From assembly GCA_012517825.1 (NCBI GenBank), contig JAAYUG010000111.1, forward strand, positions 4,948-68,947: 64,000 nt of DNA. The letters are read 5' to 3'. How positions within the stretch are numbered: position 1 is the stretch's first letter; each line of letters starts with the position of its first letter. Position numbers and translations under genes: made by a program. Shown here one piece after another: positions 1 to 64,000 of this stretch. The notes below the pieces were generated by a model that was not told the DNA's origin, did no database searches, and saw only the letters and a program-made list of their open reading frames with translations. The DNA comes from Bacteroidales bacterium. GTDB lineage: Bacteria; Bacteroidota; Bacteroidia; Bacteroidales; JAAYUG01.

Positions 1-247
1 TTCTCTCAAATGACCGGAGATTAATGCTTCCAGGGCTGTAAACCAATCCGCTTATGGCTTCCGGAAGAAAATCAAGTGAAAAGCCCTCATCGAGAACATT
101 GAGGCGAAAGTATTTCAAAGACGGATGTTCAGAATGAATCTCATTCTTATTAAAGCTTCCAAACACCTGGTGTCCAGCTTCAGCCAATTGCAATGCAATA
201 GCTTGGCCGATTCCCGAGGATGCACCAATGATCAGGTAGTTAGCCAT
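1..247 (-). CDS. SDR-family oxidoreductase, N-terminal 82 codons (gene runs off the window start)
   Basis: Reverse-strand translation from ATG (245-247): MANYLIIGASSGIGQAIALQLAEAGHQVFGSF...VYSPGSINLRSF. The glycine-rich GASSGIG motif is typical of short-chain dehydrogenases. Confidence 0.7.
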   Translation of the reverse strand, partial: MANYLIIGASSGIGQAIALQLAEAGHQVFGSFNKNEIHSEHPSLKYFRLNVLDEGFSLDFLPEAISGLVYSPGSINLRSFER

Positions 248-505
248 AGTTATGTCGTTAATAATTTAACACTAATAACAAATTGAATTTGTTTTTGTTA
301 ATGCCGGATTGAATTTTTGCCTGCGTTCTCAAGGCTCAGCCTTTCACCAGGAGGAGATTTCGGAAAATACCAGCCTGAGCGAAATGAATTTCTTATCAAC
401 CAAAATTCTTGCTTAAACCATTAATATTTTTTTAAAAAGTATATATGTAATTCAAATATATATTTAAAAACCATAGTCCTGAAGATTCTCAAGGAAGAAG
501 GACCA

Positions 506-778
506 ATGCACGGATATGCGCTTAGCCGGCGGGTTGAGGAACTTACAGAGGGTAAAATCCGGCTTTCCTACGGAGCGTTGTATCCGGTTCTTCATAAACT
601 GGAAAGGGGAAACATATTGACTAAAAGATCAGAGAATTACAACAACCGGGTGCGGATTTACTATAGCCTCACTCCCCGGGGGGAATCTCTGGTTTCGGAA
701 AAGATCAATGAGATGAAGGAATTTCTCGAATCTCTTCGGAGAATTGTAGAATTAAAGAGCGGCCTGAACTATGTATGA
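506..778 (+). CDS. PadR-family transcriptional regulator
   Basis: MHGYALSRRVEELTEGKIRLSYGALYPVLHKLERGNILT...YYSLTPRGE is a PadR winged-helix signature. PadR-like sequence (IVLKILKEEGP) continues in frame upstream of the ATG to about 473 with no canonical start codon, so the true start is uncertain. Confidence 0.75.
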   Translation: MHGYALSRRVEELTEGKIRLSYGALYPVLHKLERGNILTKRSENYNNRVRIYYSLTPRGESLVSEKINEMKEFLESLRRIVELKSGLNYV

Positions 779-1753
779 GCTCTCTCCGCAGGATGTCAAT
801 CAGATCAGCCATGATATCAGCAGGCTGGAAATCAATTTTTCTCCCCTTGCTGATGATCTCATTGATCATGTTTGCTGTAATGTGGAATATGAAATGATGA
901 AGGGGTTTGATTTTTCTGAAGCGTATGAAAAGGTGAAGAGGAAAATGGGTTCTTTGCGAAGATTAAGGAAAATTCAGGAAGCATCATTGTATGCAGTTGA
1001 CTCAAAATACAGAAAGATGAAAAACATGATGAAGATTTCAGGCATAGCCGGCACAATCATACTGGCTTTGGCCTCCTTGTTTAAGATCATGCACTGGCCC
1101 GGTGCCGGACGGGCTATCCTCATATCCCTGCCTTTTCCGTATATGGTATATTCACCTGTTTATCTTTCGATTACAAGAAAGGATCCCAGTCATTCCATTT
1201 GTCATATTATCATACCATTGCCGTACTTTTTCTGCTTGTTTTCATCTCAGCTTTCCCGGCATGGCTTTCTTTGAATGTGGCTAAGAACAAAATAGAAGAT
1301 AGTCTTTCTCTGGCAGCAAATAGCAGTCATGTAGCCAATGCTGTACCTTCTCCTTCGAAAGCTGGCGACACATATCAGGTTATCCGGAAAATAGATTATT
1401 TGCTGGACCTGGCAGCCCGGTATAGACAGCTGGATCTGCAATACTTTGGAATAAATTCTGAAGAATGGAACCACAATCCGCAGATTCTGCTTAATTCATC
1501 CAAATGGTCAAAATGGCCCAGGCCGAAAGTAAGCAAAGTATTGTTTCAGCGGGAAGAAGAAATCAAAACAAAGTTCCTTTGGGAATTGCAGGATCTGATC
1601 ATGTATCTTGAAAATCTTCCGGAGCATAGCAATCCGGCCCTTTCATTGCCTGAAATGCTGGGTGTAGAAAAACTGCCATCCGGTTGTTCAGATGGAAGTC
1701 GGATATTGAAGGAAGCAGCAATTTGGGGAGCAGTAATTTCCCCTGGTTTCTGA
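771..1753 (+). pseudogene. PadR-linked membrane protein (MHWPGAG motif), apparently frameshifted
   Basis: ORF 771-1274 (contains FKIMHWPGAG followed by a TM segment) overlaps ORF 1199-1753 by 76 nt in another frame. The second frame is open from 1085 and continues with a TM helix (HTIAVLFLLVFISAFPAWLSL). This fits a frame change near 1175-1195. Confidence 0.45.
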
Positions 1754-1924
1754 TTTATCTGAACCAGGCGGAAGCAAATCTGAAACTGAGCAGATTGACA
1801 TTATAACCCATTGCAGATTCTTTGATCACATTGGAAAAGTAATAGACATTTCTTCCTGCGAAAGGATGTTCTTTATGAAATGTGAGGGTAATCACTTCGT
1901 CCTGCAAAACAGGATGATATTTCC

Positions 1925-2581
1925 TCAGAATCGTATTCCGGCCCTTAATCCGGAACTGCTAAATAGGGAGAAGTTGACGAAGGAGGAGGGAGGTGTGGTT
2001 ACGGATGTGCCGGAATTGTTTCTTTCCTGTTCCAGGTAACGTGTGTAGGAAAAGCCAGGTGAAAATTCGAATCCGAGATAGAAATTATCGGTTACGTAAT
2101 AGTCGCAACCAGCCAGGCCTGATAAACCAAGCTCAAAATAGGCAGGATAATTCCCGTTAGTCCAGATGTTATGGGTGGTTATGTGTGTTGTGCCCGCAAT
2201 GTATTTTCCTCCGGAGGTTCTCCAGCCGAGTGTCAAAGCGGTACCAAGATACGGGGAAAACCTGCCGCTGCCTAAGTGTTTTTCCACCCCCGGGCTGAGG
2301 CTGAATTCGAAGGCAGTATTTTTTTCAATGTTTTCGTTGCTATTGAACGGATGGGATGTTCCGGAATTGAAGTTCATGCCGAGTCCCATACGAAACGCAA
2401 GATCCTCCTGCAGGAAAAAGCGGGCTTTCAGATAGGGCATTTGAAAAAGCGAGCCGGCTGAAGCGTCGAATAAAGCGGCGGGATTCAAGGTTATTTCAAA
2501 GGCATTTTTCCCTTTTTCCTGTCCGTTCGAAAGCATTGTGATTCCTGGAAAGAGCATCCATACAAAAAGCCATCTTTTCAT
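1925..2581 (-). CDS. Outer-membrane beta-barrel (porin-family) protein
   Basis: 218 aa with a signal peptide (MKRWLFVWMLFPGITMLSNGQ), alternating beta-strand pattern rich in G/Y/F, and a C-terminal aromatic residue (...GLRAGIRF). Confidence 0.65.
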   Translation of the reverse strand: MKRWLFVWMLFPGITMLSNGQEKGKNAFEITLNPAALFDASAGSLFQMPYLKARFFLQEDLAFRMGLGMNFNSGTSHPFNSNENIEKNTAFEFSLSPGVEKHLGSGRFSPYLGTALTLGWRTSGGKYIAGTTHITTHNIWTNGNYPAYFELGLSGLAGCDYYVTDNFYLGFEFSPGFSYTRYLEQERNNSGTSVTTPPSSFVNFSLFSSSGLRAGIRF

Positions 2582-2611
2582 AGCATTTTGAATTAGTTTG
2601 AATAAATGAGA

Positions 2612-4651
2612 TCAATACCCTTTTTTGGTGAAAAGCACAACCATGGTTTCTTCGGGATGAATTTTCACCCTGTACTTGTTCACTCTGCCATTTCCACTAG
2701 CAAAAATCATACCAGGAAGATATTCCCGGTTCCATACGATAAGCGGAATTTCCCGGGTTTTTGTGGATTTATTTACGATGATGCTGAGATACTTTTCGCC
2801 GCACTTCGCTGTTTTCATCAGTATGTTTTTTTGCGGGGAAGCAAACCTCACCGGGAAGGACGTTATGTTTTCCTTAACTTCCATTTGAAGCCAGGCAATC
2901 AGTGGTCCATAATCTTCCTGGATGCGGCTTCCGAGGCCGAGCAAAGAGGGGATCCACACTACTTCTCCCTGACCGAACCGGTTTCTGATACCGGCAGGTT
3001 CATTCCGGAAAGTGCAAATGACCTGGCCGGTACCGGGAGCGATGATTCCGCGCCAGAGGTGAGCCGGGAGGGTGTTATTTCCTATCCTTATTTCGAACAG
3101 GTTCTCAGTGAATTTAAATTCGCTGATGTTTCCTCCGAAAAGCCGTTCAAACGGGAACCCTGTTTTCATGGTATTATGGAGGTTTTCGTCGAAATAAGCC
3201 GTCAGCCCTTCAACGATGAGTTTACCTCCGTGGCTTACAAAATGTTCCAGAAGGGTTGCATAGCGTGAAGGGATGGCGATCTGATGGGCCAGAATGATGA
3301 CGGTTCCGGCATAGTTGTTCCGGGAAAAATCAAATTCTTCAAATGCGTTTATGCTGGCATTGATTCCAAGTTCACTTAGCGCTTCAAAGTAACCAAGGAT
3401 GGATTTCATCACCCCACCCGGGTTGCGTGCCTCGTAGTTTTGTGCCGAGCCGCCAGCCATTTTCTTTTCAGCCCAGAGGGACTCGCGGACGTATAAAAGG
3501 TGAATACCTGATTCAGTCTCCTGCAGACCGGTAAAAAGGTCGGGCCGTGATTGCAGGGTTTCAGCAACCTTTGCAATGGCCTGCATACGGTCGGATGGCC
3601 GGTTTTGAAAGTTCAGCAGGGCCCATTCTCCTGCTTCTATGCCGGAACTTCGCGGATTCAGAGACCAGAAAATTCCTCCCCTGGCTTCCGAGGCCAGAAG
3701 AATCCAGAGCCACTGGGTGATTTCTTCGGGTGAGGGACACATGGGGGCAAAACCGCTATACGTATTATTCCCTCCCTGGAGTTCAGTCATAAACCATGGC
3801 AGGTGACCTGCTCCGGAACGGATGATTTCGCTGTTGGCCGACATGGCAAGGGCATACTGCTGCCTGGTAAAGTACCCGAAATGCCATGAAGCATGGGCTG
3901 AACCTCCCAGATGAGAAAGGAAATTTCTCCACGAAGGGAAGTCGTATTCGGCACAGTTCTGAAAAATTGCATGATTGTTCACATGCAACTCATGTACTGT
4001 GTCGTATTTTTGTATTTCATCGGCAATCCATTGCAGGTACCAGGTGTTGAGATCGCGAAGGAAGGCCTGATCGGTCAGGTCAAGCAGTATCGGGTATCCT
4101 TTTTCGGTAAATTCTCTGAGCGGATGATTCTGCAACCATTCTTTATAGCGTTTGCGGGTAAATTCGTTTTTCGGTATTTCACCACCTGTTCCGGGTTCAT
4201 TGATCAGCACCCAGCCTCTTAAAGCGGGAAACCGGCTGTAATGGGTAACCAGTTTTTCAATGTAAGCTGCAACCGACCGAAGGTGCTCTTCATCGCGGGG
4301 AAATTTGAATCCTCCGATGTCAGTTTTTTCCGTTGCCGGAAACAGGGTGGCAAAGACCTGAATGCCGCAACGTTCTGCTGCATGGAAAGCCTCATCAAAC
4401 AAAGAGAAATCCCATACCGAATCACCTTTGTGCATGTACGATTCGAACATGCGGATACGGCATACCGTCATGTGGTTGTCTTTTATAGCCCGGAACCAGG
4501 AATCAATTTCACCGGGAGTCTGACCGGGTTCAATAAATACCTGCGCCCCTAAAAAAGGGAGTTGTCTTTCAGTATTCTGTGCAGATAACGACCTGGAGAG
4601 GATCATACCAACACCGATTAATAAACAGGTAATAAGGACAGGTTTCTGCAT
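2612..4651 (-). CDS. GH42-like glycoside hydrolase (beta-galactosidase family) with signal peptide
   Basis: 679 aa. It has a TIM-barrel type N-terminal half with WVLINEPG (acid/base-like NEP motif) and PWFMTELQGG (nucleophile-like), followed by a trimerisation-like middle domain. The N-terminus (MQKPVLITCLLIGVGMILSRSLSAQ) looks like a signal peptide. Confidence 0.65.
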   Translation of the reverse strand: MQKPVLITCLLIGVGMILSRSLSAQNTERQLPFLGAQVFIEPGQTPGEIDSWFRAIKDNHMTVCRIRMFESYMHKGDSVWDFSLFDEAFHAAERCGIQVFATLFPATEKTDIGGFKFPRDEEHLRSVAAYIEKLVTHYSRFPALRGWVLINEPGTGGEIPKNEFTRKRYKEWLQNHPLREFTEKGYPILLDLTDQAFLRDLNTWYLQWIADEIQKYDTVHELHVNNHAIFQNCAEYDFPSWRNFLSHLGGSAHASWHFGYFTRQQYALAMSANSEIIRSGAGHLPWFMTELQGGNNTYSGFAPMCPSPEEITQWLWILLASEARGGIFWSLNPRSSGIEAGEWALLNFQNRPSDRMQAIAKVAETLQSRPDLFTGLQETESGIHLLYVRESLWAEKKMAGGSAQNYEARNPGGVMKSILGYFEALSELGINASINAFEEFDFSRNNYAGTVIILAHQIAIPSRYATLLEHFVSHGGKLIVEGLTAYFDENLHNTMKTGFPFERLFGGNISEFKFTENLFEIRIGNNTLPAHLWRGIIAPGTGQVICTFRNEPAGIRNRFGQGEVVWIPSLLGLGSRIQEDYGPLIAWLQMEVKENITSFPVRFASPQKNILMKTAKCGEKYLSIIVNKSTKTREIPLIVWNREYLPGMIFASGNGRVNKYRVKIHPEETMVVLFTKKGY

Positions 4652-4768
4652 AGGAAAAATTATACAGCGAATTTAACAAAAGAAGATGATTGCGCATAAT
4701 TCAGACTTATTCATATGGGGCCGAAGAAATGAGGTAAACCAGATGAATTGATTCCTAAAGAAATGCAC

Positions 4769-4943
4769 CTGAGTAAAAAATCGCCTGAAGTGCGATTAAA
4801 CACATAGGAAACACATAGGACACATAGAAGCACATAGGACGCATAGAAATCACATAGGACACATAGGAAACACATAGGAGACATAGGGTGTGCCGTTGCC
4901 TCTATGTGTTCTATGTTAACCTATGTACCTATGTGTTAAAAAA
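4769..4943. repeat. Composite repeat hairpin, copy A: 9 direct (C)ACATAG units, loop, 4 inverted CTATGT(G) units
   Basis: ACATAG/GCATAG starts at 4802, 4813, 4822, 4832, 4841, 4852, 4861, 4872 and 4881. The loop contains TGTGCCGTTGCC. CTATGT starts at 4902, 4911, 4921 and 4929. The element ends in GTTAAAAAA. Confidence 0.9.
4775..4798 (-). terminator. Weak hairpin plus T6 on the minus strand
   Basis: Minus strand reads AATCGCACTTCAGGCGATTTTTT: a 5-6 bp stem, a 7-nt loop and a T-run. It lies downstream (minus sense) of the repeat elements and upstream of the GH42-like gene. Confidence 0.3.
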
Positions 4944-4950
4944 GAGGGTA

Positions 4951-5081
4951 GCTGAGTAAAACACATAGTACACATAGAAACACATAGAGCACATAGGACG
5001 CATAGGAAGCACATAGGACACATAGGGTGTGCCGTTGCCTCTATGTGTTCTATGTCAATCTATGTGTCTATGTGTTAAAAA
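4951..5081. repeat. Composite repeat hairpin, copy B: 7 direct units, same loop, 4 inverted units
   Basis: ACATAG/GCATAG starts at 4963, 4972, 4982, 4991, 5000, 5011 and 5020. CTATGT starts at 5041, 5050, 5060 and 5068. The 36-nt core ACATAGGGTGTGCCGTTGCCTCTATGTGTTCTATGT is identical to copy A. Confidence 0.9.
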
Positions 5082-5164
5082 CCCGAAGATCAATAACAGT
5101 ACGCAATGCTTTTTTGACAGTGGTTTTTTTCAGGCAGTCGTTAAAAATGATGCGTAGTTCAGGA

Positions 5165-5716
5165 TTATTTAAGCAGAGAGAGGAGGGTTTGCCGCAGCAA
5201 TTCTCCGCGCAGACCCCTGGCTACAATAATTCCGTTTCCGTCGAGGAGGAAGTTCATGGGAATGCCATCGACCTGATAAAGAGCGGCAGCCTCAGAATTC
5301 CAGAATTTGAGGTCACTTACATGGTAAGGCCAGTTCAGGTTATCTTCTTTTATGCCCCTGAGCCAGGCATCACGCGAGCGGTCGAGGGATACGCTGTACA
5401 CAGTAAAACCCTGTCCTTTGGTAAAGGATTTGTCTTTGAATTCGTTATACACTTTCACCAGATTTGGGTTTTCTGCTCGGCAGGGCGGGCACCACGAAGC
5501 CCAGAAATCAATTAGCACCATTTTTCCGCGGAGGGAAGAAAGGGCAATTTCTTTTCCGTCAGGAGATGGAAGCACTATTTCCGGAGCTTGATTACCGGGT
5601 TCAAGTCCGATTACTACTCCGGCCGGAGAAGAACTTCCGGACTGTTTGTTACCCGATGATCGGTTACATGATATTATAAGAGCAGAAAAGGCAAGGATAA
5701 GGGCTATCTGTTTCAT
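5165..5716 (-). CDS. TlpA/AhpC-like thiol:disulfide oxidoreductase lipoprotein
   Basis: From the internal ATG at 5716: MKQIALILAFSALIISCNRSS (lipobox-like), then FWASWCPPCRAENP (thioredoxin-fold CxxC). The longer ORF reaching 5908 overlaps murA and was not used. Confidence 0.8.
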   Translation of the reverse strand: MKQIALILAFSALIISCNRSSGNKQSGSSSPAGVVIGLEPGNQAPEIVLPSPDGKEIALSSLRGKMVLIDFWASWCPPCRAENPNLVKVYNEFKDKSFTKGQGFTVYSVSLDRSRDAWLRGIKEDNLNWPYHVSDLKFWNSEAAALYQVDGIPMNFLLDGNGIIVARGLRGELLRQTLLSLLK

Positions 5717-5783
5717 AGGGTAGTTTTTGTTTAAAAGATTAGACGAATGCATCTGTTGCAACCTCATTGTATTGGATAACAAT

Positions 5784-7094
5784 TCAGGGCTCAATTCGTT
5801 CAATATGTGCTCCCAGTTGGTTGAGGCGCTCGTCGATTTTTTCGTATCCGCGGTCAATCTGTTCAATGTTGTGGATAATGCTTTTTCCCTGAGCCGACAG
5901 GGCAGCAATCAGCAGGGCGACGCCGGCACGGATGTCGGGTGAGGTCATAGTGGTTCCCCGAAGCTGGAAGCGGCGGTTCAGTCCGATGACGGTAGCTCTG
6001 TGCGGATCGCAGAGGATAATCTGGGCGCCCATGTCGATCAGTTTGTCGACAAAGAAAAGGCGGCTTTCGAACATTTTCTGGTGGATGAGCACACTGCCCT
6101 TGGCCTGGGTTGCAATTACCAGCATCACACTCAGGAGGTCGGGGGTAAATCCTGGCCAGGGTGCATCGGAAATGGTAAGAATGGAGCCGTCGATGAATGT
6201 GTCGATTTCATATTCTTTCTGGGCAGGGATATAGATATCATCGTCCCTTTTTTCGAACCGGATGCCCATGCGGCTGAACCACCAGGGAATAATACCAAGG
6301 TTTTGCCAGGAAACGTTTCTAATTGTAATCTCTGATTGGGTCATGGCGGCCAGACCGATAAAGCTTCCGGTTTCGATCATGTCGGGCAGAAGGCGGTGTT
6401 CACATCCATGAAGTGATTCCACTCCTTCGATGGTGAGAAGATTGGAGCCTATTCCCGATATGCGAGCCCCCATGCGGTTAAGCATATGGCAAAGCTGTTG
6501 CACATAAGGTTCGCAGGCAGCATTGTAGATGGTGGTGGTTCCCTTTGCCAGCACGGCCGTCATAATAATGTTGGCCGTTCCGGTAACCGAAGCTTCATCC
6601 AGGAGAATGTACCCTCCATGGAGGTTTTTTGCCTCAATGGTATAGGTATGCTGGTCGGGATGATAAGTAAAGTGGGCACCCAGCTGCTGGAGGCCGAGGA
6701 AGTGTGTATCGAGCCGCCGACGTCCGATTTTATCTCCGCCCGGCTGTGGGATGCTTCCGAAGCCAAAACGGGCCAGGAGAGGGCCAATGACCATCACTGA
6801 TCCCCTCAGACTTGATCCGAGTTTTTTGAATTCTTCGCTTCGCAAAGCTTCGGGATGGATGTTTTTTGCCTGGAACGAGTAAACCCCATGGCTGACATGA
6901 TTTACCTCAACTCCCAGTATGCGAAGGAGATCAATCAGTATGAGCACATCTCGTATTTCGGGAATGTTGGATATGGTTACTTTGTCGGGCGTGAGAAGTG
7001 TTGCACTGATTACCTGCAGGGCTTCGTTTTTGGCACCCTGTGGTACGATCTCACCCCGGAGGCTATGGCCTCCTTCTATGACAAAGGTACTCAT
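5784..7094 (-). CDS. murA: UDP-N-acetylglucosamine 1-carboxyvinyltransferase
   Basis: 436 aa, [35 protein letters not shown]...; full-length MurA-type sequence. Confidence 0.93.
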
Positions 7095-7109
7095 GCGCGG
7101 GCAAGGTAA

Positions 7110-7718
7110 TTACCGTGGTTTATTCCGTTGATTATTCCGTTTCTTGTTCCTGATTTTTGGGGCGAGAAGCTCCCGTGTTTCTGATAGGTGCATGTCGGGC
7201 GGAAACTGAATGTCCTGTCCGATCATTTCCTTCAGGTCGTTGAAAATAACTTCATCACTTACCTGTTCCCTGTTCCATGTAAGATAAAGCTTTTTCATGT
7301 GGTTGGCCAGATTGCGCAACATTTCCATGCGCCGCTGTTCATCTTCCACCTTCATGATTTCTTTGGCCAGCATTTCAACAACCTTTCCGTAGTGCCGGAA
7401 ACGGATTTCACCCGAAGGGTAAGGAATGCGGTTGGGTTTTTCTTCCAGCACCTCCTTTTTGGGCATTTCGTAAGGACTGTCGATATCCAGCTTATAGTCG
7501 GCCATAATCATGAGGTGGTCCCAGAGTTTATGCCGGAAGTCGCTCTGGTCGCGCAGGTGGGGGTTAAGGTTTCCCATAACGGCAATGACCGTCTGGGCCG
7601 CCTTGTTGCGCAGTTCCCTGTCTTCGATAGTAAGCAGGTGATCGACCATGATCTGCACATTCCGGCCGTACTCTGGCAAAACAAGCTTCTTGCGCGTGGT
7701 ATTGTAATCCTTGAACAT
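7110..7718 (-). CDS. DUF4290-like protein (conserved upstream partner of murA in Bacteroidota)
   Basis: MFKDYNTTRKKLVLPEYGRNVQIMVDHLLTIEDRELRNKAAQTVIAVMGNLNPHLRD. ATG at 7716-7718 is preferred over the TTG at 7739. Confidence 0.7.
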   Translation of the reverse strand: MFKDYNTTRKKLVLPEYGRNVQIMVDHLLTIEDRELRNKAAQTVIAVMGNLNPHLRDQSDFRHKLWDHLMIMADYKLDIDSPYEMPKKEVLEEKPNRIPYPSGEIRFRHYGKVVEMLAKEIMKVEDEQRRMEMLRNLANHMKKLYLTWNREQVSDEVIFNDLKEMIGQDIQFPPDMHLSETRELLAPKIRNKKRNNQRNKPR

Positions 7719-7826
7719 ACGAAGGGATTTTGTTGGCAAAACTACTATTTTTTAATTGATTCAGTATGTTGGGTGTATGAAAATTGCCGGCAATGAAAAA
7801 ACAAACAGGCAGGTGCGATGGTAAAA

Positions 7827-10181
7827 TCAGTTCTCTGCATCAAGCAGTCGAAGTTTGGCAAATTTGAGGAGCAACTGCCGGGTTCCGGCTTCATCGAACT
7901 GCACAGATGCTTTAAGGTCGGGATATTCTCCTTCAAGGGAAAGAATGGTTCCGGGCCCGAACCGGTCGTGGTGCACACGGGCTCCCGATTTGAGTTTTTC
8001 AACGGGAATGGTCTGGAATTCGCTGGAGGTAACCGATGCAGTGGTTTCTCCCTTCCGCACTTTTTTCCAGTTGGGTGGAGGTATTGATCTTACGGGCAGG
8101 TCGGCCCGGGGTTCGCTGAGGCCTGAAGGGCCATCAGGTTCACGGAAAAGGGTATTCCCGGCATAGGGTCTTCTTCCATTCCTTTTTTCTTCGCCTTCGG
8201 AATAGGTTTTTTCGATATACCGGGGGTCTATTTCCCGTATAAAACGGCTCGGAGTGCAGTCAACCGGCTGACCCCAGCGGAAACGGGACTGCGCCCATGA
8301 AAGGAAGGCCCGCGTTTTTGCTCTGGTAAGGGCAACATAAAAAAGCCGGCGTTCTTCTTCCAGGTCAGAAGGATTTTCCATCGAAAGATAGGAGGGAAAA
8401 AGTTTCTCTTCCAGTCCGGTGATATAGATATAGGAAAACTCAAGTCCTTTGGCCGAATGAACGGTCATAAGGGTCACTTTGTCGTGGTCAGTTTCTTTTT
8501 CCGTATCCTGATCGGTAAGGAGGGAAACATTTTCCAGAAAACGGGTGAGAGTAGGAACTTCTTCTTCTGCCGATTCTTCCTGAAATGAGCTGATGCTGTT
8601 CAGCAATTCCTGAATATTTTCAAAGCGGGTTACCCCCTCGGGTGATTGGTCGTTGTGAAGCTCTTTCAGCAAACCGCTTTTTTCGGCAATATCCATGGCC
8701 AGGTCCCATGCAGAAGCAGAGGCCAGTTTATCCATAAACGTACGGATAAGGGAAACAAACCCCCTGATTTTATTCTGGATGCCGCTCCCAATGTTTGTTG
8801 CCGTGAGGGTTTCGTCTGAAATAACTGACCAGATGCTGGTCCCCCTTTCCGCGGCGGCTGCCTGAAGTTTTTCCATTGTTGTGTCTCCGATTCCTCTGGC
8901 CGGAACATTGATGATCCGCAGGAGGGCTTCATCGTCGTTCGGATTCACCACCAGTCTGAAATAGGCCAGAAGATCCTTGATTTCCTTGCGCTGGTAAAAA
9001 CTCAGGCCGCCATAAATTTTATAGGGTATATTCAATTTGCGGAGCGATTCTTCCAGTATGCGCGACTGGGCATTGGTACGGTAAAGAATGGCAAAATCTT
9101 TCCATGCTGCCTGACGGGAAAAGCGGATCTGGTGGATATCGGCTGCAATCATCATGGCTTCTTCCGCATCGGATGAAGCACGGGCAACCTGAATTTTCTC
9201 TCCGGCTTCCAGAGCGCTCCATACCTTTTTACGCAACTGGCCCTGATTGTTTTCAATGAGGCTGTTGGCGGCATTAACGATAGTCTGTGTGGAGCGGTAG
9301 TTCTGTTCCAGCTTGAACAAGCGGTATTCAGGATAGTCGTTTTTGAAGTTCAGGATATTTTCTATCCGTGCGCCTCTGAAGCCATAAATGCTTTGTGCAT
9401 CATCACCTACCACAAAAACGTTGCGGTGTTTCTGTACGAGCTTGCTTACAATGAGGTATTGGGAAAAATTGGTATCCTGGTATTCGTCAACGAGCACATG
9501 AAGGAATCGTTCCTGGTATTTTTTCAGAACATCAGGGAAATCGCGGAACAGGATGTTGGTATAGAGCAACAGGTCGTCAAAATCCATGGCATTGGCCTTA
9601 CGGCATCGGCTGGCATAGCGGGCATAGATTTCGGCCACCATGGGTTTTCTGGCCGCTGTATCCTGTCGGATAATTTCCTGATTACGGGCATAAGCCTGCG
9701 GGGTGATCAGGTTGTTCTTGGCCGAGGATATGCGGCCATAAATTTCTCCCGGCGGGTAAACCTTGTCGTCGAGCTGAAGTTCCTTAATGATTGTTTTTAC
9801 CAGATTTTTTGCATCCTGTGTGTCGTAGATGGTAAAGCTTGAAGTGAAGCCCAGAACGCTTCCCTCTATCCGGAGAATACGGGCAAAAACAGAATGAAAA
9901 GTGCCCATCCACAGGTGCCGGCATTCTTTTTCTCCGACCAGAGAGGCGATGCGTTCCTTCATCTCTCTGGCGGCTTTGTTGGTAAATGTGAGGGCAAGGA
10001 TTTGCCCTGATGTTACTCCCTGAGAGAGCAGCCAGGCAATGCGATAAGTAAGCACGCGGGTTTTTCCGGAGCCGGCACCGGCAATAACAAGGCACGGTCC
10101 TCCCGGAGCCGTAACAGCTTCGCGCTGTGCATCATTCAGAGCATTTAAGAGACTCGTCACGGAAAATAATTGAACAGGCAA
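7827..10181 (-). CDS. uvrD: ATP-dependent DNA helicase, UvrD/PcrA/Rep family
   Basis: 784 aa with Walker A AGAGSGKT, TFTNKAAREM, DEYQDTN and VGDDAQSIYGFRGA helicase motifs, plus a C-terminal VHHDRFGPGTI tail. There is no N-terminal ATG; the start is TTG at 10181 or GTG at 10160. Confidence 0.9.
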   Translation of the reverse strand: MPVQLFSVTSLLNALNDAQREAVTAPGGPCLVIAGAGSGKTRVLTYRIAWLLSQGVTSGQILALTFTNKAAREMKERIASLVGEKECRHLWMGTFHSVFARILRIEGSVLGFTSSFTIYDTQDAKNLVKTIIKELQLDDKVYPPGEIYGRISSAKNNLITPQAYARNQEIIRQDTAARKPMVAEIYARYASRCRKANAMDFDDLLLYTNILFRDFPDVLKKYQERFLHVLVDEYQDTNFSQYLIVSKLVQKHRNVFVVGDDAQSIYGFRGARIENILNFKNDYPEYRLFKLEQNYRSTQTIVNAANSLIENNQGQLRKKVWSALEAGEKIQVARASSDAEEAMMIAADIHQIRFSRQAAWKDFAILYRTNAQSRILEESLRKLNIPYKIYGGLSFYQRKEIKDLLAYFRLVVNPNDDEALLRIINVPARGIGDTTMEKLQAAAAERGTSIWSVISDETLTATNIGSGIQNKIRGFVSLIRTFMDKLASASAWDLAMDIAEKSGLLKELHNDQSPEGVTRFENIQELLNSISSFQEESAEEEVPTLTRFLENVSLLTDQDTEKETDHDKVTLMTVHSAKGLEFSYIYITGLEEKLFPSYLSMENPSDLEEERRLFYVALTRAKTRAFLSWAQSRFRWGQPVDCTPSRFIREIDPRYIEKTYSEGEEKRNGRRPYAGNTLFREPDGPSGLSEPRADLPVRSIPPPNWKKVRKGETTASVTSSEFQTIPVEKLKSGARVHHDRFGPGTILSLEGEYPDLKASVQFDEAGTRQLLLKFAKLRLLDAEN

Positions 10182-10247
10182 AGGTAGTTAAGCGGGAAGG
10201 AATATAATTAGGATGTTGAAATCTTTTCGGACAGACTTTTCTTTGCA

Positions 10248-10457
10248 TTATTCATTGAGCTCTAAAACCAGTGAAGTGGTATTAAAATCAGCATCATTGA
10301 AAAAATCAAAATCTAGAGACCGGCGATGTGCGATCTGCAATGCGAGTGCGGTGCCTCCGGCAAGGTAAAAATTCCGGATAAATTCCTGCTCTGCCAGCAT
10401 TTTTAGCAAGGAAAGCTGATTTTCCGTAAGCACATCGGTATATAGGTCAGATTTCAT
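10248..10457 (-). pseudogene. AbiEii/AbiGii-type nucleotidyltransferase toxin, N-terminal 69-aa fragment
   Basis: MKSDLYTDVLTENQLSLLKMLAEQEFIRNFYLAGGTALALQIAHRRSLDFDFF matches the N-terminal GGTAL...HR.S.D.DFF motif of this family. By recollection, full-length members are several-fold longer. Here a stop follows after 69 codons. Confidence 0.55.
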
Positions 10458-10566
10458 AAATATTAGGCTTTCGATAGTTTATAATAGCCTGGATGTCCAT
10501 TCAAGTCTCTTGTTTCCCTGGATGTTTGTCAGTCGCTTGCTATACGGCGAAGAACAGATGGTCGGG

Positions 10567-10848
10567 TTACATAGTAAGTTTCAATTTCCAAAAGTTTCTG
10601 GTTTTGGCGTTTAAGTTTCTGCTACTTATTAACAGTTTCTTAAGGAAATCTTGGTCAGCCCAGGACAAGAACCACTGAACACTGGCCAGATCGCCATAAT
10701 TCAGGATTCTTTCGGCAATAAATCTGGAATGCTTTCTCAGAGAGAGTTTATGAAAATCAACATCCCAAAAATATTCCTGCAATTCGTCCGGGAGTTTAAT
10801 CATATCGTTCCGGTCAGACAACATTCGTGTAACCTGATTACTAACCAT
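10567..10848 (-). CDS. Small conserved protein of the kind usually paired upstream of AbiEii-type nucleotidyltransferases (putative antitoxin-side partner)
   Basis: 93 aa, ...LPDELQEYFWDVDFHKLSLRKHSRFIAERILNYGDLASVQWF... Position immediately upstream of the toxin fragment supports the pairing. The family assignment is from memory only. Confidence 0.4.
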   Translation of the reverse strand: MVSNQVTRMLSDRNDMIKLPDELQEYFWDVDFHKLSLRKHSRFIAERILNYGDLASVQWFLSWADQDFLKKLLISSRNLNAKTRNFWKLKLTM

Positions 10849-11123
10849 GCAAATATAGTAATTAAAATTGCAGTGATGAATAATGAATTTAATGAAAACC
10901 TTGCTCCTTGTTCCAAATACGGATTTTAAGTTCAGCTTCCAATGGCATGACCATTAAACCATTATGCCCTGTGTTTTTGAATTTTTCCCTTTTTTGCTGT
11001 ACTTCTGATTTGCCATAGGTTATGCAGAGAAACCTTTACAATTTTTTATGAGGGATGGAATTATATACTGAATCTGAAAACATTTCGTTTATTTTGCAGA
11101 AACGGTAAAAGAAAGTTACTGAC

Positions 11124-12548
11124 TTGAATCCATTTGGTTTGCAGAAATTAAAGTCTGGCAAGATATCCGGCTTCCTTGCATTGGTGTTCTTATTGCTTGC
11201 GGAAGTTACGCTTGATGCGCAGATACTGGCACCCCAGGCTTCCTATACTGGTACTACGCAATACTCGGTGTTCCCTTATCAGGATCCGATTTATGTGTTT
11301 TATTCACCTCAGGGGGGTACTTATCCACAGTTGAAGCTAAGTGCCCAGTGTCCGGGAGGAGGGAATGACTGCAACTTTATCTGGTATAAATACCGTTTTG
11401 CAACAGGACAGTTTGATAGTGTGGTGAAAACGGAAAACAATGTTAATCAGTCTGAAATAACAGCCGTTGCGGGTGGAGGGTACAGGCTGGTAAGGCAGCA
11501 TGCCCCCGATCCGGATACGGTATGCAGGGCATGGGTATTTGTTCATGACATTGTGGCCGATGCGCTGGAAACTAATGAAGGGAAGGTGCCTGACACCAAA
11601 TTTACCTGCGACTACGTGGAGCTCAACGGTACAGTGCGGACGGATACACTGGTTTATGCAGATCCTCAGTCGGGAGCCCTGCTGAAATACACACTTAAGC
11701 CAACTATTTACTGGAGTTCGGTCAATGAGGAAGAGACGGTTGAAAATGCATTTTCCGGCACATACGTCCGGAACTATAATCCCCCTCCCTTTGATACGCG
11801 GTATATACTGAAAGTTACCGATGCCAGCGGCATTCTGAGAAGCGATACGGTGTTATATAAAAGCATTCAGACGCGGGCTGATTTTTCCTTCCTGGTGAAA
11901 GATGCCCAGGACAGCGAGTTCCGGCAGGCCAGCCAGGACGGGGAATCGGCTCCTCTGGCGGTGCAGTTCATTAATAAATCGGTGAACGGCAAAAGCTTTA
12001 CCTGGAAATTTCTGGATACCGTCTTTCGTGGGCAGACCAGGCCATTGCCTCTGGTTACTTCGGATACGGCCATTAAACCGGAGTTCACCTACTATATTCC
12101 TCACCGGTACACGGTTCGTCTTATATCGGTAAGTGAAGCTGGTTGTGTGGATTCTACTGTCAATAGTGAACCGCTGGTTATCAAGCCATCTCTACTGGAG
12201 GTGCCCAATTTTTTTACGCCCGATATTCCGGGAGGAAATTCGCGTTTCATTATTTTGCGTGACCGCCAGAAGAATCAGGAGAGTTTTGCCTCCATCCGGT
12301 CATTTCATATAACCATTTACAGCAGGTGGGGAGCTAAAGTGTACGAATATGAAGGGGACATCAATGACTGGGATGGGTGGGACGGAACCGTCAGAGGATC
12401 AGGGCGGCCTGCGGCTGAAGGGTATTACTATTACGTTATCGAAGCAAAGGGATACGATGATGTCCGCTATCAGGGCGTTAAAAAGACAGATGACGGAGGG
12501 AAAATCTATTACACCGGCTTTTTGTACCTCTTTCGGCAAGCTTTTTGA
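11124..12548 (+). CDS. Secreted protein with gliding-motility-associated C-terminal (T9SS type B) sorting domain
   Basis: C-terminus VPNFFTPDIPGGNSRFII...IYSRWGAKVYEYEG...GRPAAEGYYYYVIEAKG. The N-terminus is hydrophobic and signal-like. TTG start (11124, or TTG at 11139); there is no nearby in-frame ATG. Confidence 0.75.
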   Translation: MNPFGLQKLKSGKISGFLALVFLLLAEVTLDAQILAPQASYTGTTQYSVFPYQDPIYVFYSPQGGTYPQLKLSAQCPGGGNDCNFIWYKYRFATGQFDSVVKTENNVNQSEITAVAGGGYRLVRQHAPDPDTVCRAWVFVHDIVADALETNEGKVPDTKFTCDYVELNGTVRTDTLVYADPQSGALLKYTLKPTIYWSSVNEEETVENAFSGTYVRNYNPPPFDTRYILKVTDASGILRSDTVLYKSIQTRADFSFLVKDAQDSEFRQASQDGESAPLAVQFINKSVNGKSFTWKFLDTVFRGQTRPLPLVTSDTAIKPEFTYYIPHRYTVRLISVSEAGCVDSTVNSEPLVIKPSLLEVPNFFTPDIPGGNSRFIILRDRQKNQESFASIRSFHITIYSRWGAKVYEYEGDINDWDGWDGTVRGSGRPAAEGYYYYVIEAKGYDDVRYQGVKKTDDGGKIYYTGFLYLFRQAF

Positions 12549-12696
12549 TTGCTGATTACGAATTTTCCATGCCAACAAACTTTTGCATAGTCTGTTGTTT
12601 TTTTGCATAAGCTTCCGGTCAAACCCTGCTGAAATAAAGTGAAAGTACCATTTGTGAGGTATGTCGTTGAAAAAAAAGTTTTAAGACATCCCGATG

Positions 12697-12730
12697 AAAA
12701 AAAACCTTCAGATTTTCTGAAGGTTTTTTT
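12697..12730. terminator. Bidirectional rho-independent terminator
   Basis: AAAAAAAA-CCTTCAGA-TTT-TCTGAAGG-TTTTTTT lies between the convergent T9SS-cargo gene (+) and the EF-G paralog (-). Confidence 0.8.
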
Positions 12731-12743
12731 GGGTGAAGTATGG

Positions 12744-14900
12744 TTACTCTTCTTTCTCTTCTGCTTCGTAGGCTTTCAGGAGTTGTTCCTGGATTTCGGC
12801 CGGTACAGGAGCATATTCCGAGAATCGCATGGTGTACATGGCTCTGCCACCGGTAAGACTGGAAAGGGCAGTTGAATATTTGTTCATTTCAGCCAGGGGA
12901 ACCTTAGCGGTTATTTTTTCAAATCCTCTTTCACTTCCCATGCCCAGCACCATGCCACGCCGGCCCTGCAGATCGCTGATCACATCACCCATACGATCGG
13001 AAGGCACATAAATTTCGACAAGATAGATAGGTTCGAGAATTTTGGGGCCTGCGTTTTTGAAGGCAATTTTAAAGGCATTTCTTCCGGCAAGCTTGAAGGA
13101 TATTTCATTGGAGTCAACCGGGTGCATTTTCCCGTCGTATACACAGATTCTGATGTCGCGGGCATAGGAACCGGTCAGAGGGCCTTCTTCCATTTTTTCC
13201 ATAATTCCTTTCAGAATAGCCGGCATAAAGCGGGCATCAATGCTTCCTCCGACTATGCAGTTATGGAATACCAGTTTACCGCCCCAGGGAAGGTCATGTT
13301 CTTCTGTATCCCGCACGCTTACTTTGAATTCCTTGCCGTTGATTTTATAAACCGATGGAACGGGAGCGCCTTCTACATAGGGTTCAATAATCATATGCAC
13401 TTCACCAAACTGACCGGCGCCGCCCGATTGTTTTTTGTGGCGGTAGTCGGCCTGTGCAGCCTTGGTAATTGTTTCCCGGTAGGGAATACGGGGCGGCAGA
13501 AACTCGGTAGGTATCTTAAATTCGTTATCGAGGTGCCACTTTAATATATTAAGGTGGTGTTCACCCTGTCCGTAGACGATGATTTGTTTCAGTTCCTTGG
13601 AGTATTCAATCAGGATCGTCGGGTCGTCGTTATGCATACGGTTAAGCGCTTCTCCCAGTTTTTCTTCATCACCTTCGTTGAGGGGACGAATGGCGGTACG
13701 GTATTTGGGTTCAGGGAATTTGATAGCAGGGAAAGTGAATGAAACGGAAGGAGCGGTAAGAGTGTGGTTATTGCGGGTGTTTTTCAGTTTCACGGTAGCG
13801 CCGAGGTCTCCGGCCACGAGTTCCGGCACCTTAGTGCGGTTTTTCCCAAGTACCCAGAAAATCTGCGAAAGTCTTTCTTTGCTCTGGTTATTGTTGTTTA
13901 CATAGTCAGAGCCTTCGGTGATTTTTCCGGACATCACCTTAAAATAAAGGATTTCACCGATATGGGTTTCGATATTGCTTTTGAAAATAAAGAGAGAAGC
14001 GGGAGCACTGGCATCACAGGGGACTTCCTTCCCTTCGCTGTTTTTTGGTGCGGGCATTTCGGAAGGAGAAGGAGCTGCTTTGGCGATAAACTGAAGCAGA
14101 CGGCCCACACCCATGTTCTTTTTGGCGGCAGTGCAAAAGAGCGGGAAAATGCCACGGGCTATAATTCCCTTTCGTATGCCGCTCATCAGTTCTTCTTCCG
14201 TAAGAGTTCCCTTTTCGAAAAAGATTTCCATGAGTGCTTCATCATTTTCTGCGGCCCGCTCAATCAGTTCGTTGTGCAGTTCTTCTGCTTTTCCTTTCAG
14301 TTCGGCAGGAATGTCGGTTATTTCAGGCTGTCCTCCTTCGGCAGGATATTTGAGTACCTTCATCAGCATCAGATCAACAATGCTGTTAAATCCGGGCCCT
14401 TCCTGAACAGGGAACTGGAAAAGAGTTACATGGCTGCCGAAACGTTCTTTGGCCATTTCAATCGTTTTCTCGAAATTGGATTTGTCATGATCGACATGGT
14501 TAACTACCAGCATCATTGGTTTCTTGAGGTCTTCGAGGTGGCGCGCCTGAATTTCTGTCCCCACTTCGACACCATTCTGGGCATTAAGAAGCATTACCCC
14601 AAGGTCGGCCACATGAAGCGATGAAACCACATTCCCGATAAAATCGTCGGCTCCGGGTGTGTCGAGAATATTGATTTTGGTATCCGCAATCTCGGTGTAC
14701 ATCAGGGATGAGAAAACAGATGACCCCGTTTCATGTTCAATGGGTTCAAAGTCAGAAACGGTATTCTTCTGTTCAACACTGCCTCTGCGGTCTATCATTT
14801 TTCCTTCAAACAGCATGGCTTCTGACAGAATGGTTTTGCCGGAACCAGCATTACCAAGAAGGACAATATTCTTAATCTGAGATGTCTGATAGGTTTTCAT
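12744..14900 (-). CDS. EF-G-like translational GTPase paralog (EF-G II-type)
   Basis: 718 aa, five-domain EF-G-like length. P-loop GNAGSGKT, G3 DTPGADDF, G4-position NHVD. Clearly distinct from the canonical fusA at 16110. Confidence 0.8.
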   Translation of the reverse strand: MKTYQTSQIKNIVLLGNAGSGKTILSEAMLFEGKMIDRRGSVEQKNTVSDFEPIEHETGSSVFSSLMYTEIADTKINILDTPGADDFIGNVVSSLHVADLGVMLLNAQNGVEVGTEIQARHLEDLKKPMMLVVNHVDHDKSNFEKTIEMAKERFGSHVTLFQFPVQEGPGFNSIVDLMLMKVLKYPAEGGQPEITDIPAELKGKAEELHNELIERAAENDEALMEIFFEKGTLTEEELMSGIRKGIIARGIFPLFCTAAKKNMGVGRLLQFIAKAAPSPSEMPAPKNSEGKEVPCDASAPASLFIFKSNIETHIGEILYFKVMSGKITEGSDYVNNNNQSKERLSQIFWVLGKNRTKVPELVAGDLGATVKLKNTRNNHTLTAPSVSFTFPAIKFPEPKYRTAIRPLNEGDEEKLGEALNRMHNDDPTILIEYSKELKQIIVYGQGEHHLNILKWHLDNEFKIPTEFLPPRIPYRETITKAAQADYRHKKQSGGAGQFGEVHMIIEPYVEGAPVPSVYKINGKEFKVSVRDTEEHDLPWGGKLVFHNCIVGGSIDARFMPAILKGIMEKMEEGPLTGSYARDIRICVYDGKMHPVDSNEISFKLAGRNAFKIAFKNAGPKILEPIYLVEIYVPSDRMGDVISDLQGRRGMVLGMGSERGFEKITAKVPLAEMNKYSTALSSLTGGRAMYTMRFSEYAPVPAEIQEQLLKAYEAEEKEE

Positions 14901-15156
14901 TGAAATGGATCTGTTTAATTATTGTTGTTTTAAATAATATCCTGTTTCATTTCCAGAGACAGCCACAGGGAAGTGCAATCCGGTTAACATATAATATAAG
15001 GTGATACCCTTCCCTGTCCATCCTCATGGGTTGGCAAAAGTAGCAAAAATTTAATAAGGTACAAGAGCGGGCTGAGAATGGCTTCAGGCAAAGGTTTTGT
15101 TCTGCAACATAAAAAGAAAAAACCGAGGGATGATATTGTTTTTTAAAAAAAAAGAA

Positions 15157-15164
15157 TACCTTTG
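15157..15164 (+). promoter_or_regulatory. Bacteroidota-type -7 promoter box (TAnnTTTG) for the str operon
   Basis: TACCTTTG lies 35 nt upstream of the rpsL ATG, with a TTG at 15136-15138 about 18 nt upstream. Confidence 0.5.
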
Positions 15165-15198
15165 CAAGCCCAAATTTGTAAGAAAAACATATTTGTTT

Positions 15199-15579
15199 AT
15201 GCCAACAATACAGCAATTAGTGAGAAAAGGCAGAGCAAAGCTGGAAGAAAAGAGCAAGGCTCCGGCCATGAAGTCCTGTCCGCAACGCAGGGGTGTGTGT
15301 ACACGTGTTTATACTACTACGCCCAAAAAACCGAATTCGGCTATGCGGAAGGTGGCCCGTGTGCGTCTGACGGATGGAATGGAAGTAACTGCCTATATTC
15401 CCGGGGAAGGACATAACCTTCAGGAACACTCGATCGTCCTTATCAGAGGAGGCCGTGTGAAAGATCTTCCCGGTGTGCGTTATCACATCATCCGTGGAAC
15501 GCTCGATGCTTCCGGTGTTGAAGGACGCGGAAAACGCCGCTCGGTTTACGGAACCAAGAAACCTAAGGCTAAAAAATAA
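15199..15579 (+). CDS. rpsL: 30S ribosomal protein S12
   Basis: [48 protein letters not shown]... Internal ATG of ORF 15097-15579. Confidence 0.97.
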
Positions 15580-15606
15580 TATCAAAATATAACCGGTTAA
15601 AAGCAC

Positions 15607-16083
15607 ATGAGAAAAGCAAAACCAAAAAAACGGATTTTGTTGCCCGACCCGAAGTACAACGACGTGTTGGTTACAAGATTTGTCAATAACCTGATGATGC
15701 GGGGAAAAAAGAGTGTGGCTTTCAAAATTTTTTATGATGCCATTGATGAGGTAGGAGAAAAGATGAAGGATACGGGGAAAACCCCTCTGGAAATCTGGAA
15801 GAAAGCCCTTGAAAACATTACCCCGCAGGTAGAAGTTAAGAGCCGCAGGGTAGGTGGAGCTACCTTTCAGGTACCGGTTGAAGTGCGCCCCGACCGGAAA
15901 ATTTCCCTCAGCATAAAGAACATGATTGAGTTTGCCCGCAAAAGAGGTGGCAAATCCATGAAGGAAAAGCTGGCGGCCGAAATCATCGCGGCATACAATG
16001 AAGAAGGTGGTGCTTTCAAACGGAAAGAAGACATGCACAAAATGGCCGAAGCCAATAAAGCTTTTGCTCACTTCAGATTTTAA
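15607..16083 (+). CDS. rpsG: 30S ribosomal protein S7
   Basis: [38 protein letters not shown]...; str operon position. Confidence 0.97.
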
Positions 16084-16109
16084 TACAGAAGGGTTGCGGA
16101 GAAGATTCA

Positions 16110-18221
16110 ATGAAAGAAGAGCTTAAATATACCAGGAACATCGGGATTATGGCCCATATCGACGCCGGTAAAACGACGACGACCGAAAGGATTTTGTATT
16201 ATACCGGCGTCAATTACAAAATGGGCGAGGTGCATGACGGGAATGCCACGATGGACTGGATGGTGCAGGAACAGGAGAGAGGAATTACCATTACGGCTGC
16301 AGCAACCACCTGTTACTGGAAGTACAGGGATCAGAACTATAAGATCAATATTATCGATACACCGGGTCACGTTGATTTTACCGTTGAGGTAGAACGTTCC
16401 CTGCGTGTTCTTGACGGAGCCATTGCCGTTTTCTGTGCCGTGGGAGGTGTAGAACCCCAGAGCGAAACCGTATGGCGGCAGGCCGATAAATACCATGTGC
16501 CACGCATTGCCTTTATAAACAAGATGGACCGGCCGGGTGCCGATTTCTTTGGCGTGGTGCAGCAAATGAAGACAAAACTCCATGCCAATGCAGTACCCGT
16601 CCAGATTCCCATAGGATCGGAAGATTCTTTTACCGGACTGGTCGATCTGATTGAACGGAAGGCAATTGTTTGGTTCGATGACGAAAAGATCGGAACCCGC
16701 TACGAAAAATTTGACGTGCCGGAAGATATGGTCGAACTGACCGAAGAATGGCGCGAAAAGCTGATTGAAAGCCTGGCCGAAGTTGACGATCACCTTCTGG
16801 AAAGGTACCTCGAAGACCATGCTTCCATTACGGAAGAAGAAATACTGTCAGCTGTCCGTAAAGCAGTAATCAGCCGGAAAATTGTGCCGGTGATGTGCGG
16901 TGCTGCTTTTAAGAATAAAGGAATACAACGTCTGCTGGATGGCATAGTTGCCTTTTTGCCCAGTCCTCTCGATATTGGATCTGTGCAGGGTGTGCATCCC
17001 GATACAGGGGAAGAAATCCGGAGAGAACCTGATGAAAAGGCCCCGCTTACAGCTCTTGCGTTCAAAATCGCAACCGATCCTTATGTGGGCCGGCTTGTGT
17101 ATGTCAGGGTCTATTCAGGACGCATCGATTCAGGCACCCAGGTGTTTAATCCCCGTACCGGACGAAAAGAGCGCATTTCCCGCATTTACCAGATGCATGC
17201 CAACAAACAGAATCCGCGCGACTTCATCGAAGCCGGAGATATTTGCGGGGTGGTAGGCCTTAAAGACATCAAAACGGGAGATACCCTTTGCGAAAGTTCC
17301 CATCCCATCATTCTTGAATCGATGGAATTCCCCGAGCCGGTAATTGGTGTTGCCATTGAACCCAAAACACAGGGCGACATGGACAAACTGGCTATCGCCC
17401 TGAGCAAGCTCACCGAAGAAGACCCGACCTTCCGTGTTACCTATGACGAAGATTCAGGGCAGACCATCATCAGTGGTATGGGAGAACTGCACCTCGATAT
17501 TCTTCTTGACAGATTGCGCCGCGAGTTTGGTGTGGAATGCAACCAGGGATCTCCTCAGGTTGCCTATAAAGAAGCCATCACCGCAACGGTTGAACACAGG
17601 GAGGTGTTCAAGAAACAAACCGGGGGCAGGGGCAAATTCGCTGATATTTATGTACGCATATCTCCTCCCGATCCGGGTGAAAAAGGATTGCAGTTTATCG
17701 ACAGCGTTAGGGGAGGAAATGTTCCGAAAGAATATATTCCGGCGGTTAAGAAAGGCTTTGAGGAAGCGATGCGCAACGGTCCGCTGGCCGGCTATCCGCT
17801 TGAAGGGCTTAAGGTGGAACTGCTCGATGGTTCGTACCATCCGGTTGATTCAGACAGCCTGTCCTTTGAGATTGCAGCCCGTCAGGCTTTCCGCAAGGCA
17901 GCAGCGGAAGCCAAACCTGTTCTGCTCGAACCGATTATGTCGCTTGAAGTTGTAACTCCGGAAGAATATATGGGAGATATTATTGGCGACCTTAACCGCA
18001 GACGTGGCCAGGTTGAAGGTATGGAAACCCGGGCCGGTGCCCGTGTTATCAAGGCAAAAGTGCCTCTGGCAGAACAATTCGGTTATGTTACCGTTCTGCG
18101 GACCCTCTCCTCAGGACGCGCCGCCTCTACCATGGAATTTCACAGTTACGCCCCGGTCCCGGCTGAACTGTCGAAAGAAATTCTGGAAAATTATCACGGA
18201 AAGAAACTTGCATTTGCATAA
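16110..18221 (+). CDS. fusA: Elongation factor G
   Basis: 703 aa with canonical motifs [17 protein letters not shown] and NKMDR. Confidence 0.97.
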
Positions 18222-18234
18222 AATACATTGATCA

Positions 18235-18540
18235 ATGAGTCAGAAGATTCGCATTAAACTGAAATCATACGATCATAATCTGGTTGATAAGTCAGCCGAG
18301 AAGATCGTAAAAACAGTAAAATCTACGGGAGCTGTGGTAAGCGGACCTATTCCGCTTCCTACACAAAGGAAGATTTTTACGGTAAACCGTTCTCCCTTTG
18401 TCAATAAAAAGTCAAGGGAACAGTTTCAGCTTCCTTCCTTTAAGAGATTGCTTGATATTTACAGCTCCACTCCAAAGACAATTGATGCCCTCATGAAGCT
18501 GGAACTGCCCAGCGGAGTGGAAGTGGAAATTAAAGTGTGA
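18235..18540 (+). CDS. rpsJ: 30S ribosomal protein S10
   Basis: [25 protein letters not shown]...; only 13 nt after fusA (no tuf between). Confidence 0.97.
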
Positions 18541-18562
18541 CACGAAATAATACCATAATACT

Positions 18563-19192
18563 ATGCCAGGAATTATAGGGAAAAAATTGGGGATGACCTC
18601 GGTATTTACGGATGATGGAAAGCAGGTACCCTGCACCATTATTCAGGCAGGTCCCTGTGTAATTACCCAGATAAAGACCGTCGAAAGGGATGGTTATAAG
18701 GCATTGCAGCTGGCTTTTGATGATGCCAAGGAAAAGAATACTCCCAAAGCCATGGTGGGCCATTTTAAAAAGGCCGGAACCACACCGAAGCGCAAGGTAT
18801 TGGAGCTTAAAGGGTTCGTTCTTCCATGGAAAGTCGGTGATGTTATAACCGTCGACTATTTTAAGAATGACAACTTTGTTGATATTGCTGCCATTTCGAA
18901 AGGCAAAGGTTTTCAGGGAGTAGTAAAAAGGCATCATTTTAAAGGAGTAGGCGAAGTTACCCACGGACAGCACGACCGGCTCAGAGCTCCGGGCTCCGTT
19001 GGAGCTTCTTCATTCCCGTCCCGTGTACTTAAAGGTCTTCGTATGGCAGGCCGAACCGGAGGCAAGCGGGTGAAGGTTCTGAACCTTGAGATCGTCAAAA
19101 TCCTTTCCGAGCAGAACATTATGCTCGTAAAAGGCGCAGTGCCCGGCTCAAAAGGATCGTATGTAACAATATACAGCCCCGAAAGGGAATAA
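18563..19192 (+). CDS. rplC: 50S ribosomal protein L3
   Basis: [32 protein letters not shown]...; S10 operon order. Confidence 0.97.
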
Positions 19193-19211
19193 TTAATTAC
19201 GTTGGGGAATT

Positions 19212-19835
19212 ATGGAACTGAATGTACTTTCAATTACAGGCAAGGAAACAGGGCGAAAAGTGGTTCTCGATGATGCCATTTTTGCCATTGCTCCAAATGA
19301 CCATGCCATTTATCTGGATGTAAAACAATATCTTGCTGCGAACAGGCAGGGTACGCATAAAGCCAAGGAACGGAATGAAGTGAGCGGCAGTACCCGTAAA
19401 ATCAAGCGGCAGAAAGGAACCGGCGGCGCCCGCGCAGGTGGTTTGCGTAACCCGCTTTTCCGCCACGGGGGTCGTATCTTCGGTCCTGTTCCCCGTGACT
19501 ATGACTTCAAGCTGAACAAAAAGGTGAAAAAACTCGCCCGCAAATCAGCTCTTGCCTACAAAGCAAAAGAAAATGCCATCCTTGTGGTGGAAGATTTTCA
19601 GCTGGAAGTTCCTAAAACAAAGGAATTCCTTAAGATCCAGGAAAACCTGAATCTGGGCAATAAAAAATCGCTTCTGGTGCTCAACGAACCGAACAAAAAT
19701 ATATATTTGTCGTCTCGAAATTTGCCCGGGAGCAAGGTTGTAACAGTCTCAGAATTAAATACATACGATATAATGAATGCTTCAGCTTTGCTCTTTGTTG
19801 AGAGTTCGCTGGGCAAACTTCAGGAAATCCTATAA
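19212..19835 (+). CDS. rplD: 50S ribosomal protein L4
   Basis: ...[36 protein letters not shown]...; synteny. Confidence 0.96.
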
Positions 19836-19850
19836 TAAAAAGTAAAGGCA

Positions 19851-20141
19851 ATGGATATCCTTATTCGTCCGATAGTGACAGAAAAAATGACCCACCAGGG
19901 AGAAACCATGCAGAGGTATGGTTTCATCGTTGACAAAAGAGCCAACAAACTGCAGATAAAGAAAGCAGTGGAGGCTTTGTACAACGTAACGGTGCAGGAA
20001 GTGAATACGATGCGGTATCGTGGAAAGAACAAAACACGGTACACGAAATCAGGAGTAATTGAGGGGCGTACGAGTTCGTTCAAGAAAGCGATCATTACCC
20101 TCAAGGAAGGAGAAACGATTGATTTTTACAGCAATATCTGA
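19851..20141 (+). CDS. rplW: 50S ribosomal protein L23
   Basis: MDILIRPIVTEKMTHQGE...; synteny. Confidence 0.95.
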   Translation: MDILIRPIVTEKMTHQGETMQRYGFIVDKRANKLQIKKAVEALYNVTVQEVNTMRYRGKNKTRYTKSGVIEGRTSSFKKAIITLKEGETIDFYSNI

Positions 20142-20147
20142 TAAACG

Positions 20148-20972
20148 ATGGCAATAAAGAAGTTTAAGCCGGTTACTCCGGGTCAGCGATTGAAGCTGAT
20201 TGTATCGACCGAAGGTCTCTCCAAGGTAGAGCCGGAAAAGTCGTTGCTTGAGCCGTACAGGAAAAGTGGCGGGCGCAACAATTCGGGGAAAATGACCATG
20301 CGCTATATCGGCGGCGGGCATAAGAAAATGTACCGGATTGTCGATTTCAAGCGCGATAAGGATAACATGGCCGGAAAGGTTGCAACCATTGAATATGATC
20401 CCAACCGGACAGGCTATATTGCCAAGCTGGTTTATGAAGACGGCGAAAAACGGTATATTCTTGCACCCGAAGGGTTGCAGGTGGGACAGACACTTCTATC
20501 CGGTCCGGGAGTACCTCCGGAAATTGGAAATTGCCTTACCCTGGCAGAAATTCCCCTCGGAACCATTGTGCACAATATTGAAATGAGGCCCGGACAGGGA
20601 GGAGTGATTGCACGAAGTGCCGGTTCTTATGCCCAGTTGCTTTCGCGTGAAGGGAAATACGCAACGCTGAAAATGCCTTCGGGTGAAACCCGTATGGTTC
20701 TTGCTGCCTGCAGGGCTACGGTGGGTGCCGTATCAAATTCAGATCACGGCATTGAAAAATCGGGTAAGGCAGGCCGCACACGCTGGCTGGGTCGGCGTCC
20801 GAGAACCCGTGGTGTTGCCATGAACCCGGTTGACCATCCCATGGGTGGTGGTGAAGGACGTGCTTCCGGAGGCCATCCGAGGTCACGGAAGGGTATCAAG
20901 GCCAAAGGCTACAAGACCCGTAAGAAAAAGAATCCGACCAGCAAATACATTATTGAACGCAGAAAAAAATAA
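20148..20972 (+). CDS. rplB: 50S ribosomal protein L2
   Basis: [14 protein letters not shown]...[16 protein letters not shown]. Confidence 0.97.
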
Positions 20973-20980
20973 TCTAGCAT

Positions 20981-21256
20981 ATGAGCAGATCCCTTAAAAA
21001 AGGTCCGTTTATTGACGTTAAACTCGAGAGAAAAGTTCTGAAAATGAACGAGTCGGGCAAGAAATCGGTCATCAAGACCTGGGCCCGGGCATCAGTTATT
21101 TCTCCCGATTTTGTGGGACATACTATTGCCGTACACAATGGCAACAAGTTCATTCCGGTGTACATTACCGAGAACATGGTAGGCCACCGGCTTGGAGAAT
21201 TTGCTCCCACACGGACGTTCAGGGGGCACAGTGGAAGTAAGGCTAAAAATGCTTAA
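20981..21256 (+). CDS. rpsS: 30S ribosomal protein S19
   Basis: [19 protein letters not shown]...[29 protein letters not shown]. Confidence 0.97.
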
Positions 21257-21278
21257 TTCAATTTAAGATCGTACTGCA

Positions 21279-21701
21279 ATGGGTGCACGTAAACGTGAAA
21301 GCGCTGAAAAGCGTAAGGAAGAGATGAAAGATGTTGCCAGGGCTGTTCTGCGCAACTGTCCTTCTTCTCCCCGTAAAATGAGGTATGTTATCGACATGAT
21401 CCGGGGACTCGAAGTCAACAAAGCTCTTGATATTCTGCATTACAGCAACAAACAGCCGGCCCGGGTTGTGGAAAAGCTCCTCAAATCGGCTATTTCAAAC
21501 TGGCAAAGCAAAAACGAAGGGCTGCGTATTGAAGATACCACTTTGTATATCCGTGAAGTATTCGTGGATCAGGGGCGCACCCTCAAGCGGATTCAGCCGG
21601 CTCCCCAGGGCCGTGCCTACCGGGTGAGGAAACGTTCCAACCACGTTACCCTGATCCTGGATCATACCCAGCCTGTAACTAGCGAAGTTCAAACAAATTA
21701 A
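21279..21701 (+). CDS. rplV: 50S ribosomal protein L22
   Basis: ...[34 protein letters not shown]...; synteny. Confidence 0.95.
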
Positions 21702-21710
21702 TGCCTGCAC

Positions 21711-22412
21711 ATGGGACAGAAAGTAAATCCAATAAGCAACCGACTTGGAATCATTAAAGGATGGGATTCCAACTGGTATGGTGGTGACGATTACGCAGCA
21801 CGTATTCTCGAAGATGCCAAAATCAGGGAATACCTGAGTGCCCGTCTTGCCAAAGCCAGTGTTTCGAAAATCATCATTGAACGGACGCTGAAACTTATCA
21901 CGGTCACTGTCAATACAGCCCGTCCCGGTATAATTATCGGCAAAGGAGGACAGGAAGTGGACAAGCTGAAGGAAGAGCTGAAGAAAATAACCAAGAAGGA
22001 AGTGCAGATAAATATATATGAAGTTAAGCGGCCTGAACTGGATGCAACCATTGTAGCCAACAATATCGCCCGGCAGATTGAAGGGAAAATCTCTTACCGC
22101 CGTGCCGTAAAAATGGCTATAGCCTCCACCATGCGGATGGGTGCTGAAGGAATCAAGGTGAATGTATCGGGTCGTTTGGGGGGTGCCGAAATGGCCAGGA
22201 ATGAGACCTTCAAGGAAGGAAGAATTCCTCTGCACACGCTCAGGGCAGATATTGATTATGCCGTGGCCGAAGCTCTTACCAAGGTGGGTCAGATTGGTGT
22301 GAAGGTATGGATCTGCAACGGAGAAGTTTACGGACGTCGCGATCTTTCGCCCAATGTCGGGGCCAAGAGTCCGAAACCCAAAGGACAGTCATTCAGAAAG
22401 AAACGGAAATAA
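21711..22412 (+). CDS. rpsC: 30S ribosomal protein S3
   Basis: [25 protein letters not shown]... Confidence 0.97.
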
Positions 22413-22434
22413 ACGCACTATATAGTTTACTACT

Positions 22435-22863
22435 ATGTTACAGCCAAAGAAAACAAAGTACAGAAGGCAGCAGAAAGGACGGATGAAGGGGAATGCCCAG
22501 AAGGGAAATACCCTTGCATTTGGCTCATTTGGAATAAAGGCACTGAAGCAGGCATGGATTACCCAGCGTCAGATTGAAGCTGCCCGCCAGGCGGTTACCC
22601 GTCATATGAAACGTGAAGGGCAAATCTGGATCAGGATATTCCCGGATAAGCCTATAACCAAGAAACCGGCTGAAGTTCGTATGGGTAAAGGAAAGGGAGC
22701 TCCTGAAGGGTTTGTCGCTCCGGTCACTCCTGGTCGCATTCTCATCGAAGTTGAAGGAGTACCTTATGATGTTGCCCGGGAAGCTCTGCGCCTCGGAGCA
22801 CAGAAACTGCCTATCGTAACCAAGTTTGTGGTACGGCGGGATTATGTTGAAACCACCAATTGA
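22435..22863 (+). CDS. rplP: 50S ribosomal protein L16
   Basis: [33 protein letters not shown]... Confidence 0.97.
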
Positions 22864-22871
22864 CCCGAACC

Positions 22872-23069
22872 ATGAAAAAGAAATCATTCATAAAGGAAAT
22901 GTCCGATAAGGAACTAAGGGAACGCATCGATGCAGAAAAAGATGTGCTCCGGAAACTGATACTGAACCATGCTATCTCTCCGCTCGATAATCCTTTGAAA
23001 ATAAGAAGCACGCGCAGGGATATCGCACGGATGCTCACGGAACTCAGTATGAGGCAAAACAAAAAGTAA
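22872..23069 (+). CDS. rpmC: 50S ribosomal protein L29
   Basis: MKKKSFIKEMSDKELRERIDAEKDVLRKL... ATG at 22872 preferred over the TTG at 22860. Confidence 0.93.
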   Translation: MKKKSFIKEMSDKELRERIDAEKDVLRKLILNHAISPLDNPLKIRSTRRDIARMLTELSMRQNKK

Positions 23070-23081
23070 TTTTTCGACAGT

Positions 23082-23339
23082 ATGGAAAAGAGAAATTTAC
23101 GCAAAGAACGCGTTGGTGTTGTAGTCAGCAACAAAATGAACAAGTCGGTTGTGGTGGCCGTCAAACGGAGGGTGAAACACCCGAAATACGGGAAATTCAT
23201 CAATAAAACCACCAAGCTGATGGCTCACGATGAGAACAACACCTGCCAGGTGGGTGATACTGTCCGGATTATGGAAACCCGTCCGCTGAGCAAGAATAAA
23301 TGCTGGAGATTAGTAGAAATTGTTGAAAAGGTTAAATAG
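23082..23339 (+). CDS. rpsQ: 30S ribosomal protein S17
   Basis: ...[33 protein letters not shown]... Confidence 0.96.
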
Positions 23340-23341
23340 CC

Positions 23342-23707
23342 ATGATACAGCAGGAAACAAGGCTCACAGTAGCCGATAACAGTGGTGCCAAAGAAGTTTT
23401 ATGTATCCGCGTTCTTGGAGGAACCGGAAAGAGATATGCCACCATCGGTGACAAAATTGTTGTCACTGTAAAAAGTGCCATTCCTTCAGGCGAAATCAAG
23501 AAGGGAACCGTTACCAAGGCTGTGGTAGTTCGGACAAAGAAGGAAATCAAGCGGCCCGATGGTTCCTATATCCGATTTGATGACAATGCGGTGGTATTGC
23601 TCAACAATATGGACGAAATCAGGGGTACCCGTATTTTCGGACCGGTGGCCCGTGAACTTCGTGACAAGTACATGAAGATAATTTCATTGGCTCCGGAAGT
23701 ATTATAG
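23342..23707 (+). CDS. rplN: 50S ribosomal protein L14
   Basis: [27 protein letters not shown]... Confidence 0.97.
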
Positions 23708-23735
23708 ACAACAAGATATTAACGCAGCACGTGTT

Positions 23736-24059
23736 ATGACAGCTAAACTGCATATTAAAAAAGGCGACCTGGTTATTGTAAACTCGGGTGAGTCGAAAGG
23801 CGTAAAAGGCCGGGTGCTTGAAGTTCTGGTAAAAAAGAACAAAGCCATCGTGGAAGGGGCTAATATGGTATCACGGCACACCAAGCCCAATGCCAAATAC
23901 CCCCAGGGGGGTATTATTAAGAAGGAGGCGCCGATCCATATTTCGAACCTGAGCCTTATTGATCCTTCTTCAGGGAAACCAACCCGCATTGGTCGTCGCC
24001 TTAACAGTGAAGGAAAATTAGTACGATATTCTAAAAAATCCGGGGAGGAACTGAAGTGA
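23736..24059 (+). CDS. rplX: 50S ribosomal protein L24
   Basis: ...[26 protein letters not shown]...; synteny. Confidence 0.95.
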
Positions 24060-24616
24060 TGGAATATATACCAAACCTCAAGAAAAAGTATCGTCAGGAG
24101 ATTGTACCTGCTCTGATGAAAGAGTTCAGCTATAAAAGTATCATGCAGGTACCCCGCCTGGAAAAGATTGTTATTAACCAGGGCGTTGGAAAGGCAGTGG
24201 CCGACAAGAAGCTCATTGAAACCGCCCAGAGTGAACTGGCACAGATAACAGGGCAGAAGCCTATTGTTACGGTGGCCAAGAAAGACATCTCCAATTTCAA
24301 GCTGCGTCGCAAGATGCCCATTGGGGTGAAAGTCACCCTGCGCCGCGACCGGATGTACGAATTTCTGGAGCGTCTTATCAATACTGCCCTGCCGCGTATC
24401 CGTGACTTTAAGGGAGTTCCGGCCAAATTTGACGGCAAAGGGAACTATACCCTTGGTATTTCGGAACAGATTATTTTCCCCGAAATTGACATTGATAAGG
24501 TGTCGAGCATTCTGGGTATGGAAATTACCTTTGTTACCAGTGCCCGGACCGATGAAGAGGCCATGGCGCTTCTCCGTGAATTTGGCATTCCATTCAGAAC
24601 AGCAAAAAAGAATTAA
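24059..24616 (+). CDS. rplE: 50S ribosomal protein L5
   Basis: [44 protein letters not shown]. The ATG overlaps the rplX stop (TGATG). Confidence 0.96.
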
Positions 24617-24619
24617 TAT

Positions 24620-24889
24620 ATGGCAAAAGAGTCGATGAAAGCCCGCGAAGTAAAGCGGAAAAAACTGGCTGACAAATACGCTGCGAAGCGCAAACAACTG
24701 AAGGCTGAAGGAAACTATGCCGCCCTGCAGTTGCTTCCCCGGAATTCAAATCCTATCAGGCAGAGAAACCGCAGTACCCTTACCGGCCGTCCGAGAGGAT
24801 ATATGAGAATTTTCGGGCTTGACAGAATTACATTCCGTGAAATGGCTTCACGGGGGTTGATTCCCGGTGTCAAAAAAGCCAGCTGGTAA
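24620..24889 (+). CDS. rpsN: 30S ribosomal protein S14
   Basis: [20 protein letters not shown]...[11 protein letters not shown]. Confidence 0.96.
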
Positions 24890-24920
24890 TTGTTTAACCT
24901 GTAATGATCGAGTAAAATAT

Positions 24921-25313
24921 ATGGATCCGATTTCTGATTTTCTTACACGCATACGCAACGCCGTTAAAGCCCGGCACAAAGTGCTTGAGGTCCCTGCTTC
25001 CAACTTGAAGAAGGACATTACAAGGATTCTCTATGAGAAAGGGTATATCCTGAATTATAAGTTTGAAGATAAAGGCCCTCAGGGAAGCATTAAAATTGCT
25101 CTGAAGTACGATGAAGCTACCCGTCAGCCGGCCATCCGGCACCTGGAGAGAGTCAGTACACCGGGTTTGCGTAAGTATGTGGGGAGCGAAGAACTGCCGC
25201 GTGTGCTGAACGGTCTCGGTATTGCCATTGTTTCTACCTCCCAGGGAGTTATGACTGACAAGGAAGCCCGTCAGAGAGGTATTGGCGGTGAAGTAATATG
25301 TTATGTTTATTAA
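24921..25313 (+). CDS. rpsH: 30S ribosomal protein S8
   Basis: MDPISDFLTRIRNAVKARHKVLEVPAS... Internal ATG of ORF 24867-25313. Confidence 0.96.
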   Translation: MDPISDFLTRIRNAVKARHKVLEVPASNLKKDITRILYEKGYILNYKFEDKGPQGSIKIALKYDEATRQPAIRHLERVSTPGLRKYVGSEELPRVLNGLGIAIVSTSQGVMTDKEARQRGIGGEVICYVY

Positions 25314-25328
25314 TCCGGAGGACGCAAG

Positions 25329-25889
25329 ATGTCACGTATAGGTAAATTACCAGTTCAGATACCTGCCGGTGTTACCGTGAAGGTTGAGGAGGATAATACA
25401 GTTGTTGTTAAGGGTAAGCTGGGAGAACTGAGGCAAAAGGTTCACCCCGACATTACCATAGAAATTGAAGATAATAAGGTGCATGTGAAAAGGCCTTCCG
25501 ATGAAAAACAGCATAAGGCACTTCACGGACTCTACAGGGCTCTCATTCACAATATGGTGGTGGGCGTCTCACAGGGATTCAAGGTGGAACAGGAACTTGT
25601 AGGCGTAGGGTACAGGGCTGAAGCCAAAGGACAGATGCTCGAGCTTACCCTGGGATATTCCCACGATATTGTTTTCCAGATTCCCGATGAAGTTAAGGTA
25701 GAAACCCGCACCGAACGAAGAAGCAACCCGATTATTACCCTTACCAGTTGCAATAAACAACTGCTGGGTCAGGTTGCCGCCAAGATCCGTTCACTGCGCA
25801 AACCGGAACCCTATAAGGGAAAAGGAATCAAGTTTGTGGGTGAAGTATTGAGAAGAAAAGCCGGAAAATCAGCTAGTGCAGCTAAATAG
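25329..25889 (+). CDS. rplF: 50S ribosomal protein L6
   Basis: MSRIGKLPVQIPAGVTVKVEE... Confidence 0.96.
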   Translation: MSRIGKLPVQIPAGVTVKVEEDNTVVVKGKLGELRQKVHPDITIEIEDNKVHVKRPSDEKQHKALHGLYRALIHNMVVGVSQGFKVEQELVGVGYRAEAKGQMLELTLGYSHDIVFQIPDEVKVETRTERRSNPIITLTSCNKQLLGQVAAKIRSLRKPEPYKGKGIKFVGEVLRRKAGKSASAAK

Positions 25890-25907
25890 TATTTAACGAT
25901 CCGAGAT

Positions 25908-26267
25908 ATGGCATTATCAAAACTTGAACGAAGGAAACGAATTAAACTCAGAATCCGGAAACATATATCCGGAACTGCAGATAAACCGAGAATGGCTGTT
26001 TTCAGAAGCAACTGCCAGATTTACGTGCAGTTGATTGACGACCTCAGGGGGCATACCCTTGTAGCAGCCAGTTCACTCGAAAAAACGGTTAAGGACCAGG
26101 GGAAGGTTAAGAAAATTGAACAGGCCCGCCTGGTGGGTAAACTGGTTGCTGAAAAGGCAAAGCAGGCCGGAATTGAAGAGGTAGTATTTGACCGCGGAGG
26201 TTATCTGTACCATGGGCGTGTTAAGAGCCTGGCAGATGCCGCCAGAGAAAGTGGTCTTAAATTTTAA
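25908..26267 (+). CDS. rplR: 50S ribosomal protein L18
   Basis: ...[37 protein letters not shown]...[23 protein letters not shown]. Confidence 0.96.
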
Positions 26268-26273
26268 TTGATT

Positions 26274-26789
26274 ATGGCAAATTCAATCAGACGCGTAAAA
26301 ACAACTGACCTGGAACTCAAAGACAGGCTGGTAAGCATACAGAGAGTAACCAAAGTTACCAAAGGTGGCCGTGCCTTCAGTTTCTCAGCCATTGTTGTGG
26401 TGGGGAATGAAGATGGCATTGTAGGATACGGCCTTGGAAAGGCCAATGAGGTCACCACGGCAATATCCAAAGGCATTGAAGATGCCAAGAAGAACCTTAT
26501 CCGGGTTCCGGTATTGCATGGAACCATACCGCATGAGCAGGAAGCCAAGTTTGGCGGGGCGAGAGTTTTTATCAAACCAGCCACCAGTGGTACCGGAGTT
26601 AAGGCCGGAGGTGCCATGCGCGCGGTTCTTGAAAGTGTCGGTATCAAGGACGTGCTTGCCAAATCAAAAGGATCGTCAAACCCGCATAATCTGGTAAAGG
26701 CTACTTTCAATGCCCTGCAGAATCTGCGCGATCCTTACACAATTGCCCGGCAGAGGGGTATTCCTCTTGAAAAAGTATTCAAAGGTTAA
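26274..26789 (+). CDS. rpsE: 30S ribosomal protein S5
   Basis: [39 protein letters not shown]... ATG at 26274 preferred over the TTG at 26268. Confidence 0.96.
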
Positions 26790-26980
26790 TGAGTAACACC
26801 ATGGGAAAGATCAGGATTATCCAGGTACGAAGCAAAATCGGCAGCACCCTGCGCCAGAAAAGAACACTCGAAGCGCTGGGTCTCGGAAAGATCAACCGTA
26901 CAGTTGAAGTGGAAGCCACTCCCCAGATTCAGGGAATGGTCAATAAAGTTAAGCATCTTGTAAAGGTAGAAACATTATAA
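26789..26980 (+). CDS. rpmD: 50S ribosomal protein L30
   Basis: [35 protein letters not shown]... The start overlaps the rpsE stop (TAATG); an alternative ATG is at 26801. Confidence 0.93.
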
Positions 26981-26993
26981 CGGAAGAAATATC

Positions 26994-27446
26994 ATGGATC
27001 TGAGTCAGTTAAAACCAGCAGAAGGTTCCGTGCATGCTGATGTCCGGAAGGGCAGAGGACAGGGGTCTGGTAAAGGCGGAACTTCTACACGCGGGCATAA
27101 GGGAGCACAGTCGCGTTCAGGTTATTCCCGTAAGATCGGGCATGAAGGCGGTCAGATGCCGTTGCACAGGCGCTTGCCTAAATTCGGCTTCCGGAATATC
27201 AACCGGAAAGAATATAAAGCCATTAACCTGGAAGTTATTCAGGCATTGGCCGACAAGAACGGAATTACCGATATTGATGTACAGACCCTTATTGATGCCG
27301 GTCTTGCCTCAAAAAATCACCGGATTAAGATTCTGGGCAACGGTCAGATTACATCAAAACTGAATGTCACAGCCCATGCCTTTTCCAAAAAAGCAAAAGA
27401 AGCCATCGAAGCAAAACAGGGAACTGCTGTAAAAATTGAGGATTGA
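26994..27446 (+). CDS. rplO: 50S ribosomal protein L15
   Basis: [37 protein letters not shown]... Confidence 0.96.
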
Positions 27447-28783
27447 TGAGACAGTTTATCAACACTCTGAAGAACATTTATAAGATCGAGGACCTAAGGT
27501 TCCGGATTCTTTATACCCTGGGTATTATTCTGATATACCGCCTGGGAAAGGAAGTTACCCTGCCGGGTATTGACCCGACAATGCTGGGTGCTCTGGCAAG
27601 GCAGACCCAGAGCGGAGTGCTCGGTTTGCTTGATATGTTTTCAGGCGGAGCTTTTTCGCAGGCTTCCATTTTTGCCCTGGGCATCATGCCTTATATTTCT
27701 GCCTCGATCGTAGTTCAGCTTCTCACAATGGCAGTTCCTTATTTTCAGCGGCTCCAGAAGGAAGGAGAAAGCGGACGGAACAAGATGAACCAGATAACCC
27801 GTTACCTTACGGTACTCATCATGGTGATTCAGTCACCGGCCTATCTGGCCAACCTGCATGCCCAGCTTCCTCCTGAAGCATTCATTGTACGCGGGCCGTT
27901 CTTTACCGTTTCATCGATCATCCTGCTGACTGCCGGAACCATGTTCATTATGTGGCTTGGCGAGAGAATTACTGACCGGGGAATCGGCAACGGTATCTCC
28001 CTCATCATTATGATTGGAATCATTGCCCGGTTACCCTATGCATTTGGTGCTGAACTGGCCGCACGGCTCGAAGGTTCCGGCGGACTGGTTGCCCTGCTTG
28101 CCGAACTGATCCTGTTGTTTGTGGTTTTCATGTTTACCATTCTGATTGTTCAGGGAACAAGGCGTATTCCAGTACAGTATGCCAAACGCATTGTTGGCAA
28201 CAAGCAATACGGAGGGGTTCGTCAGTACATACCTCTGAAAGTGAATGCTGCCGGTGTTATGCCCATCATTTTTGCGCAGGCGCTTATGTTTATTCCTGTT
28301 ACCATTGCCGGGTTTGCCCGTGCCGAATCACTTACGGGAATTGCTGCCGCCTTTGCCAATTTTACCGGCTTATGGTACAACCTGGTTTTTGCCCTTCTGA
28401 TCATTCTGTTTACGTATTTCTATACAGCCATCATCATAAATCCAACGCAGATGGCTGAAGACATGAAAAAGAACGGAGGCTTCATACCCGGTGTAAAGCC
28501 CGGCAGAAAAACTGTTGAGTTTCTTGATACCATCATGTCACGCATCACGTTGCCCGGAGCTATCTTTCTCTCCATCATTGCTATACTTCCTGCCATTGCC
28601 GTGTTGTTCGGTGTAAACAATCAGTTTGCGCAGTTTTACGGAGGCACATCCCTTCTCATTCTGGTAGGGGTTGTGCTTGATACCCTGCAGCAAATTGAAA
28701 GCCACCTGCTGATGCGGCATTATGACGGATTGATGAAGAGCGGACGAATTAAGGGAAGAAGCGGTTATGCTGCTTCCATGTAA
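27446..28783 (+). CDS. secY: Preprotein translocase subunit SecY
   Basis: [26 protein letters not shown]...; multi-TM. The ATG overlaps the rplO stop. Confidence 0.96.
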   Translation: MRQFINTLKNIYKIEDLRFRILYTLGIILIYRLGKEVTLPGIDPTMLGALARQTQSGVLGLLDMFSGGAFSQASIFALGIMPYISASIVVQLLTMAVPYFQRLQKEGESGRNKMNQITRYLTVLIMVIQSPAYLANLHAQLPPEAFIVRGPFFTVSSIILLTAGTMFIMWLGERITDRGIGNGISLIIMIGIIARLPYAFGAELAARLEGSGGLVALLAELILLFVVFMFTILIVQGTRRIPVQYAKRIVGNKQYGGVRQYIPLKVNAAGVMPIIFAQALMFIPVTIAGFARAESLTGIAAAFANFTGLWYNLVFALLIILFTYFYTAIIINPTQMAEDMKKNGGFIPGVKPGRKTVEFLDTIMSRITLPGAIFLSIIAILPAIAVLFGVNNQFAQFYGGTSLLILVGVVLDTLQQIESHLLMRHYDGLMKSGRIKGRSGYAASM

Positions 28784-28823
28784 AAAAGTGTAACTAATAA
28801 AAGATAAGAATAAACGTTCTTTG

Positions 28824-29612
28824 ATGATTTCCCTGAAAACAGCAGAAGAAATTGAGTTACTCAGAAAAAGTAATCTGCTGGTTTCAAAAACGCTGGCTGA
28901 AGTTGCCAGAAACATTCGCCCCGGAATTACGACCAGGGCGCTTGACAGAATAGCCGAGCAGTTTATCCGGGATCACGGAGGAGTACCTGCTTTTCTCGGT
29001 TACCGCGGTTATCCGGCAACCCTTTGCACTTCGGTCAACAGTGTGGTTGTGCATGGTATTCCGTCTGAATATCAGCTGAAAGAAGGCGATATTATCTCGG
29101 TTGACTGTGGGGCCATTCTGAATGGGTATGTCGGTGATTCGGCCTACACCTTTCCGGTAGGGGAAATACCTTCCCAGGTATTCCGCCTGATGAAAGTAAC
29201 ATACGAATCGCTGTTTCAAGGTATCCAGCAGGCTGTTGAAGGGAAAAGAGTGGGTGACATAGGATATGCCGTACAGACGCATGCCGAGCAGAATGGTTAC
29301 AGTGTGGTAAGGGAGATGGTTGGACATGGTATAGGCAAGCGTTTGCATGAAGAACCCGAGGTTCCAAACTACGGACGTAGGGGAACAGGTGCAAAACTCC
29401 GGCAGGGAATGGTTATCTGCATTGAGCCGATGATCAATATGGGAACCCGGTTGATTGTGCAGGAAAATGACGGCTGGACCATACGGACTTCCGATAACCT
29501 TCCGTCGGCTCATTACGAACTGGCGGTAGCTGTTGGAAAAGAAAAGGCCGATATTCTGTCAACTTTTTCATATATTGAAGAGGTAATGAATATTTTTAAT
29601 AACAAACTGTAA
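28824..29612 (+). CDS. map: Type I methionine aminopeptidase
   Basis: [19 protein letters not shown]...VVHGIP...DCGA...GHGIG...; ATG at 28824. Confidence 0.95.
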
Positions 29613-29613
29613 A

Positions 29614-29832
29614 ATGGCTAAGCAACCTGCAATAGAACAGGATGGTACCATTACCGAAGCATTATCAAATGCCATGTTCCGTGTGGAGCTGGCCAACGGG
29701 CATGTCATTACGGCCCACATTTCGGGCAAAATGAGGATGCATTACATAAAGCTTCTGCCCGGTGACCGCGTGCGGGTGGAAATGTCGCCCTATGATTTGA
29801 CGAAAGGAAGAATTACCTTCAGGTATAAATAA
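29614..29832 (+). CDS. infA: Translation initiation factor IF-1
   Basis: [42 protein letters not shown]... Confidence 0.97.
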
Positions 29833-29847
29833 GAAAAGAACTGATTT

Positions 29848-29964
29848 ATGAAAGTACGTACCTCCATTAAGAAAAGAAGCCCCGAGTGCAAGATTGTGCG
29901 TCGGAAAGGAAGACTTTATGTTATTAACAAGAAAAACCCCAAGTACAAACAACGTCAGGGATAA
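29848..29964 (+). CDS. rpmJ: 50S ribosomal protein L36 (single Cys, zinc-ligand-poor form)
   Basis: Not in the ORF track (38 aa). My translation is [38 protein letters not shown]. It lies between infA and rpsM as expected. Confidence 0.93.
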
Positions 29965-29983
29965 AATTTAATTACAGTATAAT

Positions 29984-30361
29984 ATGGCTCGTATAGTAGG
30001 TGTTGATTTACCGAAAAACAAACGGGGAGAAATAGGATTAACCTATATTCTCGGAATCGGACGCAGTTCTGCCCGTAAGATTCTGGCGCAGGCCGGTATT
30101 GATTATGATACCAAGGTAAAGGACTGGACGGATGACCAGCTGGCCAAAATACGTCAGATCATTAATGAACAGTACAAGGTGGAAGGAGAACTTCGTTCCA
30201 TGGTGCAACTGAACATTAAGCGGCTTATGGATATCGGCTGTTACAGAGGAATCCGGCACAGAGCCGGTTTGCCTGTACGCGGTCAGAGAACCAAGAACAA
30301 CGCACGTACCCGCAAAGGAAAGAAAAAGACCATTGCCAATAAAAAGAAAGCAACCAAATAA
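29984..30361 (+). CDS. rpsM: 30S ribosomal protein S13
   Basis: [30 protein letters not shown]... Confidence 0.97.
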
Positions 30362-30370
30362 ACGTTAAAC

Positions 30371-30760
30371 ATGGCTAAGAAGACAGGAACATCCCGTAAG
30401 AAGGTTGTTAAGGTTGAACCGTTGGGGCAGGCACACATCCAGGCCTCGTTCAACAATATTATTGTTAGTTTGACCAACAACAGCGGCCAGGTAATTTCCT
30501 GGTCGTCGGCAGGTAAAATGGGATTCAGAGGGTCCAAGAAGAATACACCCTATGCTGCTCAGGTGGCTGCGGAAGATGCCGCCAAGGCCGCTTATGATGC
30601 AGGCCTGCGTAAGGTGAAGGTGTTTGTTAAAGGTCCCGGAGCCGGACGCGAATCGGCTATCAGAACCATTCATAATGCAGGAATTGAGGTAACGGAAATC
30701 GTTGATGTTACCCCGCTGCCGCATAACGGCTGCAGGCCCCCGAAACGCAGAAGAGTATAA
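30371..30760 (+). CDS. rpsK: 30S ribosomal protein S11
   Basis: ...[39 protein letters not shown]... Confidence 0.97.
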
Positions 30761-30797
30761 TGTTTTGTTGTAAAAAATTGTAATAATATACAGATAC

Positions 30798-31406
30798 ATG
30801 GCACGATATACAGGTCCAAAAACAAAAGTTGCCCGTAGCATTGGTGAACCAATATTCGGTCCGGATAATCATTTCGACAAAAAAAACTATCCTCCCGGAC
30901 AACACGGTGTTAACAGAAAACGCAAAAAGCTCTCGGAGTATGGCGTTCAGCTGAAAGAAAAGCAGAAGGCAAAATATACTTACGGACTGCTGGAAAAGCA
31001 GTTTGCCCTGTTGTTCGAAAAGGCATCTGCCAGCAAAGGGGTAACCGGCGAAGTGCTGTTGCAATTGCTGGAGTCACGCCTCGACAATGTTGTATATCGT
31101 CTTGGTATTGCTCCCACACGTGCTGCAGCCCGTCAGCTGGTTTCGCACCGGCATATCCTCGTCAACGGGGAAATCGCCAACGTGCCGTCACGCCTGCTGA
31201 AGCCCGGAGATATCGTTGAAGTTCGTGAGAAATCCAAATCACTCGAAGTGATTACCAATTCCCTCGGCACCAATCGTCATGCCCAATATTCCTGGCTCGA
31301 GTGGGACAAAGACAAAATGGCCGGAAAGTTTCTCAACCTGCCCCAGCGCTCCGAAATCCCTGAAAATATCAAGGAACAGCTCATCGTTGAACTTTACTCA
31401 AAATAA
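30798..31406 (+). CDS. rpsD: 30S ribosomal protein S4
   Basis: [21 protein letters not shown]... Confidence 0.97.
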
Positions 31407-31424
31407 TATAATCATTAAGTACCT

Positions 31425-32417
31425 ATGGCTATTTTAGCTTTTCAGAGACCGGAAAAGGTGATCATGCTTCATGCAACTGACACCCACGGTCTTTTTGAAT
31501 TCCGGCCCCTTGAACCAGGGTACGGCATTACCATCGGAAATGCTTTGCGCAGAATCCTGCTTTCCTCCCTTGAAGGTTTTGCTGTTACCAGCATTAAAAT
31601 TGAGGGTGTGGAGCATGAATTCTCCACAATAACTGGTGTTATCGAAGATGTAACTGATATTGTTCTTAACCTGAAGCAAATACGGTTCAAACGCCTCGTA
31701 GAGGATACCGATCAGGAAAAAATCATGGTAACCATCTCAGGCCAGGATAAATTCAAGGCTGGCGATCTGAACCGCTTCCTTTCAGGATTTAAGGTTCTTA
31801 ATCCCGACCTGGTCATCTGCCGTATGGAACCCGATGTAAAACTGCAGATGGAAATGACCATCAGCAAAGGACGCGGGTATGTTCCTTCGGAAGAAAATAA
31901 ACCGGCCAATGCAGAATTCGGACTTATCGCCCTCGATGCGATCTTTACTCCCATTAAAAACGTAAAGTATTCGGTCGAAAATTACCGCGTTGAACAAAAA
32001 ACTGACTACGAAAAGCTCCTGATTGAGATTACTACCGATGGTTCCATTCATCCGAAGGAAGCATTGAAAGAAGCAGCAAAGATTCTGATCTATCATTTCA
32101 TGCTGTTCTCTGACGAAAAAATCACCATCGAAACCGAGGAAAAATACACCTCCGACGAATTTGACGAAGAAAGCCTCCACATGAGGCAGCTTCTGAAAAC
32201 CAAGCTGGTGGACCTTGACCTTTCAGTAAGGGCCCTCAATTGCCTCAAGGCTGCTGAGGTGGAAACGCTTGGCGATCTGGTAAAATACAATAAGAATGAC
32301 CTGCTGAAATTCCGCAATTTCGGAAAGAAATCGCTCACCGAACTGGATGAGCTTCTCGAAAGCATGGGTCTTACTTTTGGAATGGATGTTTCAAAATATA
32401 AATTAGACAAGGACTAA
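31425..32417 (+). CDS. rpoA: DNA-directed RNA polymerase alpha subunit
   Basis: 330 aa, ...[40 protein letters not shown]...; C-terminal domain with [22 protein letters not shown]. Confidence 0.97.
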
Positions 32418-32421
32418 CATC

Positions 32422-32973
32422 ATGAGACACAGTGTTAAGACGAATCATCTGGGAAGAACGAGCGCCCACAGAAAGGCATTGCTCTCCAATCTGGCGGTTT
32501 CCCTGATCAAGGAGAAACGTATTGAAACGACACTGGCCAAGGCTAAGGAGCTTCGCACCTTTGTGGAACCACTTATTACACGTTCCAAGGAAGATACCAC
32601 CCACTCGCGGCGTATCGTTTTCAGCTACCTGAAGGATAAAGAAGCTGTTGCCGAACTTTTCCGTGAGGTAGCTCCAAAAATTGCCGACCGTCCGGGTGGA
32701 TATACACGAATTCTCCGCACCAGAAGCCGCGCCGGCGATAATGCTGATCTGTGTATGATTGAGCTGGTCGATTTCAACGAACTGTATACCAAGACGACCA
32801 AAGAAGCTGAAACGAAGCAGACCGGCAAGCGCAGAAGAAGAGGCTCAGGGAAAAAATCGGCTGAGGGAAAAGCTGCTGAAACCCAGGCACAAGCTCAGCC
32901 GAAGCCTGAAAAACCGGAGCAGTCTCCTGAAGAAAACACGGGAGAAAAGGAACAGACTCCATCCAACGAGTAA
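32422..32973 (+). CDS. rplQ: 50S ribosomal protein L17 with a K/E/Q/A-rich C-terminal extension
   Basis: [45 protein letters not shown]... A low-complexity tail of about 60 aa follows ([45 protein letters not shown]...). Confidence 0.95.
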
Positions 32974-32997
32974 GAAAGTATTCTTATTTTTCTTCAT

Positions 32998-33027
32998 AGC
33001 GGAAGGTGATTGGCCTTCCGCTTTTTT
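32998..33027 (+). terminator. Rho-independent terminator of the ribosomal superoperon
   Basis: AGCGGAAGG-TGATTGG-CCTTCCGCT followed by TTTTT, 25 nt after the rplQ stop. Confidence 0.85.
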
Positions 33028-33129
33028 AGTTTCGAATTGACGCAAAAACCCGCTGCAGGTAAATTTTCCCGGGAAATGTAATGTTGATATTTCAACCCGG
33101 ATCAAACAATAAGAGGTCAAATAAACCCT

Positions 33130-33156
33130 CATTGCGCATCAAAAAGCTGTGCAATG
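33130..33156. repeat. ATTGCGCA-N-TGCGCAAT hairpin family, member 1
   Basis: CATTGCGCA-TCAAAAAGC-TGTGCAATG (9-bp stem with one G-T position). Confidence 0.75.
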
Positions 33157-33265
33157 TACCTGGCGGGCATCCTTTGCTGTGTTTTAGCTGGGTTAGCCCT
33201 GCCGGTGTGAAATGTAAAAGCATCCCATCTGACCGGTTCTGCATGTTAAAATGCGGAATAAGGGT

Positions 33266-33273
33266 TACATTTG
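33266..33273 (+). promoter_or_regulatory. TAnnTTTG -7 box upstream of the UbiD-family gene
   Basis: TACATTTG lies 26 nt upstream of the ATG at 33299. Confidence 0.45.
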
Positions 33274-33298
33274 TAGATTCAGCATACCAAATTATGTT

Positions 33299-35197
33299 AT
33301 GTCAGGAGGTTTACTGACTTTTGCGGAAAAACTAAGAGCCGCAGGCGAGCTGGCAGAAATCAGGATTCCTGTTGATCCTGTGCTCGAAATTACAGAAATT
33401 ACTGACAGAATATCCAAGCTTCCTGGAGGGGGAAAGGCTCTTCTTTTTCATGATACCGGAACCCGTTTTCCTGTTTTGATCAATGCATTGGGCTCTGAGA
33501 GGAGGATGAGTATGGCATTATGCGCAGATTCGCTGGATGAAGCGGGTGAAAGGGTCAACAGGATGCTGAATATGGTTACCGGAATGATGGCACGTTCCTC
33601 GTTTTCCCGGCTCATAGCGCTTCCGGAAATTCTCAGAATGGCTTCCTGGATGCCGCGAAAGAAAAAGGGACGGGGAGCATGCCAGAAGCACGTCATGGAA
33701 AAGCCGGATCTGTCGGCATTGCCTGTTCTCAAATGCTGGCCCTATGACGGGGGAAGGTTCATAACCCTTCCAGTGGTCCATACGGTGCATCCGGATACCG
33801 GCCTGCGAAATGCAGGAATGTACAGAATGCAGGTCTTTTCTGCCGATACAACCGGTATGCACTGGCACAGGCATAAAACCGGTGCACAGCATTACTGTGC
33901 CTATAAAGAAAAGAAGGAACGGATGCCTGTTGCAGTTATTCTGGGAGGCGATCCGCTGTATGCCTATGCTGCCTCGGCTCCTCTTCCCGATGGCATTGAC
34001 GAATACCTGCTGGCCGGATTTCTGAGAAAACGCCGTGTGACGATGGTACGATGCCTCACTCAGGACATCTGGGTTCCGGAAGATGCTGATATTGTTATTG
34101 AAGGTTTTGTTGATCCCTCTGAGCCCAGCGTTACGGAAGGCCCTTTCGGCGATCATACGGGCTTTTATTCCCTGCAGGACCTTTACCCGCTGTTTCATGT
34201 TACCTGTATCACCTACCGTCAGGATGCGGTTTATCCGGCAACCATCGTAGGGATACCCCCACAGGAAGACTATTATATAGCAAAGGCAACCGAGCGGATA
34301 TTTCTTCCGCCGATCCGGTTTACCCTGCTTCCCGAAATAACGGATTTATCTTTGCCGGCTTTTGGTGTGGCTCATAACCTTGCTATTGTGTCGGTGAAAA
34401 AGTTCTATCCGGGACAAGCCTCAAAAATTGCAGGAGCTCTATGGGGCGCAGGACAAATGATGTTCAACAAATTCCTTGTGGTAGTTGATGAGAACGTTAA
34501 CGTGCATGACCTGCAGCAGGTTTTCCATGCATTGCTTTCCCATGTGCGGATTCCGGACGATCTGATCCGCCAGACCGGCCCCCTTGATGTGCTCGACCAT
34601 GCTGGAATCGGTGAAGCGTATGGAGGGAAACTTCTTCTTGATGCCACGGAAAAATTTCGTGAAGAATTAACTGCTGTCAGTCCGGCCCGGGAATTTTCAG
34701 AATTATCGGAAAATGCAGGGAATGCCGGAGCCCACGTAACCATTGTTCATACAATCAAGGCCGTCAGGATGATCATTACCGTTGCCGCGGTTGCCAAACC
34801 GCAGTGTTCGTTCAGGGAGGCTGTGGCGTGGATAAACGGCAGAATCCACAAGTCGGATGGTAAAACCCATATCATTATCATTACCGACCCGGGGACAGAA
34901 AATCTTCCGGCAGATCTTCTGTTGTGGTACATATTGGCTAACACTGATCCGGTGCGGGATATTGTTTTTTATCGCGGTACGGTTCCGGTTTTGGGTATTG
35001 ATGCCACCCGAAAATCAAAAAAAACGGATAAATTTGAACGAAAATGGCCGAATGTACTTATTATGAGTGACGAAATTATTCAGAGAGTTGACGAACGATG
35101 GAGTTTTTATGATACAGGTTCATTCATTCCTTCTCCCTCTCTAAAGGTAAGATCGCTTGGGGCAGGATATGGCCCTGAGGTTGTGTCGGAAGAATAA
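33299..35197 (+). CDS. UbiD-family (prenylated-FMN dependent) decarboxylase, long form
   Basis: MSGGLLTFAEKLRAAGELAEIRIPVDPVLEITEITDRISK...GPFGDHTGFYS...; 632 aa. Internal ATG of ORF 33251-35197. Confidence 0.85.
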   Translation: MSGGLLTFAEKLRAAGELAEIRIPVDPVLEITEITDRISKLPGGGKALLFHDTGTRFPVLINALGSERRMSMALCADSLDEAGERVNRMLNMVTGMMARSSFSRLIALPEILRMASWMPRKKKGRGACQKHVMEKPDLSALPVLKCWPYDGGRFITLPVVHTVHPDTGLRNAGMYRMQVFSADTTGMHWHRHKTGAQHYCAYKEKKERMPVAVILGGDPLYAYAASAPLPDGIDEYLLAGFLRKRRVTMVRCLTQDIWVPEDADIVIEGFVDPSEPSVTEGPFGDHTGFYSLQDLYPLFHVTCITYRQDAVYPATIVGIPPQEDYYIAKATERIFLPPIRFTLLPEITDLSLPAFGVAHNLAIVSVKKFYPGQASKIAGALWGAGQMMFNKFLVVVDENVNVHDLQQVFHALLSHVRIPDDLIRQTGPLDVLDHAGIGEAYGGKLLLDATEKFREELTAVSPAREFSELSENAGNAGAHVTIVHTIKAVRMIITVAAVAKPQCSFREAVAWINGRIHKSDGKTHIIIITDPGTENLPADLLLWYILANTDPVRDIVFYRGTVPVLGIDATRKSKKTDKFERKWPNVLIMSDEIIQRVDERWSFYDTGSFIPSPSLKVRSLGAGYGPEVVSEE

Positions 35198-35210
35198 GTA
35201 ATGCGGGTGT

Positions 35211-38200
35211 ATGAGAAAGGTGCCTGGATATTATCTCTTGCTTTTGTTTGGCATGCTGGTATGGACTGAAGCACTACCCGCACAGGTAGCAGATATGCCG
35301 AAAGCCGAACATTTTTCCACAGAGAACGGACTGAGCCAGGCACAGATAAATGCCATTCTGCAAGATGCTTACGGATTTCTGTGGATCGGCACACAGGATG
35401 GACTGAACCGGTATGATGGCAATAAATTTGTTCATTTTCAGCATCTTCCGTTTGATACTACGAGTCTTTCCAATAATTATGTACGAAGCATTACGGAAGA
35501 TCCGGACCATAATTTATGGATTGCCACTGATTACGGGCTTTGCGTTTTCAGAAGAAAGGAGAACAGAATTTCCTGTTTTTTTCACCAGGATGACAATCCC
35601 AACTCTCTTACCGCAAATCAGGTTTACGGAGTTTACTCCGATCGCAGGGGCGATATCTGGATAAAGACCGCAAATGCCATAGATCGTTTTGATCGAACGA
35701 CGGAAAGGTTTTATCATTTTCCTCATTTTAATGATCCCCAGAATTTCGTTACCGGATTGCAGAGTTATCCTATTCTTGAGGATGCAAAGGGCTTTCTTTG
35801 GTTTGGAAGCAAAGACGGTCTTTTCAGGATGGATTCCCTGCGCACCTCATTGGTTCGTTTTTCTTCTGCTCTGTCTGATCCGGGTTCTATAAGTAACAAC
35901 TATATCAGGGCGCTTTTTTTGGATCATTCAGGTAACTTATGGGTTGGAACCCGAAACGGACTTAACAGATTTGATTATTCATCCGGGAAATTTTTCCGCT
36001 ACTATCCTTCGGGCAGAACACTACCCTTGCCTGAAAATTCAGTGAATGCCATTACTGAAGATTATACAGGCCGGTTATGGCTTGGAACCGATAACGGCTA
36101 TCTGATATTTACCCCCGAAAAGGGAGTTGTTAAACAGGTAACCCAGGTGGAAGCAAACAGTCAGATGCGGACACTCCGCATGGTCACCGGGATATTTTCT
36201 GATTATACCGGCCTGATCTGGATTGGCAGTTTGGAAGGATTGTACAAGGTTTCTCCGTTTCCTCCTCGTTTTGGATTGATCAAAAGTCAGCAAACTTCCT
36301 ATCAGCCTTTGAGTTCGTATGATATCGGTTCCCTATTTGAAGATGATGATGGCCGTTTATGGATTGGTACATGGGGAGGAGGTTTAAATATTCTGGACAG
36401 AACGACAGGGAAAAATATTGTTTACTCAGAGAATAGTCCTGATCCGGCTCACAGGATCGGGAATAATTACATCCATGCGATCATCCGGTTATCCAACGGG
36501 GATATTCTGGTGGGTACGCAAAACGGAGCATTTATATATTCGGGAGGCCGGTTTGTTACCTTTTGCTCAAAATATGTTCAGAAGGCCTGCAAGGTTTTTA
36601 ACAACAACCGGATTTATGATATTACCGAGGACAGGTCGGGAAATATATGGTTTGCTACCGGTTACGGATTGTTCAGGTATGATCCGGACAGGCGTTCTGT
36701 TTTCAGTATCAGCCAGATTCCGCTAAAGAAGGGTATGCTAAGTCTGAACACCGTTTTTTCTGTAGCCGAGGATAAACCCGGGAATATCTGGTTTGGTACA
36801 GACAATGGATTGCTCTGTTATGAAAGATCAAGCGGATTGTACCGGCATTATATTGCATCAAGGAATCCTTCTGACAGCTCCATTTCGAGCAACTCGGTTT
36901 ATACTCTGTTTTATGATTCAAGGGGAATTCTGTGGATAGGCACGCAATCGGGTCTGAACCGTTACCTGGCTTCCCGTGACCGGTTCATTACCTATTCAAC
37001 AAAAGACGGATTGCCCAGCAACCTGATCTATGAAATTCTGGAAGATAAAAGGCATGCCATCTGGCTAAGTACCAATTATGGTATTGCCAGCTTCTTTCCT
37101 GATAGTACGGGTTTTTTCCGGTATGATCTGGCGGATGGATTGCAGAATTATGAGTTCAATCTGGGAGCTGCTTATTGCAGCCGAACAGGAGAGGTTTTTT
37201 TCGGGGGTATTTCAGGGCTGAATTTTTTTCATCCTGATTCCCTGATCCGTTCAGGAAAGGAGCCTAAGGTAAGGATAGGAGAGATTGAACTTGTTTACCG
37301 GAACGGGGCCATCCGGCGGATTTACGAGGCACCGGATGTTTTGGTCATCCCTCCTGAAGTAAAAGTTTTTCATATTGATTTTGCCGTTCTTGATTTTCAG
37401 AATCCTGTAAAGAACCGCTACGGTTATAAACTGGTCAGTTCAGGAGAAAAAGGCGAGTGGATTGATCTTCAGAACCGAAATACGGCCACATTTGCCAGTC
37501 TGTCACCGGGTCTGTATCAGTTTTCCCTGCGGGGTGCAAATGCTGAACAACAATGGAGTCGGGAGATTTACTCGATGCAGATCAAGGTACTGGCTCCCTT
37601 TTACCGGTCAACCACTGCCCTTGTCCTGTATGTTCTGCTACTGGGTGTTTTGATAGCCGGATTTATTAACTGGCGTACACGAAATCTCAGAATGTCGAAC
37701 AAAATTTTACTGGAACGGCACATTGATTCCTTGCGTATTGAAAAGCAGAGAAAAGAGCTTGAAATCAAAAACAAAGCGATTACTGACAGCCTCCGATATG
37801 CACAGCGCATACAATCTGCTCTCATGCCTTCCGAAAAAATGGTCAAAAAGATCTTTCCCGAATCGTTTATTTTTTTCAGGCCCAGAGATATTGTCAGCGG
37901 TGATTTTTACTGGATTCATCAGAAAAACGGAATTATCAGCATTGCCACGGTCGATTGCACCGGCCATGGTGTACCGGGTGCCTTTATGTCGATTATTGGA
38001 TATGAACTGCTTAGAACTGTCACCGGCCATCAATTTGTAAGCGATCCTGCCTGGGTGCTGAATGAACTGAATTCAGGACTTAGAAGCATTTTTGGAGATT
38101 CGGAGCATGTATCGCTGAAAGACGGAATGGATGTTTCTTTTGTTATCATAGAAAAGCAGAAACGAAAACTGCGTTTTGCCGGAGCCTTCAGTCCGCTCTT

Positions 38201-38540
38201 TATTGTGAGAAACGACAAAATTCTTGAGATTGACGGGGACCGTTTTTCGGTGGCATTGACTCAGGATACTGAAGATGTCAGGGAATTTCAGAGCCATGAA
38301 ATTGATCTTTTGCCCGAAGATGTTGTATATATGTTTTCTGACGGGTATGTTGATCAATTTGGCGGGCCCGAAGGCAAAAAGTTTAAATACCGCCGGTTCC
38401 GTTTTCTTCTCCTTAATATCTATCGACTGTCAATGGAGGAACAAAAGCGCATGCTTGAGAATACTTTTGATAACTGGAAGGGAGAAAACGACCAGGTGGA
38501 TGATGTGCTTGTAATTGGGTTCCGGCCGCTTTCGGAGTAA
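35211..38540 (+). CDS. Sensor protein: beta-propeller (Reg_prop-like repeats) + Y_Y_Y-like domain + TM + coiled coil + SpoIIE/PP2C phosphatase
   Basis: 1109 aa. Many repeats of the type ...D..G.LWIGT..GL.R.D... The TM segment is ALVLYVLLLGVLIAGFINW. The C-terminus has DIVSGDFYW...VDCTGHGVPGAFMS...SDGYVDQFGG...DDVLVIG (PP2C/SpoIIE-like). Confidence 0.75.
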   Translation: MRKVPGYYLLLLFGMLVWTEALPAQVADMPKAEHFSTENGLSQAQINAILQDAYGFLWIGTQDGLNRYDGNKFVHFQHLPFDTTSLSNNYVRSITEDPDHNLWIATDYGLCVFRRKENRISCFFHQDDNPNSLTANQVYGVYSDRRGDIWIKTANAIDRFDRTTERFYHFPHFNDPQNFVTGLQSYPILEDAKGFLWFGSKDGLFRMDSLRTSLVRFSSALSDPGSISNNYIRALFLDHSGNLWVGTRNGLNRFDYSSGKFFRYYPSGRTLPLPENSVNAITEDYTGRLWLGTDNGYLIFTPEKGVVKQVTQVEANSQMRTLRMVTGIFSDYTGLIWIGSLEGLYKVSPFPPRFGLIKSQQTSYQPLSSYDIGSLFEDDDGRLWIGTWGGGLNILDRTTGKNIVYSENSPDPAHRIGNNYIHAIIRLSNGDILVGTQNGAFIYSGGRFVTFCSKYVQKACKVFNNNRIYDITEDRSGNIWFATGYGLFRYDPDRRSVFSISQIPLKKGMLSLNTVFSVAEDKPGNIWFGTDNGLLCYERSSGLYRHYIASRNPSDSSISSNSVYTLFYDSRGILWIGTQSGLNRYLASRDRFITYSTKDGLPSNLIYEILEDKRHAIWLSTNYGIASFFPDSTGFFRYDLADGLQNYEFNLGAAYCSRTGEVFFGGISGLNFFHPDSLIRSGKEPKVRIGEIELVYRNGAIRRIYEAPDVLVIPPEVKVFHIDFAVLDFQNPVKNRYGYKLVSSGEKGEWIDLQNRNTATFASLSPGLYQFSLRGANAEQQWSREIYSMQIKVLAPFYRSTTALVLYVLLLGVLIAGFINWRTRNLRMSNKILLERHIDSLRIEKQRKELEIKNKAITDSLRYAQRIQSALMPSEKMVKKIFPESFIFFRPRDIVSGDFYWIHQKNGIISIATVDCTGHGVPGAFMSIIGYELLRTVTGHQFVSDPAWVLNELNSGLRSIFGDSEHVSLKDGMDVSFVIIEKQKRKLRFAGAFSPLFIVRNDKILEIDGDRFSVALTQDTEDVREFQSHEIDLLPEDVVYMFSDGYVDQFGGPEGKKFKYRRFRFLLLNIYRLSMEEQKRMLENTFDNWKGENDQVDDVLVIGFRPLSE

Positions 38541-38541
38541 C

Positions 38542-40275
38542 TTACTTAGTTGCCAGCAGGGTACTCATCTTTTGAATCAGAACTTCAATCTGAAAAGGCT
38601 TGGCAATATAATCGTTCATTCCGGCTGCAATGCATACTTCCTTGTCACCTGACAGGGCATTGGCGGTTATGGCAATAATGGGGGTGAAGGATCCGGCAGA
38701 TGATTCAATTTCCCTTATTTTACGGGTTGCTACAATACCATCCATTACCGGCATCTGGATATCCATCAGTATCAGATCGTATTTGTTGCTGCCGAATTTA
38801 TCGAGCGCTTCTTTTCCATTATTCGCCACATCGATGGTTTTTACGATTTTTTTCAGACTGAGCTGAATAATCTTCTGATTGATAAGATTATCTTCCACAA
38901 GGAGAACGCTGGCGTCCTTCAGCTCAACAGCCTTTTTTACGGGAACCTTAACGGCCGGCTTTCCTTTGGCAGGCAATGGTTCGGCAATGAGTTTCCCTGC
39001 CCTGCGGAAACGCATCTCAAATGAGAAGAGCGTATACTGGGTTGTATTGTTGATTTCCAGCTTTCCTCCGGCTGTCTGAATCAGTTTTCTTGCAATGGTG
39101 AAATCCAGTATTTCCGTTTCGGCAACCGTTGTTTCTCCTGTTATTTCGCGGTAGTCAATATTTTCCTGATCCGAAATGAACCGCAAAGGCATTAAGGTTG
39201 TCTTGACCTCAAATGCAGGGATGATAAACTCTTCGGTTTCTTTTCCTGCTTTTACACGGACTTCTATCTCTGCTTTGCGGTTTCCATGGAACTTGACAAT
39301 GTTATCAATGAGGTTCAGAAAAACCTGTTTCACCCGCACAGGAGCTCCTGTAAGATTTCTGGGCAATTTGGGATCGAAGTGCAAAACAATCTCCAGGTTG
39401 TCGTCTTTTTTAAAAAGGTTAAGTGTGCTCGAAATCGTATTGTAGAGGTCAAAGGTGATCTGATAATCTTTTTTCTCAGAGAACTCAATGCTAGAGACTT
39501 TTGCTATGCTGTTTACAACATTGGCAAGATTGCTGGTGGAGGCGATGATGGTATCGAGCAGATCCCTCTGCGCTTCATCCAGAGAAGAATCTTCAAGCAG
39601 TTCGCTGATTACCATTATATTGTTCAGGGGTGTGCGGATTTGATGGGACAATTTCGAAATGAACTCATCTTTGGACCGGTTTTGGTTGCGCGCTGACAGC
39701 ATTTCCCTTTCCATCCGGGAATAATAGTCAATCCGCAGGTATTCATAGAATAAAAGAAATGCCCACACACTGAGCATGGATGCAAGCGCCCTGAAAGCAA
39801 AAGGAAGTGGGAAGGGATGCGGCAAAAAGGAAGGGCCCGGAAAAATGCAAAGAAGGAAGATAAGAACAGTAAACCCTCCGGTGACATAACTTCCTTTCCG
39901 TGGGCCGAGGAGAAGAACGGTAAGAACAGGATAGACCGGCAGCCATATCAGTCCTGTGCCTTTTGTTCCTCCCGTGATACTTAGGAATAATAAAAGAAGT
40001 GTGGATGATGCAACAAAAATAATGGATGACAGGGAGTAATTTTTTGTTTTCCGAAGATAGAAGAATGTTCCGGCAAGGATTAATGCCAGGGCTATAAGGA
40101 AACCCCCGATCAGAAACAATTTATTAAAGAAAGCAATCAGGCCGAAAAGGAAGGTAAGAAGAAAGCCTATTGAAATAAAAGCCTGATTGAGAATGATTTT
40201 ACGTGTCTGATCCTCTTCCCCCGGTATAACGCCGGTACGTTCCAGGGCAGCAATAATATGATCCAAAAATTTCAT
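38542..40275 (-). CDS. Hybrid sensor histidine kinase/response regulator with multi-TM N-terminus and degenerate HATPase boxes
   Basis: 577 aa, about 6-7 TM helices. H-box SKLSHQIRTPLNNI and N-box-like QVFLNLIDNIVKF are present. No recognisable DxGxG or GxGxG boxes. The REC domain is intact (VLLVEDNLINQK...DLILMDIQMPVMDG...AITANA). Confidence 0.75.
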   Translation of the reverse strand: MKFLDHIIAALERTGVIPGEEDQTRKIILNQAFISIGFLLTFLFGLIAFFNKLFLIGGFLIALALILAGTFFYLRKTKNYSLSSIIFVASSTLLLLFLSITGGTKGTGLIWLPVYPVLTVLLLGPRKGSYVTGGFTVLIFLLCIFPGPSFLPHPFPLPFAFRALASMLSVWAFLLFYEYLRIDYYSRMEREMLSARNQNRSKDEFISKLSHQIRTPLNNIMVISELLEDSSLDEAQRDLLDTIIASTSNLANVVNSIAKVSSIEFSEKKDYQITFDLYNTISSTLNLFKKDDNLEIVLHFDPKLPRNLTGAPVRVKQVFLNLIDNIVKFHGNRKAEIEVRVKAGKETEEFIIPAFEVKTTLMPLRFISDQENIDYREITGETTVAETEILDFTIARKLIQTAGGKLEINNTTQYTLFSFEMRFRRAGKLIAEPLPAKGKPAVKVPVKKAVELKDASVLLVEDNLINQKIIQLSLKKIVKTIDVANNGKEALDKFGSNKYDLILMDIQMPVMDGIVATRKIREIESSAGSFTPIIAITANALSGDKEVCIAAGMNDYIAKPFQIEVLIQKMSTLLATK

Positions 40276-40343
40276 GTCCCGAATCCAATTCCTTCAACCT
40301 GCTAAAATTATAAAATAATCTAATAAAACCTTCCTTTCGTCAT

Positions 40344-40415
40344 AAAATCTGCCTGGTTTTTCATTGACTTACTGAACAGGTTACAGGATTACGAAGGAAA
40401 AAACAGGCAGATTTT
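40344..40415. promoter_or_regulatory. Long inverted repeat in the divergent intergenic region
   Basis: AAAATCTGCCTG (40344-40355) pairs perfectly with CAGGCAGATTTT (40404-40415). The stem extends through TTTTT/AAAAA. The loop is about 36 nt. A near-consensus -7 box, TACTTTTA, follows at 40417-40424. Confidence 0.4.
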
Positions 40416-40466
40416 GTACTTTTACGGAACAGTTTTTGCATACAGCAGAAACAGGCACTTTGGATT

Positions 40467-41195
40467 ATGAAACATTTCCGGAACAGTATTCTATGGGGAT
40501 ACAGCAGTGTTTGCTGTCTTTTTTTCTTCTTGCTTGCACAGGGGGATCTTTCTGCGCAGACCGATACAACAGGATTAGTGCGGTATACTCCCGAGTACCG
40601 GTTTACCGACGGGATATTCATTGATTTCATGCAAGTGAGAAATAACCGTCCGATAGCCAAATCGCGCATTCTTACAACGGTTGACTATAATGATCCTTCT
40701 TTTTTTAACCAGATTCTGAAACAGAACAAAATATCCTACTACGATGAGATGGGTGTTAAGAGGGAAATTGCAGCCGATAAAATATGGGGCTTTGCCAGGA
40801 ACGGAAGTTTGTATTACCGGATTGGCCAGAATTTCAACCGGATAATGATTGTGGGAAGTATCTGCCATTTTATTGGTACTGTTACCACGTATAATCCTCG
40901 GTATTATAGTCCATACATTTACGATTATTATTCTTATCCCTATTCGCCATACTCCTATGGCTATCCTTACTCATCGATGGAAACACAGGAAGCAAAGCAA
41001 TTTATACTGGATTTTGAAACCGGCCAGGTTTATGAATTTACTGTAAGTAATGTGGAAGCATTGTTGATACGCGATCCTCAGCTGTATGAGGAATTTATGG
41101 CACTTTCAAGCCGAAAAAAGAAGCAGTTGCGGTTTATGTACGTTCGTCGTTTCAATGAGCGTAATCCCTTGTATCTTCCTGCAAATAATCAATAA
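40467..41195 (+). CDS. Secreted hypothetical protein with a Tyr/Pro/Ser-rich low-complexity segment
   Basis: Signal-like N-terminus (SSVCCLFFFLLAQGDLSAQ) and an internal YNPRYYSPYIYDYYSYPYSPYSYGYPYSS segment. No family recognised. Confidence 0.6.
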   Translation: MKHFRNSILWGYSSVCCLFFFLLAQGDLSAQTDTTGLVRYTPEYRFTDGIFIDFMQVRNNRPIAKSRILTTVDYNDPSFFNQILKQNKISYYDEMGVKREIAADKIWGFARNGSLYYRIGQNFNRIMIVGSICHFIGTVTTYNPRYYSPYIYDYYSYPYSPYSYGYPYSSMETQEAKQFILDFETGQVYEFTVSNVEALLIRDPQLYEEFMALSSRKKKQLRFMYVRRFNERNPLYLPANNQ

Positions 41196-41205
41196 AACAA
41201 GGCAT

Positions 41206-42057
41206 ATGAAAACTAAATCTATTCTGTTTTTTTTGTTCTTTTCCTTCCTTCAGATGGTTGGTGCACAGGATTATGTGCCTACACGGGCCGATGTTGAGCA
41301 GTTTTTTAAAACCAAAACGCTCGTTGTTCTGGAAGATAATCCGCTGATGGAGTATAATATCCTCATTCAGGAGGTGATGAAGCGGGAGTGGACCATCACA
41401 CCCTTTGAAATTATTTCTTACAAAGAGTTTGAAGAAAAGCGCAAGGATCCTGCCTATTCGTTTTTAGTTCTTGTTCAGACGCGTTTTGAACGGGACAAGA
41501 CCAACGCTAAGTATAAATTCCTCGACGTTTTGCTGGGGGGCAACTATTTCCGGATCAACGAAATGCCGGCGCTTGTCCAGGTTCCTCTTGCCTATGAAGA
41601 AGTGGAGGAGCATAGTTACATTTATAAGCTCGGAACCCTGGTGCGCTTCATCCAGAACCATATACGGCTCATCTATGAGAAGCCGGAAATCATTTCGGCC
41701 AATGTTTTTAAATACTATAACAACAATATTGCTGACATCCGTAACAAAGTCCTTTATGTTACTGAAGACGACCTGGCTCCGGAGGTCAATTCGGAACGAA
41801 AGATCAAAGCCATTTATCCTTACAAGGTAAGAATCACCACACCGGAAGAAATTGAAAAGGCGATCCAGGAAAAAAATCCGGATGTAGTATTTCTTCATAA
41901 GGTGGGACCGGAAGGTACGAGGATGAAAGCCCGGTGCTACAAGGTGATTATTGGAGCAGATGATGCCAGATTCTATTATTTTGATTATCATAACATTGAC
42001 GACAAGCACCCTGACGGCTTTCTGGCCAGTGACTTTAAAAAACTAGCTAAAAAGTAA
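41206..42057 (+). CDS. Secreted hypothetical protein
   Basis: MKTKSILFFLFFSFLQMVGAQDYVP (signal peptide). Internal ATG of ORF 41086-42057, 11 nt after the preceding gene. No family recognised. Confidence 0.6.
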   Translation: MKTKSILFFLFFSFLQMVGAQDYVPTRADVEQFFKTKTLVVLEDNPLMEYNILIQEVMKREWTITPFEIISYKEFEEKRKDPAYSFLVLVQTRFERDKTNAKYKFLDVLLGGNYFRINEMPALVQVPLAYEEVEEHSYIYKLGTLVRFIQNHIRLIYEKPEIISANVFKYYNNNIADIRNKVLYVTEDDLAPEVNSERKIKAIYPYKVRITTPEEIEKAIQEKNPDVVFLHKVGPEGTRMKARCYKVIIGADDARFYYFDYHNIDDKHPDGFLASDFKKLAKK

Positions 42058-42068
42058 GGATTTCTGAC

Positions 42069-43745
42069 ATGGCGGATGACAAAAAAATCATTTTCTCCAT
42101 GGTGGGAGTGGGGAAAATTTATCCCCCCCACAAAAAGGTGCTGAACAATATTTCCCTGTCGTTTTTCTATGGAGCAAAGATCGGCGTCATAGGTCTCAAT
42201 GGTTCGGGCAAATCGACCTTGCTGAGAATAATAGCCGGGAAAGAGAAATCGTTTGAGGGGCAGGTGGTTTTTTCCCCGGGGTATTCCATTGGATTGCTCG
42301 AACAGGAACCTCAACTTGATGAAGACAAAACAGTCAGGGAAACGGTTGAAGAAGGGCTGGGCAGGATTGTTGGTCTGTTGCGTGAGTACGAGGAAATAGC
42401 CAACCGCTTTTCGGAGCCTTTGCCGGAAGAGGAGATGAACCAATTGCTTGAACGGCAGGGACAATTGACTGAACAGATTGATGCAGCCGGTGGCTGGGAA
42501 CTGGATAGTACTATCAGCCGGGCTATGGATGCCCTCAACTGTCCGGAGGGAGATGTTCCGGTATCGATTCTTTCAGGCGGGGAAAGGCGCAGGGTAGCTC
42601 TTTGCCGGCTTTTGCTCCAGCAGCCCGACATTTTGCTTCTCGATGAACCCACCAACCATCTTGATGCTGAATCAGTGCAGTGGCTGGAGGTATATCTGCG
42701 GAACTACCCGGGAACAGTTATCGCCGTTACACACGATCGGTATTTTCTTGACAATGTGGCGGGGTGGATTCTGGAACTTGACCGGGGAGAAGGGATTCCA
42801 TGGAAAGGCAACTATTCGTCGTGGCTGGAACAAAAGGCCCGGCGGCTGGAAATGGAAGAAAAAACCGAAAGCCGGCGCAGAAAAACCCTTGAACGGGAGC
42901 TGGAATGGGTGCGCATGGCCCCGAAGGCACGACAGGTCAAATCAAAAGCCCGTCTGAATGCCTATGAAAAACTCCTGGGAGAGGATGTCAAAGTTAAGGA
43001 AGAGCGTCTTGAGATATTTATTCCCAACGGTCCCCGCCTTGGTCAGAAAGTGATTGAAGCCAGGCAGGTAGCTAAAGCTTACGGGGATAAACTGCTGTTT
43101 GAGAACCTGAATTTCGTTCTTCCTCCCGCAGGGATTGTCGGCGTCATTGGCCCGAATGGCGCAGGCAAAACGACACTCTTTCGTCTGATCATGGGGCTGG
43201 AAAAACCCGATGCCGGAGAGTTTGTGGTTGGAGAAACAGTCAGGCTTGGTTATGTTGACCAGGAACATGCTGCGATAGATCCCCAAAAGACTGTTTTTGA
43301 AGTCATTTCAGGTGGAAGTGATTTTATCAGGATGGGAGGACGCGAAATAAACGCCCGCGCCTATGTTGCCCGGTTCAATTTCACCGGAGCCGATCAGGAA
43401 AAGAAAGTACATATGCTCTCAGGCGGTGAACGAAACCGGCTTCACCTGGCCCTTACGCTGAAAGAAGAAGCCAACGTTCTGCTACTTGACGAACCAACCA
43501 ATGACATTGACGTAAATACCCTCCGTGCCCTGGAGGAAGGCCTGGAGGATTTTGCCGGCTGTGCGGTAATCATCTCCCATGACCGCTGGTTCCTTGACCG
43601 TGTAGCAACTCATATCCTGGCTTTTGAAGGGAATGCCCAGGTTTATTTCTTTGAAGGGGGATTCTCGGAATATGAAGAAAACCGCAAAAAAAGAACGGGA
43701 GAAACCACACCGAAACGTTTCCGGTTTAAAAAACTTACCCGATAG
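42069..43745 (+). CDS. ettA: ABC-F ATPase, energy-dependent translational throttle EttA-type
   Basis: 558 aa with two ABC cassettes (GLNGSGKST / LSGGERRRVAL and GPNGAGKTT / LSGGERNRLHL). The N-terminus IFSMVGVGKIYPPHKKVLNNISLSF is typical of EttA. Confidence 0.88.
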   Translation: MADDKKIIFSMVGVGKIYPPHKKVLNNISLSFFYGAKIGVIGLNGSGKSTLLRIIAGKEKSFEGQVVFSPGYSIGLLEQEPQLDEDKTVRETVEEGLGRIVGLLREYEEIANRFSEPLPEEEMNQLLERQGQLTEQIDAAGGWELDSTISRAMDALNCPEGDVPVSILSGGERRRVALCRLLLQQPDILLLDEPTNHLDAESVQWLEVYLRNYPGTVIAVTHDRYFLDNVAGWILELDRGEGIPWKGNYSSWLEQKARRLEMEEKTESRRRKTLERELEWVRMAPKARQVKSKARLNAYEKLLGEDVKVKEERLEIFIPNGPRLGQKVIEARQVAKAYGDKLLFENLNFVLPPAGIVGVIGPNGAGKTTLFRLIMGLEKPDAGEFVVGETVRLGYVDQEHAAIDPQKTVFEVISGGSDFIRMGGREINARAYVARFNFTGADQEKKVHMLSGGERNRLHLALTLKEEANVLLLDEPTNDIDVNTLRALEEGLEDFAGCAVIISHDRWFLDRVATHILAFEGNAQVYFFEGGFSEYEENRKKRTGETTPKRFRFKKLTR

Positions 43746-43884
43746 GAAGAATCGATAGCATTGCGATTCCAACTGCAGAGGATTGTTTTTCGTTTTTATC
43801 TGGTTTTTGCTGTCTCAGAAAGTCACAGGATGGCATTCAATAATCGGTAAATTCGAATCAGTCTGATGAATAAAAAATTTTTAT

Positions 43885-43892
43885 TATTTTTG
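43885..43892 (+). promoter_or_regulatory. TAnnTTTG -7 box
   Basis: TATTTTTG lies 36 nt upstream of the ATG at 43928. Confidence 0.45.
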
Positions 43893-43927
43893 AACAACCT
43901 GATTTTCTAACTAAAACCTGAAATCCT

Positions 43928-45751
43928 ATGAAGTGGTTTTTACGCTTTTTCTTTTTAATGAGCCTGTGTCCGCTCATGTTGTCTGCTCAGAATGAAGTTC
44001 TTATTGCAGACTTTGAAACTTCCATTCCCAACACCTACTATTACGCCCCCGGGGGTACAGCCACTGTGGTGGATAACCCGTATGTTGATGCCAGAAATGG
44101 CAGTGCCAAGGTTCTGCGTTTTGACAAAAGTTCGGGGACTTACAAACTTATCGGATTCGGATTTCCTGACCTGCAGATAAAGGTGAAGGATGTAAAGCAG
44201 GTGGAATTTCTGATTTATGGCGAAAATTTCAACAGTCTTTACGTGTCAACGGAAAATACCCTTGACCCGCGGACAAGTGAAATTCACAAGATCTGGGCTA
44301 AACCTTACGGTACTTCAAATGTCTGGTACAAAGTGACCGTTCCGCTTAACAAGCCTGATCCACAGGATACCCTCGGGTATCTGGGGTATCTCAACATTTT
44401 TCCGAACATGGAAGATGCTGCCCAAGCAACCTTTTATATTGACAGCGTGAAACTGGTGCTTTTCCCCACCGGTGTCGGGGTAGAAAGTGTGACCGTTGAC
44501 CCCAAACAGGTTGAGCTTATTGTGAATGAAAAGCGCTTAATTGAAGCGCAAATTGAACCTGAAGATGCTGATAATAAGAATGTTACATGGGCATCAACCG
44601 ATGCTGATGTTGCCACGGTAGATGCTACCGGAATGGTTACGGCTGTTTCAGCTGGTTCAGCTAAAATCTATGTGACCACTGAAGATGGCGGGTTTACCGA
44701 TACCTGTTATGTTACCGTAACGGATGTAATTCCTGAATATCCGCCTGTGATAGCCAACTTTGAGGATGTGGTTCCTTCTGATGCCCCCGGTTCAGGTGTA
44801 TGGCAGGTGTTCAGCTGGAATGGTTCGAGGGAGATAATTCCCAATCCGGTTAAAGACGAGAACAATAATACTGATAATTTACTGCATTATACCAAGGATG
44901 CCGGCGCTACGTGGTCAGGTTTCGGATTCTTTTACCAGGATGGCATTTACACCACACCCGATCTGGAAAGCCTTGAACTGATGTTGTATGGTGTGCAATG
45001 GACCAAGCTCTTTGTTAAAGTGGAAGGTATCAAAAACGGAACACCTGCTACCTTTTATGAAACTCCGTGGCCGTGGGCACCACCCTCAACGGCTGGAAGC
45101 TGGAATAAAATTGTGATTCCTTTTGGGCCCAATCTTGCCGGCAGCCGGATAAAGAATATTCTTGTCATGTGTGCCGATGTCAGCGACCCGTTCGAAGTGT
45201 ATGTTGATCAGGTAAAACTGAATTATAAAGTTTCCGTGGAATCGGTAGCGCTCAATAAAACAACCCTTGAACTGGCTGTCGGTGCTGAAGAATATCTTGA
45301 AGCTATTATTACTCCGGCCAATGCTTCGAACCAGAACGTTACCTGGGAAAGTTCCAATACTGCCGTTGCCACAGTAAACTCACTGGGCAAAGTAGTAGCC
45401 GTAGCTCCCGGAACCGCTACCATTACGGTAACTACCGAAGACGGTGCCAAAACGGCCACCTGTGAAGTTACTGTTATTCAAACAGGTATCCATTCAACCA
45501 CGGCAAAACAAAATTATCTGTATCCAAATCCGGTGACCGGTTCTGTGCTTTATGTTGCAGTGCCTTCAGCTGTATCCGGAACGGTTCAGTTCAGAATAAT
45601 GGATGTTTCAGGACGCATCGTTCAATCCTTCAGCTCACCTGTTAACGGAAGCCGCACCTATCAGCTTTCTGTCCGTCTTGTTCCCGGCAATTACCTGCTG
45701 AAGGTAACTGGTGAAGGCGTCAATGATATGATGAAGCTGATCGTGAAATAA
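43928..45751 (+). CDS. T9SS-sorted protein: 2 x (CBM-like module + Big_2 Ig-like domain) + C-terminal sorting domain
   Basis: Signal peptide. Two Big_2-like segments (VTVDPKQVELIVNEK...VTWASTDADVATVDATGMVTAVSAGSAKIYVTTEDG and VALNKTTLELAVGAE...VTWESSNTAVATVNSLGKVVAVAPGTATITVTTEDG). The C-terminus is YLYPNPVTGSVLYV...LLKV. Confidence 0.75.
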   Translation: MKWFLRFFFLMSLCPLMLSAQNEVLIADFETSIPNTYYYAPGGTATVVDNPYVDARNGSAKVLRFDKSSGTYKLIGFGFPDLQIKVKDVKQVEFLIYGENFNSLYVSTENTLDPRTSEIHKIWAKPYGTSNVWYKVTVPLNKPDPQDTLGYLGYLNIFPNMEDAAQATFYIDSVKLVLFPTGVGVESVTVDPKQVELIVNEKRLIEAQIEPEDADNKNVTWASTDADVATVDATGMVTAVSAGSAKIYVTTEDGGFTDTCYVTVTDVIPEYPPVIANFEDVVPSDAPGSGVWQVFSWNGSREIIPNPVKDENNNTDNLLHYTKDAGATWSGFGFFYQDGIYTTPDLESLELMLYGVQWTKLFVKVEGIKNGTPATFYETPWPWAPPSTAGSWNKIVIPFGPNLAGSRIKNILVMCADVSDPFEVYVDQVKLNYKVSVESVALNKTTLELAVGAEEYLEAIITPANASNQNVTWESSNTAVATVNSLGKVVAVAPGTATITVTTEDGAKTATCEVTVIQTGIHSTTAKQNYLYPNPVTGSVLYVAVPSAVSGTVQFRIMDVSGRIVQSFSSPVNGSRTYQLSVRLVPGNYLLKVTGEGVNDMMKLIVK

Positions 45752-45775
45752 GGGATACTAAATGGACTAAATTTT

Positions 45776-45812
45776 GTCAGCCGGCGAAAATCAACCTGCC
45801 GGCTGACTTTTT
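45776..45812 (+). terminator. Strong rho-independent terminator
   Basis: GTCAGCCGGC-(12 nt)-GCCGGCTGAC followed by TTTTT. Confidence 0.85.
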
Positions 45813-45833
45813 CATTATCCAAACCATTCGCAT

Positions 45834-48698
45834 ATGAACCGAAAACTCATTTTCTTTTTTCTTCTCATACTTGCAGGATGGAGGGGACATGCAAGTGACT
45901 GGATTCAAACTTTGCCCCTGACCGATAAGATTCTGGTGCTGTATTTTGACGATGGATATATTCAGCATTATGGTTACCACCAGCAGTCATCCGCCTGTGT
46001 AACCTTTAACAGCCCTCTCGATATCAGCAAGGCCATGCTGACCGGTTCTTATACCATTTCAAGCCCTGATGATGCCAGTTTTGCCGGAGGTGTTCAGCCT
46101 GTGAGTGTTGGCCGTAAATCGAAGGGACAGGACTTTTCACGTAAGTGCCTCTGGAGACAGTCTGTTTTGTACAATGAATGCCATGGCGGAGCTACCATCT
46201 GCGATAACGACTTCATTTTTGAACATTTCGTTTATCTTGAACTTCCACATGCCCTGCAACAGGGGAAAAAGTACGTCATCACCCTTTCAGGTCTTGCCAC
46301 TAATTATAATTCCGACACGCTGGTTTTCGATGTGACACGGGTAAGATCGGATGCAGTTCATGTAAATCAGATCGGGTTTTTACCGGATGCAGAAGAAAAA
46401 TACGGTTATCTTTCAGCCTGGATGGGGGACAAGGGACCTCTTGACCTGGACGATTATGCCGGGTCCAGGTTTCATCTGATTGATCTCTCAACGGGGCAGG
46501 CAGTATTTGAAGGGACCATAGCCAAACGGCTTGATGTGGAAACTGCCCAGCAGAAAGACCTGCCTGGAGAGCCTGGAAGTCCATTCTTTTCGATGAGTGA
46601 CGTATGGGAGTGTGACTTTTCTTCATTCACCACTCCGGGTGAATATGTTCTTTCGGTTGAAAAAATAGGATGTTCCTACCCGTTTAAAATCGGAAAGGAT
46701 ATTTACAGGGAGGCATTTTATCATACGGTCAGGCAATTGTATCATGCCCGCACCGGAATTGCCCTTACGGAACCATATACAAAATTTACCCGTCCCCGGA
46801 CATGCCATCCTGCTGACGGAAAGATCCGATTTAAATATACCCGGTCAAAATGGACCGACTGGCATAGCGAAAACGGTGATATGAATACTGTTTTGTCGCT
46901 GGTTGACACGAGTGTACATCTGACAACCTGGGGGTGGTACCAGGATGCGGGCGACTGGGATGGGTATTACTCGCACACTGCAGTGCCACGCTACCTGATG
47001 AGCATTTACGAGCTGTATCCGGAAAAATTCCGTGACGGTGAACTGAACATTCCGGAAAGCGGAAATGGTATTCCCGATATTTTGGATGAAGCCCGTTGGC
47101 TGATTGATTATTTTGACCGAACACGCGGGCCTTCCGGAGGAATTGCCGGCGCCAGGATTCATCCTGATTTTGAAGATATTGCCGACGGAGTCCCTTCCTG
47201 GGAGGATACGAGGAACTGGATCATTTCAGGCGAAGATGTGGTGACAACCTATACGTTTGCCGGCATGTGTGCTCAGCTGGCCTGGTGTTACAAAATATCG
47301 GGCAACAATACCCTGGCAAACAGCTTTATCAGCAAGGCCGAGTCGGCATTTGACTGGGCAGAAAGCCACAAACAGCAAGGGGAAGACCTGCACAATGCCC
47401 GTTTGTATGCGAGCGCATGGCTGTATAAGTACATTGGTGCTGCTGTGTTCCAAAATATTTTTAAGCAGGATTACATCAATCAGTCATCGGCTGAGTATGC
47501 GTCTGAAAATTTCAGGTGGGCAGTGTATGCCTTTGCTACCTGTAATCAAGGAAACATTGACGCCAACCAGAAAACCACCTGCATCAACCAGGTGAAATCC
47601 ATTGCTGATGCTGATGTGGTTGATCCGGCCACAAAGAGAAGTTTTCGTGCAGGATTCAACTGGACTTATCCCATGCTGGTAGGGCAGGCTACAACACCCA
47701 TGGTCTTTCCGGCGGTTGTAGCTTATAAGATCACGGGCGATAAAAAATACCTTACGGCCATTGAAACCACCGTTGATTACTTTATGGGGGGCAATCCGCT
47801 GAACATGCTCTGGATGACGGGCTATGGAGATCACCATCCGGAGCAGGTCATGCACCTTGACACATGGTTCAGCAACCGGGATGAATTCATTCCCGGGATC
47901 ATTCCCTATGGCCCTACCTATATAGGTCGCGACTGGATGCCGAACAACGGCCCGTGGGCATCGGAGTTTGCTCTCTGCAGGGTGTATCCGTCAAAGGAAT
48001 TGTGGCCAGGGCATGAGATGTATTTTGAGAATCGCTATTGTCCCCCAACCAATGAATTTACCATTCATCAGAATACGGCTCCGGCTGCTGCCGTGCTTGG
48101 ATTTCTATGTGATACGGCTTCCGGTCAATGGGCTCCCAATGAGCCTCCCTCAGTAATTTTTACAGGTCCTGATAAAGCAACCCTCCAGCCTGGTTCTACG
48201 GTAATGTTTACAGTGCAGGTATCTGACAACGATGGTTACGTTACCAGGGTAGAATATTTCAATAACAAGCATAAAATCGGACAATCAGCCGCACCTCCCT
48301 TTTCGTTTACCTGGAAGAACCTGCCGTCAGGTCCCTATGCCATTGAGGCTGTGGTTTATGACAATGAGGGGGCTCGCGGTAAATCCGTTCTTGGCCAGAC
48401 ATCAGCTCCTGCAATTACTTCAAACGATGGTACGGGACTAAAGGTCTTCCCCAATCCCGGGCACAACATGGTATATTTTGAGTTCGATGTCGAAAAACCG
48501 TCGGATGCGGTATGTTCTATCTACAGTGCCGATGGAAAGCTGGTCAGATCATGGAATGTAAAAAATCTTGCTCATGGTTTGCAACGGCTTGCCTTTAATC
48601 TGTCAGAACTTCCCCTTGTTCCCGGCCAGTACCTTTGTGCAGTTGATACGACCATTCCCGGAAACAAACGGAAACTTGCCTGGCTGATTATTCAATAA
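45834..48698 (+). CDS. GH9-family glycoside hydrolase (endoglucanase-like) with Ig-like modules and T9SS C-terminal sorting domain
   Basis: 954 aa with a signal peptide. GWYQDAGDWDGY (GH9 DAGD motif) and GGNPLNMLWMTGYGDHHPEQVMH (GH9 signature-like). The C-terminus is KVFPNPGHNMVYFEF... Confidence 0.8.
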   Translation: MNRKLIFFFLLILAGWRGHASDWIQTLPLTDKILVLYFDDGYIQHYGYHQQSSACVTFNSPLDISKAMLTGSYTISSPDDASFAGGVQPVSVGRKSKGQDFSRKCLWRQSVLYNECHGGATICDNDFIFEHFVYLELPHALQQGKKYVITLSGLATNYNSDTLVFDVTRVRSDAVHVNQIGFLPDAEEKYGYLSAWMGDKGPLDLDDYAGSRFHLIDLSTGQAVFEGTIAKRLDVETAQQKDLPGEPGSPFFSMSDVWECDFSSFTTPGEYVLSVEKIGCSYPFKIGKDIYREAFYHTVRQLYHARTGIALTEPYTKFTRPRTCHPADGKIRFKYTRSKWTDWHSENGDMNTVLSLVDTSVHLTTWGWYQDAGDWDGYYSHTAVPRYLMSIYELYPEKFRDGELNIPESGNGIPDILDEARWLIDYFDRTRGPSGGIAGARIHPDFEDIADGVPSWEDTRNWIISGEDVVTTYTFAGMCAQLAWCYKISGNNTLANSFISKAESAFDWAESHKQQGEDLHNARLYASAWLYKYIGAAVFQNIFKQDYINQSSAEYASENFRWAVYAFATCNQGNIDANQKTTCINQVKSIADADVVDPATKRSFRAGFNWTYPMLVGQATTPMVFPAVVAYKITGDKKYLTAIETTVDYFMGGNPLNMLWMTGYGDHHPEQVMHLDTWFSNRDEFIPGIIPYGPTYIGRDWMPNNGPWASEFALCRVYPSKELWPGHEMYFENRYCPPTNEFTIHQNTAPAAAVLGFLCDTASGQWAPNEPPSVIFTGPDKATLQPGSTVMFTVQVSDNDGYVTRVEYFNNKHKIGQSAAPPFSFTWKNLPSGPYAIEAVVYDNEGARGKSVLGQTSAPAITSNDGTGLKVFPNPGHNMVYFEFDVEKPSDAVCSIYSADGKLVRSWNVKNLAHGLQRLAFNLSELPLVPGQYLCAVDTTIPGNKRKLAWLIIQ

Positions 48699-48724
48699 GG
48701 AATCGGCTGCATGCAAAAGGAAAG

Positions 48725-48770
48725 GAAGAGATTACAGCAAACAGGAATTCCTGCTGGATCTCTTCTTTTT
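48725..48770 (+). terminator. Hairpin plus T5 after the GH9 gene
   Basis: GAAGAGAT...(inner palindrome CAGGAATTCCTG)...ATCTCTTC followed by TTTTT. Confidence 0.6.
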
Positions 48771-48799
48771 CGTTTTCTTGTATAGCTATCTAATTATTG

Positions 48800-48807
48800 T
48801 ACTTTTG
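48800..48807 (+). promoter_or_regulatory. TAnnTTTG -7 box upstream of hisS
   Basis: TACTTTTG lies 17 nt upstream of the ATG at 48824. Confidence 0.5.
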
Positions 48808-48823
48808 TGCAAAATTTTTCATC

Positions 48824-50188
48824 ATGGCTGTTCCGGTACCAGGCATTCCAAAAGGAACGAGGGATTTTCTCCCCCAGGAAGCAGTTCGCAGGAATTATAT
48901 TTTCCGTACTATTCAGGAGGTTTTTCATTTGTTTGGATACCAGCCGATTGAGACTCCTGCCATGGAAAATCTTTCTACCCTGCTTGGCAAATACGGGGAA
49001 GAAGGAGACAAGCTGTTGTTCAGAATTCTGAATTCGGGCGATTTTTTGAGCGGGGTTCCGGCCGGTATTCCTTACGATTCTTCGGAATGGTCGAGATACA
49101 TTTGTGACCGCGGTTTGCGGTACGATCTTACCGTTCCTTTTGCCCGGTTTGTAGTACAGCATTACAATGAACTGGTCTTTCCGTTTAAGCGCTATCAGAT
49201 GCAGCCGGTCTGGAGAGCGGATCGCCCACAGAAAGGCCGTTACCGTGAATTTTATCAATGCGATGCCGATATCATCGGGAGCAATTCCCTGCTGAATGAA
49301 CTGGAATTGGTTCAGATGATTGATGAGGTGTTCAGGAGGCTCTCCCTGCGGGTGCTTATAAAACTGAACAACCGGAAAATTCTTGCCGGTATTGCAGAAA
49401 CAATCGGAATGGCTGATCAGCTCACCCCGCTTACCATAGCACTTGACAAACTGGAAAAAACCGGAGAAGAGAAAGTTTTGCAGGAACTGTCGGCAGCCGG
49501 AGCCGGTGCAGAAGTAATTGAAAAACTAATCCCCTTTCTGCGGATTACCGGAGGAAATGAGAGCAGGCTGGAACAGCTATCAGAAATGATAAAAGCCTCA
49601 GAGGAAGGGAGAAAGGGAATAGCTGAAATGAAGGAGTTGATGGGGTATGTATCTTCCTATGCTCCGGAAGCCAATGTGGAATTTGATATTACTCTGGCCC
49701 GTGGCCTGAACTATTATACCGGAACCATTGTGGAGGTCAAGTCGCTGGATGTATCCATAGGGAGCATCTGCGGGGGTGGAAGGTACGATAATCTTACGGG
49801 AATATTTGGCTTGCCTGGGATTTCGGGCGTAGGGGTATCCTTTGGTGCAGACCGTATTTACGATGTGCTGCAGCAGACAAATCGCTTCCCGGCAGGAGAT
49901 ACCACAGCCTGCAGTGTGCTGTTTGCCAATTTCGGGGGAAAAGCGGTTCAGCCAGCCCTTGAATTTGTCAGGAAACTGCGTTCAGCCGGTATAAGCAGTG
50001 AAATATATCCTGACAATGCCAAACTGAAGAAACAGCTTGATTATGCCAACCGTCGGAATATTCCCTATGTTGTGCTTGCCGGCGAAGAGGAACTGAGCGA
50101 AGGAAAAGTGACCCTGAAGAATATGACCACGGGAGAACAGAAAAAAGTGGCGGTTGAAGAGTTGGCGGATGTTCTCCGAAACCGCTGA
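48824..50188 (+). CDS. hisS: Histidine--tRNA ligase
   Basis: MAVPVPGIPKGTRDFLPQEAVRRNYIF...; class II motifs (...FRYE-type QPVWRADRPQKGRYREFYQCD...GGGRYDNL). Internal ATG of ORF 48797-50188. Confidence 0.93.
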   Translation: MAVPVPGIPKGTRDFLPQEAVRRNYIFRTIQEVFHLFGYQPIETPAMENLSTLLGKYGEEGDKLLFRILNSGDFLSGVPAGIPYDSSEWSRYICDRGLRYDLTVPFARFVVQHYNELVFPFKRYQMQPVWRADRPQKGRYREFYQCDADIIGSNSLLNELELVQMIDEVFRRLSLRVLIKLNNRKILAGIAETIGMADQLTPLTIALDKLEKTGEEKVLQELSAAGAGAEVIEKLIPFLRITGGNESRLEQLSEMIKASEEGRKGIAEMKELMGYVSSYAPEANVEFDITLARGLNYYTGTIVEVKSLDVSIGSICGGGRYDNLTGIFGLPGISGVGVSFGADRIYDVLQQTNRFPAGDTTACSVLFANFGGKAVQPALEFVRKLRSAGISSEIYPDNAKLKKQLDYANRRNIPYVVLAGEEELSEGKVTLKNMTTGEQKKVAVEELADVLRNR

Positions 50189-50286
50189 CAAGATCCTTGT
50201 TAATCCATCAATTTTTATTCCAGGTAATTATAATTCAGTAAGTTGTCGCAAAGGGTCCACCGGCTGGTGCCGGAAATTCTATTTGG

Positions 50287-50300
50287 GGTTTTCGAAAACC
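50287..50300. promoter_or_regulatory. Perfect 14-bp palindrome GGTTTTCGAAAACC upstream of hutH
   Basis: Read directly from the sequence; about 100 nt upstream of the hutH ATG. Confidence 0.3.
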
Positions 50301-50398
50301 AATGTCGCTTGTTTTCTGTCGTAACATTTTATCTAACATATTTTTCACCCCTTCATCAGCAGTAATTTTAGGTAATTTAGCCGGAAACATTTTTTGGT

Positions 50399-51901
50399 AT
50401 GGCTGAGGCTTTTCTTATTCAACCGGCTCCGGTAACCCTGAAGGAAATACAGCAGGTTCTTGATGAGCATCGCAGGATTGAACTATCGGATGAAGCCCGC
50501 GGGCTGATTCAGCGATGTCGCGATTATCTTGACCGAAAGGTTGCCGCGGCCGGTGAGCCGTTGTATGGAATCAATACGGGCTTTGGTGCGCTGTATGACC
50601 GGTCGGTTTCTCCTGAAAACCTGGAAAAACTTCAGAAGAATCTGGTGATGTCGCACGCCTGCGGGACAGGAGACGCAGTTCCAGACGATATTGTGCGCCT
50701 GATGCTGTTGCTGAAAGTCAGGTCGCTGGCTTACGGATATTCGGGGGTACAAACCGAAACGGTACAGCGCCTTATCGATTTTTACAATGAGGATGTTTTA
50801 CCGGTAGTTTACCGGTATGGTTCCCTGGGTGCTTCAGGCGATCTTGCCCCGCTTGCTCATCTTTGTCTCCCTTTGCTTGGCATGGGCGAAGTGAGGTACA
50901 AGGGGAAAGTATATCCGGCGATCGATATTTGCAGGAAATTCGGATGGGAGCCGGTTAAGCTGAAGAGTAAGGAAGGACTGGCTCTTCTGAATGGAACGCA
51001 GTTCATGAGTGCCTATGGAGTGCATCTTTGCCTGCATGTGTTTCATCTTTCCGCCATGGCCGATGTAATCGGAGCTCTTTCCCTGGATGCATATGACGGA
51101 CGCCTCGATCCGTTTCATCCGCTTGTTCAGCAGATTCGGCCCTACAAAGGTCAAATTACTACCGCCAGACGCATCCGATGGATTCTGGAAGGGAGCGAAC
51201 TGATTGCCCGGCATAAGGAGCACATTCAGGATCCTTACTCGTTCCGCTGTATTCCTCAGGTACATGGTGCGTCGAAAGATTCCATCGATTATGTGGCTTA
51301 TGTTTTTGAGAGGGAGATCAACTCAGTAACCGATAACCCAACCATATTCCCTGAACAGGATCTTATTATTTCAGCCGGCAATTTTCATGGCCAGCCGCTG
51401 GCTCTGGCTCTTGACAATCTGTCGATAGCCATGGCTGAGCTGGGAAATATTTCGGAACGGAGAACCTATCAGCTGCTTTCGGGGGCAAGGGGGTTGCCTC
51501 CGTTTCTGGTAGCCAATCCGGGTCTGAATTCCGGATTTATGATTCCGCAATATACTTCGGCTGCCCTTGTGAGCCATAACAAGCAGCTTTGCACCCCCTC
51601 ATCCGTTGATTCCATTGAGTCGTCAAAAGGGCAGGAAGATCATGTAAGCATGGGTGCCAATGCCGCCATCAAAGCCTATATGGTGATGGAGAATCTGGAG
51701 CGAATTCTGGCCATTGAGCTTTTCAATGCCGCACAGGCCCTCGATTTTCGTCGGCCATTAAGGACATCCCCATATCTGGAGGCGCTGCATGCTGAATACC
51801 GAAAGAAAGTGGCGTTCATTGAAGAAGACAAAGTCATGTATCCCGATATGCAGGCTTCGGTTGAGTTCCTGCGCTTCTGGAAACCGGAACTGCCGGTATA
51901 A
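50399..51901 (+). CDS. hutH: Histidine ammonia-lyase
   Basis: 500 aa. GSLGASGDLAPLAHL contains the ASG triad that forms the MIO cofactor. Confidence 0.92.
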   Translation: MAEAFLIQPAPVTLKEIQQVLDEHRRIELSDEARGLIQRCRDYLDRKVAAAGEPLYGINTGFGALYDRSVSPENLEKLQKNLVMSHACGTGDAVPDDIVRLMLLLKVRSLAYGYSGVQTETVQRLIDFYNEDVLPVVYRYGSLGASGDLAPLAHLCLPLLGMGEVRYKGKVYPAIDICRKFGWEPVKLKSKEGLALLNGTQFMSAYGVHLCLHVFHLSAMADVIGALSLDAYDGRLDPFHPLVQQIRPYKGQITTARRIRWILEGSELIARHKEHIQDPYSFRCIPQVHGASKDSIDYVAYVFEREINSVTDNPTIFPEQDLIISAGNFHGQPLALALDNLSIAMAELGNISERRTYQLLSGARGLPPFLVANPGLNSGFMIPQYTSAALVSHNKQLCTPSSVDSIESSKGQEDHVSMGANAAIKAYMVMENLERILAIELFNAAQALDFRRPLRTSPYLEALHAEYRKKVAFIEEDKVMYPDMQASVEFLRFWKPELPV

Positions 51902-51929
51902 TTCTGAGCCCTCGTAAAATTTAATCCAC

Positions 51930-51953
51930 ATTGCGCATAAAAAACTGCGCAAT
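51930..51953. repeat. ATTGCGCA-N8-TGCGCAAT hairpin family, member 2 (at convergent gene ends)
   Basis: ATTGCGCA-TAAAAAAC-TGCGCAAT; perfect 8-bp stem. Confidence 0.8.
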
Positions 51954-52028
51954 CCTTGCTTAATCAATAACGGATCGTACCTGCGAAAATTCAGATTAAT
52001 ACTGTAAGAATGCAGGCGCAAAGGCCCT

Positions 52029-52505
52029 TTAATTATTTCGCAGGGTTTTGTTTTCGCGGATTTGCCTCAGAAGGAAGTTGCGGAATTCAACTTCCGCTAC
52101 GTAAAGCTTCATTACCTTGCTGGCAGGAAGAATCTGACGGAACCGTGCATTGTATTTTTCAAGGAGGTCGGTTTCCTGCTTCTGCAGCGAAATGTACTTC
52201 TGAATGATGGCATCGGTTTCTTTTTCACTGAGCCTGCCGGCGTTCTGGGTATAGTAATAGGAAGTACTGCGGCGCTGTTCAAGGATTTGATTCCGCTGAG
52301 CATCGTATTCATTGTACACCGGCCAGAATTTCTGTGCTTCTTCAGCTGTAAGGCCCATCCGGTTTGTCAGAAAGGCAACCTTCTGGGCCTGAATTTTTTC
52401 TGTTCCTGAGGAGGAACCTTCCTGGGCCTTTAGTCCGGGCACGATAGCCATCAATGCCAGCAGGCCGGGGAGTAGACGGAGCTTAATATGTTTCAGCGAT
52501 ATCAT
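52029..52505 (-). CDS. Periplasmic helical protein (Spy/CpxP-like features)
   Basis: 158 aa with a signal peptide (LLPGLLALMAIVPGLKAQ). LTAEEAQKFWPVYNEY and further helical K/E/Q-rich repeats. Last gene of the sigma/anti-sigma operon. Confidence 0.5.
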   Translation of the reverse strand: MISLKHIKLRLLPGLLALMAIVPGLKAQEGSSSGTEKIQAQKVAFLTNRMGLTAEEAQKFWPVYNEYDAQRNQILEQRRSTSYYYTQNAGRLSEKETDAIIQKYISLQKQETDLLEKYNARFRQILPASKVMKLYVAEVEFRNFLLRQIRENKTLRNN

Positions 52506-52944
52506 GGATACTATAATTTTCGTTTATCAGGTAATTGACTATGTCGCGCCGGGAGATGCCGGGATCTGAAACGGAAATATCCTTTTCTTCCATTGCCAGA
52601 ACAAGATCTGATTCATCGAAGTAATAACCGGTCATTTCAATCGATTCGCTGAATACAGCCAGTGGAATATCAGGCTGTGCCGGCTTTCTGAAAAAGATAA
52701 AGCCGATAACAAGAACCGTTGCTATTCCGCTTACAATCCAGGCGGGAACCAGCCTGGGAGCAAAAAGAGGTTCCCACCAGGGGGCTTTGTTCCTGGCAGC
52801 ATTTCTCTGCTCCATTCTTTTGTTCAGCCGGGCAGAGAAAGTATCAAAATATGTTTCAGGAACTTCAAATGGATTTCCTTTCGGAAAGTTTTCCCACTCG
52901 TTCCCGGAATGGCTGTTCATTGAATATTTCTTTTGTTCATGCAT
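52483..52944 (-). CDS. Putative anti-sigma factor (single-pass membrane protein)
   Basis: 153 aa with one TM segment (LVPAWIVSGIATVLVIGFIFF). It lies immediately downstream of the ECF sigma gene. No sequence motif was recognised. Confidence 0.45.
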   Translation of the reverse strand: MHEQKKYSMNSHSGNEWENFPKGNPFEVPETYFDTFSARLNKRMEQRNAARNKAPWWEPLFAPRLVPAWIVSGIATVLVIGFIFFRKPAQPDIPLAVFSESIEMTGYYFDESDLVLAMEEKDISVSDPGISRRDIVNYLINENYSIHDIAETY

Positions 52945-52968
52945 TAGATGGATAAAATTAAGAAAGGT

Positions 52969-53517
52969 TTAATGCTCTTCCATGTACTTTTCAATTTTTT
53001 TTACGGCATGATGGAAAGAAGCCTTAAGAGCTCCTTCTGATGTTTTTAATATTTCGGCCATTTGTTCGTAAGGCATTTCGTCAAAGTAGCGCATATTGAA
53101 AACAATACGTTGTTTTTCGGGCAAGGACAGAATGGCCTTCTGGAATTTTTTTTGCAGTTCATTTCCGCTGAACCACGGATCGCTTTCGAGGGAACCTGCC
53201 AGCTGGCGTTCCACATCGTCCCAGGGAATAAAAAAACGGTTTCTGCTTTTTCTGAGATGCGCCAGAGCTTCGTTGGTGGCGATGCGGTACAGCCAGGTAA
53301 ACAGTGCCGAATCGCCGCGGAACCCGGGCAAGGCATCCCATACCTTCAGAAAAGTTTCCTGGAGCACATCGTCGGTGTCTTCATGGCGGATAACGATTTT
53401 ACGTATATGCCAGTAAAGCCGTTCCTTGTATTTTTCTACAATGAGGTTGAAGGCATAGTGCGGGTTGTCTCCTTCCCTGAATAACTGAATCAGTTCCCTG
53501 TCGCTGTATTCATTCAT
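52969..53517 (-). CDS. ECF-type RNA polymerase sigma-70 factor
   Basis: MNEYSDRELIQLFREGDNPHYAFNLIVEKYKERLYWHIR...DVLQETFLKVW...LPEKQRIVFNMRYFDEMPYEQMAEIL. ATG at 53517 preferred over the TTG at 53538. Confidence 0.88.
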   Translation of the reverse strand: MNEYSDRELIQLFREGDNPHYAFNLIVEKYKERLYWHIRKIVIRHEDTDDVLQETFLKVWDALPGFRGDSALFTWLYRIATNEALAHLRKSRNRFFIPWDDVERQLAGSLESDPWFSGNELQKKFQKAILSLPEKQRIVFNMRYFDEMPYEQMAEILKTSEGALKASFHHAVKKIEKYMEEH

Positions 53518-53524
53518 AACAACC

Positions 53525-54916
53525 TCATTCCAGTTCAATTCCGGCTGAACTTCCTGACGTTACTTCAAAGGAGCGGGTAATAGTTTGCAGGGAGGAACGG
53601 GCGTTGAGAGGGCGAAAAACGGCAATATAACTGCCCGGGAGCAGGGTGAGTGTTTCGGTCTTCCCTTCCTTATTGAGGTTGCAGATCCAGCGGAGATTAT
53701 CGCCTTCCTTAACATACACACTTCCATACCCCGGAGCAGGGAAGAAGAAGTTGACAACCCCTGGCCGGGGAATTTCAATGCGCGTCAGAGCACTTTGTTT
53801 GATCTCGATTTGGTTAATAAAAACTTCAGGTAATACCGGAATTTCAATGTCATAGAACCCTGTCAGATATTTTTCCTGTTTGTTGAATTCCTGTAAATGC
53901 AGGGTCTGGGTTGATCCGTGCTTTCTTACGATACATTTTACATCGCGGAAATCGCGGGATCCTTTGGTGGTTACCAGAAGTTCTCCCTGAGGTGCATTGA
54001 CGGCTACAATCGTGTGTGCTCTTTGGTTGAGACGGAAGCTGTCAACCGTAACAGGAGGGATAGTATGAACAACAAGCCGGTACGAGATCAGGGGATCGAG
54101 AACCAGGGTATCAGGGTTTCCCCGGTTATTGATGGTATGGTAATAATTGTAGCGAGGTTTTCCTGACAGGCGGTCATAGAAGGTCATGTTGACGTTTGTT
54201 TCGGTGGGGTTCCCGTAACTGTCGAGAAGATTGACCTGGGCAGTAGTGGAATGGAGGGCCTGTGATATTACGATGTCCAGAGCTTCATGAAATTTTTCTT
54301 CTTTCCTGGTATTGAAAAAGTTGCCTATGCAATTGAACGATTCCTTAAATCCTTCGTCAATGCCAATACCAATAACGAAGGGTTTGAGGGCAATGCCCAT
54401 CCTCTGGAGGCTGTCGGATGCCTTGCAGGGGTCGCCATCGCAGGCTTCAACCCCGTCGGTAATCAGGATGATGATATTGCGGCAGTTGGAACAGGCGGGA
54501 AAATCTTTTGCCGATAATAATAGCGAATTGGCAATAGGAGTTGTTCCTTTGGGTTCAATGTACCTGAGTTTTTGCCTGATGCGTGCTGCATTTCCTTTTG
54601 CAAACGGCACTTCCAGCTTGCTGTCGGAACAATCCTGGGGTGGCACAGGACTCTGGTGCCCGAAAACCCGCAGGGCCATTTCAACATTATCCTTTTTTTC
54701 AAGGCTATCAATAATGCTTATGAGAAATTTTCTTGCTATGTTGATTTTGATATCACTCTCCCACATGCCTGCCATACTCTGGGAAGCATCGAAAACAAAC
54801 AGAATGCGGGTGAGGGGAGGAACATACACCGGCTTTTGTTGTCCTCTCATCAGGAAAGGCATGCCTGACAGGGCAACCATTAAGGCAATCCGGCAGGTTC
54901 GGGTTCGGAATGACAT
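53525..54916 (-). CDS. Secreted von Willebrand factor type A (VWA) domain protein
   Basis: 463 aa with a signal peptide. MIDAS-like ILFVFDASQSM and ...IILITDGVEAC. The C-terminal half is beta-rich. Confidence 0.75.
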   Translation of the reverse strand: MSFRTRTCRIALMVALSGMPFLMRGQQKPVYVPPLTRILFVFDASQSMAGMWESDIKINIARKFLISIIDSLEKKDNVEMALRVFGHQSPVPPQDCSDSKLEVPFAKGNAARIRQKLRYIEPKGTTPIANSLLLSAKDFPACSNCRNIIILITDGVEACDGDPCKASDSLQRMGIALKPFVIGIGIDEGFKESFNCIGNFFNTRKEEKFHEALDIVISQALHSTTAQVNLLDSYGNPTETNVNMTFYDRLSGKPRYNYYHTINNRGNPDTLVLDPLISYRLVVHTIPPVTVDSFRLNQRAHTIVAVNAPQGELLVTTKGSRDFRDVKCIVRKHGSTQTLHLQEFNKQEKYLTGFYDIEIPVLPEVFINQIEIKQSALTRIEIPRPGVVNFFFPAPGYGSVYVKEGDNLRWICNLNKEGKTETLTLLPGSYIAVFRPLNARSSLQTITRSFEVTSGSSAGIELE

Positions 54917-54989
54917 ACCTCAGCGGCTATGATGTAAAAATAATGAAAATAGAAGGGTGAATCAGGGAAATTATAAACATGTTCATAAA

Positions 54990-55030
54990 GACAGGGACAA
55001 AGCAATGCAGAAGAGCATTTTGTCCCTGTC
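54990..55030 (-). terminator. Hairpin downstream of tkt
   Basis: GACAGGGACAA ... TTGTCCCTGTC (11-bp stem). On the minus strand it is followed by TTTAT. Confidence 0.5.
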
Positions 55031-55051
55031 AGAATTTTTGCTGTGAGTGAA

Positions 55052-57085
55052 TCAGAAATGGAACAGGTTTTTTACCTGCTGATAAACCTGGTCGGGAGTG
55101 AAGCCGAGTTTTTCGTCAAGCACTTTATAGGGAGCTGAGAATCCGAACGATCCGAGGCCGAAGACTTTTCCGCCTGGTCCGACAAGTCCCTGGAGGGTAA
55201 TCGGCAATCCGGCCGTAAGGCCGAAGACAGGAACGCCGGGAGGAATAACCTTGAACTGATATTCAACTGGCTGTTCGCGGAACAATCCTTCAGAAGGGGC
55301 CGAAACAACCTGTACCCTGATACCGTCGGATTGAAGTTTCAGGGCTGCTTCGTAGCAGGTAGCAACCTCTGATCCGTTGGCAACCAATATAATCTGGGGA
55401 TTGTGTGCGGGAAGGACAATGTAGGCTCCGCGGGCTGCAAACAGGGCGTCGGCATAGCGGCTGGATCCTGCGGCTGGTGGAATGTCTTTTATGTTCTGGC
55501 GCGAAAGCAGGAGTGCCGAAGGGGTGCTTGTGTTCTCCATGGCGAGTTTCCATGCTATGGTTGTTTCGGTAGCATCAGCCGGACGAAGAACAAGCATACT
55601 GCGCTGGCCATGATGGTTGCGCAGGTGCTCCAGCAGGCGAATCTGGGCTTCCTGCTCAACCGGCTGGTGGGTGGGACCATCTTCACCTACACGGAATGCA
55701 TCGTGGGTCCAGATAAACTTAACGGGAAGTCCCATAAGGGCAGCAAGGCGGACTGCCGGTTTCTGGTAGTCAGAGAATACAAAAAAGGTACCACAGGCAG
55801 CAATAACGCCTCCATGCAGTGCCATTCCGTTACACAGGGCCGCCATGGTGAGTTCGCACACACCTGCCTGCAGGAAGGAACCTGAAAAGTCGCCTTTGCG
55901 GAAAGGTTTGGTATGTTTGAGGAATCCATCGGTTTTGTCGCTGTTCGACAGATCAGCCGAAGCAACAATCATATTTTCCACCTGCTGGGCAAATACAGAA
56001 AGCACATTGGCCGAGGCTGCACGTGTGGCAATCCCTTCTTTATGGGTGATGGATGCATAGTCAATTTTTGGCGGCTGGCCGGAGAGGAAGAAATCAAGCC
56101 TGGCGGCAAGCTGGGGATTCTGAATTCTCCATTCAGCTTCTTTCTTTTTACGTTCGGCTACTTCCTGCCGCTTGCGTTCCAGTACCTGGCGGTAATGTTC
56201 TTCCACTTCAGGGAAAATACGGAAAGGATCAGCAGGATCCCCGCCAAGATTCCGGATGGTTTTTTCAAACGATGCGCCGGCTTCACCCAGCGGCATGCCA
56301 TGGGTGGATGTTTTTCTTTCAAAGCTGTTCCCTTTTTCGTCAACAGCTCCTTTCCCCATAATGGTTTTTCCGATGATGAGGGTTGGTTTTTCTTTTTCTT
56401 CAATTGCCTTCTGCAGAGCCTGCCTTATCTGTGCAGGATCATTGCCGTCGATGGTATAAACATTCCAGCCCCAGGCACGGTATTTGGCCGCTGTATCTTC
56501 ACTGGTTACTTCGCTTGTTTCGGTGCTGAGCTGAATATCATTGGAATCGTAAAACATGATCAGGTTGTTCAGACCAAGATGGCCTGCAATGCGGCCTGCG
56601 CCCTGGGAAATTTCTTCCTGAATGCCCCCGTCGGATATGTAAGCATATGTTTTGTGTGCCATCCATTCACCAAAGCGGGCGCATAAAAAACGTTCGGCAA
56701 TGGCCGCTCCAATAGCCATAGCATGCCCCTGGCCGAGCGGACCGGAGGTGTTTTCAATTCCGCGTGCAACGTCTCTTTCCGGATGGCCGGGAGTAGGGCT
56801 TCCCCACTGCCTGAATTGTTTTATGTCTTCCATGCTCATTTTGCCAATCAGTGTAAGCATGGAATATAGCATCGGAGACATGTGCCCCGGGTCCAGAAAG
56901 AAACGGTCACGAAATGGCCAGGTCATATCATCCGGGTCAAACCGAAGGAATTCGGAATAAAGAATGTGAATAAAGTCGGCACCGCCCATCGCTCCACCCG
57001 GATGCCCTGATTTTGCCTTCTCAACCATAGCCGCTGAAAGAATACGGATGTTGTCAGCGACCCGCTTGTCAATATTATTTGCCAT
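55052..57085 (-). CDS. tkt: Transketolase
   Basis: 677 aa, MANNIDKRVADNIRILSAAMVEKAKSGHPGGAMGGADF...; TPP-binding GDG-type motif (YISDGGIQEEIS). Confidence 0.94.
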   Translation of the reverse strand: MANNIDKRVADNIRILSAAMVEKAKSGHPGGAMGGADFIHILYSEFLRFDPDDMTWPFRDRFFLDPGHMSPMLYSMLTLIGKMSMEDIKQFRQWGSPTPGHPERDVARGIENTSGPLGQGHAMAIGAAIAERFLCARFGEWMAHKTYAYISDGGIQEEISQGAGRIAGHLGLNNLIMFYDSNDIQLSTETSEVTSEDTAAKYRAWGWNVYTIDGNDPAQIRQALQKAIEEKEKPTLIIGKTIMGKGAVDEKGNSFERKTSTHGMPLGEAGASFEKTIRNLGGDPADPFRIFPEVEEHYRQVLERKRQEVAERKKKEAEWRIQNPQLAARLDFFLSGQPPKIDYASITHKEGIATRAASANVLSVFAQQVENMIVASADLSNSDKTDGFLKHTKPFRKGDFSGSFLQAGVCELTMAALCNGMALHGGVIAACGTFFVFSDYQKPAVRLAALMGLPVKFIWTHDAFRVGEDGPTHQPVEQEAQIRLLEHLRNHHGQRSMLVLRPADATETTIAWKLAMENTSTPSALLLSRQNIKDIPPAAGSSRYADALFAARGAYIVLPAHNPQIILVANGSEVATCYEAALKLQSDGIRVQVVSAPSEGLFREQPVEYQFKVIPPGVPVFGLTAGLPITLQGLVGPGGKVFGLGSFGFSAPYKVLDEKLGFTPDQVYQQVKNLFHF

Positions 57086-57227
57086 AACCTGTCAGATTTA
57101 TATTAAAGGCATAAAAATAGTCTTTCATGTGGAAATTCTAAAATCCTGCATGAGGGTTTTCATTAACAGCCTGTTATATTCGTTGCCGGGTCTCTTTGTT
57201 TTCCTTTTCAAAATCACCCAAAACCTT

Positions 57228-57235
57228 TACCTTTG
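57228..57235 (+). promoter_or_regulatory. TAnnTTTG -7 box upstream of ychF
   Basis: TACCTTTG lies 24 nt upstream of the ATG at 57259. Confidence 0.5.
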
Positions 57236-57258
57236 CGCCATAGTAACCGAGGAATTTT

Positions 57259-58356
57259 ATGAGTCTTCACTGCGGAATAATTGGTCTGACCAATACCGGC
57301 AAGACCACGCTTTTTAACTGCATGTCGCGCACCAAAGCCCAGACCGGGAAGTTTGCCTTCAGCAGCAACAAGTCGAATGTGGGCATGATGGAGGTGCCTG
57401 ATCCACGTTTATACAAACTGGCCGAGCTGGTAAAACCTGAAAAGATTGTTCCGGCTACCGTGGAGATCATCGATATCCCCGGACTTACCAAAGGGTCGAG
57501 CAAGGGAGAAGGTGTGGGTAATCAGTTTTTGGCCGACATACGGAATGCTGATGCCCTGATTCATGTATTGCGGTGTTTTGATGATGACAACCTGCCCCAT
57601 ATTGACGGCAGTGTTGACCCTGTAAGAGACATTGAAACCGTAGAATTTGAACTGCAGGTAAAAGACCTTGAATCGGTGGAGAAAAAACTCCAGAAAGTTG
57701 AAAAGGCGGCAAAGGTTGGCGATAAAGAAGCGAAAAAGGCGATGGAAGTTCTGCAGGTTTACAAGAATCACCTGAGTGATTTTAAGCCTGCCCGGACGGC
57801 TCCTGTTTCAGAGGAAGACAGGAAGTACATTCAGGACCTTTTCCTGCTGTCCGACAAACCGGTAATGTTTGTCTGCAATGTCGATGAGGCCTCTGCAGTA
57901 AAGGGAAATCAGTATGTTGAGGCAGTAAAAAATGCCTTGAAAGACCAGAACGCAAAAATTCTTGTTATTGCGGCCGCAGTGGAAGCAGAGATTGCTGAAC
58001 TGGAAAGCAGGGAAGATCAGATGGCATTTCTGCGCGATCTCGGGTTGGAGGAACCGGGCGTAAACCGTTTGCTGAGAGCCGCCCTTGATCTGCTGAATAT
58101 GATGTACTTCTTTACGGCCGGACCAAAAGAAGTGAGGGCATGGAACATTAAGAAAGGAATGACGGCCCCCCAGGCCGCCGGAGTAATCCACAGCGACCTG
58201 GAACGGGGATTTATCAGGGCTGAAGTGATGAAGTATGAGGATTTTATTGCCCTTGGATCGGAGGAAGCCTGCAAAAAGGCCGGAAAGTTTTATATCGAAG
58301 GGAAAAACTACGTGGTGCAGGACGGAGACATTCTGCACATCCGCTTTAATGTATAA
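57259..58356 (+). CDS. ychF: Redox-regulated ribosome-binding ATPase YchF
   Basis: 365 aa, MSLHCGIIGLTNTGKTTLFNCM...; C-terminal TGS-like KNYVVQDGDILHIRFNV. Confidence 0.93.
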   Translation: MSLHCGIIGLTNTGKTTLFNCMSRTKAQTGKFAFSSNKSNVGMMEVPDPRLYKLAELVKPEKIVPATVEIIDIPGLTKGSSKGEGVGNQFLADIRNADALIHVLRCFDDDNLPHIDGSVDPVRDIETVEFELQVKDLESVEKKLQKVEKAAKVGDKEAKKAMEVLQVYKNHLSDFKPARTAPVSEEDRKYIQDLFLLSDKPVMFVCNVDEASAVKGNQYVEAVKNALKDQNAKILVIAAAVEAEIAELESREDQMAFLRDLGLEEPGVNRLLRAALDLLNMMYFFTAGPKEVRAWNIKKGMTAPQAAGVIHSDLERGFIRAEVMKYEDFIALGSEEACKKAGKFYIEGKNYVVQDGDILHIRFNV

Positions 58357-58365
58357 TTATCCCGG

Positions 58366-58389
58366 ATTGCGCATTTTTTCATGCGCAAT
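58366..58389. repeat. ATTGCGCA-N8-TGCGCAAT hairpin family, member 3 (inverted orientation, at convergent gene ends)
   Basis: ATTGCGCAT-TTTTTC-ATGCGCAAT. The reverse complement reads ATTGCGCA-TGAAAAAA-TGCGCAAT. Confidence 0.8.
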
Positions 58390-58416
58390 GCAGGATCATA
58401 CAAATTGACCATTCCG

Positions 58417-59595
58417 TTAGCTGATTCTTTCCAGATAATTGCGCAGAACATCGGGCCACCAATCGCGCAGGTTCCATCCTCTTCCCAGACGGATGGCAAG
58501 TGCATTGAGCCGTGGGCTGATGTAGAGAATCTGACCCATTATACCAAATGCAAAGAAATCAGGAGGATGTCCGGGAACTTCAGAAGCCCACCAGTAATAA
58601 CCATATCCGTTACCCGGTTTATTGAAAAACAAACGACCCCAACTTTTATTCCTGTACAGATCATATCTTCCGGGAGTAAGGTCAGGACGTGTGGATTCTT
58701 CCAACCATCCCGCAGGAACAATTTGTTCCTTCTGCAGACGCCCGCGGTTCAGGCATAGAAGGCCAAACCGTGCCAAATCGATGGCCCGCATATTTAAGCC
58801 GCTTTCTCCTTTGCCCAGCATGTTTTTGCGTGAATCGCAGGTCAGGGCACCGTCAAATTCAGCCCCCATCGGCCACCAGATTTTCTCAGCCAGTTGCAGA
58901 GCCAGAGGCTTTCCGCTAACTTTTTCCAGTACCAGGCTGACAAGGACAGGATAAATATCATTGTAATGAAAACGGCGCGATACAGTATCAATCTGACTTT
59001 CCAGGGCTATTTTACGGGTATCCTGATGGAGGTATAACCTGAGATTATCCTTCCATGGGAGATAGCCTTCCGTAAACCTGACCCCCTGGTTCATGGCCAA
59101 TAAATGCCTGAGGGTAATTCTTTCTCCTTCTCCATTCCAACGGAGTTCCGGGAGGTATTTTTCAACCGGTTCATCGAGCGACGGGAGGATGCCTTCACCA
59201 AGGGCAATTCCGGTCAGAACGGAAAGAAAGGATTTGGTAACCGAATATGTCCTGAAGTACGACTCTCTGCAATATCCGTTATAATACCTTTCGGTCAGTA
59301 TTTTTTCGTTCTTCAGAACAAGAAAAGCCGTTGTTGCTGTCTTTTCCATGAGCCTGTCAACTGGTAATCTGGCAGGCTTCCCGGCTTCATGAAACTCAAT
59401 AAGGGCAGGCGTGTGGACTTCGTGACGAGGCAAAGGCAGGACTTTATCTGACCTGGGAATAATCATGTAGGGGAAAAAGCGGTGTTCCTCCACATTGTGC
59501 ACAAACCGGTTTTTTATAAGAAATGCTGCATACCTCAGCCAGAAATTGCGTTCGGGTAAATTCTGCGTTCCGGGTCGTACATCACAGTAACTCAT
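58417..59595 (-). CDS. Serine hydrolase, beta-lactamase/transpeptidase-like family
   Basis: 392 aa. The SxxK motif occurs in YSVTKSFLSVLTGIA. Confidence 0.75.
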   Translation of the reverse strand: MSYCDVRPGTQNLPERNFWLRYAAFLIKNRFVHNVEEHRFFPYMIIPRSDKVLPLPRHEVHTPALIEFHEAGKPARLPVDRLMEKTATTAFLVLKNEKILTERYYNGYCRESYFRTYSVTKSFLSVLTGIALGEGILPSLDEPVEKYLPELRWNGEGERITLRHLLAMNQGVRFTEGYLPWKDNLRLYLHQDTRKIALESQIDTVSRRFHYNDIYPVLVSLVLEKVSGKPLALQLAEKIWWPMGAEFDGALTCDSRKNMLGKGESGLNMRAIDLARFGLLCLNRGRLQKEQIVPAGWLEESTRPDLTPGRYDLYRNKSWGRLFFNKPGNGYGYYWWASEVPGHPPDFFAFGIMGQILYISPRLNALAIRLGRGWNLRDWWPDVLRNYLERIS

Positions 59596-59806
59596 CTGCA
59601 GTTCCTTTAGGTAACAGCCATGCGAAAATAAGGTTTTATTGGTGAAAAAAGCATTTCAGTCTGGAAGAAAAGGCCAACAGGTTAAAATATGAGCACCGGA
59701 CAGAGTATTCAGATGGCAAAAAATTCATTCACAAACCTTTGTTTTCTAAACGGTTTGGAAAATGTATATCAGGCATCAACAACCTAAAGGTGCTGAAGAG
59801 AATACA

Positions 59807-62227
59807 TTACCTTTCTTTCAGAAACTCAGCCAGGTTGATTTGCCAGGAAATTTTTTCTGTTCCGGTAAAATATAACCTGAGGGTAATGATATGGGGGTGG
59901 GTGATGCGGTAGGAATAGTTTTCCTTATCGTGGTCAAGCGTTGTGCCTCCCTGAATCCATGGATAGGAACCCGGCAGGTATATAAACACGGAATAAGGGT
60001 AGTCCTTAACCCCAAAGGAAGTTCCTGAAAGAATCTGTGTATCTTCATTCCATTCGGTATTTTCAAGTTCCAGGTACCCTTGCAGAATGTGCCGGTTTGT
60101 AGCAATTACCTTGGGTTTTTCGGGTAGTTCATGAATCGACAGAAGAGTGCATCCTGCCGGAGGAATCTGCAGGTCGAGTTCCCCGGAGAATTCGCCTTCC
60201 AGCCTTTCTTCCCAGAAATTAAAAGCAATATATTTTCTGGCAGGATCCAACCAGAGCCGATCGGCAGGAATCGGCCTTTTTATGGTTTGCGTTTCATCGG
60301 GATTGAAAAAAGCTGCCACCGTCCATTCGCCGAAAGGTTTTTTCAGGGAGAGGGCGAAAGCAGAGGGGGTATCGGAGTCGAACAGGTCAACCGGTCTGGC
60401 TCCCTGGCCTGAAGAAGGAAATGCTTTCCGGATGATTTCAATACGGTCGGGCGAAAGGTCAATAAGGCGGTCGCCGCTGATAACGTTTCCTCCGGATATT
60501 CCAATGATAGTGGCAGCTGCCCGTGCCTGCCCCAGGGAGAGGTTACGGGTGCACAGATGATCCACATCGTTGATCCATGTTCGTTTATGAAAATAGTACC
60601 GTTTAGCCCCAGCGGCTGCACTTCCTGTGGGAGTTCCAACATATTGTTTCCAGTTTTCTGTTCGGTAACCGTAATATTGATCAAGTTCGATCCGCATGCT
60701 GTCGATCAGGCCAACGGAGATGGCTCCCGGGCCGCATTCATTGATGTGTACCTTCTCTCCGGCCGCACGGCGGATGATTTCGAACCCCCTGCGGTATGCC
60801 TCGGCACGGGACACGGACGGATCATAATACCGGTAGGCGGAAAGGAGCGACCAGTCAACAAAATCAATTTTCAGCATTTCATATCCCCATTCGTGCACTA
60901 TGGTGCTGAAAAGGTTGAACATCCACTGAGCTGCGCCGGGATGTGTTATGTCGAGGCCATATCGTTTGGGATTTTCATTCCGGGCCCAGTCGGTATCTTC
61001 ACCGGGCCAGGGACCTACCCGTTTCAGCCTGCCGTCTGGATGTTTCAGAAGCCAGTCAGCATGTTGCTGATAAACTTCCGTAGGCTCTGAAATGACGTAA
61101 GGGGCTACCCATAAACCAGGCTTCAGCCCGAACGATTTTATTTTGTCGGCGAGCCATTTCATTCCATGAGGAAACCGGGAATTGCCCTCCCAATCACCGT
61201 GCCAGCGCTGGTACCCTTCATCAATCTGAATGTATTCAAGTCCGCAGGGCTTAAGAATACGGGAGGCCAGCTCTGCATTGCGCACCACTTCTTCCTCAGT
61301 AACGTGTTCATAGGTGTAAAACCAACTGCACCAACCGTTTACAATAGAACTGACTCTGGCATTATTTAACCTCCCCATCAGCGAAGCATATTCCTCAAGG
61401 GTTGAATATGGATCACTACCCACCAGAATAATAAAACGGTTGGAATGAACTTCCTGTCCAGGCTGCAGCATAAACCCCCTGGCCAGGTAGGATTGCAATG
61501 ACAGGCTGATAGCATCGCCGGGAAGCCGACGGACATGAATTTTCCCCTGAGCTTTGAGATTTTCAAGTGCCCCGCATACAAGGGCTTCCTTTTTATAGCC
61601 GCTGAAGAATCCTGCATTCCACCAACTCTGGATAGTGCTTTCATCAGGGGCAGAGAAGGGATAAAGGGTTCCGGGATCGTAATACATAGGCCCGTTGGTA
61701 AGAACTTTTGAGGTTCCTGACCACAGAAGGGATGCAGTATCATTCCCGGCAGGAGTAACAACAAAAAGGCTTTCGATATTAACCGGGACATTGGATTTAT
61801 TGATGAGCGACATGTCCAGAAATATACCGGGATACCTTTTATACAATGTGATGCTGCGGGTGAACGCCCATGGTGAGTTTTTCGCGGAGGAGTAAATAAT
61901 CAGCCGTTTTCCTTCTCCCAACGCATCGCTGATTTTGCTCACTTCAGCCCGATGCCGGAATTCAATCATGTCGGGACGGACTTCCCGGTCTGAGCTTACT
62001 GCCATTGCTGCGCAATCGGGAATCAGAATACTTCCGTCGGTGCGGTGAACAGAAAAACGCCCTGTTTCTTTGTGCAGGTATATGGCAAAGAAATCATTGG
62101 AAAGGATTGGTCCCTTATCAGATGCACCTGACTGACCTGTTTTTGCATCGAGAATATACGGCAGACCAACTGCTGTAACCGGTATTCCCTGAAGGAAGGA
62201 ACGGCGGGAAATGAATTTACCTTGCAT
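59807..62227 (-). CDS. Clan-D alpha-galactosidase-like glycoside hydrolase (GH36-like) with Tat-type signal
   Basis: 806 aa. The N-terminus SRRSFLQGIPVTAVG is a twin-arginine-like signal. EYIQIDEGYQRWHGDWE, GLKPGLWVAPY and EMLKIDFVDW resemble melibiase-type catalytic motifs. Confidence 0.6.
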   Translation of the reverse strand: MQGKFISRRSFLQGIPVTAVGLPYILDAKTGQSGASDKGPILSNDFFAIYLHKETGRFSVHRTDGSILIPDCAAMAVSSDREVRPDMIEFRHRAEVSKISDALGEGKRLIIYSSAKNSPWAFTRSITLYKRYPGIFLDMSLINKSNVPVNIESLFVVTPAGNDTASLLWSGTSKVLTNGPMYYDPGTLYPFSAPDESTIQSWWNAGFFSGYKKEALVCGALENLKAQGKIHVRRLPGDAISLSLQSYLARGFMLQPGQEVHSNRFIILVGSDPYSTLEEYASLMGRLNNARVSSIVNGWCSWFYTYEHVTEEEVVRNAELASRILKPCGLEYIQIDEGYQRWHGDWEGNSRFPHGMKWLADKIKSFGLKPGLWVAPYVISEPTEVYQQHADWLLKHPDGRLKRVGPWPGEDTDWARNENPKRYGLDITHPGAAQWMFNLFSTIVHEWGYEMLKIDFVDWSLLSAYRYYDPSVSRAEAYRRGFEIIRRAAGEKVHINECGPGAISVGLIDSMRIELDQYYGYRTENWKQYVGTPTGSAAAGAKRYYFHKRTWINDVDHLCTRNLSLGQARAAATIIGISGGNVISGDRLIDLSPDRIEIIRKAFPSSGQGARPVDLFDSDTPSAFALSLKKPFGEWTVAAFFNPDETQTIKRPIPADRLWLDPARKYIAFNFWEERLEGEFSGELDLQIPPAGCTLLSIHELPEKPKVIATNRHILQGYLELENTEWNEDTQILSGTSFGVKDYPYSVFIYLPGSYPWIQGGTTLDHDKENYSYRITHPHIITLRLYFTGTEKISWQINLAEFLKER

Positions 62228-62383
62228 AGGAACATGTGTTTTTTATAAATTGAGTACAGCTAAAAAACAGAACATGCAAAATAATCAATTATTCCTTTCC
62301 GTAACCGGCCTTTCTTTGTTTTAATCGCATGGAATGCTTTCCGGTTGTCAACCCGGGGACTCTTCCGTTCCAAAGCTTATTAA

Positions 62384-62634
62384 ACATCCGATCAGGGTTT
62401 TTATCCTGGGGAACATGGATGGTTTGATAAGCGGTTTATGTACGAAGAATCATACCGCACACCCTGCTGGTTGCATGGCCGGGTGTACCCAAACCCGGCA
62501 GTGTGTCCAAGGAAATGGTGTCTTACCCCGATGTTGCTGAAACATTTCTGGAAATGGCCGTAATTCCTGACCCCGATGATATACAGGGTATGAGGATGGT
62601 GCCTTCTCGATTCCATCATGCAGAGATTTGGTGA
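62384..62634 (+). pseudogene. Sulfatase gene relic (C-terminal core fragment with a 1-nt frameshift)
   Basis: Frame A: [27 protein letters not shown]. After a missing base at about 62462-62465, the next frame reads [42 protein letters not shown]. There is no N-terminal catalytic part, and a TAA lies immediately upstream. Confidence 0.6.
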
Positions 62635-63097
62635 CTCAAAGGATCTGGCACAAAGTTTTCTGCCCGCAGCCAAATAATTCTTATGCTTGAATTCTGGTTT
62701 CGTTGCCTACCCGCAGAATATCAGGGCAACAATTCAAACACCACGATTACAGCACCTAATTAATTAATGGTCTGTTCCCCTGTTGAACCCCTGTTGCAGA
62801 TGAGGGAATATGCAATGGACTCAGGAATCTGCTTTTGCTTCGTTTCAGCGGAGTGAACCTGATGAACAGGGGAAAGTACAATATCCTTCTGCATAGGTTG
62901 GCTAATGCTCCCGGCATGCACACACACCTGAAGGCAAGGACCGGTAATTAGCGTTTTCGGTGGTGTCAGGTATAATAGAAAAATTAATTAAATGTTATGC
63001 AACATATTAAAAATTTTTAAAAAGATATTGTAACAAAATAAAAAATATTTATTTTAGCATACTTGATTTTAAGAAATCTAACCAAGCTACCCAGCAG

Positions 63098-64000
63098 ATG
63101 CCCAGGATGTTCATCAGCGGTCCGGAGCAAAATAAAAACCGCCTTAAGAAGAGGCTGTTGCATCAATTGTATATAGCCGGACAGGCTTCCATACCGCAGA
63201 TGGCCAGGATGCTGGGCGTAAGTATACCTACTGTAAAAAACCTGATTGTTGAGCTGCTGGAAAGCGATGAAGTTAAGTCAGCCGGTATTGGTGAATCAAA
63301 CGGGGGCCGGAAGCCGGAGTTATATGAACTTCAGAGCGGAAGGTTCCATGTGGTAGCCTGTGATATGGGCCGCTACATGGCCACAATGGCTGTCTATAAC
63401 TGCCGGAACCAGCAGGTAGGCAATGCATTAAAGATCAGGACAAATTACGACGATCCGGATTTAATCGAGAAGTTGGTTGAGAACTACTACAGGATTATAA
63501 AAGAAAACAATCTTGGGGTACAGCATATTTACGGTTTTGGAATTGATATGCCGGGTCTCATTGATTCGAAGCATGGAATCAATTACACGATAAAGAACCG
63601 CAGGAATCAGAACATCAGAAAAGCTCTGGAGAAGCACATCAGCACCTATATTTATATAGACAATGATGCCCGGATGCAGGCTTTCGGCGAATTAAGATTT
63701 GGCAAGGCAAAGGGGAAGAAGGATGTGATCAGGGTGCACTGGAGTTGGGGTCTTGGTCTGGGTATGATTCTTGACGGGAAGCTTTACAGCGGTTCGACAG
63801 GATTTGCGGGAGAATTGAGTCATATTAAGCTGGAGGATGGAGGCGAATTGTGCATTTGCGGAAAGAGAGGATGTCTTGAAACGGAAGGTTCGGCAACCAG
63901 CCTGATGCGGGAAGTGCGCAAGGGAGTCATGCAGAATGTTGTTTCCGTATTGACAACCCGCTATAAGGATAATCTGGATGCCATCACACCCGAAATTGTA
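63098..64000 (+). CDS. ROK-family transcriptional regulator (3' end beyond the window)
   Basis: My translation: MPRMFISGPEQNKNRLKKRLLHQLYIAGQASIPQMARMLGVSIPTVKNLIVELLE...DNDARMQAFGE...GFAGELSHIKLEDGGELCICGKRGCLETEGS. This is an N-terminal HTH plus a ROK CxCGxxGC motif. Open to the window end. Confidence 0.85.
   Translation, partial: MPRMFISGPEQNKNRLKKRLLHQLYIAGQASIPQMARMLGVSIPTVKNLIVELLESDEVKSAGIGESNGGRKPELYELQSGRFHVVACDMGRYMATMAVYNCRNQQVGNALKIRTNYDDPDLIEKLVENYYRIIKENNLGVQHIYGFGIDMPGLIDSKHGINYTIKNRRNQNIRKALEKHISTYIYIDNDARMQAFGELRFGKAKGKKDVIRVHWSWGLGLGMILDGKLYSGSTGFAGELSHIKLEDGGELCICGKRGCLETEGSATSLMREVRKGVMQNVVSVLTTRYKDNLDAITPEIV

Follow-up and report, generated by a model that had tools for sequence, protein, structure and literature searches.

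A tandem pair of unit-array hairpins in Bacteroidales DNA, probably gene-less copies of a Bacteroidota-wide palindromic element family linked to GxxExxY nuclease genes

Inspection of the sequence at 4769-5081 of the 64,000-nt stretch of Bacteroidales DNA analysed here (the window) shows two hairpin elements in tandem, both composed of CACATAG/CTATGTG units. They are probably gene-less copies, non-autonomous in the manner of MITEs or REPs, of a Bacteroidota-wide family of GxxExxY nuclease palindromic elements. The family is intergenic and tightly linked to GxxExxY genes, and its units change in concert with the protein clade. Literature searches with CACATAG, CCACATAG and the names of the nuclease family returned primers and unrelated papers but no description of the element, and we found no published description of its pairing with GxxExxY genes.

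The layout of the pair (elements A and B, Table 1), checked directly against the sequence, is as an earlier note on this DNA had described it: two composite hairpins in tandem in a non-coding stretch, each able to pair as an interrupted hairpin in several registers. The arrays and their inverted arms were also recovered by Tandem Repeats Finder and by a repeat search. Both elements lie in the 513-nt spacer between a TlpA-like and a GH42-like gene, both on the minus strand, with 84 nt from the TlpA-like stop codon to element B and 118 nt from the GH42-like start codon to element A; exact-protein look-ups returned no record for either of these two window proteins. The short sequence CACATAGG occurs 10 times in the 64 kb, always within 4769-5081, against 1.2 occurrences expected. 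A 36-nt core is identical in the two elements (4881-4916 and 5020-5055), as the note had stated, and is found nowhere else in the window; shuffled sequences gave 0 matches. A scan of the whole window for short-range inverted repeats revealed no second unit-array hairpin. The arrays have units of 7 nt and spacers of 1-4 nt and are not a CRISPR, where repeats of 25-40 nt alternate with unique spacers of about equal length; the note had likewise excluded CRISPR.

Table 1. Features of the hairpin pair and its flanking genes (window coordinates; a dot marks features without strand)
Feature	Position	Strand	Remark
CTGAGTAAAA flank, copy 1	4769..4778	.	Same as 4952-4961; duplicated along with the element
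6-bp hairpin AATCGC...GCGATT with T-run on minus strand	4779..4797	-	Beside element A only; consensus match only
Element A, expanded arm: foot TTAAAC and 9 direct (C)ACATAG units	4798..4887	.	Spacing 9-11 nt
Element A, direct unit starts	4801, 4812, 4821, 4831, 4840 (CGCATAG), 4851, 4860, 4871, 4880 (GACATAG)		
Element A, loop GTGTGCCGTTGCC	4888..4900	.	Centre of the 36-nt core 4881-4916
Element A, short arm: 4 inverted CTATGT(G) units and foot GTTAAAAAA	4901..4943	.	
Element A, inverted CTATGT(G) units	4902, 4911, 4921, 4929		Then TTAAAAAA to 4943
CTGAGTAAAA flank, copy 2	4952..4961	.	Last bases double as element B foot
Element B, expanded arm: foot AAAC and 7 direct (C)ACATAG units	4959..5025	.	
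Element B, direct unit starts	4962, 4971, 4981, 4990, 4999 (CGCATAG), 5010, 5019		
Element B, loop	5026..5040	.	Identical to element A loop
Element B, short arm: 4 inverted CTATGT(G) units and foot GTTAAAAA	5041..5081	.	
Element B, inverted units	5041, 5050, 5060, 5068		Then TTAAAAA to 5081
Thioredoxin-fold AhpC/TSA (TlpA-like) lipoprotein gene	5165..5716	-	Start MKQIAL... inferred; context
GH42-like beta-galactosidase gene	2612..4651	-	Context

The decisive check was the search for the unit elsewhere in the Bacteroidota that the note had proposed, which revealed a dispersed family. The pattern CACATAG-N1-5-CACATAG-N5-35-CTATGTG was found in genomes at 120 loci or more, almost all of them in Bacteroidota and Ignavibacteria; among the matches listed, nearly all belong to Saprospiraceae, Lewinellaceae, Chitinophagaceae, Prolixibacteraceae, Flavobacteriales, Cytophagales and Ignavibacteriaceae. 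A match in Blautia (L108) lies inside coding-like sequence and was set aside as a chance occurrence. The exact core had no match in viral contigs, where a scan for direct arrays found one true family member (L008), the remainder being mostly unrelated microsatellites and DnaA-box-like iterons. By a rough estimate, there is one site per 27-95 kb. Two contigs (L256 and L257) both end where an element would begin, as hairpins break assemblies. Other unit-array hairpins, with GATTAACG and ACACCGAT, were also met.

The family members share a common plan, in which 2-4 CACATAG units follow a T-rich A(C/A)C foot and are separated by a variable loop from 2-4 units in the opposite orientation. The foot, a T-rich run and then A(C/A)C outside the outermost unit on both sides, is also present in the window elements (TTAAAC-ACATAG...CTATGT-GTTAAAAAA and AAAAC-ACATAG...CTATGT-GTTAAAAA). 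The family unit period has its mode at 8-9 nt and a tail to 10-13 nt, and the window period of 9-11 nt is wider. Pairs of arms most commonly have 3+3, 2+2, 2+3 or 3+2 units, compared with 9+4 and 7+4 in the window, and gene-less loops (median 17 nt, range 0-39 nt) conserve neither sequence nor length. The CTGAGTAAAA leader, which the note had taken as part of the element plan, is absent from this consensus and is instead a locally duplicated flank.

A close relative accounts for the unusual proportions of the window pair. In L172, with 95% identity to the window locus, the pair is present and both elements are 4+4. Arm-specific variants match between the two loci, which makes element A orthologous to A and B to B, and the symmetry of L172 identifies the 9+4 and 7+4 asymmetry as a recent expansion; the long arms of the window arose by recent addition of units through slippage. 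The loops of L172 differ from those of the window, the 4 units of the direct arm of its element B are partly degenerate, and the flank is kept as TTTTACTCAG/TTTTATTCAG on the other strand. Hence the excess of direct over inverted units and the 36-nt core are present as the note reported them, but they are local and recent and not family traits. Comparable expansions occur in L092, L118 and L203. In a more distant locus with the same synteny (L175, 71% identity), the pair is absent; the TlpA-like ortholog there has 190 aa.

The comparison of unit counts that the note had suggested (9 and 7 in the window, 4 and 4 in L172), together with block duplications visible in L092, is what would be expected of a plain microsatellite generated by slippage and confined to the locus, the outcome that the note had set against its own reading. 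That explanation does cover the asymmetry. It does not cover the element itself, given that an equal plan, unit and foot recur at no fewer than 120 unrelated loci across the phylum and are tied to one protein family. As a complete explanation the microsatellite is refuted, with hardly any probability left to it, and slippage covers the extra units only.

Family elements are intergenic. Only 2 of the 140 elements in the matches listed lie inside ORFs, divergent promoter regions are avoided, and 100 of the 110 elements with genes on both sides (91%) adjoin a gene 3' end, often 3-40 nt past the stop codon; the window pair, downstream of the TlpA-like gene, fits this placement. The location just past stop codons is a point in favor of a host function at the level of RNA, in which the hairpins would act as a terminator, insulator, 3'-end stabilizer, RNase III stem or protein sponge and the association with GxxExxY would be secondary. 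When both strands were folded, as the note had also proposed, each was far more stable than shuffled sequences: -118.8 kcal/mol (z -8.0) for plus-strand RNA, -115.9 kcal/mol (z -8.3) for minus-strand RNA and -57.4 kcal/mol (z -6.5) for plus-strand DNA. The very stable minus-strand fold lies on the strand of both flanking genes, where a terminator-like hairpin and T-run also follow element A, and in some family members an entire ORF lies between the arms, a layout also known from rRNA processing stems and 23S rRNA intervening sequences. Against an RNA function, the element is strand-symmetric, with both strands folding equally well, and mismatches in the arms are not biased toward G.U on the mRNA strand (68 sense-compatible versus 102 antisense-compatible). 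The spacers between units are not kept complementary and the unit sequence is conserved phylum-wide, the opposite of what is found in structured RNAs. Feet that are T-rich 5' and A-rich 3' offer no terminator tail; with AT-rich arms and an A-rich 3' flank the elements do not have the form of intrinsic terminators, which only the small hairpin at 4779-4797 has. The function of that terminator-like hairpin is uncertain because it is poorly conserved in L172. No Rfam family has a gathering-level match in the window, consistent with the note, and at permissive E-values only sub-threshold, generic miRNA-hairpin matches came from the region of the pair and from eight typical loci of the family. We therefore consider an RNA-level host function improbable as the explanation of the hairpins.

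What recurs near the hairpins is a 135-aa protein, at a median distance of 24 nt, which is a member of PF13366 (PDDEXK_3, E 1e-37) and TIGR04256 (GxxExxY, E 5e-38); the D..ExK motif is conserved in GxxExxY proteins. The Y1 transposase family is not among the recurrent neighbors. A GxxExxY gene is present at 9 of 120 hairpin-selected loci, among the matches listed. The link was also examined in reverse, using 80 metagenome loci picked on protein similarity alone, in which 73 genes could be evaluated and 68 of these carried units. The density of unit 6-mers is 10.8 per kb up to 200 nt from the gene and falls to the chance level, 0.49 per kb, beyond 400 nt. For 27 of the 73 genes, direct units are found only upstream and inverted units only downstream, which places these genes in the loop; such a gene starts 3-30 nt past the last direct unit and stops ∼10 nt before the first inverted one. 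Many other GxxExxY genes are not loop-borne and are bracketed by two complete hairpins.

The same architecture is found in other clades of the protein with different units (CACAATAG, CATATAAG, CACAAAAG, CACTAAG and others), and the unit type tracks the protein tree (label permutation, 0/2000). Co-variation of unit and protein would also arise from plain co-inheritance of the gene with its flanks; the case for concerted change is that the 6-8 units of an element all change as one. The 64-kb window holds no GxxExxY gene, so for the window copy the link rests on family membership; related Prolixibacteraceae loci (L105, L199 and L230) carry such genes. The note had singled out this stretch as the one that genes, promoters and terminators do not explain; its elements belong to a family tied to a gene that does not lie in the window, that of the GxxExxY/PDDEXK_3 protein.

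One and the same intergenic site may be empty in one genome and occupied by a gene-less or a gene-bearing element in related ones. At one syntenic site in the Prolixibacteraceae, L069 is empty, L105 has a gene-less element and L199 and L230 have gene-bearing ones, and at a second, L230 is empty, L199 gene-less and L105 gene-bearing. The empty and filled pairs are only 72-81% identical, and no target-site duplication or clean insertion boundary is definable in them. That gene-less and gene-bearing states are allelic, that 27 of 73 genes sit exactly in the loop and that gene-less copies seem commoner than gene copies (9 with a gene of 120, among the matches listed) would all be expected if the order of the forms were reversed, with the hairpins being landing or homing sites, or independent REPIN-like replicators, and GxxExxY a selfish insert, copied by repair into the loops of unoccupied hairpins that it has cut. 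On that view the two window hairpins would be targets that carry no insert. The reading has common ground with that of the pair as gene-less copies, since in both the units remain recognition sites of the nuclease. We regard homing into pre-existing hairpins as possible but rather unlikely: the gene-less loops have no conserved sequence or length, so that the arms would have to set any cut site, many genes stand between two complete hairpins, and the arrival of gene-less hairpins at new sites is left unexplained.

Homing endonuclease genes are free-standing or intron-borne, and one homing enzyme, I-Ssp6803I, is of the PD-(D/E)XK type. Like them, GxxExxY would be a small selfish nuclease gene in a defined sequence context for which unoccupied alleles exist. 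The context here is a multi-copy palindrome, unlike a conserved host gene or intron, and the apparent recognition sequence is a repeated short unit; homing itself is a candidate activity.

Returning to the hairpins as gene-less copies of a nuclease element, the full-length form has a GxxExxY gene of ∼135 codons, encoding a minimal PD-(D/E)XK nuclease, in the loop or between two complete hairpins. The units are predicted binding sites of the encoded nuclease, which may copy or move the element by acting on its arms, whether these are in duplex form or are extruded or single-stranded hairpins, and gene-less copies could be mobilized or converted in trans. The window pair would be an orphan passenger in its spacer, at most an RNA or DNA hairpin barrier between the TlpA-like and GH42-like genes. 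PD-(D/E)XK nucleases are DNA-hydrolyzing enzymes with no known strand-transfer activity, so that the GxxExxY protein would be without precedent if it transposed the element alone. An AF2 model of the protein has a pLDDT of 97.5 (a first model from a shallow alignment, with a pLDDT of 57, was discarded), and the nearest solved folds, all of low similarity, are Cas4 SSO0001, lambda exonuclease and LHK-Exo. A sequence search of the PDB found no relative, and PADLOC and PHROGs gave only weak similarity to a Cas4 core. The family is large, with 25,817 clusters at 50% identity (E≤1e-3), and its function is listed as unknown in a survey of the PD-(D/E)XK superfamily (Steczkiewicz et al. 2012).

The closest parallels are the REP/BIME and REPIN sequences with their RAYT (TnpA_REP, HUH Y1) proteins, the REPtrons. 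These too are short extragenic palindromes in many dispersed copies, often past gene ends and often in tandem clusters, with a single small gene of nuclease type between palindromes of the same kind and a repeat sequence that co-varies with the protein clade. This resemblance in size, palindromy, extragenic location, tandem clustering and repeat-flanked gene would support a classical REP/BIME mobilized by a RAYT, and "atypical" REPs have been reported for the Bacteroidetes RAYT subclass 2.6 (PMC6006769). REPs are recognized by a 5' GT[AG]G tetranucleotide at the foot of a single imperfect stem (PMC6006769), which is absent here, the foot being A(C/A)C-ACATAG, and the subclass 2.6 REPs (GCTAGCGCGAGCG...) are unrelated, with no ACATAG in the supplement (PMC6006769). 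Moreover, the arms are arrays of 7-8-nt units where a REP has one GC-rich stem, the loop frequently contains the gene, and the recurrent neighbor is a PD-(D/E)XK protein (GxxExxY/PDDEXK_3) and not an HUH Y1_Tnp. An array of sites for a DNA-binding protein of the host, DnaA boxes for instance, might be suggested by the likeness of CCACA to the 3' half of the DnaA box, but agreement of the units with TTATCCACA is limited to 5-6 of 9 positions and true DnaA-box arrays in phage contigs look different, and the DnaA-box reading of the units was rejected on sequence. Both a RAYT-mobilized REP and a host-protein site array are, on these grounds, very improbable.

As with MITEs and their parent insertion sequences, a non-coding miniature shares terminal inverted arms with a gene-bearing form, and presence or absence varies between related genomes. 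Unlike in those systems, the gene between the arms encodes a 135-aa PD-(D/E)XK nuclease and no known transposase, no target-site duplication was seen in the pairs compared above, the whole autonomous form is only ∼0.5 kb, and the arms consist of repeats and vary in length through slippage. The 23S rRNA intervening sequences of Leptospira and Coxiella, in which the loop of a long stem contains a small ORF, offer a likeness of another kind, with a small ORF within long inverted repeats, a stem in the transcript and a suspected selfish nature. They differ in that the element here is intergenic and not in rRNA, the protein family is another one and there is no G.U signature of selection on an RNA stem. 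Cyanobacterial STRR heptamer repeats are mentioned in two studies (PMC4748335, PMC2670836). Like the present elements, STRRs are intergenic, are made of tandem 7-nt units and have no known function. They have been described as simple direct arrays, for which we know of no inverted-arm plan and no linked gene, and cyanobacteria are also rich in GxxExxY genes.

A broader proposal, which we put forward tentatively as quite possible but somewhat short of probable, is that GxxExxY/PDDEXK_3 genes and unit-array arms constitute an unrecognized class of prokaryotic mobile or selfish element. In such a class, a minimal nuclease would recognize arrays of 7-8-nt units and spread itself and gene-less hairpins through cleavage of hairpins or cruciforms followed by repair or copying, with no DDE, HUH or recombinase transposase. 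If this is true, the orphan GxxExxY family would gain a concrete, testable role and a substrate, and a large class of Bacteroidota intergenic palindromes, possibly including the GATTAACG and ACACCGAT hairpins, would be accounted for. The Bacteroidota would then possess a system resembling REP/RAYT on another nuclease fold, widening the range of enzymes that sustain miniature palindromic repeats, and the units that co-vary with protein clade would form a natural specificity series for the study and engineering of sequence-programmed binding by a minimal nuclease. For the genes beside them, gene-less copies past stop codons may affect 3'-end processing.

The tandem pair of repeat hairpins that the earlier note had described at 4769-5081 has the plan given there, with two of the nine direct (C)ACATAG units of element A being variants (CGCATAG and GACATAG), and lies in the 513 nt that separate two minus-strand genes. 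The arrays and arms of both elements were recovered by Tandem Repeats Finder and a repeat finder, and CACATAGG occurs ten times in the 64 kb, always within the A/B stretch, against a chance expectation of 1.2. The 36-nt core reported as common to A and B is indeed identical at 4881-4916 and 5020-5055 and has no further copy in the window. Folding of both strands, proposed as a check, gave structures far more stable than shuffles (z-scores of -6.5 to -8.3).

Features of the spacer carrying elements A and B and of its flanks
Feature	Position	Strand	Description
Element A	4769-4943		leader, extra hairpin, nine direct units, loop, four inverted units, TTAAAAAA
Leader of element A			CTGAGTAAAA
Small additional hairpin	4779-4797		within element A, after leader CTGAGTAAAA
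Element A 3' part			four inverted CTATGT(G) units, then TTAAAAAA
Element B	4952-5081		leader CTGAGTAAAA, seven direct units, loop as in A, four inverted units, TTAAAAA
Flanking gene 1		minus	AhpC/TSA-thioredoxin (TlpA-like) lipoprotein gene
Flanking gene 2		minus	GH42-like beta-galactosidase gene

CRISPR, terminator and plain microsatellite identities of A and B were each ruled out; the first of these had already been dismissed in the note. Rfam returned no family at gathering thresholds, and permissive searches with the window and eight typical relatives gave only generic miRNA-hairpin noise. Two smaller features lie in the same stretch. On the minus strand at 4779-4797, a 6-bp hairpin and T-run that resemble a terminator separate the duplicated CTGAGTAAAA flank from the foot of element A; there is no counterpart at element B, and the hairpin is poorly conserved in the related metagenome contig L172. 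A listed 162-aa GTG ORF at 5027-5515 (plus strand), which begins within element B and crosses the TlpA-like gene in antisense, is almost certainly spurious.

The unit search recommended in the note revealed a dispersed family. A scan that took a single genome from each species and sought a pair of neighbouring CACATAG units with CTATGTG 5-35 nt further on gave at least 120 loci, those listed belonging almost entirely to Bacteroidota (Saprospiraceae, Lewinellaceae, Chitinophagaceae, Prolixibacteraceae, Flavobacteriales, Cyclobacteriaceae, Cytophagales and Dysgonomonadaceae) and Ignavibacteriaceae. All true matches share a T-rich run with A(C/A)C, two to four CACATAG units, a loop (median 17 nt, not conserved in sequence) and a mirrored arm, with units spaced mostly 8-9 nt apart. 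Units are most often arranged 3+3, 2+2, 2+3 or 3+2; arrays that are long and asymmetric, as in the window, are rare yet recurrent (10+4 in L092, 7+2 in L118 and 9+6 in L203), and whole elements also form tandem arrays (L084, L160, L111, L101 and L071). Among the matches listed, only 2 of 140 elements fall inside ORFs, and those with genes on both sides lie between tandem (76), convergent (24) or divergent (10) genes, frequently 3-40 nt past a stop codon. A well-formed hairpin at L058:5591-5639, in a MAG labelled Thermoanaerobaculia (Acidobacteriota) and the single such match among those listed, is due either to horizontal spread or to misbinning. A Blautia locus (L108) proved to be a chance match, and the TTATCCACATAG/TTATACACATAG arrays of viral contigs (L010, L031 and L035) are unrelated DnaA-box-like iterons (TTATCCACA) that fit the pattern by overlap.

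When the ORFs of the 120 listed loci were clustered for recurrent neighbours, one family emerged, with a median distance to the hairpins of 24 nt. It encodes a protein of ~135 aa that matches Pfam PDDEXK_3 (E = 1e-37) and NCBIfam TIGR04256, "GxxExxY protein" (E = 5e-38), with a conserved D...ExK motif, and in six of the nine gene-carrying loci among the matches listed complete CACATAG hairpins bracket the gene on both sides. The link also appears in reverse. In 80 metagenome loci picked by protein similarity alone, ACATAG/CTATGT 6-mers occur at 10.8 per kb less than 200 nt from the gene and at 0.49 per kb, the chance frequency, more than 400 nt away, and units are present at 68 of the 73 genes with both flanks available. 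Complete hairpins stand on both sides of 15 of these genes and on one side of 18. At 27 of the 73, direct units are found only upstream and inverted units only downstream, which places the gene in the loop of a single long hairpin; such elements measure ~0.5 kb, with a few to a few tens of nt between the last direct unit and the start codon and ~10 nt between the stop and the first inverted unit. One locus, L214, carries two separate GxxExxY genes within ~1.1 kb.

Other protein clades show the same architecture with different units, namely CACAATAG, CATATAAG, CACAAAAG, CATACAAG, CACATAAG, CACTAAG, CATTAAG and CATAAAAG, and the six to eight units of any single element are all of the same type. 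On the protein tree, genes with the same unit type group together (label permutation, 0/2000). Simple co-inheritance of gene and flank plays a part in this pattern; that every unit in both arms changes in concert points to a co-evolving factor that recognises the unit, and the sole gene between the arms is the nuclease. Unit-array palindromes at L164:7095-7190 (units ACACCGAT/ATCGGTGT), L075:4780-4900 (AAGGAATA-like) and L176:3880-4025 (GAGCTGCGA-like), which surfaced only as sub-threshold Rfam miRNA-hairpin matches, suggest a wider superfamily of such hairpins in Bacteroidota.

Four syntenic Prolixibacteraceae loci differ in state at two intergenic sites. The first site is empty in L069, holds a gene-less 3+3 hairpin in L105 and is gene-bearing in L199 and L230; the second holds a hairpin of a different unit, GATTAACG, in L069, a gene-bearing element in L105 and a gene-less 3+3 hairpin in L199, and is empty in L230. 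Empty, gene-less and gene-bearing states are therefore allelic, and turnover in the family is fast. Neither a target-site duplication nor junctions could be defined at these sites, the pairs being too diverged (72-81% identical). The GATTAACG hairpin (L069:3540-3660) comprises five direct copies followed by inverted CGTTAATC copies, at a site where relatives have CACATAG elements or nothing, and no linked gene was identified.

The history of the window pair can be followed in L172, a contig whose GH42 gene is the closest homologue of the window's (95% identity) and which matches the window at 93% along 4.4 kb of alignment. It has the same tandem pair, as two ordinary symmetric 4+4 hairpins, and the A/B duplication predates the split because arm-specific variants (GGTTAACATAG in A and GATTGACATAG in B) are shared. 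Since then, one arm of each window element has grown, from four units to nine in A and to seven in B. Elements A and B have identical loops and inner units in the window but not in L172:405-640, which suggests that gene conversion has acted between the tandem copies. L175, a more distant ortholog (71% identity), keeps the window's gene order (DUF4290, MurA-like, TlpA-like, GH42) and no units in its 208-nt spacer, and L173 and L174 (82% identity) have none within 218 nt of the start. From this comparison, the slippage that the note had offered as an alternative explains the asymmetry of the arms, but not the element itself, which is gained or lost whole. Two independent contigs with an 85%-identical GH42 ortholog (L256:1-115 and L257:1-115) both stop 115 nt before the start codon, close to the point at which the window's element begins, probably because the assembly broke at the repeat.

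An RNA role, such as RNase III insulation or 3'-end protection, is possible, and both the after-stop placement and the minus-strand hairpin at 4779-4797 would fit a local effect on the TlpA-like transcript. However, arm mismatches in gene-bearing elements are not enriched for G.U compatibility on the mRNA strand (68 vs 102 on the other), and the element reads alike and folds equally well on both strands. Moreover, the units are conserved while the spacers between them are not kept complementary, which is the signature of a protein-recognised sequence rather than of a structure-selected RNA.

The window pair consists of two orphan copies, lacking the gene, of a palindromic element that in its full form encodes the GxxExxY nuclease. 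This protein family numbers 25,817 clusters at 50% identity (E<=1e-3; 8,915 at E<=1e-10), named in the sources only as "GxxExxY protein", and proteins of ~270-295 aa with two tandem domains are common among the representatives (P0243, P0244, P0248, P0249 and others). PDDEXK_3 was listed as of unknown function in the 2012 survey of the PD-(D/E)XK superfamily (PMC3424549), and the few other papers of the searched literature in which GxxExxY or PF13366 appears mention them just in passing. A sequence search for solved structures detected no relative. A confident AF2 model (pLDDT 97.5) predicts an alpha-alpha-beta-beta-beta-alpha-beta core, for which the best structural matches, all distant, are Cas4 SSO0001 (TM 0.50), lambda exonuclease, LHK-Exo and tRNA-splicing endonuclease; PADLOC gave weak Cas4 similarity only.

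We infer that the units are binding sites of the nuclease, which would drive copying or movement of the element and on which gene-less copies would rely in trans. The predicted Cas4/lambda-exonuclease-like fold, together with the hairpin substrate, suggests that it may act on hairpins that are extruded or single-stranded, with copying by repair as the next step. Mobilisation would then be homing-like rather than cut-and-paste, and the PD-(D/E)XK enzyme is itself hydrolytic. A close rival reverses the direction, with the hairpins as targets and the nuclease gene as invader. The element works most like REP/RAYT "REPtrons" and MITE/IS pairs, but it has neither the GT[AG]G foot nor the Y1 transposase of the former, and neither a recognised transposase nor a visible target-site duplication to place it with the latter. 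The literature searched and Rfam 15 contain no description of it, although sources beyond these may. We file the family as nuclease-associated miniature palindromes, and the probability that these form a new class of selfish element is substantial.
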